DNA of 64,000 nt from Anthoceros angustus (lineage: Eukaryota; Plantae; Anthocerotophyta). Positions 1-64,000 of the stretch are shown piece after piece (positions within the stretch are counted from its first letter, which is position 1; each line of letters begins with the position of its first letter). The notes below the pieces were generated by a model. It made no database searches and had not been told where the DNA came from. It saw nothing but the letters and a program-made list of their open reading frames with translations. The DNA lies in contig MU008155.1 in the NCBI GenBank assembly GCA_010909165.1, positions 1,984,001 to 2,048,000 of the forward strand, in the 5' to 3' direction. The position numbers were made by a program, and so were the translations under genes.

Positions 1-102
1 AGGCAAGCTGGTCCCATATCTCAGTGGCAACTGATCAACAACTCGACATCAGGTACGAGGTTTGCATCTAACTCACTAATTAACTAGGCTATAGCAACCG
101 AA

Positions 103-309
103 TTAAGGTGATCCCACTTGTCTGTCTGCTTGTGAGCGTGGTGGGGTGCTGGCAGGATCAGGTTTCTTGAGTGTACCATCAACCACGAACCAAACACCAC
201 GAGCTACAAAGGTGGATTTCATCTGAACCCTCCAGACCTGGTATTCTGTCCCATTGGACCGATCTCCTTCCAGCTCAGAGGTAAATATGGGACCTGTCGA
301 ACCAGACAT
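103..309 (-). mobile_element. Ty1/Copia gag N-terminal fragment (element runs off the window start)
   Basis: EYQVWRVQMKSTFVARGVWFVVDGTLKKPDP matches the Copia gag N-terminal pattern (Y..W...M...L....W..VDG...P). The frame breaks at ~103. Confidence 0.7.
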
Positions 310-1230
310 AGCTCCATATGCTATGGAGTGAGTTTGAATGTTCTAAACGGTGGGCTAGCTGAATTGCTGAATGAGATGGTTCAATACACCAAAGGACATA
401 AAGGAGTAGCTCTCCCTTCAAGGTTATGACTGAAAGAGAAGGGCACTAACTGTAGCCTTCAGACCGTGATCTTCGTGTTGGTGTGATAATTCTAATGCTC
501 GTGGTGTAGGGAGAGGGAATGTTGGGTGATGCTAGGGTGGATGCAAACATCAAGAGTGTGTGTGCCTATCTTAGCCCCACCTCAGCATTGACCTCCTTCC
601 AACAATATGGTAAAAGCAAGTCACAAAAACAGCAAAGGTCAGCCGGAATCAATTGGGGAGGTATCAAACTTACAGGTAAACAGACTACTTCATGTTTCAT
701 GTAGTTTGCAAAGACATAGACCCTATTCTAACCGCCACTTCCTGTTTCAGGTGAAGTATTGCGACGGTTGATAGCTCTTTCTCAAGAGCAGGGGATGCGA
801 GAGGTTGCAGGTGTCGTCGAGGATGGCGACCATTGGTGAGGTGGAACCATCACACCACTGTTCCACAAACCTCACGATGCCTTAGCTCTCGCCACTCCCA
901 CGCCGCGCAGCGAGAGAACGGCCGGAACCTCCAAAGACTAGTAAAATTGCTAACAAGGCATGTCCATGCTCCAATGATCGATTGGAGCAAGCTATGTTTG
1001 CAATGGTCATCACCAAGGGATATCTTCTCATTTTTTGATCATTTGACAATATATCTTGTCACTTTTTGATTATTTGACAAGATATCTTACCACTTTTTGA
1101 TCATTTGATAAGATATCTTGTCATATCTGAGTATAAAATGAGAGGTGATATAACAGCTCCTTCACATTTTACGTGATCCTAGAAGTAGTAAATAAATACC
1201 ATCAAGATTGGAATGAAAAGCATGAATGAC

Positions 1231-2870
1231 TCAATTGATACTAGTAGGTCCATCAAGTAGAAAGGATAATACCTCTATGATAGACCACCATTTCCCTGTC
1301 TGAGCAATGGTATACTTTTCTATCCATCCAACTCTTGATGCAAACTTCCGCTTGTTGCGTTTGTGAGAGAATAATTTTGCAAGCACACGATTAACATTTT
1401 GATATCTCAAAATTATAGGGTTACTTGCATTTGGCCTCAAATTAATCTCATGCCACCCCAAATCTCCATAACTAGCTTGTGAATCTCCAATCATCTGCTC
1501 CTGAAATGCTATCAACTCATCCACAGTATGAACCTTCACATCACTCAAATTAAATTTAGGATGAAACAAGCAACGAAACAATGCAGAAACATCCCTTTCA
1601 AACATTCCTACACCATTTCTATAGTCCATGATAACTTTGACCAAATGCAAGGTTGAATTAAAGGCCTTGGAAGTAAGCTCAGCCAAGACACGGTCACCAG
1701 TACTGCTCTCCACGTCATCTCCACTCCCACTTTCTCTGGAGCTGATTGTAGTAGTAGAGGTTGCCAAGTTGCTTTTCTCCGATGGCATGTTCTGTCCCTC
1801 CAAGATGATCTTATCAAGTCTTTCCCCTTCCTTTGTATCAACATTAGTCCTTTCCTTTTCCTCATGTTCAGCTCTTTCCCTTTCCTCATGGTCAGCTCTT
1901 TCCCTTTCCTCATGGTCAGCGCTTTCCCTTTCCTCATGGTCAGCCCTTTCCCTTTCCTCATTTATGGTCAGTTGTTTTCCTTTCCTCCCTATCAATATTA
2001 GTCCTTTCCCAATTCTCCGGTCTGCTCTTTCCCTTTCCTCTGTCACACGAAGTAAGCACTTGAATTCATATAAGCACTTCCTCGACAAACCAAGCAAAAC
2101 AAATCTGGCGGTTATATAGGTGCAAACCGTGAGGGAGGCTACATCGCGCACAAACACACTCTCCCACGAACAACAGCAATTTACACATCGCCTCGGGTCA
2201 TGGCTTTGGCCTCCTCACAACACCCTTGCATTGTATATCTAGAGGACAAGCTATGATCTGAGCTTGTCCTCAGTGGAAGGGTTTATATATCCTAGCCCTT
2301 GGCATCGGCATATTCCTAAGATATCCTATTGGCATCAGCATATACCGGAAATATTTTAAGAATACACTATAATATGCAAGTAGTATGCCAAAGCATATTA
2401 CTTGAGCTTATCCACTTAGCTATTGCTAACCATGTTTAATTAACACTAATCAATGCTTAATTAACATAAGCACCTTAGATTAATTAACAACAATTATTTA
2501 CTTAAAGATAAGTGATTAAATTAATTAATGCTAATCAAACACTAAACCCAAGTGCAGAGATTAGTATCACATGGCATGACACCTCCCTATCAACATTAGT
2601 CCTTTCCCATTCCCCCGGTCTGCTCTTTCCTCCCTGTCAACATTAGTACGTTCTGTTTCCTCTCTGTCCACATTCCTTCGTTGAGCATTCTGACATCTAA
2701 AGCTATTGTGCGTATTTTTTTATCTGATATTGGAGACAATCCCACACCTCCATCATGCACATATAACTTTGAGGCAGACCCTAGATGCGATGTTATACGC
2801 TCAGAGCTCAAATTTTCATTTTGTCAATGACATTGCAACCATTGTTGTTGATCAATGCATGAAAAGATAA
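1231..2870 (-). pseudogene. Plavaka/CACTA-like transposase remnant, interrupted by a solo LTR
   Basis: GWHEINL..IILRYQNVNRVLAKLFSH..F..YTIAQTGKWW resembles the Plavaka N-terminal Y(R)..v...LF..p.F and TG.WW motifs. 24-bp EERERADH repeats at ~1845-1965. Reading continues across the LTR at 2041-2581. Confidence 0.45.
2041..2581. mobile_element. Solo LTR (TGTCA...TGACA) with 4-bp TSD CCTC
   Basis: Starts tgtcacacga and ends ggcatgaca. CCTC at 2037-2040 and 2582-2585. Degraded copies at ~4120-4640 and 4861-5338. Confidence 0.8.
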
Positions 2871-5800
2871 TGAATAGAGAAGTGTCAGTGACCGCGTCCT
2901 GAGTGTGTGGAATGGAGCATAGTAATGGACTTGTGGCTCAAACGCTATCCCCGACTCCGGACTCTCGCGTCAAGAATGGTCGGAGGTGGTCTTGTGTTCA
3001 TGACTTATCCTCGGAGGAGGAGGGAAGCCGTTGAAGAACAAAACACTTGATTGCAAAATCCGATATAGATTTGGAAGTAACGGAGAGAGGCCTAGTGCTA
3101 TCATGTTGGAAGTAAGGCAAGCCGCATAAGCTATGTTGCAATGGTCATCACCAAGGATATCTTCTCATTTTTGATCATTTGACAATATATCTTGTCACTT
3201 TTGATTATTTGACAAGATATCTTACCACTTTTGATCATTTGATAAGATATCTTGTCATATCTGAGTATAAAATGAGAGGTGATATATGACTCCTTCACAT
3301 TTTCGTGATCCTAGAAGTAGTAAATAAATACCATCAAGATTGGAATGAAAAGCATGAATGACTCAATTGATACTAGTAGGTCCATCAAGTAGAAAGGATA
3401 ATACCTCTATGATAGACCACCATTTCCACTCGAGCAATGGTATACTTTTCTATCCATCCAACTCTTGATGCAAACTTCCGCATTGCGTTTGTGAGAATAA
3501 TTTTGCAAGCACACGATTAACATTTGATATCTCAAAATTATAGGGTTACTTTGGCCTCAAATTAATCTCATGCCACCCCAAATCTCCATAACTGTGAATC
3601 TCAATCATCGCTCTGAAATGCTATCAACTCATCCACAGTGATGAACCTTCACATCACTCAAATTAAATTTAGGATGAAACAACGAAACAATGCGAAACAT
3701 CCCTTTCAAACATTCCTACACCATTTCTATAGTCCATGATAACTTTGACCAAATGCAAGGTTGAATTAAAGGCCTTGGAAGTAAGCCGAACACGGTCACC
3801 AAGATCGCTCTCCACGTCATCTCCACTCCCACTTTCTCTGTGATTGTAGTAGAGGTTGCCAAGTTGCTTTTCTCCGATGGCATCCCTCAAGATGATCTTA
3901 TCAAGTCTTTCCCTTCCTTTGTATCATTAGTCCTTTCCTTTCCTCATGTTCGCTCTTTCCTTTCCTCATGGTCGCCTTTCCTTTCCTTAATTGACTCTTT
4001 CCTTTCCTCATAATTGTGCTTTCCTTTCCTCATATTTTTCCTTTCCTCATTTATGATTGTTTTTTCCTCCCTATCAATATTAGTCCTTTCCCAATTCTCC
4101 GATGCGCTCTTTCCTTTCTACGTACCGAAGTAAGCGCGAATTCATATAAGCACTTCCTCGACAAGCAACCAAGCAAAACAAATCTGTCGCGATTATATAG
4201 GTGCAAACCAATGACGGGAGGAGTAACTTGCACATCGCGCACAAACACACTCTCCCACGAACACGAATTTACACGCCGGAGTCATGGCTTTGGCCTCCTC
4301 CAACACCTGCATTGTATCTAGAGGACAAGCTATGATCGTCCTCGATGGAAGGGTTTATATATCCAGCCCTTGGCATCGGTCCTAAGATATCCTATTGGCA
4401 TCGATATCACGGAAATATTTTAAGAATACACTATAATATGCAAGTAGTATGCCAAAGCATATTACTTGAGCTTATCCATAACAGCTGCTAACCATGTTTA
4501 ATTAACACTAATCAATGCTTAATTAACATAAGCACCTTAGATTAATTAACAACAATTATTTACTTAAAGATAAGTGATTAATTAATTAATGCTAATCAAA
4601 CACTAAACCCAAGTGCAGATTAGTATCACATGGCATGACACCTCCCTATCAACATTAGTCCTTTCCCATTCTCGGCTGCTCTTTCCTCATGTTCGCTCTT
4701 TCCTTTCCTCATGGTCGCCTCTTTCCTTCCTCATGGTCGGCTCTTTCCTTTCCTCATGGTCCCTTTCCTCATGGTCACTCTTTCCCTTCCTCATTTATGG
4801 TCGTTGTTTTCCTTTCCTCCCTATCAATATTAGTCCTTTCCCAATTCCTGCGCTACCGCCTGTCAAGACGAGAAGACTATAAGCACTTCGACAAACCAAG
4901 CAAAACAAATCCACTGGAGATATAGGTGCAACAGGAGGGTAGCTTGCACATCGCGCACAAACACACTCTCCCACGAGAACAACAATCTGGCCTGGCTCCT
5001 CACAACACCTTGCATTGTATCTAGAGGACAAGCTATGATCGAGCTGTCCTCGATGGAAGGGTTTATATATCCTAGCCCTTGGCATCGGCATATTCCTAAG
5101 ATATCCTAAGCACGCGCACAGGATTTTAAGAATACTATAATATGCAAGTAGTATGCCAAAGCATACTTGAGCTTATCCACTTAGCTATTGCTAACCATGT
5201 TTAATTAACACTAATCAATGCTTAATTAACACCTAGATTAATTAACAACAATTATTTACTTAAAGATAAGTGATTAATTAATTAATGCTAATCAAACACT
5301 AAACCCAAGTGCAGAGATTAGTATCACATGGCATGACACCTCCCTATCAACATTAGTCCTTTCCCATCTCTGCCTCGCTCTTTCCTCCCTCAACATTAGT
5401 ACGTTTGCTTCTCTGTCCACATTCCTTCGTTGAGCATTCTGACATCTAAAGCTATTGTGCGTATTTTTTTATCTGATATTGGAGACAATCCCACACCTCC
5501 ATCATGCACATATAACTTTGAGGCAGACCCTAGATGCGATGTTATCTGCTCAGGAGCTCAAATTTTTCATTTTGTCAATGACATTGCAACCATTGTTGTT
5601 GATCAATGCATGAAAAGATAATGAATAGAGAAGTGTCACAGTGACCGCGTCCTCGGAGTGTGTGGAATGGAGCATAGTAATGGACTTGTGGCTCAAACGC
5701 TATCCCCGACTCCGGACTCTCGCGTCAAGAATGGTCGGAGGTGGTGCTGTGTGTTTCATGACTTATCCTCAGAGGAGGAGGGAAGCCGTTGAAGAACAAA

Positions 5801-7225
5801 ACACTTGATTGCAAAATCCGATATAGATTTGGAAGTAACGGAGAGAGGCCTAGTGCTATCATGTTGGAAGTAAGGCAAGCCGCATAAGCTAGCTGTCGTA
5901 GGGTTTGACTGAAAGGCCTTAAGCCTTCAAAAACGGCAGCTGGAAAGGAAGGTGATGGGCACCTCATGAACTCAAGTTTCTTACGGACCCTATTGAAACT
6001 AGGGTTTAATGCAACCTCCCTACATACTCGAACAAGCATTCAAGCCCAAGTTACACCCATATAGAGCTGGAAAAAACGGGCGTATTGCAGGCTTAACCAA
6101 CACGGAACATCTGCGGTTCAAGAGAGGCTGCGTGTATTCTCCTGTGAATTGGGTGAAGGTGACCTTCGCTAGCCAGCCCTCCATCGATTGCACTTGGCGA
6201 ACAAGTGTGGATTCTCTGTTTACTAGTGGAATTATTGCTTGGCTTTTTGAGATTGACAGTCTTTGCCATTCCTTTTACGTTGCCCAAACCATGGCAAGCA
6301 AATGGTGAAGCAAAAAGGACCTCCTTGACGCCGACCCGAACCCTAGTGACTTGGTGGAGAAGCCACGGAGGCAGAAGAAATCGAGGAGCAAGAAAGATGC
6401 AAAAGCAACAGCCGAAGAACCTCCCGACAAATAGCGGTCACTGCCTCTGGGGCTGGCCATTCTTTGCAACCAGTAGAGCACGGTGGCAGGGGAAGAGGGA
6501 GGGGGCAGATAATGTCCGGGTCGCTCAATTCTGCGAAGGCAAGCACAATAAAGATAGCGGGAGGCGGTGGAGAGAAATCTGGCTTGTCGAAAGCCACAAA
6601 GGCAGGAAATCCAGATCCAAACCCCTCCCCATACACATATGAGGAGACGGTGTAGCTGCGGAGGCACACGAACCAAATTGAAGACAATGTGTTTTTGAAG
6701 GAGGATTGGATTTTGGCACAAACTGAGGAGCCGGAAGAAGAGACTGTGGTGTGGACGCCTATGCTAAAGCTTTGGATTTTTGGGTACAACGGTGCACTTC
6801 CAAACCAAGGGCAAGGGCAAGGTGGGTTTTCTGGGCAACTTTGAATGCAGGGCAAGAAGATGCAAAACTCTGGCTTCTTTGCACCTCACGGCCTTATGAA
6901 GTCGAAGCTTTGGCGTTAACGTTAGATGATTATAGTGCTTATAGTGGCCTGCTTCCACAGCAAGAAATGTGAACCTAAGGAATTGTCAACTACTTTCCGA
7001 GAAGTTTTACGAGCACATAATGTTAGTATCCATCTTTCTTGTGTTGCAGTAGTCAACTTGCTTTGATGCAGGTGTCACAATCTAACAGTGTGATTGATGT
7101 TTGTTATGGCCAGAGTGGAAGAACAATTTACAGAAGTTTGTGTGAGGTGAGTTTATTGTCAGCTACCGTCGAGAGATGTTCTTGAGGAGGACAAGACAAG
7201 GACTTCCAAACTTTGCTATGGATAT

Positions 7226-7862
7226 TGTCATGTCGTGTGATACTAATCTCTGCACTTGGGTTTAGTGTTTGATTAGCATTAATTAATCTAATTACTTATC
7301 TTTAAGTAAGTAATTAGTGTTAATTAATCTAAGGTGCTTATGTTAATTAAGCATTGATTAGTGTTAATTAAACATGGTTAGCAATAGCTAAGTGGATAAG
7401 CTCAAGTAATATGCTTTGGCATATTCCTTGCATTATAGTGTATTCTTAGGATACAATAGCTAAGTGGATAAGCTCAAGCAATATGCTTTGGCATATTCCT
7501 TGCATTATAGTGTATTCTTAGGATATTTCGGCATATCGATGCCAATAGGATATCTTATGAATATGCCGATGCCAGTATAGTATATATAGACCCTTCCATT
7601 GAGGACAAGCTCAGATCATAGCTTGTCCTCTAGATATGCAATGCAAGGGTGTTGTGAGGAGGCCAAAGCTATGACTCCGAGAGCGATGTGTGAGGAATTT
7701 GTGTGTTGTTCTCATGGGGAGAGTGTGTTTATGCCACAACGTGCGAGCTACTCCCTCCTGTTGTTATTGGTTTGCACCTATATATCTGCGTATTAGATTT
7801 ATTTGCTTGGTTGCTGGTCGAGGAAGTGCTTACATGAATTCAAGTGCTTACCTCGTGCGACA
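7226..7862. mobile_element. Solo LTR of the same family, inverted orientation, 4-bp TSD ATAT
   Basis: Reverse complement of 2041-2581 (tgtcatgtcgtgtgatactaatc...cctcgtgcgaca). ATAT at 7222-7225 and 7863-7866. Internal ~73-bp tandem duplication at 7382-7525. Confidence 0.85.
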
Positions 7863-10043
7863 ATATAGAAAATGACGAGGCAGAGTTTGGCCCTTCTGAT
7901 GAGGAGCATAGGCCTATTCTTGAGTTGCTTGGTCACTCGGATGTGCAGGCCTCTGAAGAGGATGATGGAGATAAGGGAGATGAGGGAAGGGCCAACTATA
8001 CCTCACTTACAGCTCCAGGACCTTCCATGCTCGTCCCGATTATTGCATACATGTTGGACGATGAGGCAGGACGCCAGCATGCCGGTGCCCGGCATGCTAG
8101 AGGAAACAAGGATCTGGGGAGCCCTCAATTTAACCGGTTCATTTAGGGGTATGATCAAGCTGTGGTAGAGGATGGAGATAGGGTTGCCGTAGCTTTTCTA
8201 AAATCGACGCGAGGACGTCGACATCCCAACACCATGGGAGGAGTCCCTGTTCTGCACTCACGAGATGAGAGCGCTAGCGGGAACCCTAATCCACCAATAG
8301 GCTGACAGCAAAGGGGTAGATAGGGTGCCCATAGGCTCGAGTACCCTAATCTCTATCTACGGCATGATTGTCAACTGTTTCTTTTATTTCAATATGATTT
8401 TGACAGTCTAAATGGCTGTGAAATGTTCTGGTTTTGAAGGCCATAGTTCAGCCCACTACCCTGAGACTACTGTGACATTAGCACGGCAATTGCATGAGAA
8501 ACAAGAACTAACTAGGTAGCAATATTGTGTGGACATAAAAGATCGTTCAAAACTTGCAGAGTTCTTTTTGCATAAATGACTTGACCATTCTACATATTCT
8601 TGGTACCATTGGAGGGAGCACAATAATATAAGAGTGAACTTTAACCCCCGAATTTCCCGAGGCCTGTTGGGAGCCTGCTGGGAAGTTGCGATGACCCTCT
8701 TGTTTGTCATGCTCGCAACTTGTTCGTAAGCCTCAAACTCGGCTATCCTTGTATATTAATAATAGAAACAAATATTAATTTTTTGTAAAAATAATAGCTT
8801 TTATGAGTTTTAACCTTAATATCTTACCTCCCAACAATCTAACAAATATGAACCCATAGAATAGACATTAAAGTTTGCTCAAGAATCTCAAGAACAAGTT
8901 GTACAATTTGACCAGATGACTTGCATATAAGAATCTTAGTTGAGTTATGAATTACCGGTATGCGAAAGATTATTTGTGACGCGTTGTAGTCACACTTTCC
9001 ACCCACGCGGCCCCGGCACATGCCCGGGAGCGAAACTGGAATATGTGAGGCGCGGAGAAACACAAGAGGCGGCGAGGCCGCGTCAAGTGAAGTTCCCAAG
9101 AGGGAGAGAGGAGTTGGTTGAAAGGGAAGGGCGCGGACCGGGACCGGGACTTGGACTGGGACTGGGACTGGGACTGGGGCTGGGACCGGGAGCTGGTTAC
9201 CAGTGTGATTCCCTGAGCGGGCGGTTGGAGCCCGGCGTGCCATTGATTAACGAGGACGGTCCCGAGGAAGTGGGACAGACGAGGAGGACGGCCCCACACC
9301 TGATTCAAATTGCTGTTGCGACCACATGCGGCGGCACATGGCGACATTTCTCCCGCCCTGGCCACTTCTTTGTGGTGGCAGAGTAAAGCGGCAAATGTCG
9401 GGCCTAAGGGCCGGGGGGACCAATTGGTGCTGGGGTCGTGCAGCAAGGGAGTGGCTACTAGCTTACAACCTGCTGGCAGCCGAGCCCGCGGCCCGCTGCT
9501 TTTCACCTGCCCGTTCTGGCGCTAGATATGTACTGTATCTTGTATCTGGTTGCGCACCACAACCACTTGAGGACTGGAACGTTATGTGGAATAAAATGGG
9601 GTGGTAGAGAGAGAGAGTGTAGACAGAGAGGGAAAGAGGGGGGCCCAGCCAGAGGCCCAGACAGCACGCACAGCGGAGCATCGCTCGCGCTCCCGCTTCG
9701 CTTCCCTCCGAGCTGCCTGCCAGCCACCTGTGCTTGCCTGAGTCGCGACTCCTTTCTTCTTTCGTTGCCTTGTGTCCAGTGCTTGCTATTCCATGCACGC
9801 GCTCGGCCTGGCAGCACCGTCATCCTGCGCTGTCACCGCCTGCCCCGAGCTCTTTTTTAGAGCGCGGCGCGAGCTCCTGCGCACCACTGGTTTCTGCTCT
9901 TGCTCTGCCCAGAGCTCCTGGTTGCCAGCTCCAGCCTCTGCGCTCGCCTGCTCTTCTGAGGCCTGCTCCGGCGCTGCTGCTCGGAGCTCTGCCCGCGCCT
10001 CTGCCGCCGCCGCTGCAGCGTCCAGCTTCCAGCTCCTTCATCC

Positions 10044-10536
10044 ATGGCCATGGGCGGCGCGATGCTTAGGCGCGGAGTCGCTCTCGTCTTCTTCGCCGTG
10101 CTCTGCATGGCTGCGATGGCGCCTGCTGCCCAGGCGGCCACCGCTCCCGCGCCTGCGCCCGTCAGTGACGGTGAGTTGCCTCCTTGCCCTTGTGTTCTTT
10201 GCTGCATTGGTTTTTCCTGTTACCTTTTGCTTGTTGACGGGCCGTTTCGGAGCTGCCTATTTCTCTTTTTATTTTTGTTGGTGAGCGGGCGCGGTTGCCG
10301 CGCTTTCCTCTCTTGTTGCTGTGGCGCCGGCGTTAGGGTTGCTGCTGTTTCTTGTTTTGATTGGGAATCGGTGTCTGGGTGTCGCGGCGAGTGCTCACCC
10401 CCGTGTTTTCTTTTGCTGTTTTGCAGGCATGGCTGTCGACCAGGGTATTGCTTACGTCCTGGTCTTCGCCGCCCTGGTTCTGACTTATCTCATCCACCCT
10501 CTGGACGCGTTCCCTTACACCCTTTTTCAGGCGTGA
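10044..10536 (+). CDS. Arabinogalactan peptide, AGP16/AGP20/AGP41-like (2 exons: 10044-10170, 10427-10536)
   Basis: Signal peptide followed by APAPAPVSD|GMAVDQGIAYVLVFAALVLTYLIHPLDA, the typical AG-peptide C-terminus. GT-AG intron 10171-10426. Confidence 0.92.
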
Positions 10537-12259
10537 TTGCGTGGGGAAAGCTTTTGAGGGGCTACACATGTGTCAGGGGCGGGATCCGAATCACTTGGTG
10601 CTTTGACGTCTTGAGCAGCTTCATGGATGTGGGCAGTGTTTTCTATCGTAGTTCAGATGTGTACAATAGGCTTCATGCCAAATTGATTCTTTCTGTCTCC
10701 TCGCGAGCAGATTAGCTCTCCTAGCTGTCGATGAATCGGGAGACTCTGTCGAACCACTTTTTGTGCTGTGTTGTGCAAATGATTGTTGTCACCAGTCTTT
10801 CTGGTTCGGCCTCATTCATTCCCTCAACCCTAAAATTGTTCGAGCAAGCTGCGTTTGCTTGCAAAACAGGCATTAAAACAGCAGTCGATATCTGTGTCCC
10901 TAAAAGATGTAGTTCGTACCTTAACCGAAACTGGGCTGGTATTTACCGTTGTGGTCTCGAAAGTAGCGGGAAATATCGCAGTCCGAGAGGCCTCGAGAAA
11001 TTACTCAAACAGCTGGGCTGAGACCGCCAGTTGTGTATTTTGTCGCACCCGCTTGATGGGAGCTTGTCTTGTCTGCAATTTCCTCGACTGTGGAGACCGA
11101 AACATGAAACAGGGCCACGTGTGTCTTGCACACTCCCGGCGGGCGAAGAGAAACCTCGGACGTTGAGATTCTGGAGTAGTCGTCACCAACCATGTTGTTT
11201 GGTACGTTTGTCAACTCTCATGGCGACACTTGTGTTTGTGATGTACACTTCGGAGACCTTGAATATATTTTTCCCATCTACCTTAAACACCGGTGTTCCC
11301 CTCCCCGATTTCGCTCACATGGCAAGCAAGAGGAACATGAGATACTTAAGCAAGCGCTGCCGCAATATCCCACCATATACGACTGCTGTCAATGACGTTA
11401 CCGTTTCAACTCTAGCTGATTGTAACACAGTATCTCGATGTATATTTCCAACAAAAGGTGTGGTGCACCAAATTAGAATCACAGCACTCTTCTGCTCCTG
11501 CTCTCCACACAGCAACGCAGGATGAGCCATGATTCCGATCATGTTTTCGTGCATAGTGCTGATTTGTGAAGACGCCAGATATTCTTCTTGATGCCGGCGT
11601 ATTGATAAACAAACCGTGCACAAAGAAGATCGCAGCTGGTCAAATAATTAAGACAAGGGCTAGGAAAGGGCAGTGCAAGTCAAGCAAGCACAGCCTTTCC
11701 AATTCTCAGCACTTTCAAAAGTATTTACAAAAGCCGGGCTATGAAAATAAATTGCATCGGCCCGCTCAGCCAAAAGTTAGCCGTGGTATTGTACATCAGT
11801 AATGACTAAATACTACGAAGTCAGTGTGTGTCGGCCGAGCTCACCACGCGTCCTGCAAATGTGCTTCACCTAGCGGCATGCTCCGACCTCCCCTGGAACA
11901 GCAAAGAGACGTGTACTTCACATCCACTGCTGACCTTTGAGCCCCTGAAATGACGAAGACATGAGGAATAAATCACTGTCCTACATGGGCTTGCTAGTAT
12001 GAATCCTCGACACTCCACATGATGCAGCAATACAGAAGTCCATTACTCGAGAAGTAAACATACATCGTGCCCAGGATCAGTATTGCATGGTGTGGGCACA
12101 GGCACAGATCTGCCAGTGCCGTTCGATTGCTTGGACCCATTAGCCACCCAATCTGAGTGCCATACCAGTTCAAAGGTGTCACTCCACTGGAAAAAGAGGG
12201 ATCCCTTTTCAAAAGGCAAGTGCCACAGCAATCTGCCCTTCAGCCCATGCAGAAACAGC

Positions 12260-14080
12260 TTAACAACCTGGGCCTCCACGAGAGTCTGTGTTGTTGAAGG
12301 GGGGGTAATTAGGTACAGGCATCACCGGTAGTGCACCAGGTCGAGCACTTCCAATGCCAGACTGCGCCAGGCCTCGGAGAAGAGTCTGCACTTCCGGATT
12401 AAGCCCCATGTTTCCACCACTACTGACAGACTGCCCCCTCAAACTGGTCTCCTTCTCTCTCTCTCTTCCAAGAGCAGACAAGGATCCATCACTTGCTGAC
12501 GTCTGCATGCTGTTGCTAGGCCGAGGTGAGTACGTGGTTGACCACGACCGACCATTTGACCCAGCTAAGGCCATTATGGCATCCGCCTACAAGAAGGGTA
12601 GACCTCAGTTGAGATATATCTTTGAAACTGATAAGAGGGAGAACCAAACTTCACCTGAAAATGAACTGAACCCAACTCTCCTCACTCACCTTGTCAGGCG
12701 GCACATCATCAAAGACATGGGCTTGCCCACCATAGAAAATGGTTAGCTGTCTGCTGGCAGGAGCTGCAACTGCACGACTGCAAAACCCCAAGAGAACACA
12801 GTCAGGAATTGAGTGAAGAATATCCGACAGAAAAGCAACGTGATGACACCTCTTACCAGCTGCAGACTCATTTACCTTGAAGGTGGAAGGCTGTCAGAGC
12901 CAGTGCTTCTGGTAACTTTGGGCCTTCGAGTCTGACCATCTGCACCACAGGAAGGCCCAGTAGCAGGTACTCCAATTGTCCCATTTATAAGTGGGCCAAT
13001 ACCTGGACCTTGGAGTCCTGTCCTAGATCCTTCATCAGCTGCAGGCCTGGCCAAAACAGGTGTGACAGTATTGTGGAGCTCACGGGAAGCTCGGTCTGGA
13101 GCACCCAGCTGACTGAGACGAGGCACGGTGATGCCATTAGAGAAAGACTTGACCCGCTCCATTCCCCCCCGCTTTAAATTCCTGGGCGAAGACGTATCAG
13201 GTTTAGGGACAGAAGTCTGTAGCCAAGAAGGGCCACCTTTGGCAGACTGACGCGGGGGCTGCATCGAAAGTCGCAGATCATCTGAGGAAGGAGTGAAGTC
13301 CTTGTCTCCAATTCGAGATTGCTGACAAACAAACAAAGCACTGTCATCTCAGGCACGACAGCCATTTCCTCCTGCAGGTAATGGACAAGCATCAACCATG
13401 ACACCAAGAGAAAAGCAAGGCGAGGAGAAGGGTACGTGTGTGATCTATTTGACACTGTCGTAAGAGAGTCGTCCTTACTTTGGGAGGTCTGCCAGCTTCA
13501 AGCGCTTCCACACTCATTTGCAGCCGCTCTTGCAGTGACTCTCGGGTTGATCCTAGCTCACGCTTCTCAGCAGTGCGAGTATCAGTTTCGAGCCTGTAGA
13601 AAGCACTTGTGGTACCATGATTGAGGGTTCCACTTTTCATGCCACGTGACCAGCGGTCTCGATCTGTGAGAGAGAGACAATAAGAAAGCAAAGGACCTCT
13701 CGTTAGAGAAGTGGCAGCAGAAGCAATAAAAAAGCAAAAAGCAAACCTCGGAGCCAACAACAGTGACAGAGTTCAGCAGCTTGGTACACGATGGAAAGCC
13801 TACCTGATCCAGGGTCAGAAGAACTGGGCATGGCTATCCCTAAGGGGCCCCCAGATCCGGCTCCGGCTACATTTCCAGGTGAGGAGAAAGTGAGGGCTTG
13901 TCTGTGCGCAAGGCCAGCCTTAACATGGGCCTCGGCATGGTCGTCAAAACCAGCGTTGCCGTGAGAGGCTCCGACCACCTCAGACGAAACTGCAGTGACC
14001 TGCTTGATGTCATCTCTGTAGCCAATTCCCAAAAAATCCCGGAAAATGGGTTGATCTTTCTCAGCCATGACAAGGGTCAT
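12260..14080 (-). CDS. TIFY8: TIFY8-like protein (TIFY domain, no Jas motif seen), multi-exon; 3' end uncertain (possible last exon to ~11841)
   Basis: N-terminal PIFRDFLG. Exon ~12691-12778 encodes RQLTIFYGGQAHVFDDVPPDK and is followed by ADAIMALAGSNGRSWSTTYSP, diagnostic of TIFY8. Confidence 0.88.
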
Positions 14081-17031
14081 CGTTGCTGAGTGGAGCATGG
14101 GTAGTGAGTCATTCAGACGACGGTAGCAGGCATCCCATGGTGGAGCACACCTGCAGCAAGGTGCAGCCCAGGCTATTAGTAGAATCGAGATGCAAGCAAC
14201 AAGGAGAAGTTGGCAAACCACGACACGGCGAGTACAAATCCATCCAGAAACATGCCGTTGCACAGCAGCAGGATAGGTCAGCAGAGGGACAAGGTACTGC
14301 AGCCACGACAAGGGGGGACGCAGAAAGCAGGGTTTAAGCCAAAAGCCCTATTGCGAACAACCAAGAGGAGAAGCAGGGCCGGAGCCAAGGCACCGGCAGT
14401 CGCGCATCCCAGCGGCAAGCAAGGACACATTCCAGGAAGCAAGAAATGCGGTAAGATGGGGCCAGCAACAAGGAAGCAGGGAAGGCGGCAGAGCCGGCAT
14501 ACCTGGAAGCGCTACGCTCGGTGGGCGCAAATTGGTGGCAAGAAAATGCGATGAAGTCCGCTTCGCAGGTCCCCGTTCCCCCCAGGATTGCAGGCAGGCA
14601 GTTGGTGCCCAGAGCAAGCGGCGACTAGCAAAGGCACACAAACACGTCCTGTCCTGAAGCCAGCACCGGTACCACTAGCACCCGCACCTGCACTCGAAGC
14701 GGCGGAGAGCAAGCACGAAGGGTGATTGCAGCTGGGGCAGCAATTCCTCGCAGCTGAAGCTGCGGGGGCACGGGCGAGATCCTGGGCGAGGGCGGGCGCG
14801 GGGCAGCGGCAGGCCCAGCCGGATAATGCAAGCCCAGCCCAGCCCAGCCCGGTCCAGCCCAGCCCAGCCTCCCACAGGCTGGCGCAATCGAGCAAGGAGG
14901 TGGGTGCGGGCGGCGGGCCTGCGTACGCCCGCGGGTGGGGGCCGGCAGGAACCTCCCAAGGTAAACGCAGCAGCAGGGCAGAATCTGTGCAGGGGAGAAG
15001 GAAGGCGCGGGGAGCAGCAGGAGCGGCGGAGGCCCGCAGGCTGGCAGGAAGACGGAGGAAGGAGGTAGGAAGCAGGGCAAGGCCGGCGGCAGAGCCGCGC
15101 GGGCCGGGGCAGCCCGCGTCGCTCGCACACTGTTGCCGCGGCAGAGGCAGCGGCAGAGGCAGCGGCAGAGGCAGCGGGCCGGGTGGCAGCCGCAGCCGCA
15201 GCCGCGAGCCGGAGCAGCGCAGCCTGCTGCTCTCGCGCTTGCGCTTGCGCTGGCGGGGGAGACGCCGAGACGCTGAGACGCTGAGACGCTAGAGCGCGGA
15301 AGAAGGGAGGAATGAAGGTGAAGGCTCCCCCTTCCCTGGGACCCTGGGACCCTGGGAGAGAGAACGGAAGGGGGCGCCGGAAGAGCGCAGCAGCAGCAGG
15401 CCTTAGCCGCGGCCGAAACAGGTGAGGCCGTGAAGGCTTTCGGGAGGCAGCAGTAAGCGCGGGCGCCGGAGGCGGGTTGCGGGTTCCGGGTGCGCCCTTC
15501 CCTTGGGGACGGCAAGTCAACGCGAGAGATGCGTGAAGCCTCTCCACTGCTTCGCCTCTACCACTTCAAGTTCGTGGCACCGGGCAGGAGCCTGGGCCCT
15601 GGGCCCTGGGTCTCCCGGCCTTCCACATTTTTGCATTTGTTATATAACTTATGGGGCAACCCTAGTATCTAGTCCAGTCAGAGCAGCCCACTCGACTCCT
15701 CTCTCTCTCTGCTCTCTTCTCCTGCGCTGTATGTACATACTGTATCTGCATCCGACCCCGTGTATGGATGCATGTATGTATGATGGCACTAGAGAGAGCA
15801 TGCCCCGCATGCGGTCACCGTCGCCGCGACCGCGCGCTCCCCGGGGGGACACGGCCAGAAGCCAGAAGCCAGAAGCAGAAGAAGCATCGGATGCTTTCTT
15901 GCCTCCTCCCCGGACCCCCAGCGCGGCGTGCGCCTCTGGAACTGTAATTGGGATATATGTATATAATATCATGAGGCGTACGTGTGAACATAAATACTCC
16001 ATGTGTATATCTGTAGAGAGAGAGAGAGAGAGCGGGGTGGGGCCCGGCAGGGGACGCCTCTTTTTCTTTTGTCAGGGACATAAATGGCCTCCACGCAGGG
16101 TAGTACATATGTATGTACATACATATGTTCTCTCTATTTATTATTGGGAGACCGTCACCGACCGTCACCGGGGGTCGGGACGCCATGGCAAGTTGCGATG
16201 CCATGCCATGCCATGATGCGCCATGATTGGCCTTGGCCCTTGCCTTTGGCCTTTGGCCCCGCTGTGGCCAGCTGCAGCCCCGGCCCATGCAAGTTGACCT
16301 CGCTTCACCGGGTGCCAAGAAGGAGGCGTTGGAGAAGCACCCGCCCCTGGTGACCAGAGGGCTCTACTCCCGCGGTCAGGTTAACGGGCAACGCGACAAA
16401 ACAGCTGAGCTCAGCTGCCTGCAGGGGGCACCAATATACATATTGGTAATATGAAGGAAGCCCGCGTTGTGGGTTACGAACGGCTTGGGAACTTGCTCAT
16501 CAGGCGGTTTAGCGTTACATGGGTGTGCATGACGCGGGATGACGATAGCACCAAGTCAACAAACACGCGGCTCCCAGTGAGAAACCCGCAACACCAGTCG
16601 GACACAGACGCCGGTAAAAAAGGCGGGTAGGTGGTCCCGTGCTTTGTGACGTGCCCTGTTAGGTCAAATGGAGGAGCTTCATCTCACGTCCGCAAGACGC
16701 AAACACCACCACCTTTTCCACCGATTTCGACGGCATCTCATCCAACGAATCGCCCTTGGCCCAAGCCCGGGCCCGGGCCCGGGCCCGGGCCCCTGTCAAC
16801 ACCGTGTTGTTGGGAGCAACTCATATTTATTCCATGCGCTTGTCGCCGCGACATGCGAGCGGGCGTGGTACGCTGTTGGAGTCCAGTGCGGAATCTCAAC
16901 GCGAAAGCAACGAATTTCCAGCCGGCTGCATGCTCGGGACATGGATCCTTTACATTACCCGCACTTTCCTCGACCCTTCCACCCGTCTCTCGCTAGCCGG
17001 CGGGGACAGCACCCTCCTGCGCTTTCTGCGC

Positions 17032-20000
17032 CTAGGCGCCGGCCCCGAGGCGGATCCGGACTCGGAGGTGCCCGAACTGGCCCGCTCCCGGAGACGAGCC
17101 CTCGAAGATGTAGGGGAGATGGCCTGTCGCGTCCCTGTACCTCTGCTGGATCTGTCCAGGAGACGGCTGCGTGAGGGAAGGAAGGAAGGAAGGAAGGAAG
17201 GGAGGAAGGGAGGAAGGGAGGAAGGGAGGAAGGGAAGGAAGGGAAGGAACGGAAGGAACGGAAGGAAGGGAAGGAAGAAAACCGGTGTCTATGTACATCA
17301 CCTCCAGGATGTCGTCGGTGGCCTGTACGCCGGCACGTGTGAGCACGCAGACGGTGCCCCCGGAGCCGCCCCCCGTGATCTTGCCGCCGAACACCGACCC
17401 CTGCCGCTGCTGCTGCATCTGCTTCACCAAGCCCACGATGCGGTCTGTGCCGTGGGAGCCCAGGCCGCAGTGGGAGTAGCTGTAGTGCGACTGGTACATG
17501 AGCTCGCCCAGCGTCGTGAACTGGGCGTCGCTTGTGGCGCAGGTCAGGAGCACTGAGAAAGCCTGCACATGGCAGCCCCACATGTGACCGCAGGCTTCAC
17601 GAGTGATTGTCAAAAGCCAAATGCAAAGGCGAGCCGAGCCGAGGCAAGGCAAGGCAAGGCAAGGCAAGGCAAGGCAAGGCAAGGCGACTTTGTGTCAGAC
17701 ACACACACGCACTCCATGGAACACCTCCACCAGCGCTTACCCACCTGCACACGGAAATGCTCGTAGATCGGATGTGATGTCGGGCCCTTCACGGCGTACA
17801 AGTGCTTGGCATCGATGCTGGTCACCGGGTCGTTGTGGCTGCCATACGCGTCCAGGAAGCTTCTGCCCACGATGTCCTCGGGCAGCAGCCGTGAGTAGAA
17901 GGAATCGTACCTGGAGACAATGACACCCGCCACTGTCTTAGGAGCGGAGGCCCGGATCTGGCAGGTGAGGAAGTCATGCACTCATGCCGTCTCACCTGTG
18001 TGGCCGTAGGTTGCATAGATACTCCAGCTGGGATTCGGATGCCAACAGCTGCTGCTCCGGGTCCTCCTCCTCGTCGTTGCTCACGATCAGCTTGGAGGCT
18101 GGCTCCGAGTGTTTCGCAGCAGCGACCTGGATCATTTTCCGTCCCATGAATGCTCCGATTCTTACAGACCCGTAGTCTGCTCCCCCAACACTGCGGATGC
18201 ATGCCACACAACTCACGCGCTGCATTTTGGGACTCCACTACGCTTGCTTCAACAGACCAAAACTACACAAACCTGTGGCGGATGCCCGAGTCGATTCCCC
18301 AGAATCTCACATGGGATGGGATGTTCACATGCTCCTTCACCTCTGCTGGCTGCCGCACCACGGCTGCAGGTCAGCTCACGCAATCTGCGGAGGACGCCTA
18401 TGCATGTGTAACTGACCAAACATTTGTACCCACCTGACAGACCATTGCCAGAAGCTTGTTGGCCTCACCACATGCAGAGGCCATCTGGTCCATGATCCCA
18501 CAAGGAGCTCCCACCACCAAGTTCTCCACCTGAAGCATTTTGCCACCAACTCACACCTCCCTCTCTCCATGTGTGTACAGCAATGGAACCTCTCACAACG
18601 GCCAAGAAGCAATTATGACCAATGGTGCTCAGCATCTTGGCTTCAGTTGCACTCGTACCTTTTGGCAAAGTATGGCCAAATCCCTGGGAGCAATATGTAC
18701 ACCTGAAACAAAGAATTGTGATTCACCAAAACCTTTTAGCGTTCACGGAAGGGTCAGTCGGATCTTTCCTGTGTTCAGCTGAGCGCACAAACAAACCGGG
18801 CTCCTACCAGCTGCTGCAGCAATGGCAGACATGGTTGCGACTTCTAAAGCAGCTGAGGAAGACACGCCTTTTCCCTCAGGTACAGCTGAGGACACCTGTT
18901 CCATCACCCCACTTGTCAGCTTCCTCAAGGTTCAGAGGTGATCCTCATTGTTGGCCAAAAAATGGAACTTACAAGTAAGCTGATGCCCTGCTCAAAATGC
19001 ACGTTCAGCTCTCGCATCAATACCAGGATCGTTCCTGCAACATATGCTGCCCATCTGCACAGCAGAACGAACTTTGAAATCGCTAAAGACGTTCATGGAA
19101 TGGTCTCGTCACACAGCCAAGTTCCTACGTACTACGGCAAGCCAGAATCTTGACATCTGAATCTAGTGTCATCTCCATGACCACATCGACGACGTTCCAC
19201 TCATATGTTAAGCTTAACACAGTAGCAAACCCAACACAAAGGTGTATGTAATCGCCTTTGAGATGCATCTTGTTGGAAAAAACGGCGAGCAGCTTCATAA
19301 GTTATTGGCTTTCCTTCTGGATCTCGGAAGTCAGCTAGGTCCATGTCAAAGACAGGGGACCTATTACTCAACTCTGAGCCAAACGACACCTGTGGCAGGC
19401 ACAAGATGGGGATGAGCATGACCGCATGTGCAAGCATTGCCCAAGAAGTGCAGACACCTTGGTGTAAACTAGTGAGCCTTCCAAATCTGTCATATATGTT
19501 GTTTCTTGCAGGTATGCTGTTCATGACCATATCCCAGCACAAGGACAGTAAAAATTTGCACCGGAACATACAATTTGTATGGCAGGCTCTAAGGCCCCCC
19601 TCCTTGCCATTTGTCGTGCCTGTGTGTGCTTCCAAAGGAGTTGTTTGTTTGCAGAGTTGAACTGCACGGCTACATGGCAAGCTTCACGTGTAGGCATCTG
19701 TACAAGCCCAACTTCATGTTTTAAGGTGCCAATGAGAGATAACCAGCGCTCTCAAATTCAAGGCAAAAGCAAGGAGCCTTGAATACCTGCAGTACAAGAC
19801 TTCCAGAGTAATCTGCGATACCTCCCATTACATCCAAACGCCCAGGGGCCCTGGCAACGTACAAATCATCCTAGAAATGAAGACGACAAGACAACCATTA
19901 GCTGCTATTGCTACATCAGGAGATTTTTTGAAATGCAAACTTGGGAAAACTCACCGCCCATCTGAAAAGCCTGGCTGCAGCTAACCGATCGTTAAGGTGA

Positions 20001-23000
20001 GGTTGATCTAAGCTATCCGTAGCATGGGCATCCGCTTCCTCGTTCAAGCTTTTAAGGGTCTTCAGGAATGCAACCGTATCTGGCAAGCCCTTGTAGTCTC
20101 CATAAATAATTTGAATGTCGGCTAAATCGCTGCAGAGAACAAAACTTGATTAGCATTGACCCACTTTAACATGGGCAAATTCAGATGCCACAGACGCGCT
20201 ACAAAACTCAAGAACTGACATGTTTTCAGCAGACAGCTTGTCGCTCTCGATCCCAGAATGAGGAGGTGATGAGAGGAGGCTCCGTTGACTTTCTGTGTAC
20301 GTGTACCAGTCTGGAACATCAAGATCTCTCCCTGGGGCTCGTTGCATTTGATATCCCAGGACAATAGCATCTCTAAGCCTCCTTGCTCCATGGAACTGCA
20401 CTCAGAAAGGAAACATCATTCTCCACTGACTACTTGGACGATTGTAAGCCGATTGAGTGGACAAGATATAGACCTCTTGTGGAATCTTCACTTTTCCACT
20501 TGCAGCATCCTGTAGAATTCTTGCAGCAACCTACAGGAAGATTGATCTTCATATGCGCTTCTGCCATACTATGTGAGCTACTAAACAGCATCCAATGCAT
20601 CACTCTACTCAGGCTCACCTCACCACCATTTAAGGGGGCTGTATAACATGGTTTGAGAGCAGTGGCCTGTAAGATATATGGACCCCATCGCCCACTGAAA
20701 AAATCTCGTCGATTCATCTCAACACCAGATTGGTAAAACTGTCCGAAGGAGCAGATTAGCAACAAAAACACTTCATCGTTCTTTACCCTCAACAGGATGG
20801 AGGAAGGGGATGTTCTCACTCACTTCAAGCATTTTCCTCAGGAACGGTTCCTCGTTAAAGTAGTCACGCCTAACGAAGACAAATGGCACTTTGTAGGCCA
20901 GTGCTTCACTAACAGTTCCGTATCCAATCTTCCCTGCATTATATGCCCTGCCTCCATGAGGTCCGTGCATGTGAAAGCAGGACCCATGAAAGACAATACA
21001 TTCACACACTCACCCAACATACAATCACTTGCAGCTACCAGATCTGGTAGGTATGCGTCCTTATCTAGCTGAACGTAGCTGGTACCAGCCTGCTGAGCTA
21101 GTGTGAAAGCACAAACCTTTGCACCTGACATGTCAGCTGAGTGTGCAAGAGGCAAAATAACATTCGCTACAAAGACACACCACTTAGACGCTGAGGTATT
21201 TCTATGTTAAGGCTGACTAGTGACTTCTAGCAAAAACATCTCCTCAGTTCTAAAGTTCTTGCGCTGCTCACCAAGCATTTCCATCCAGGAGGCAGATATT
21301 CATCTTTTAAAGTCCAGCTTGCATCCTGAATGCACTAGCTCAATTTCAGGTCACGATACTTCATCTGAAACAGCCCAGAGCCTAGGTTTTGAAGCAACCT
21401 ACACAGATTTGAAAGACTGCTGACTACAAGGTGAAGATGAGAACCTGGCCACCAAAATTGAACAGCAAAAGCTTTTCATTGTCAGCGATTCCGAGCTCCT
21501 TCCTAACCTGGGAACATGATCTCAGATACGATTTAGTTTTATGTAAAGCCAGCTCGTTTCAGATCTCGTTTTGGAGTTTTCGAATAGTTCTACCCTGTTG
21601 AAGCAACAAGGCAATTCAATACAAACCTGCTCCCTGCTTTTGCGGATTTGTCGGACGACAAGTGGCACATCCATCACCTTACTGAATACTGGCACTGCAT
21701 AAAAACATCCAAAGGCAACTTTGAAGTGCAAGCCTAATGAAAAAAGCTGCTGCTGGGTAGATCTCATCGGATAGATGACAACAAAAAGTCAGATGAACAG
21801 AATGTGTACTTGTCATAGGACTACAAACTGACGAAAAAAAATGCAAGGACGCCTTCAATGTTTACTCCGGAAATATCCTGATCTACTAGAGCAAATGGTG
21901 AATGTCTATGCCATAGGAATGAAAATGATGGGATTTGTGCTCACTTGGACAATATCCAGGCAGTCTGATCAAGAACTTGGCGTGAGAGTAGTCTTCAGCA
22001 ATCTATGACCATCAGACTCTGTGTCAGCTCACATGGTAGACCATCAGTTCCAAAGTGTACTTCCCAGTGACCTAACCTGCCAAACTATTGAGCGATGAAG
22101 GTGTCCGGCAACTGGCACATATTCCGAGTAAATGAAATCCCAACTGTGGATCACCAAAAATACAGTTGGAAAGTCAAGGCTCCACAAGGCATTAAGGGTG
22201 TACTGATTAACCAAGCAACCAGACCTGCATACCTGAAGTTACTAACACAAACACATGTAATCTGCGCAATGGACGCAGCTTTGCAGGCAATTGGCACTAT
22301 ATCGGACACCTAAATGTTCCAGGTTAACGTAAGTCAGGAAGCTGCGCACCGAATAATTAAGCAAAACAATATCTTGACAACAAACCAGGAGTTGAGGAAA
22401 CTTGCCACAACATCAGCTTTGATAGACTGAAGCCACTTCACTTCTTTATCCAGCAATAAGGAGCGAGGAAGAACAGCTACCCGCGAATACTGTGAAACAA
22501 CTATATTTTCGTCACAATATTCATTAAAGACACAATGTGAAAATACCGACGGTATAGGTGTTCCGCATGCTTAGCAGACATTGAACAAGGCGGATACTAG
22601 CAAGTGAAAAACCAGCTGTCGCAGACAACTGAGGACAGCATCGTCCAGACAGAAAACAATAGCTCCTGGTTACAAAGAGACTGTTTATCACCTCTTCAAG
22701 GGATGCTATGCAGTCAACCGTAAGGGCATCTGACTGAACTGCGCCCGAATCCAACAACACCTGATGTAATGAGCTCGTGAAAACTTGTTCTGCAACCTCG
22801 GGAACATTCAACACAGATGAAGCTTTTCCAACACATGGGAGCTGTCCATCTACCTTTCGGAGATGGAGTCTGGGAGACTGAATCTCCTTCAAAAATACGA
22901 ACTCTGGAGCTGCTGTGACAATGTGCACCTCGTGGCCGAAATGTATCAAATGACTTGCGACCTGTGAGAAGACAAGGGGGATCAACCCTTCAGCAGCTCA

Positions 23001-23181
23001 CCAACCAGTATGCTTCATGTACGATCTTCCTATTCCGAAAGGTTAGGCAACACCATCACAGGCACAAATTCAGACTTGCCTCCACAACGCGAGTGGCATG
23101 GCCGAGGCCATGTCCCGTGACGTAGTAGGCGAAAGCGAGCGGCCTCGTGGGCGCCAGAGAAGGATCCTCAGGATTCTCCAT
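17032..23181 (-). CDS. ARA1: L-arabinokinase (glycosyltransferase-like N-terminus + GHMP kinase), many exons
   Basis: Start [34 protein letters not shown]. Internal motifs [70 protein letters not shown] and [16 protein letters not shown]-terminal [18 protein letters not shown]. Confidence 0.95.
17175..17281. repeat. Intronic (GGAA)n-type microsatellite
   Basis: Purine-rich ggaa/ggga array inside the last ARA1 intron. Confidence 0.9.
17641..17685. repeat. Intronic (GGCAA)n pentanucleotide microsatellite
   Basis: About 8 tandem ggcaa units. Confidence 0.9.
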
Positions 23182-24325
23182 TGCGAACAAGAAGAAGTCA
23201 GACACTTGAATGCTCCGATGAGAAGTTTCCTCCCCTGAGTTATCTGTCCAAATCTGTTCATTTGGAACTCCACAATGTCACCATTGCATGGAGAGTGGAC
23301 GAGCTTCAATCCAGGAGCCAAGTTGCAATTTTGGTATAAACTGCGGTGACATCCTTGCATCCTTCTGGAAGGAGGAGATTCTCCCGCCCATGCAAAGGAA
23401 AGTCGCGACTTTTGAGGCGTAGCACGGATTTATAGTTACGACAAAAGTGAAGTCACGGAATCGGCGCGAACTCCAACATCGAGATCGCTACGCCAGTCCT
23501 GTCTCTTGCGCCACTGTGATGCCATGTGGGCGGCGTGTACAGCCAACGCCTCAAGCAAGAGCACCGGAAGGTCACGAGATGTTCACTTGTGTTACCAAAT
23601 ACATATGACAGAATCAGACATCTTGCAATTACCCGTGTGGAAAGGGAAGAAAGATCCTCCAGCAGTCATTTCGCAACAAAGCTGCATGGACTCTTTTTTC
23701 TTCAGTCCTCCGACCTCTATCCTGTGAGCTGCGTGTTCGACCCATGTCTACCAAAAGTTTAGACCACTTGTACACTAGACCGTACAGTCCCGTCTAAAGA
23801 CTGGTACCACCGACGACCAGTAACATTCTAAACCAGAAGATCTCACTTCGAGTCCTTGGGTCTCAGTCAGAGAGTCCATGGACAAGTAGCGTACACAAAG
23901 AGAGCTGGACTTGGGACACGAACAGCTCATTCCCAAATGTCAGAAATAGATGAACATGGGATCTGCCGCCAGCAATAGCTGGCTACCTTGGAACTTAAGC
24001 TACAACAACATGACTACATCAGTACTCACGGCTACGCATGTACCCACAAAAATGTGCGCAGGTTGTCACCTGTCCCAGATTGAGGGAAGCCCACCAGAAT
24101 TTCTTGCTCATGACAAAAAAGCATACCTCGAAGGAGATCGGCAAACCATATGGGCACCTCTCCCAAAGGCATGGTGAGTCCTAAACGACAGCCGCCATGT
24201 CACATTTTGATTGATAAGGGACATGTGTGATATCCACAGCCTCGGAGGCTTCACACAGCTGATCCATCAGGTTGCTGACTACATTTTGGTACAGTTTGTT
24301 GGAGAAACAGATGATGAATGACTGG

Positions 24326-25517
24326 CTAGAATATATTGATCCCAAACACCTCACCCAGAAGAATGACCAGTCCCAGCCCAATAGCCACCATAGAAGACGC
24401 CTCAGTGAGACGGCGGGTGATCCAGGGTATCCTCTTTCGCAAGGCTTCACTACAGGAGCCAATGAACGCACTGTAGCTGCCCATGGCCACCACGGTTCCC
24501 AGCAAAAACATGCTCAGAAACGCTGCTCCTGACAACCTGGAAGGCAATGCCAGAGCTGGAAGGATGACCAGCAACGCATCCGGCTGCAGTCCATACACAA
24601 TCCCAGTCCCAAAAGTAGTAAACCCAACAGACTTCTTCCCATCGTCAGGAGCGGAATTATCCAACCCCCCGCCCTCCACGTCACCCGCACCCACAGTAGA
24701 CAAGGCGGGTATCTCCTGCGCCTCCTTCAGGCCCATGGCACCGATAACCATGAGAGTCACCCCGACCACCCGCGCCGACCACGTCCGGATCAGCTCAATA
24801 TGCAATCTATCCTTGAGCATAAGAAACACAAGCCCGAAAATGATCTGCCCCGCATCATGCCCGCACCCCCAGAGAGCCCCCACCCAGCGCACTGAATCGG
24901 CGAGCGGCCGATGCAGAGCCAGCGCGGCCAGATGGTCCGGCCCGTGAGAGTGTGCAGGCAGCCGGCCACCAGCCCCGTCCACGCGCTGGCCAAAACCTCT
25001 ACCCTGGAACAGCCCGCTGAGTCCCCGCCCACGCTCCCGGAGGCGGCCAACGACGCATCCCCGGCAACCTCCGCCCACGCCGTCTGGCCGCGGATAAAAA
25101 TCCCCGCTCCCAGCACCAGCAGCGGCAGCACCGCCTCACCACCCCGAGCACCACAGGCTTCACCCTCGCACTTTCCTGCACATTTTCCTCCGCACTCGGG
25201 GACGAGCAATCCCCCGACGCCCGCACAGCACTTCCCCGCGCCCTCCCGCCTCCATCGAAATTCAGCAGCCCGCGGCACGCCGGGAGAGCCCGCAATTTGA
25301 CGCTGCTCTCCACCCGGAACCCGCCCGCGCCATAAACCCTCAACCCCGCCTCATTTTTCCTGCGGACCAGAGAGGAAACGGGAGGCGAAGAATGCGGGAC
25401 CGAGAGTCGGTGGATACTGCTTCTCCGGCCGAGGCCGAGCCCCTGGAATGCGCCCGCGGAAGTGGCGGCCATGAAACCCGAGCTGGAGGTCCCGGTCACA
25501 GTGCCTGCGCCTGCCAT
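24326..25517 (-). CDS. Chloroplast protein FOR GROWTH AND FERTILITY (CGF)/NiCoT-UreH-like membrane protein, with apparent frameshifts
   Basis: Transit-peptide-like N-terminus, then AWTGLVAGCLHTL, GPDHLAALA, ALWGCGHDAGQ and GIVYGLQPDALLVILPALALPSR, spread over three overlapping frames. Confidence 0.85.
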
Positions 25518-27287
25518 GGCGAGCGGGAGCCCGGGACGCAGGCCACAAAAGCGGCAGCAGCAGCCCTACCAGCGATGGCCAGCAGGCCGCATGGCTGCCG
25601 AGCAGGCGGCACAGAAACAAACAGACAGATGCTGCGAGGCCACCACGGAGGCGCAAGGTCCAGCAGCCTCCAGGCACGCACCAGGTTTGGCACTTCTCAG
25701 CCCAAGCCGATAGAGGGGTCAGGCGGCACCTGGCATCCACCTTCGTACTATGTACCAAAATAGATAACTTTTTATATTTATTTTTCAATGTCATTCGCTT
25801 ACGCATTTACAGTAATTCGTATCACGTTATACAAATTAATATTTATCAAACATTTTCATTCAATACAAAATATTAAAAACCTTTCTGTATCTTTTAGATA
25901 TTATCTCGAATCTTTTTTTGAATCAATTTACTATCCACTATTTTCTCTTCCTCTTTATATTTATTCATCACTCACTCACTTATATCCATCACATCGCGAC
26001 AGGGTCACTTCCGAGATACAAGCCTTGGCTTATCTGGAACGCGGAGCAGGATGCGGAAAAGGTAAGGACTCAGGGCCTGGTAGGTCCTGCGGATGATTGG
26101 CAACGACAGGAGCGGGACACCATGGAACCCTCTGCTAGCTCAGTGATCCCCGTGCCTGCTTTGGGCCTCCCCATTGTTCACCGGGTTCTCAGCCGGAGGC
26201 TATATGATGAAGGAGCTCTGAGACTGCGCTTGTGCATCAATGGGGGCAATCCGTAGTCTGTTCTCTTGTTGTCGCAGTGTTACAGCCCTGACCGGCGAGC
26301 GGCAGTCACGGCTCTGAGGTATGTCACGAGGAGCCTGCCGACACCGGTTCGCCGCCGCGCTCTCATCAGCGGCGGCAGATCCTGATGAAGGAGGAATCGT
26401 AGGAGACGCATGTGAGCTGCGGCTGGTGCTGCTGCAGGAGCTCGGGCTCAGAGGTGGTTCAGGGTTGGATTGGTCCCGAAGCATGGCCCGGGGCCTTGAG
26501 CTGGGAGGTGACCTCCTCCTTCACCCCGATGCAGAGCTGGTTGGAGCCGGAGAGGTCTCCAGAATGCGGCTTCCAAGGTTGGCCAAGCAATTCGTGCGAC
26601 GTGTACCTTTTAAGGCTTTGTCACTCTTTTCCACTTCGCACAAACTGCCTGCATTCAAGCAAACAGGATGAGACTACAGCCCTGATATTGCAAAGAGCGG
26701 CTGAGGATACATACAGCCCAACCAACACAAAAATAATTAGGCACCTTTTGACTTGTCACCGAGAACCGGAGTGCCTGTAGGTCCATCCCAGTCCTTGCAA
26801 ATCCATTTCGAACGTCAAGGCTTGATCAACGAATTGTGACAAGGGTCTCTGCATCCCAGAATCCGCATCTTTTGAAGGCGTCTCGGCTTGCAAACCTGCA
26901 GTGGCATCATCGACACGCGAATCCTTGCTGGATTCAGCAAAATCCAGGAAGGATTCCAGCTTGCAAACATCATGCCTCTTGACGTTCGACAAATACGAGT
27001 TCCTCCGAGTGCCTGACCCGCAAGCAGTCACTTCTGCTGTATCAAAACCCTCGATCTTGTGCTGCCACCCCTCTCGATTCTAGTGAAATACAATCACTTG
27101 TCTCACGACGACTTCGTAGTAGTACTTTCCAGATGCTGCACCTTCCGGGCGGACAACACGCCCGGCTTCTGCCCCAGCCAGCAGTGTTAGCCATCCATGA
27201 CTCATTTTGGACAGGGATGGAGTTGTGCAAGCACTTCACCGCGAAAGCAACATTCTCTGGCGTACACACTTGAGCACTGGCTACTTC

Positions 27288-29673
27288 TCACGGTCGACCC
27301 TTACAACTGCAACAACCAGCTGCGAATCGATGCACACGGTACCCATCCCTTACAACAATGTTTCTCTGTTCAATCCTTGACATGATCTCCGTGGAACTGT
27401 GGCAGTCACTGCACATGCGCAGATTCTTTGTTACCACCAGAGGTGTCCCTCTAGGCGTGTTCAAGAGACCAAATGCCAAAGCTAGCTTCTCAGCATGCCC
27501 ACAAAGCACATCTTCCTTTTGCTTCTCACACAGAGGCTTCAACACCAACTTTGTGTGAGGTACGTGGCCTCCTTCCTGCTTCAGACGAGCATTCGTGCTC
27601 TCTACCTTCAGCGCAATATCCTCTCTCTTTTCTCCCACCAGAAACCTATGTACCTCCTGATTCACCTCAATGGTCGCCACTGCAGGTTTCTTGTTAGCTC
27701 CTGCTACCCTTCTCTGTGTTTCCATCCTGTCTACATCGGTCCACCTACCTGCATCTGCAAAGGCATTGGCCATGAGCACATAGGCGGGCGCCTCCTGGGG
27801 GTCCAACCTAACAATGCTTTCAAAACACCAAATCGCCCTCTCTATATCTCCGTGATTTTTGCAGGCATTCAACAAAGACGTCAATCCCACAACATCACTT
27901 TGGCCATTGCATGATAGTAGCATCTTCTCTGCCTCATCTAAATGGCCTGCACGCCCAAGAAGATCAATCATGCAATTGTAATGCTCAATACTAGGCTTGA
28001 TGCCATGCTGTTCAGTCATGGAATCAAAGTGCTTACGACCCTCGTGGACCAGTCCCCCATGACTGCATGCTCCTAAAACGCAAGTAAAAGTAGCCTCATT
28101 AGGCTGAATACCGGCAACCAACATCTCCTCAAAACAAGCTAGTGCCTTGTGACCTTCATCACAAGTACCATACCCAGATATCAGGGCAGTCCATGTCACT
28201 ACATCCTTTGTATACATGCTGTCAAAAACCTGGCGTGCATCTTCCAGTTCACCACATTTTGCATACATGTCCACCAGGCAGTTGCCAACAACGTTATCCA
28301 CCAGTCCTCTTTCAACAATCTGTGAGTGCAGCTGCCTGCCCTTCTGTAAGGAACCAGTGCTTGCGCAGGCCTTCAGAAGGCAAGAAAAAGTAAAATGGTT
28401 AGCCAAAATGAGGCCTCCTGCTCCATTTGTCCATACAACAAGCGCCTCTTGGCGAGTCCTTGCTGTGCATACCCAGCAATCAGGGCATTCCATGTCACCA
28501 CATCCTTTGTGTTCATGCTGTCAAAAACCTGGCGTGCATCTTCAGTTCACCACATTTTGCATACCCAGCAATCAGGGCATTCCATGTCACCACATCCTTT
28601 GTCCCCATGTTGTCAAAAACCTGGCGTGCATCTTCCAGTTTGCCACATTTTGCATACATGTCCACCAGGCAGTTGCCAACAAACAAGTTAGTAGGAATGC
28701 CACTGTGCAACACATCACAGTGCACTTTTCTGCCAGATTCCAAGTCGGCGGCCAATGCACAAGCTTGAAGGGCAGCTACAAAGACGTGACCATTCGCCTT
28801 CACTCCTGACCTACGCATCTCATGGTACAGTTGTATGGCCTCATTAGGTTTCCCATGCTTAGCGTATGCGGAGATTATGGAAAACCACATGAAGGCATCT
28901 GGTTTGCCCACCCTGGTGAACACATCCATGGCCTCCTCTAGCCTACCTCCACATGCATACATGCGCAAGATATGGTTCCCCAAGAATGCATTCGAATCGT
29001 ACCCAAGTTTGACAGTGAGATCATGAACTCGTCGCCCCACAATGAAATCCCTCTTATCTGTACACAGTTTCAGCACAGTGTAAAACAGAGACTGAGAAAT
29101 GGCAGAGTCTGTCTGCGCCAGAGATTCCAGGGCTCCAACCGCCTCAGAAAGATTCCCCTGCTGACATAACATGCTCACGGTTCCAGCCGTTACGGCGCCC
29201 ATTACCGAACCTTCGTGCCTGCCAGGTTCAGGCTTGTCCGGAGAGCTCGACTTGGAAGGAGAGGCACCATGACCCATCTCCATATCCAAGGAAACGAGCT
29301 GCTCATCAACCCAAGCTGGCTTAGACATGCTGTTTAACCACAGGACCTCGCCGGACCCCTTACGCCGGAAGTCAGGCGAACGGGAGCTCTTCTTATCTAG
29401 TCTGTTGTCCCACCACATGGTAGGGTCCAGGAAAAATTGTTGCCACAAGTGCTCCTGCTCCTGGCCACGAGCATCACGGGAACATCCGTCCCCACCCACA
29501 CATTTCATCAGAGGTGTAAGTGCTGGGCTCCTTAAGCTGCTGCACCTGAAGGCTAGGCTGTTTGCCGGGAGTTGACTCCATAATGTGAGGCGAGCGGGAT
29601 CTCCTCGTCGAATCCCTGCATACCAACCAATTTGTTCGGTCCACAGCAGGTCCGGTTGCCCTACTGTGGCCAT
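27288..29673 (-). pseudogene. PDF-motif + PLS-PPR-E-DYW:KP (GRP) protein, disrupted at ~28440-28600 (pseudogene or assembly error)
   Basis: Paralogue of 32208-34811. Ends KKPAVATIEV...HAEKLA...MCSDCH...CSCKGRP. ORFs 27288-28493 and 28513-29748 are out of frame, and a chimeric [10 protein letters not shown] junction marks a lost repeat block. Confidence 0.85.
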
Positions 29674-30083
29674 CGTCCAGGGACCGCTATGGGAAGATGT
29701 GTCCAACAACAAACTACGGTAGGATGCCCAGATCCTGAGTATGACCACACCATACGGGCTGGCTCCGATGAGCTCGAACTCGGAGGGCTTCCATCAAACA
29801 ATCAAACCGGAAAATGGCATGGGAACTCGTTACTTTTCCAAAGCGAATCCTGGATAAGCTTGAGTCATACCTTAAGTTGAGTCATACGTTGTGTACATTG
29901 CGGCTTCCAAAGTTCCAACGTTCCAACCCGGACTGTAGAGCTATGTATGTAAATACATCTGTAAATATATGTATAGATATAGGTATAATATATAAAAATA
30001 ACATATATAATTATATTACAATTTTATTACTCCAACTTCTCTATGTTTCAACAGGCTTATCATATTGATTTTTGATTTGTTAG

Positions 30084-30680
30084 TATCGTACCCCAAGGAG
30101 TGGTTCAACAGGATAATGCCGAAATAATTATTTTTTGAAAAATAAGGTTCAATATAAATATTTATATTTTCAAAATTAAATATTTATGAAAATTATTTTA
30201 TCAAATTTTAATATTTATTAAAATACATAGGTATCTATATAGAACTAATAAAGAAGAAGAAGAAGAATTTTATTTAAGTCCACTAAGGATGGATTTCCGT
30301 CATGGGACTTGGTACTTAACAACTTGTACCATGGTATGCCTAAGCTACTTGCACCAAGAGCATCCATCTAAGTACCGATCCAAGCGCAAGATGCTTAATA
30401 ATGACGTTCTTATAAATGTGTTTCCATTTGGCCTAAGCCATTTGGGCAAATAAACAATAATGGATATGTATAGACCTCCCCTAAATAGGCCCTAATTTTC
30501 CACACAAACCCTAATTTCCTTGTTTTCGGCATCTTGAACTCGTAAATTTATATATATTCAGCATTTTAAGTATACTAATTTCTGAATTTTCAATTTTTAC
30601 TGATTTTAATTAATTTCTGAATTTTCAATTTTTACTGATTTTAATTAATCAACGCTGAAATCACCCCTCGAGGTACGGTA
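30084..30680. mobile_element. Tc1/mariner-type MITE (TA TSD) with a nested non-LTR 3' fragment
   Basis: ta-tcgtaccccaaggagtg...cacccctcgaggtacgg-ta, homologous along its length to 59718-60070. Extra insertion at ~30250-30460. Confidence 0.8.
30250..30460 (-). mobile_element. 3' end of a LINE/SINE with AATAAA + (TTC)n tail
   Basis: Reverse complement of 31604-31717. Ends aaataaaattcttcttcttctt and is absent from the sister MITE at 59718. Confidence 0.65.
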
Positions 30681-31570
30681 TTTTGAAGAGAATAATGTAG
30701 ATCCCAATAGTCTATATAGGTATAATGATGTAAGTACTAACTTTTATAAGGTTGATATAGAAACATTGTTGTAATAAATACCATAAGATGATAGGTGACT
30801 TTAGGAAGAGAGATTAGTTGCTCCTTTTTACTGTCATTGTAATTAGCACGATAAGCTAATAGGTGCTTTAGATAGAAGGCTTAGTAACTCTTAGTTCGAG
30901 TGATCCTCGGGGTCTTGCTTTGTTATCCTCGATTGGATGGGTTTTGCCCATCATTTTTTCCCCTTATTAAATTTTAGCCAGTACGATAAGATTGTTCATA
31001 GAAATATTTTTATAATAAATACGTTAAGATTGGACATAAAAAATACTATTGTAATAAGTATGCTAAGATTTGACATAGAAACATTATTTTAATGAGTACA
31101 CTAGACATCAATTTGTAATGGTTGCTATAATTTATGGTCAATTATAAAAATATGGAGAACTAGCCCCTACTCAATAGAGTTTTTTTTGGTGGGAGAGTGT
31201 GTGTTTTAATTTTATTCTGTTTTTTTAATAAATGAATGTGTTTATTTAACTCCAGCCCTATGTTTTTCTTCTAGTATAAAAATATAATATAATATTATAA
31301 AATAATTCAAACAAGACATATACATCACCATATACTCATTATAGAATTTTTTTTATAGAATAAATAAATAATTTGGATAATATAAATACGTATCTCCATA
31401 TATTAATCTATCCAAAAATGGATCATTAGGTTCTGTCCAAAATGGAGTCATATCCTACACGTGTTTGTCATGTGAGAATAACCGAATCCATCGTTAGGGT
31501 CTATCCAAAATGGAATCATATTTGTGGTGTGAAAATGGTCCACGAGTTCAAATTCCATTACAGAGACATC

Positions 31571-32034
31571 ACTCTCACCAAAGCCAAGTGACTTGTGTAG
31601 GGAGTGAATGCCCTTGGTGCAAGTAGCTTAGGCACACCATGGTACAAGTTGTTACGTACCAAGTCCCATGAAGGAAATCCGTCCTTAGTGGACTTAAATA
31701 AAATTCTTCTTGTTCTTCAGAGTGTGTTTCTTCCCCTTATACCAACACCACTCTCACTTGTGTTCCTTCCCCTTATACGACACCACTCTCACCAAAGCCA
31801 CTTGTGTAGGCCAAAGTGTGTTTCTTCTCCACTCTCACCAAAGCCACTTGTGTAGGCCAAAATGTGTTTCTTCTCCACTCTCACCAAAGCCACTTGTGTA
31901 GACCAAAGTGTGTTTCTTCTCCTTGTACCGACATCACTCTCACCAAAGCCACTTGTGTAGGCCAAAGTGTGTTTCTTCTCCTTGTACCGACATCATCACT
32001 CCTACCAAAGACACTTGTGTAGGCTAAAGTGTGT
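31571..32034. repeat. ~46-59 bp minisatellite upstream of the PPR gene, first unit interrupted by a LINE/SINE tail (31604-31717)
   Basis: Unit actctcaccaaagccacttgtgtaggccaaagtgtgtttcttctcc at 31785, 31831, 31877, 31936 and ~31998. Confidence 0.85.
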
Positions 32035-32207
32035 AAGTGTGTTTCTTCCCTTGTACCCACTAAAATATCATCTGCACTATCCTTTTGTCATGCTCACTAC
32101 TACCCTGGTGTGGTCATACACACTCCTACCCAACTTGAACATCTTCTCATAGGTGCAATAGGTACTTTTTTGTTTTAGACTCATCTTCCGAAAACGGTCC
32201 TTGAACG

Positions 32208-34811
32208 ATGGCCACAATACGGCAACCGGACCCCTTGTGGACCCAACAATTTGGTTTGTGTACAGCGATTCCACTAGGAGATCCCGCTCACCTTCCTCTG
32301 GGCAGTCAACTCCCGGCAAACAACCAAGCCTTCAGGTGCAGCAGTGTAAGGAGCCCAGCACTTCCCCTTCCGAGAAAAGGTGTGGGTGGGGATGGATTTT
32401 CCCGCGATGGTCGTCGCCAGGAGCAGGAGCACTTGTGGCAGCAATTCTTTCTGGACCCTACAATGTGGTGGGACAACAGACGAGAGACGAAGAACTCGCG
32501 TGGGCCTGACTTCCGGCGTAAGGGGTCCGGCGAGGTCCTGTGGTTAAACAGCATGTATAAGCCAGCTTGGGTTGACGAACAGCTCGTTTCCTGGGATATG
32601 CAGATGGGTCATGGTGCCACTCCTTCCAAGTCCAGCTCTCCGGATAAGCCTGAACTTGGCAGGCGTGCACGATCGGAAATGGGCGTCGTATCGGCTTTGA
32701 CCGTCCGCACGTTATGTCAGCAGGGGAGGCTTTCTGAGGCCGTTGGAGCCCTGGAATCTCTGGCGCAGACAGACTCTATTTCTCAGTCTCTGTTTTACAC
32801 TGTGCTAAAGCTGTGTACAGCTAAAAAGGATTTGGTCGAGGGGCGACGAGTTCATGATCTCACGGTCAAACTTGGGTACGAGTCGAATGCATACTTGGGG
32901 AACCATATCTTGCGCTTGTATGCAGGTGGAGGTATGCTAGAGGAGGCCATGGATGTGCTCACCAGGGTAGGCAAACCAGATGTCTTCATGTGGTTTTCCA
33001 TAATTTCTGCACATGCTAAGCATGGGAAACCTAATGAGGCCATACAACTGTACCATGAGATGCGTAGGTCAGGAGTGAAGGCGGATGCTCACGTCTTTGT
33101 AGCTGCCCTTCAAGCTTGTGCATTGGCCGCCGACTTGGAATCTGGCAGAAAAGTGCACTGTGATGTATTGCACAGTGGCATTCCTCTTAACTTGTTTGTT
33201 GGCACCTGCCTGGTGGACATGTATGCAAAATGTGGTGAATTGGAAAATGCACGCCAGGTTTTCGACAGCATGGCCACGAAGAATGTGGTGATCTTGAATG
33301 CCTTGATAACTCAGTATGCCCAGCAAGGGCTCGGACATGAGGCGCTTGTTCTCTATGGCCAAGTGGAGCAGGAGGGCCTCATTTTGGCTGACCATGTTAC
33401 TTTTGCTTGCCTTCTGAAGGCCTGTGCAAGCACTGGTGCCTTACAGAAGGGGATGCAGCTGCACTCACAGATTGTTGAAAGGGGACTGCTGGATGACGTG
33501 GTGCTGGGTAACTGCCTGGTGGACATGTATGCAAAATGTGGTGAACTAGAAGATGCACGCCGGGTTTTTGAAAGCTTGGCCAGAAAGGATGTGGTGACAT
33601 GGACGGCGCTAATTGCTGGGTATGCACAGCAAGGACTCGGCCATGAGGCGCTTGTTGTGTATGGACAAATGGAGGAGGCGGGCCTCATTTTGGCTGACGC
33701 TGTAACTTTTGCTTGCCTTTTGAAGGCCTGTGGAAGCACTGGTGCCTTACAGAAGGGCAGGCAACTGCACTCGCAGATTGTTGAAAGAGGACTGCTGCAT
33801 AACGTAGTGTTGGGCACCTGCCTGGTAGACATGTATGCAAAATGTGGTGAACTGGAAGATGCACGCCAGGTTTTTGACAGCATGAACACAAAGGATGTGG
33901 TGACATGGACCGCCCTGATATCTGGGTATGGTACTTGTGATGAAGGTCAGAAGGGGCTAGCTTGTTTTGAGGATATGTTAGTGGCCGGAATTCAGCCTAA
34001 TGATGCTACTTTCACTTGCCTTTTAGTAGCATGCAGCCATGAGGGACTGGTCCACGAGGGTCGCAAGCACTTTGATTCCATGGCTGAACATTATGGCATC
34101 CAACCTAGTATTGAGCATTACATTGGCATGGTTGATATTCTTGGGCGCGCAGGCCATCTAGACGAGGCAGAGAAAATGCTATTATCATGTGGGGGCCAAA
34201 GTAATGTTGTAGGGTTGACGACTTTGCTGAACGCCTGCAAAAGTCATGGGGATATAGAGAGGGCGATGTGGTGTTTCGAGAGTCTGGTTAAACTAGATCC
34301 CCAGTACACGCCCGCATATGTGCTCATGGCCAACACCTTTGCAGATGCAGGTAGGTGGACAGATGTAGACAGGATTGAAACACAGAGACTGGTAGCAGGA
34401 GCTATCAAGAAACCTGCAGTGGCGACCATTGAGGTGAACAATGAGGTACATAGGTTTCTGGTGGGAGACAGGAGAGAGGATATTGCGCTTAAGGTAGAGA
34501 GCACGAATGCCCGTTTGAAGCAGGAAGGAGGCCACGTACCTCACACGAAGTTGGTGCTGAAGCCCGTGTGTGAGAAGGAAAAGGAAGATGTGCTTTGTGG
34601 GCATGCTGAAAAGCTAGCTCTGGCGTTTGGTCTCTTGAACACTCCAAGCGGGACACCTCTGGTGGTAACGAAGAATCTACGCATGTGCAGTGACTGCCAC
34701 AGTTCCACGGAGATCATGTCAAGGCTCGAACACAGAGACATTGTTGTTAGGGATGGGTACCGTGTGCATCGATTTGCAAACGGTTGTTGCAGTTGTAAGG
34801 ATCGACCGTGA
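32208..34811 (+). CDS. Intronless PLS-class PPR protein with N-terminal OSB-type PDF motif and E-DYW:KP (DRP) domain; candidate U-to-C organellar RNA editing factor
   Basis: 867-aa ORF. P-L-S repeats ([29 protein letters not shown]) and E domain. KKPAVATIEV box, HAEKLA + CSDCH zinc site, C-terminal CSCKDRP. N-terminal LWQQFFLDPTMWWDNRRETKNSRGPDFRRKGSGEVLWL. Confidence 0.95.
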   Translation: MATIRQPDPLWTQQFGLCTAIPLGDPAHLPLGSQLPANNQAFRCSSVRSPALPLPRKGVGGDGFSRDGRRQEQEHLWQQFFLDPTMWWDNRRETKNSRGPDFRRKGSGEVLWLNSMYKPAWVDEQLVSWDMQMGHGATPSKSSSPDKPELGRRARSEMGVVSALTVRTLCQQGRLSEAVGALESLAQTDSISQSLFYTVLKLCTAKKDLVEGRRVHDLTVKLGYESNAYLGNHILRLYAGGGMLEEAMDVLTRVGKPDVFMWFSIISAHAKHGKPNEAIQLYHEMRRSGVKADAHVFVAALQACALAADLESGRKVHCDVLHSGIPLNLFVGTCLVDMYAKCGELENARQVFDSMATKNVVILNALITQYAQQGLGHEALVLYGQVEQEGLILADHVTFACLLKACASTGALQKGMQLHSQIVERGLLDDVVLGNCLVDMYAKCGELEDARRVFESLARKDVVTWTALIAGYAQQGLGHEALVVYGQMEEAGLILADAVTFACLLKACGSTGALQKGRQLHSQIVERGLLHNVVLGTCLVDMYAKCGELEDARQVFDSMNTKDVVTWTALISGYGTCDEGQKGLACFEDMLVAGIQPNDATFTCLLVACSHEGLVHEGRKHFDSMAEHYGIQPSIEHYIGMVDILGRAGHLDEAEKMLLSCGGQSNVVGLTTLLNACKSHGDIERAMWCFESLVKLDPQYTPAYVLMANTFADAGRWTDVDRIETQRLVAGAIKKPAVATIEVNNEVHRFLVGDRREDIALKVESTNARLKQEGGHVPHTKLVLKPVCEKEKEDVLCGHAEKLALAFGLLNTPSGTPLVVTKNLRMCSDCHSSTEIMSRLEHRDIVVRDGYRVHRFANGCCSCKDRP

Positions 34812-35526
34812 GAAGAGGTAGCTAGTGCTCCGCCAGAGAATATTGCTTTCAGGGTGAATGAATGGGCATGGATTGCTAACTCGTCTGAAGGCTTGCGATC
34901 TAGCTGGGTCACGGAGCCTGGCGAGCCCGGGCAGCTGTAGGAGATCAGGGATCGGGGCCTGGTGCAGACATGGAAATTGGCTCAGATCCGGTGGATCCCC
35001 CTTTCACTCCACCCATCCTCAGGTGTGCTTCCCCTAACCTTGTGTATAGTTGCACCTTTTCACATTTGGACGTTGAAAAAGAACCCCTAAGTAAAGGAGT
35101 CCGAGACGCTTTGGACTCTTACAACAACCTCTAAGTTAGGTAGTCTCAAATGGGTCAGGAAGTCCCAAACAGCCCTACCCAATGCCAATGCTAACAGGTG
35201 ATATATCAGGGTAGCATAAACCTACATACTGTGTAATTATGTATAAAATTAAGACTCAAAAGGAAGACCGCGCCAGTCTTTCGTAGAGTCCTGATCGGTC
35301 CACCATATGTAAGCCCACCCAAGTCTACTCTCACTCGAGTTCTCAACTCTTTTGTGAAGCCGGCTAGCAAAATCCTTACTGAAAGCCTCGAATGCTCTAA
35401 CGCCAGCAGACATTCAAGACTTCCCTATAGATGTGTTAAGAGATTCTAACATACAGTAACCCTTCCCTGGAATTCCGGCTACGGGATAAGGAGAGGACGA
35501 ACAGTGGTACCCCAGCCGATCTCATT

Positions 35527-38500
35527 TCATCCCGCGGTCGATGGTATAGGAGCGGTCATGTTATATCCACCACCCAAAACCATGGGATGCTGAGCAGAAG
35601 TGATCGTCTGGCCAGCCTGCACGGACTTCTTTCTCTCTCTTTCAGCAAGCTCCTTCTTCTTGAATTCAAAATACTTCTTCTTGGTCGCATCTACCTCACA
35701 GTTCAATCGCTCAATCTCGAATTTGTACTCATTTACTTGCGTCTGCATCCCAACATCAGCATGGGTTTCAAAATCCTGGTCATGCCTCGTTCTCAGGCAA
35801 GAACAGACATGCGTGTACCTGGTACATGCTCAGCTCAGAGGCCATAGCCTTCATTTGCCGAGTCTTCTCCCGCAAGTTCTTGGCGTACATTGCAAGCTGT
35901 TCCTGCAGCTCAGGGCCAGGTTGTCGGGCCAAAATACTCCGCAACTCGATGTATAGTTTCTCCTTCTCTTGGATAAGGAGATCCTTCTCTACAACCTGCA
36001 CATAAAACACGAACTCTTTACATCCATAAATGCCACCTTGGCTAGGGTGCTAGAAGTGATGGGTGCAAATTGGACGTGCATCACCTCCTCTGTCTTGAGT
36101 ATGAGACGCTTTTGTAAAGTCTGGATCTTGAGTATCATCTCATAAGCTACTGGATCCGTGCCCTCCAGTTTGCGCCAGCGATGTACATTGAGAGGAGTTT
36201 CAAGTTCCTCCGATAAAGCCTTGACCTGATTGCACCAAGGATTGGTATCAGCGTGCGATGCTAGTCACTTCCACCAAGTACCGAACAATGAACACAGTTT
36301 CGTACCTTAGTGCGCTCTTGAAGAAGTTCTCTATTCAGATTGTGTACTTCCTTCTTCAGCACATCCAAATTTTTGACTGAACCCGACAAAATACAATGCT
36401 CCCTCTTCAAGTCCGTCATTTTGATTTTGAGGATCCTTAGTTCGTTCAACCTGTCCCGATACTGAATTTGTCCTTTGTTTAAAGTTGACTGCTGAATCCT
36501 TATCTTCTCATAAAGAAGGGCGAGCTCCTCATTCCTGCGGATGAGCTGCATTTGCAGATCGGTTCAGCAGGGATGGACATGACAATAGAGTGAACCTGCA
36601 AATACGACACCTCATGCACATGTTCCATGGAGAAGTCACCTGTGCGCCGAGAAGGTCACGCTCGTGCTTAATGATTTCGAGTTCTTTCTTCTGACGTTGA
36701 CCCTCATCGTCTGCTTCATTGATGATGTGATTGAGGTTCTCAATCTGGGCCTGGTATTCTGAGATTTGGGCCTCTACCTCTTTAATGTTTGCAGTCGACT
36801 TGCTAAGCTCAAGCTTCAAGACCTCCTTTTCCTTCTCAACCTGGAAGCACAGAGTTGGATGTCTGAGGTACTGATTAACTCTTGGCACTTTGTCGATGGA
36901 GAAAGCCCACCGGCCCTAAGTCCACCTTGGTATGGTCGTAATGTTCCTTGATTAGCGCAAGATCCTTCGAATTGATCTCCTCCTTCAAATTCTCAATGTG
37001 ATGGGTCATGATTTTGAATTTACGTTTCAGTTCCTGAATCTCATCCTGAACTTCCAGTAGCGTCTTACTGTACAGGTTCCTTTCACTCCGTACAGCTTCA
37101 TAAGCAGTCTGTTGCTGCTTGAGCTTATTTTCTCCCTCGAAAACCTTTTTCTGAAGATCTACTATACTCATTTCCCTTGCCCTAACCTCGTCCAGAGCCT
37201 GTGAGAAGAAATGTAAGTTTCACCGTCTCGAATTGAAGCTCGCAAGTAACCCCCACAGTTTACGTGAGGGACATGATCCTTTCCAAAAAGAGTGTCGACC
37301 CATTGACAAAACCCACTTCCAACTACCTGCATGTATTTGGATGCAGCTTGCGAGGCTTCTGCACCAAACTTTTGCCTCTCCTTTTCCAACTTTGCAATCT
37401 GCTTGTCCTGCTTTTGCGCCGCATACTTATACATATTAATCTCCAACTCCAAATTATTCTTGGTAGCTTCGTTTATCTTCACCAGATCGGCCTGTTTCTG
37501 AGTTGAAGCTTCTGCCTGTTTCACAAAATTAACAATAAACTGGTGAGCTGTGATAACTGACAAAAAAACTGACTAACTTGCTCAATTCTTCACGAGAGGA
37601 TGAAGCAGCACCTGAGTCTTCATCTTGTTCAGCACATCACGCTCTCGACAAAGCTCATCCTGTCGTCTGTGTTCTTGCTCCACAAGTTTTTTCTGTGCTT
37701 CAACATCTTTCTCAAGGGACAGTATCTCAGCACGCAGTTCCTCCCTTTCTTGCTCAATCTCTTCTTTCATTTTCTCAAGTGCCTTCAGTTTGAGAACAGT
37801 TGCATCTCGAAGCTGAACACTTGTGCAACAAGAAGATAGGAATAGGTAAGGAGAGAAAATGAGAGCACAAAGATACAAGAAACTCACAACATGTCATGGT
37901 CATAATTCTCAGATGTGTCTGCAGACCTTGTTTACACGAAAAACCTCTGCCTTCACTGTTTCAATCTCATCATCCTTGAGCTTGAGTTCAACCTGTCTCT
38001 GACTATTCTCTGCTAAGAGGGTGGTATTGTTGAGAATCTGGTCTTCAAGGTCAGTTGTAAGTTTTGTAACCTGCCATACAGAAAGAGTCAGATCATCAGC
38101 GCAGAAGGTGGGGCTTTGCCACCAGCACTGCCACTAGTTATTATACCGTGAAGCTACACGGTGTTCATCAAAACTTATCCATCACAGTCCAGGAACAAAA
38201 ACACCAGCATTCCACCATACATTTCAGCAGCAAGAGTTACCTGCTGAGTGACAATATCAAGTTCCTTTTGAGCTTTTTCAGATGATTGCTTCTGCTCTCT
38301 TAACATGGACTCCAGTTTGGTAACCTGCTCTTGACCCTGCGTGATAGTTAACTGTTTCTGCCTGATCTCAGTCTGCCTTCCATCGAGTGTTATCTTCAAC
38401 TCTTTCATCTCCTTTTCCATGCGTTCCTTCTTCTTCAATTCTCTGGACAAAGGCCCGGGCTTCTCATGTACCACAAGTGGCAGAGCCATTTCAAATCCTT

Positions 38501-39607
38501 CCACCTCACGATAAAGTCAGAAGGTTACCTTTCACATTCAGCCTTTTTAACAGCAACCTGCTCTTTCAGGCCAATAAGATCATGCTGAAGTGTAGCCTTG
38601 TCAGCCTCCGCAACCCTGAACCGCTCCTCCATCTCCACAAGTTCATTCCTCAATTGCACAATCTGTTGCACCTGGGCATCCCTCTCTTTGGCCAGCCGGT
38701 CCTTGTCCTTCTCCAAGTCTTTGACCTGCAACAAAAACCAGCCGCTTCAAAATTGGCAGGCAAAAAACCGATCTCTAACACCAACACCTCCCTAAATGCC
38801 CTGAGATCTACCGCTGAGTCTTGTCCAACGGTAAGATCAGCGCCTTGCTCAACCAGTTTGCTCAAGTTGATAATCTCAGCTTTCAGCTCCCTACATGATA
38901 TTTAATATAACAGATGATGTATACAAGCAGAGCGAAGACACAACTCCACAGCCTACCCACACCCATAACCAAGCACAAGACTTGCATCCATCCACACAAG
39001 CAACCAGTACCAGCACCAGCACCACAACCTACATAATATTGTCCTTGGCCTTCGCCTCCTTTTCCTGGGAAGCATCCACCATCTTCCATGCCTTGTCGAT
39101 CTCCTTCTTCAACGCAATGATGGTGTTCTGGTCCTCCTCATTCAGCTTCAGTGCATTTTGCACCTTACCCGCATTCGCCAGAATCTCAGTGTTGAGCTCC
39201 CGGCACTTCTTTATCAACCTTTTCTCACTCTCTGCACGGCAAAACGACGCATGAATCACCATCCCGTGATAAAAAAAAATCCTTCCAACCCTGCCCTCAT
39301 AAAAAAACTCTCGAACTCCTAACCATGAGACTTCTTCAGCGCTCTGTGCAGCTTCTCATACTCCACCCGAAACCGATCAAGGCTCCTGTCGCCCTGCAAT
39401 TCCTGCAAAACCTGCACCAACACCCCGCATCCCCGCACCTCAATCCCTTCTCCGACACAGCACAACTGCACACCGAGCTAATCAAGCCAGACCCGTAACA
39501 AAATCCAAAATCCATACCTCCTGAAAATCCCTTTCCAGCGCCTCGAACGCCTTCTGCTCGAACCCCGCCTTCCCCCCATGATGCTCCTCCTTCTTCTCGT
39601 CCGCCAT
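35527..39607 (-). CDS. CFAP58: Cilia- and flagella-associated protein 58 (FAP189/CCDC147 family), multi-exon
   Basis: AFEALERDFQEVLQELQGDRSLDRFRVEYEKLHRALKKSHESEKRLIKKCRELN, EIDKAWKMVD, YEAVRSERNLYSK, QLIRRNEELALLYEKIRIQQSTLNKG, LETPLNVHRWRKLEGTDP and KEKLYIELRSILARQPGPE. Confidence 0.93.
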
Positions 39608-40338
39608 GGCCACAGCTAGATGCCCCCAACCCCGCAATCACTCACTCAGCCTTCTCCACCCCAGGGCCCCTATTCCGATCCTCCGCCGTGCCCGCCATTG
39701 CATCGCTCCGCTCAATCTCCTACAGCAACCACCAAATCCGCCGTCCCGGCCGGCCCCGCTCCCCAATGCGCACCCGCACACTGCACCCGGAACCCCTGCG
39801 CACCAGCCCGCAGCGCACCGCCGTCAGCCCGCCTCCCTCGCTCGCCATGTCGACCAGACGCGAGAACAGCCAAACGCGCGGCAGCCGGGATCGCCCGGCC
39901 CAGACGCTCACAGCCCGCCTTCGAGACCGGCAATTCCGACTCCGCCAGCCAAGGCAGCAGCAACACCAACACCAACGCCCCACAAGCTATGTCTCCTCTC
40001 TCGATTCTCGATCGGCAACGCCCCGGGACCCGGTGCATCGACGCATGCCTCGCCTAGGCGGGCGGGGCCGGGCCCTGGTCCCCTTGGCCCGGGCCCGGGC
40101 CCCGCGCCGGAAATGTCTGATGAAGTTTCGCCCCGTCCCCGACCGCTTGTTCCCGTCCCATCGACAGACGAGGCGGATGCGGAAGCAAGCGCGTCGCTCC
40201 CGCAGTGGCCGACACCCAGGTGTCGGCGTCGCGCCTGCCCGCGGCAGGGCCTCGGCGCATGCGGCAGGCGGATGTGCATCGGGCGTGATGCTTGCATGAG
40301 CGGGGCGGGCGATGGTCGCATCTGCATGCGGGTGTGAT

Positions 40339-40860
40339 ATGCCGGAGGAGTCCGGGGAGGCGAGGGAGACGGCGGGGCTGCCCGCGCCCCGTTGGCCCAG
40401 CGCGGAGACGCAGCAGCGCGTGTCCAGGGTCGGGAATTCTCTGCTCACTGTCGTCTCCAGCTTGTGGTGCGTCTACCTCTTGGCGCAGATCTTCTCCACC
40501 TGGGACTTGACCGTGCACAGCCGCAGCGCCACGCACTGGTCCATCCTGACGGCCACGCTGGTGCTGGGAGTGGAGGTCGGCGTGCTGGTGATGACGGGAT
40601 TGCTCGTGTTTCTGGTTCCCCGGATGATCATGACCTGGACCACTACCATCGTGTTCGAGTATGTGTTCGGCAAGGGCTTGTGGAAGCAGCAGGTGATTAT
40701 TCGGGATGGGAGGAAGATTGCTAGGGAGATCGCCGTTAGCTTTCTGAAGTGTGTCCTCAAGGAGGCCAACTGCGTTGGCGCCACGGTTGTGCTGTTCTGC
40801 TTGTTATCTGTCTCCAAGATGCTCATATCCAGCCAGCCCCCGCCTACTGCGCCCTGTTGA
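40339..40860 (+). CDS. Uncharacterised multi-TM plant membrane protein (single exon)
   Basis: Several hydrophobic segments. TWTTTIVF...DGRKIAREIAVSFLKCVLKEAN resembles a conserved plant family motif (TW.T.LV...EGR.IT.EI....K.LL.EGN). Confidence 0.7.
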   Translation: MPEESGEARETAGLPAPRWPSAETQQRVSRVGNSLLTVVSSLWCVYLLAQIFSTWDLTVHSRSATHWSILTATLVLGVEVGVLVMTGLLVFLVPRMIMTWTTTIVFEYVFGKGLWKQQVIIRDGRKIAREIAVSFLKCVLKEANCVGATVVLFCLLSVSKMLISSQPPPTAPC

Positions 40861-41173
40861 GCACGTTTTGCTAGGGCTGTCTGGTATGCTCTTCCATTTT
40901 CATGTTCCAGAAGATGAAACCTTCTGGCAACCTCTCTAAGACTCGAGACGGAGGCAAGGAGGTAGAGATTCGGAGGGAGGAGGTACGAGACATGAAGGTA
41001 TCGCATGCAACTTGTGGGAAACCGGAATGTGGCTTACTGATCATCAAGTTTTGTGTACATATGAACATTCTCTTCGTCCATGCGGACAGAACTCATTTTG
41101 TTTCAATCCATGCGGTCAGACAAGTGGTCTGAAGTTAAACCTGCCCCGCCTTGCCTTGCATTGCATGTTCATG

Positions 41174-42096
41174 TCAACCTGCTAAGGGGTTGGCATGTAT
41201 TGTTACTCTGTTCAGCCTGATCTCAGCCAGAGGCTTGTCTCCGGCCCCAGTTGGAGTCTGCAAATTGCAAAGCGTTGTTCAAATGTCAGAGATCAGAGAT
41301 AGTCAGAGTAACCCGGACAATAGCAGTCATGTTAGCGGAAAGTGGGGACCGAGATGGATTCCAGTACCTTCTCCATGACATCCAGCACCTCAAATCCATG
41401 GATGACTCTCCCGAAAATGGTGTACAGCCCATTCAGATGTGGCTGCTTGGCATACGTGATGAAAAACTGGCTGCCATTGGTATTAGGTCCACTATTTGCC
41501 ATAGATAGTATGCCCCTCGCGTTATGCTGCAACAGAAACTCTCGTCAGATCCTGAACAGCCCTACACAGGAGAGCAGCATCCTGTATGCGACGAGCTGAC
41601 TCAAACTATACTTTCAGAGACTCTCGAATTTCATCATTGAACTTTCGTCCCCATATGCTGGTGCCCCCACGGCCTGTTCCCGTGGGATCTCCCCCTTGGA
41701 TCATGAAACCCTTGATGTTCCTGTGAAACGTGGTCGCATCGTAGTAGCTGCTTGCACACAGCGCTAGGAAGTTCTGGAGAAAAAACCACATGAGCCTGGA
41801 AACCCTAACTCCGCGCGCAGACCGCAGACCCAAGCAAAGAACAAAATTTCCCCAGACACAACCTCGCACCTCCGATGCCTTGGGAACCTCATCGCAGTAG
41901 ATTTCACACTTGATGTCCCCAAGGTTGGTGTGCAACGTGACAGACTGTTGCCAACGACAAAAATCAGTAGCTGAACAAACCAATACCTGAACCCTACACC
42001 CTGTCTGAATCCCTTCTCTCAAACCACCAAAGACCAGAATTTCAATCTGTTGAGCTGTAAGGCTACGGAAAACGAGGACATTGCAGGATATACCAT
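41174..42096 (-). CDS. Cyclophilin PPIL3/CYP18-1-like peptidyl-prolyl isomerase (5 exons, first coding exon ATG only)
   Basis: M|[25 protein letters not shown]|NFLALCAS...[22 protein letters not shown]...|[25 protein letters not shown]...|[27 protein letters not shown]. Confidence 0.95.
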
Positions 42097-42632
42097 GTCG
42101 CAGCGCAGACTTGAAATCCTCAAACCAAGGACTGCATTCCCATGACGCGCGCTTCCAATCCAGCCACCAATTACCGCCGTCCCGGGCTTCGATCTTAGGC
42201 TAAACCCACGATGCCACCAAAATTCGACTGGAGAGCGTGTGAGTCGCGAATCCCTTAACTCTGAGTCGAAGTCCAGTAAATCAAATTCGATGCTGCTTAA
42301 CCTGAAGGAGAGTTAAGTGAAGCGTTAACGGAGATCACGCTGGGCTGTACGACAGAGTCCTGGGACGCCCGGCCGTTGGCTGTACTTCTCGTGTACTACC
42401 AAGCGATCATCCTGCTCTTCAGTCGATCGTGAGGTCGCCTGCCAGCGTCTTCCATGCTTCCCACCCGCTACTAAATATGGCTACTCCCGGCACGGCTCCT
42501 TGCCGTACTTCTGCGCACAGATGACAGCCACCGGCCATGAAGTGGGCAGCAGAAATCTGCATGGCTTCTCGTCCGGATCCAAGGCCCCTTTAATTCCCGC
42601 AGCAGGCGGCGGTCGCAGCTCGGGACAGAGCG

Positions 42633-44014
42633 ATGGGGAAGGCAGCTGCTGCCGTGGTGTGGCTATGGAGGTTGGCGCTGCTGCTGCTGGCGCTCCAGAT
42701 GTGCCTCGTGCAGGCTCACGTGGGGCACGACCACGGAGACGAGCAGGAGAACGGCGATGCGGAGGCCGCGGTGGCGGCGGATGGTCACGACCTCCGCAGG
42801 AAGGGGCTGGTGCTGGTGAAGATATACGCCCTCATCATCGTCTTCTTCGCCACCTTCATCCCTGGCATCTCCCCCCAGTTCCTCCGCTGGGACGAGTCCT
42901 TCCTGGTCCTGGGAACGCAGTTCGCCGGAGGCGTCTTCCTGGCCGTGTCCGTAATTCACTTCCTCCCGGACTCCGATGCCACCTTCAAGACGCATTCCGG
43001 CAAGAAGTACCCCTTCGCCTTCATGCTGGCCTGCGTAGGGTTCTTGATCACGCTGCTCGCGGATGCCGTCATCCTGTCGGTGTACGGCAGGGCCGATCGG
43101 AAGCAGCAGGCTGCGGGATCCGACTTGGAGAGCAGTAAAGTTTCAGGTAGGCAGCTCAAATTGCAAGCGCTTTAATGACTGGTGTGCCTTGCATTTGTGG
43201 CTGAACTTGCCCTTGGATCATCCGGCTTGAATTTGCGCAGACGGCAAGGATACTGGTGGCCCGAACGAGTGGAAGGTGAGTGAGTGAAAAGCGTTGAGCA
43301 AGTTGTCCGTTTTCTCCGAGTTTTTCAACAGCCTTGTTGGCCAGTGCTGCAGTTAGCCTCACTTGCAGTGCCGCTTGCAAGATCAGGCTGAGGAGGATCA
43401 CGGCAAGCCAGCAAGGGGTCTGGCAGCGGTTCCCAAGGCTTCATATGGAGATGCGATGCTCCTCATCTTCGCTTTGTGTTTCCACTCGGTGTTCGAAGGC
43501 ATAGCCATCGGGATTGCACGTGAGTCTTAACTTCTTAGCTTTCGCGCACCAGTCTCGTCTGAGATGCCGGCAATAGCAATCAAATTACTCATGGCTTTGA
43601 CATTCCTGCTTCATGGATGCAGCTACTGAAAAGGAAGCATGGAAAGCTTTATGGACAGTGAGTTTGCATAAGGTGTTTGCTGCTATAGCTATGGCCATCG
43701 CGCTACTGCGGGTACTGCCGGAACGGCCACTTCTTTCCTGCGCCAGCTATGCCTTCGCCTTCGCCATCTCCTCGCCCATTGGTGTGGCGATTGGGATCCT
43801 CATCAATGCCACAACTGAAGGGGCAACGGCGGACTGGATTTATGCCATCTCCATGGGCCTTGCCACTGGAATTTTCATCTATGTGGCAATCAACCATCTC
43901 TTGGCCAAGGGATACAGGCCGGAGGGCAAGCTTGCGGCGGATAATCCCTTCCTCAAGGTTCTGGCAGCCACACTAGGGGTTGCAGTTGTTGCTGTTGTTC
44001 TAATCTGGGACTGA
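42633..44014 (+). CDS. ZIP-family zinc transporter (ZIP2/ZIP11-like), multi-exon
   Basis: Signal peptide + HVGHDHGD. Motifs [57 protein letters not shown] and [16 protein letters not shown]. Ends LIWD*. Confidence 0.95.
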
Positions 44015-44436
44015 GACGAATGCGCTTCGATTGGCCACTAATTAATTACCTGTATTCATACCTAGTAGGTAGCTACCGAAACGTTCCGATGTATATATAT
44101 CTATCCAAAAACTTCGAAACTGTAAAGTTGACTCTGTGATCGCTTGTATCCACTGTCGGAAGAGAGAAGGTGACAACCTGTCCATTGCCCTCTGCTGCAC
44201 GGGAACTGTGCAAAAAGAGGAAGCGGGAATGTTCTGGTTGCTTGGCCTTTCCTTGGACATCGTGACTTTTGCTTGGTCCTCCAATGTGACAAATTGGTGC
44301 ATGGAAACAGTAGCTAGATCTTCAAATGATCCAGGCCAGAACCACGCTGCAGCCGGATATCCTGGGACGTAAAGAGGTTTGCTGAGAACCAGACAGCAAC
44401 ATGCTGTTCCTGTGACATCGTACTTGCAAGCCCAAC

Positions 44437-45442
44437 ATGGGTGGTGTCCTGTCCGCCTGCGGCCTGTGGAGGAGAAAGCGGGGCCCAAAGCAGCAGTCCC
44501 GGCTGAGCAGCTCTGCACAGGATAACGGGGATGTGGCTGCAGCCGGTGTGGGTGGGTCAGAGGCCTCCGTAAGAAGGAGGCGGCCAGTAGAAACGGAGAT
44601 GCGGGCCTTCAAAGAGAGATCGCCAGAAACAGGTGCTACTTGGCTTGCCCTTCCAGCATTAAAAAATTTCAGTCTGTCTGATCGAATTTGGTCATTTAAT
44701 GGCGTGAGTGTCATGTCCAGAAGCACCTCCCTCAAGATTTCAGAGCTGGCACAACTGGCTGTTTAGTTTGAGGATAAGTAAACCGTGGACAAACAGTTCT
44801 AAGAGCCTAAAGCCAGTTCCACCTGTTACTATATTACAAAATAACGCTGCCTACAAGAGCCTCAGCAGAGCCGAACAAGTTGCTTCGGAGGGTCATATGC
44901 TTATACAAGATGTCTTCCAATCTGTTGCATCATTGGAGAAGTGTTACATGTCACAATACATTCAAGTGGCGCCTGCAGACGATCCATACATAAGGACCGT
45001 GACACAGTGGAGTGAAGCTAATAAAACTAGCATGTTGGATAACTTTGCCCATATTTCAAAGCTGAAAGCGGAGTACATGGACAAGCTTTGCCAAAGAGGA
45101 GGGTCTGCAGAGTTCTCTCTACCACGTTCTCTGACTAATCCTTTCGATCAGGTGACGGTGAAAAGAAGAGTTGCTCAACTGGAGAATGTGATCGCTGTAA
45201 AGGATACTGAAATCAGGCTATTGAAAGAAAAATCTAAAAACGATATAGAGAATCATAAGCGTGTGCTTTTCCAGCTATCCAAAACTTTACAACAGATGGA
45301 GTCTGAAAAGAAGAAAGTTGAAGACAAGCTCCTCTCGAAGACAACACATGAAGATGCCGAGGATCCTCGCACTAGAATTATCCAAGAAGAGGTAGAAAGA
45401 CCACAACATAGGCTATCAGAGATTGAAGAAGTGAAAGAATGA
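44437..45442 (+). pseudogene. Frameshifted coiled-coil gene, DUF641/GIL1/IRK-interacting-like; degraded continuation possibly to ~46300
   Basis: Overlapping ORFs 44437-44766 and 44708-45442. LIQDVFQSVASLEKCY...PADDP...ISKLKAEY and LENVIAVKDTEIRLLKEK resemble DUF641. Downstream frames are broken. Confidence 0.45.
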
Positions 45443-46772
45443 GATGCTGTGTCAATGCCAACATGGATGCGCACTGGATCCAGTACATCTGGTCTCACTC
45501 GCTCGACGTATCAGATACCCTGCGTCCATATGCACAAGCATGAGATGCTGTGTCAATTTCAGAACTCTAGTAAAACACACGATTTTGTAGAGTTTTCATC
45601 GAAACGGTCGTACTCGTGTTGGAAAACGCGTGCGTGGAAATCTTTCAAGTTCCTATCCCTCGCTATGATGTCCCTCGCATATCCTGTGCATCTATTCTCA
45701 CTGTCATAGGCCGCTGCACAAAAGCAAGTGCCCAGTTCTCCCCTAAGCCTTGTTGACATCAGCAGTTTGGGAACTGAAAGTGCGCTACCTCAATAGGAGC
45801 ATTGATTGATGGCCTTGGGCAAGACAAAAGCAGCCCTCGGCAAAGTTCTCAGTCTTCTTGCTTTTACTTGTCAATCTGTGGATTCACCAAAACAGATTCT
45901 TGACCTCCACCCCTCTCCTTCTGGATTGTACACCATTACTTGCACATTCACCCCTCCTTGTGATGCAGATAGACCAACACCGTCGGTCCTGAAAATGGAT
46001 AAACATTTTCTTTGTCACACGTCAATACCACACAAGGCAGCTGGTGCACTGTACAGCAATCACTGTATGATCCAACTCCTAGACTGTGTGGAATGAAGAA
46101 AACACCAGGTATACTGGAACGTCACAAGGTGTCAGATTCTTTGTGATGAACTTACTTTTACATGACACCGAACATTTCCTCTACGAGCTGTTGCAAATTG
46201 TCGTCAAACGACGTGATCCTCCTGTTTTTGGCTCGGAACTTTGGGTCCGCTATTTGAAGAGGCCGTTCATACCTCAGCGCAACATCTGCCACACAATCAA
46301 ACCCTAGCGTTTCTTGCACTATCAGGTTGCACAGAAACTCGGGTTTTGAGCGACAATCCCCTTGCGGACCTCAGACACAGAGGTGCAAGATCCAGGAAAA
46401 GCGACGGCGAGAAGGAGATCAGTCATGCCACGCTCTGCCTCCTCCCTTATGCTCTGCAGCTCGTTCAACAGGCTCTTCGTTGCCCAGATTCTCCATGAAC
46501 AATTGTTCCCTAGTTCTCGCATTGGCAAAGTTGCAATGACCCCGGAAGATAGTTGTGTCGATGCTCTCAAATTCGGCTCTGACAAACGCGCGTGGGAGGC
46601 GTGTACCAGCTGCGGGAGTTTTTTCCCCTGCACTTCAGCATTCCAGATGAATTGCTGATGCCGTGATGGAGAGGCACAGACTGAGTGCTGACGCTGGCGC
46701 AGGCCATAGCGTGTGCACAATCCATCGACCTCCTCAATGCCTCCACTGTCGATGTGTTAACTAATACGGCGT

Positions 46773-46920
46773 CACCAGCCGCCTACAAAGTTTGAGCGTC
46801 GCGGGCTTGGGGAGCCGCATGAGCAGCAGCAGGAAGGCAAGAGCACGCTCTGCTTCCGCCAACGGGTGCGGCAGAGCGTGGGAGGGAGCAACCGGAGCCG
46901 GGTCGGCTGTGCTGCGGGCG
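46773..46920 (+). pseudogene. Duplicated fragment of exon 1 (transit peptide) of the FIP-like gene at 52285
   Basis: gcgggcttggggagccgcat...gctctgcttccgccaacgggtgcgg.agagcgtggg matches ~52370-52516. Confidence 0.85.
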
Positions 46921-46943
46921 GCCCTAACCGATGGCCTAATCGG

Positions 46944-47040
46944 GCTGATCGACAGCCATTAGGCTCGGCCTGAACGACAGCCATAAGGCTTGGCCTGATC
47001 GACAGCCATTATGCTTGGCCTGATCGACAGCCATTAGGGC
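46944..47040. repeat. 4 x 25-bp tandem repeat
   Basis: Unit ggcctgatcgacagccattaggctt with minor variants. Confidence 0.85.
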
Positions 47041-47192
47041 CAGCCGGGGCAATCAGGCCATATTGAGCAGGCAATGGCCTGATTGCCATCGCCTGATGAA
47101 CCTGTCCAGTACCAGGCAGGCATCTCGGTGAGATCCAGGACGCGATCAGGCAGCCTAACCCAGCAGCGGCATCCAGCCAGCCCAGGCCCTCA

Positions 47193-47217
47193 GCCACGTG
47201 GTGCCGCGCCACGTGGC
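47193..47217. promoter_or_regulatory. Paired G-boxes (GCCACGTGG, GCCACGTGGC) ~310 bp upstream of the RCR-like gene
   Basis: gccacgtggtgccgcgccacgtggc. Function is not demonstrated. Confidence 0.35.
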
Positions 47218-47523
47218 AATTCGCTTCTCCTTCTGAAAAAACTCGAAAAGTTTAGAGAAGGGCTTTTCGGCTCGTCGTCCCGATCGGTATGCCATTGAAT
47301 ATCGCATTATGCCAAGGCCAAGGGCTATATGTAGTGCTCCTCCACAGTGTCTTGTGTTCTCATTACATATGTAAGAAGAGGTAAGAAGAGGCACTACCCG
47401 TTAGAGGACGGGAGACAATGCCACAAGTTTCTTTCTGGCTAGCTTCTCCCCCTTAGGGCCGTGGCCTTGGGCGTTGGCTGTGGTTCCTTCGTCTCAAGCA
47501 GCGTAGTAGGGGTTGAAGTTAGA

Positions 47524-49166
47524 ATGGCAGCGTCCAGCAGAGGCGATGGTGGAAAATCTGCTGGAGAGCGTTGGTACTCCAAATGTTACTTCAAATGCTT
47601 CTCGCTCTGTTGCTGGGATCCAAAGACGCAGGAATCCTTTTCTGCGACTAATTCGGCAAGTCCAGTCCAGTTGAATGGTAATCGGCATCACACGCAGGAC
47701 GAAGTTGGGGACAAACCTGTATGTGATGAAGAGCTTCCGGAAATCGTCGAGCGGTATAAGAAGGAGCCATCTGCTACTGCATGCATCTTTTGTAAGGGAA
47801 TTGTTCGTTCTTCCAGTAATGAGAGTCAGAGACTTGAAGAATTGGAGTCCATGTCTGGAAACCAGCTGAGGCACGAGCTTCGAAGAAGTGACATAGATAT
47901 TTCCTGGTGCCTGGAAAAGAGAGACTTCGTGCAGGTGCAGAATCTTGTTTCTGCTGTTTGCTGGCAATCGGACTGTTGCGAGCTGCTGAAGCTTTCGTGT
48001 ACGCGGACTTTGGATTGTGGACATCGCTGCGGAGGAGTTCGAGCAGAAATTACTTGCCTTCCCTGTCTAGAGGTGATTGTGCTATCCCGAATGACACCTG
48101 TGGACTCTCTTTTTCATGGCATGTCTACAACTCATGTGACGCCCTTTCCTACTTTCCCCAGGCTGGCTGTTACTCAAATTCAGGTGCTGGTCAGAAGGTC
48201 TTCACATCCGGGGACAACCTGTGTCCCGTATGTATGGATCCTGTTAATCGAGCCCCTGCCATACTGCTGACTTGTGGGCATGTGGTGCACGCGCACTGCA
48301 CAAAGAGGAAGATTGATGCGGGGTTTCCAGGCCCCGAAATCAGCTTCACTTTCCTCGAGTGTGCACTATGTTCCCAGGTCATGCAGCATCCGTATTTGCA
48401 GCCTCATGCGATAAAGCATGAGAAGATGAGAGAGCTGGTAGGACATGAATGACAATAGTCTAGAGGATGTACACTTTCTTTGGTGGACATTATAATACCC
48501 GCTCAATCTTAAAGAAAACCTCAGCTTGAGATATTTGGCTCTGTAGGTTAAGGAAAAGCTAGAAGAGCGGCTCAAGTTCGAGCAATCAAACGAACAGCGG
48601 CCGAAGTCGAAGGCAGACAAGTTGGCGGTAGAGCCGAAGGTAGAAGAAGTAACAGAGGAGTTGGTGATTGCTGCCATGAAGGAATATCTGTACTACGTGT
48701 GCTTTAAGTGCAAGGAGCCATATTTTGGTGGTATTCGCAACTGCGGAGGGCGGAACGAAGGGTGCGTGCTGGGCAAAAACACGTCACTTTTTCTTCTTTT
48801 TGATTCAACATCGTCTGGATCTTATTAGCTTGTACCAATGATACTTGATTGTGCAGGGAAGACGGTGTTGATTCGCGCGAGCTTATGTGTGGCAGTTGTA
48901 TTGCTGCCGCAAATGGCGAAGGAATTTGTACGGTAGAAGGCCATGGGAGCGCATACATACAATACAAGTGCAGATATTGCTGCAGCATGGCTACTTACGT
49001 ATGCGAGTATGGAACACGTCACACTTGTACCTCTCACACGGATTGGGAGTCGTGGATTCCTGAGCCGTGTCTAGGTGTTGAGTATTGCGGTTTGGGGATC
49101 GAACATGCCCCAAATGGCCAAGAGTTTTGCCTTGGCTGTTCTCTCTGTCGTACCAGAGGCGAATAA
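47524..49166 (+). CDS. Stand-alone MYCBP2/PHR-like RING-Cys-Relay E3 ubiquitin ligase (~449 aa; exons 47524-48072, 48162-48437, 48547-48761, 48857-49166)
   Basis: Colinear with the MYCBP2 C-terminus: CTRTLDCGHRCGGVRAEITCLPCL; RING CPVC...APAILLTCGHVVHAHC...GPEISFTFLECALC; AMKEYLYYVCFKCKEPYFGGIRNC; DSRELMCGSC; HGSAYIQYKCRYCCSMATYVC; HAPNGQEFCLGCSLCR. Three GT-AG introns give an uninterrupted 1350-nt frame. Confidence 0.9.
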
Positions 49167-49533
49167 TAATATTTGCGCTCTCAGGTTCCGGTATTCTCTG
49201 TCGTAGCAAAGGCCAATAACAATGGTACCTAAGGATGATGGAAAATTCGTTCAGAAGGATCAGATAACACGTCACTACTGAGTCAGTCACAAGCGCTGTG
49301 GAAGGTAACACACCCTGAGTAGCAGTTGCCAGATCTAACGCAGACAGAATAACAGAAGTAGGAGCGAGCCCTGTACTTCCATTGCCTCTATGAGCAGCGA
49401 TAGTAGTTGCCAAAGCCGTTGACTGAGTACTGGCAATCGCTGCAGCAAAGGCAGGATTATGATTTGCAACTGTGGCAAGCAAGTTGGGTGAATGGATGCG
49501 AAATACATCCAAGGCCTCATCGGCCAACCATCT

Positions 49534-49655
49534 TGCCATTTGCTCAAAGGCAAACTGCGGAGTAAAAGCAGCACCATGCCGCAAACGCAGTTCCTGCCAT
49601 TTGCTCAAAGGCAAACTGCGGAGTAAAAGCAGCACCATGCCGCAAACGCAGTTCC
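49534..49655. repeat. Exact 61-bp tandem duplication
   Basis: tgccatttgctcaaaggcaaactgcggagtaaaagcagcaccatgccgcaaacgcagttcc occurs twice. Confidence 0.9.

Positions 49656-64000: not shown

Follow-up and report, generated by a model that had tools for sequence, protein, structure and literature searches.

A RING-Cys-Relay gene copy with an altered acceptor-site motif in Anthoceros angustus and its RING1-IBR-RCR relatives in land plants

The 64-kb stretch of Anthoceros angustus DNA analysed here (the window) carries, at positions 47524-49166 of the forward strand, a gene related to the RING-Cys-Relay (RCR) module of the animal ligase MYCBP2; we refer to it as the RCR copy, and its parts are listed in Table 1. 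Four exons joined by GT..AG introns give 1350 nt, or 449 codons and a stop codon, with no internal stops, just as the sequence-only reading had proposed, and the GC content resembles that of the surrounding sequence. The start codon was taken as the first in-frame ATG 3′ of an upstream in-frame stop; that stop, and the finding of no Pfam family in exon 1, bear out the further proposal that the RCC1/PHR/DOC scaffold of MYCBP2 is lacking. Searches, structure models, and trees each took one exon of the spliced model at a time.

Table 1. Parts of the RCR copy, in window coordinates.
Feature	Coordinates	Strand	Description
Exon 1	47524..48072	+	183 codons; ~70 residues unmatched in orthologues, then CxxC, helix pair, and MYCBP2-type pre-RING zinc finger
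Intron 1	48073..48161	+	89 nt, phase 0, GT..AG; position common to Selaginella, Diphasiastrum, and Ceratodon
Exon 2	48162..48437	+	RING-H2 with MYCBP2-type extension
Intron 2	48438..48546	+	109 nt, phase 0; position common to moss and lycophytes
Exon 3	48547..48761	+	Linker helix, first CxxC of tandem-cysteine domain, mediator loop
C341 codon, equivalent of upstream relay cysteine C4520	48742..48744	+	TGC; alignment to 5O6C
Intron 3	48762..48856	+	95 nt, phase 2; position common to moss and lycophytes
Exon 4	48857..49166	+	Remaining tandem-cysteine domain and stop codon
C396 codon, equivalent of downstream relay cysteine C4572	49002..49004	+	TGC; alignment to 5O6C
Altered acceptor-site motif	49005..49037	+	One extra residue between C396 and C404, then C-T-S-H replacing C-x-x-C-H

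The copy is surrounded by a patchwork of gene pieces, around which no transposon terminal repeats were found. On its 5′ side lie the end of a ZIP transporter (43613-44014), a 244-aa open reading frame with a weak match to DUF641 that is below the cut-off (44708-45442; E 2.7e-5), a reverse-strand fragment that looks peptide-deformylase-like by eye and has no Pfam match (46158-46319), and an 86% copy (46768-46920) of the 5′ coding part of an expressed gene 5.6 kb away (52285-52617), which adjoins a 25-nt tandem repeat at 46942-47063. The last codons recur, nearly unchanged, as 29 nt directly 3′ of the stop codon (49142-49223), and a 61-nt tandem duplication lies further downstream (49531-49652). 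Elsewhere in the window, 27235-29713 and 32169-34858 form an inverted duplication of about 89% identity over 2.5 kb, and there are other local duplications at 989-5891.

The MYCBP2 RCR structures (PDB 5O6C and 6T7F) are the best or sole PDB match for each of exons 2, 3, and 4 (E 4.9e-11, 5.4e-5, and 1.5e-13, respectively), and the last part of exon 1, encoding the pre-RING zinc finger, aligns with an insect MYCBP2 over 41 aa (54%). Both relay cysteines are present, as had been claimed: the counterparts of C341 and C396 in 5O6C are positions 143 and 195, which we take to be C4520 and C4572 on the assumption that the chain begins at residue 4378. A zinc-free model of exon 4 folded alone (pLDDT 84), guided by canonical homologues in its alignment, matches only RCR structures in Foldseek (TM 0.71), and 6T7F is the sole chain of 48,161 to which it scores a Z of 2 or more (Z 9.1), in keeping with the proposed structural likeness to the MYCBP2 module. 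The match to MYCBP2 far exceeds chance. In the RING-H2, all eight zinc ligands are kept, loop 1 is one codon short, and the proline of the last CPxC is replaced by alanine; one transcript of a paralogue, described below, has three extra letters at 48234, the place of the missing codon. Exon 1 also contains a helix pair (residues about 100-147; window 47824-47965) that is kept in green-lineage members and has a weak SAP/LEM-like shape, with marginal matches to Pfam ARMET_C and SAP_RNF34_RFFL (E about 0.06, in single members only) and a Z of about 4 for the exon-1 model. Nearer the N terminus, at 47584-47620, there is a Cys-rich stretch with four Cys in eleven residues, which might be either a site for a lipid anchor or what remains of an IBR end.

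The sequence-only reading described the match to MYCBP2 as holding motif by motif, and this stands for the domains, their order, and the relay cysteines, but not for what follows the second relay cysteine. There, the near-invariant C-x-x-C-H is C-T-S-H in the copy, within a stretch (C-E-Y-G-T-R-H-T-C-T-S-H) that has gained one residue before its second Cys and lost one conserved Cys after it. The strict motif C-[FWY]-G-x-x-H-[FMYL]-C-x-x-C-H is found in 140 of 170 homologues, Cxx[CH]H is kept in 166 of the 170, and the 6/2 spacing in 158 of 164; the Cys absent from the copy is conserved in 97% of homologues, and none of the 170 shares the altered motif. A few natural homologues have CxxHH, with His in place of that Cys. 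The copy has shifted or replaced the aromatic residues that adjoin the catalytic Cys and precede the next Cys.

Two length changes near C396 cancel, leaving a distance of 11 from C396 to H407 that equals the distance from C4572 to H4583. C4579 and C4582 of MYCBP2 bind zinc, and H407 can be aligned in two ways: to H4583 if a gap is allowed, or, ungapped, to C4582. In MYCBP2, H4583 is an essential active-site histidine and a possible general base (PMC7615817), and the preference for Thr is due to a hydrophobic pocket (PMC9527308). Under the gapped alignment, H407 would be the equivalent of H4583 and a zinc ligand would be missing; under the ungapped one, H407 would take over from that ligand and the catalytic histidine would be missing. 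The unchanged Cys-His distance leaves room for function, and may place H407 for catalysis. We class the copy as an RCR-derived variant rather than a proven RCR enzyme, because a defining motif, C-x-x-C-H, was looked for and is altered. We doubt that it is a normal stand-alone ligase esterifying Thr/Ser as MYCBP2 does: although both relay cysteines, the full set of RING ligands, the histidine 11 residues after C396, and the tandem-cysteine fold of the exon-4 model are as such an enzyme would have them, and MYCBP2 catalysis resides in its 30-kDa RCR module (PMC9527308), the copy is missing a nearly universal Cys, its neighbouring aromatics are displaced, the supporting model is zinc-free and built from a canonical-homologue alignment, and same-sample contigs hold no transcript of it. 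The earlier proposal of ester-linked ubiquitination by the copy is weakened by the altered acceptor motif and the missing transcript.

Land-plant orthologues, including Selaginella XP_024530918.1, Diphasiastrum KAJ7534242.1, and Ceratodon KC19_2G009400, are 624-691 aa long and bear an RBR-type RING1-IBR half at the N terminus; they align to the window from about residue 270-320, leaving the copy without the first about 270-315 residues. The best matches of this N-terminal half are the RBR RING1 structures of RNF144A and HOIP (E 8e-6 to 6e-4), Pfam IBR is detected in it in some homologues, and the motif at its end, PYHLGx[TS]C, occurs in 59 of 71 near-complete homologues and is absent from the window. 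In four orthologues, residues about 85-320 form an RBR-type RING1-IBR-like half fused to an RCR module that replaces RING2. Neither tblastn nor two profiles found orthologue residues 1-270 in the 64-kb window (best plant-profile E 0.26), and hidden upstream RING1-IBR exons were rejected on the same searches. Because the orthologues carry a half that is missing here, the miniature size of the copy is, by this comparison, a derived loss, which does not support the earlier view of the miniature form as the RCR ligase of this lineage. The segment at 47641-47749 is resembled by a 3,601-nt paralogue transcript and absent from the orthologues, and for this reason the parent gene in the Anthoceros lineage probably has a linker between the IBR and the pre-RING part.

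Exon 4 has matches in 533 clusters formed at 50% identity; many of these proteins are 450-900 aa long, with the domain at the C terminus. Named members come from ferns (Pteridium, Adiantum, and Ceratopteris), lycophytes (Selaginella and Diphasiastrum), mosses (Physcomitrium and Ceratodon), algae (Chara, Chlorokybus, and chlorophytes), and, elsewhere, dictyostelids and other Amoebozoa, diplonemids, Palpitomonas, and animals. This spread across plants, algae, and protists indicates that short RCR proteins are old and common, not peculiar to the Anthoceros lineage. No seed-plant member is among the named matches of these non-exhaustive searches, which fits a loss in seed plants. The distribution might conceivably follow lineages that have flagellated cells, although dictyostelids do not fit this pattern. 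Some members already have database labels ('highwire-like' for Physcomitrium XP_024395653.1 and 'RCR-type E3' for dictyostelid proteins in UniRef), but our literature search, whose returns were partly unrelated papers, found no study describing or testing a plant or protist RCR. The statement that no plant RCR had been characterised holds for the literature searched, and the caution that widespread, described orthologues would lower the novelty applies in its first half: the family is widespread and known from database labels, and no description of a plant or protist member was found in the literature.

The three introns of the copy lie at the same codons and in the same phases as in Selaginella, Diphasiastrum, and Ceratodon, and one Chara gene has none of them. 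In a tree of exon 1, the copy groups with mosses (95/84) within a land-plant clade; a tree of exon 4 did not resolve its position and did not join it to land plants (end branch 0.66). Best matches are land plants for exons 1 and 4, and Chara and a moss for exon 2; for exon 1 (reference 47461-48267, region 22-204), word seeding was insensitive, finding 0 matches where local comparison found 73. No viral relatives of the copy were found. Judging from the intron positions and phases common to moss and lycophytes and the grouping of exon 1 among mosses, the copy is inherited, not transferred; together with the wide family, this upholds the ancestral origin suggested by the sequence-only reading and contradicts its alternative of a horizontal gain from a protist. 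We give almost no credence to such a gain or to a contaminant joined into the assembly. The failure of the exon 4 tree to place the copy with land plants would agree with either, but both are largely refuted by the land-plant introns and the exon 1 grouping, by the best matches, by the GC content and want of viral relatives, and by contigs from the same sample that hold paralogues about 85% identical to the copy and its neighbour gene at 100%.

The same-sample RNA contigs (one shallow set of 29 Mb, its RNA status guessed) contain the neighbour gene at 51704-52950, spliced, and two paralogues that cover the region of the copy at <90% identity, with no transcript of the copy itself among them; such contigs drop rare transcripts, and a missing contig cannot prove silence. 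The read search covered 5,851 letters, and none of the listed sequencing runs contained the stretch. The longer paralogue transcript (3,601 nt) skips all three intron positions and extends about 1.8 kb further 5′, and the shorter (1,415 nt) retains intron 3; the intron 1 site is spliced in both.

Comparison with the transcribed paralogue over 56 codons of exon 1 gives a dS of 0.24, a dN of 0.175, and a dN/dS of about 0.7, a figure based on 28 differences; when changes are polarised, 10 are derived in the copy, 4 in the paralogue, and 4 are unpolarised. Of 28 exon 2 columns that do not vary across other streptophytes, the copy departs at about 9 and each orthologue at 0-4; in exon 4 the copy departs at about 4 of 35, the top of the orthologue range (seven orthologues compared, mosses excluded by the motif filter). 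Neutral sequence at 5-10% divergence has a 0.3-6% chance of remaining stop-free, even ignoring indels. Since dN/dS is high and the changes are mostly on the side of the copy, yet the frame is unlikely to be stop-free if neutral, these comparisons point to constraint that is relaxed, not absent.

We lean modestly toward the view that the RCR copy is a relaxed lineage-specific duplicate with impaired catalytic output. An ancient land-plant RING1-IBR-RCR ligase gene would have been duplicated in this lineage, and the duplicate would have shed its 5′ RING1-IBR half while retaining its reading frame and all three 3′ introns; it would now be evolving fast under relaxed but present constraint. The comparisons show descent, the truncation, and the changed motif; every step of activity is predicted. 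In MYCBP2, ubiquitin passes from a RING-bound E2 to the first cysteine, then by a relay of ~24 A to the second cysteine, and finally to a Thr/Ser ester (PMC9527308, PMC9120709). By homology, and if expressed, the RING of the copy would bind E2~ubiquitin, C341 would form a thioester with the ubiquitin, and the mediator loop would then pass this ubiquitin to C396. The final discharge onto a Thr/Ser hydroxyl, aided by histidine, would most likely be weakened or lost, or changed, because the zinc site holding the loop is without one ligand and pocket residues are altered.

Counting against a relaxed duplicate are the open 449-codon frame, the intact splice sites, and the retention of nearly all zinc ligands and the relay cysteines. 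These invite a different reading, which we regard as rather unlikely though worth keeping in view, that the copy is a re-purposed active ligase: selection would have maintained a subfamily of several shortened copies whose RCR module is freed by the absence of RING1-IBR, the loop rebuilt behind C396 would admit an acceptor of another kind (a different hydroxyl, lysine, or a non-protein substrate), and H407 would act as a base or a substitute zinc ligand. A stop-free frame that is improbable under neutrality, the kept ligands, the preserved C396-H407 distance, and the natural CxxHH homologues, which show that His can replace this Cys, are what re-purposing would predict; the lack of a transcript in same-sample contigs, RING drift greater than in any orthologue, the high dN/dS, and a motif absent from 170 homologues are not. 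In its boldest form, the plant would express a small subfamily of RCR ligases that lack RING1-IBR and have a rewired acceptor loop and new acceptor chemistry, beside a full-length RBR-RCR hybrid parent, a proposal that strikes us as improbable.

MYCBP2 has been described as an animal enzyme, and we found no literature test of an RCR outside animals. A RING1-IBR-RCR protein of 600-700 aa with both relay cysteines is kept in seed-free plants, algae, and many protists, and non-lysine ubiquitination is therefore testable there, for example in Physcomitrium or Ceratopteris. The family merits a biochemical test, and the RCR copy is its weakest intact-looking candidate: it is a poor test case for a plant RCR, for which the full-length paralogue or a moss gene would be better. 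Its value is as a natural acceptor-loop variant for asking what C4582 and H4583 contribute.

The closest relatives of the copy are the plant and protist RING1-IBR-RCR proteins, for which our comparison set also included Ceratopteris, Pteridium, and Chara. Identity is about 40-55% per exon for all matching parts, and the three intron positions and a plant-type helical insert before the pre-RING finger are common to both; land-plant members have the canonical acceptor motif and the N-terminal half, whereas the copy has neither. The RING1 of RBR ligases such as RNF144A and HOIP/RNF31 matches the half found in the orthologues and absent from the copy, which also lacks the RBR RING2/Rcat. With MYCBP2/PAM/Highwire/RPM-1, the copy has in common the order of pre-RING zinc finger, RING-H2, linker helix, and tandem-cysteine domain, both relay cysteines, and the exon-4 fold. 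Unlike these PHR proteins of about 3,800-4,600 aa, it is 449 aa long, without their RCC1/PHR/DOC scaffold and with an in-frame stop upstream of its ATG, and its C-x-x-C-H motif is altered and its RING loop 1 is one residue shorter.
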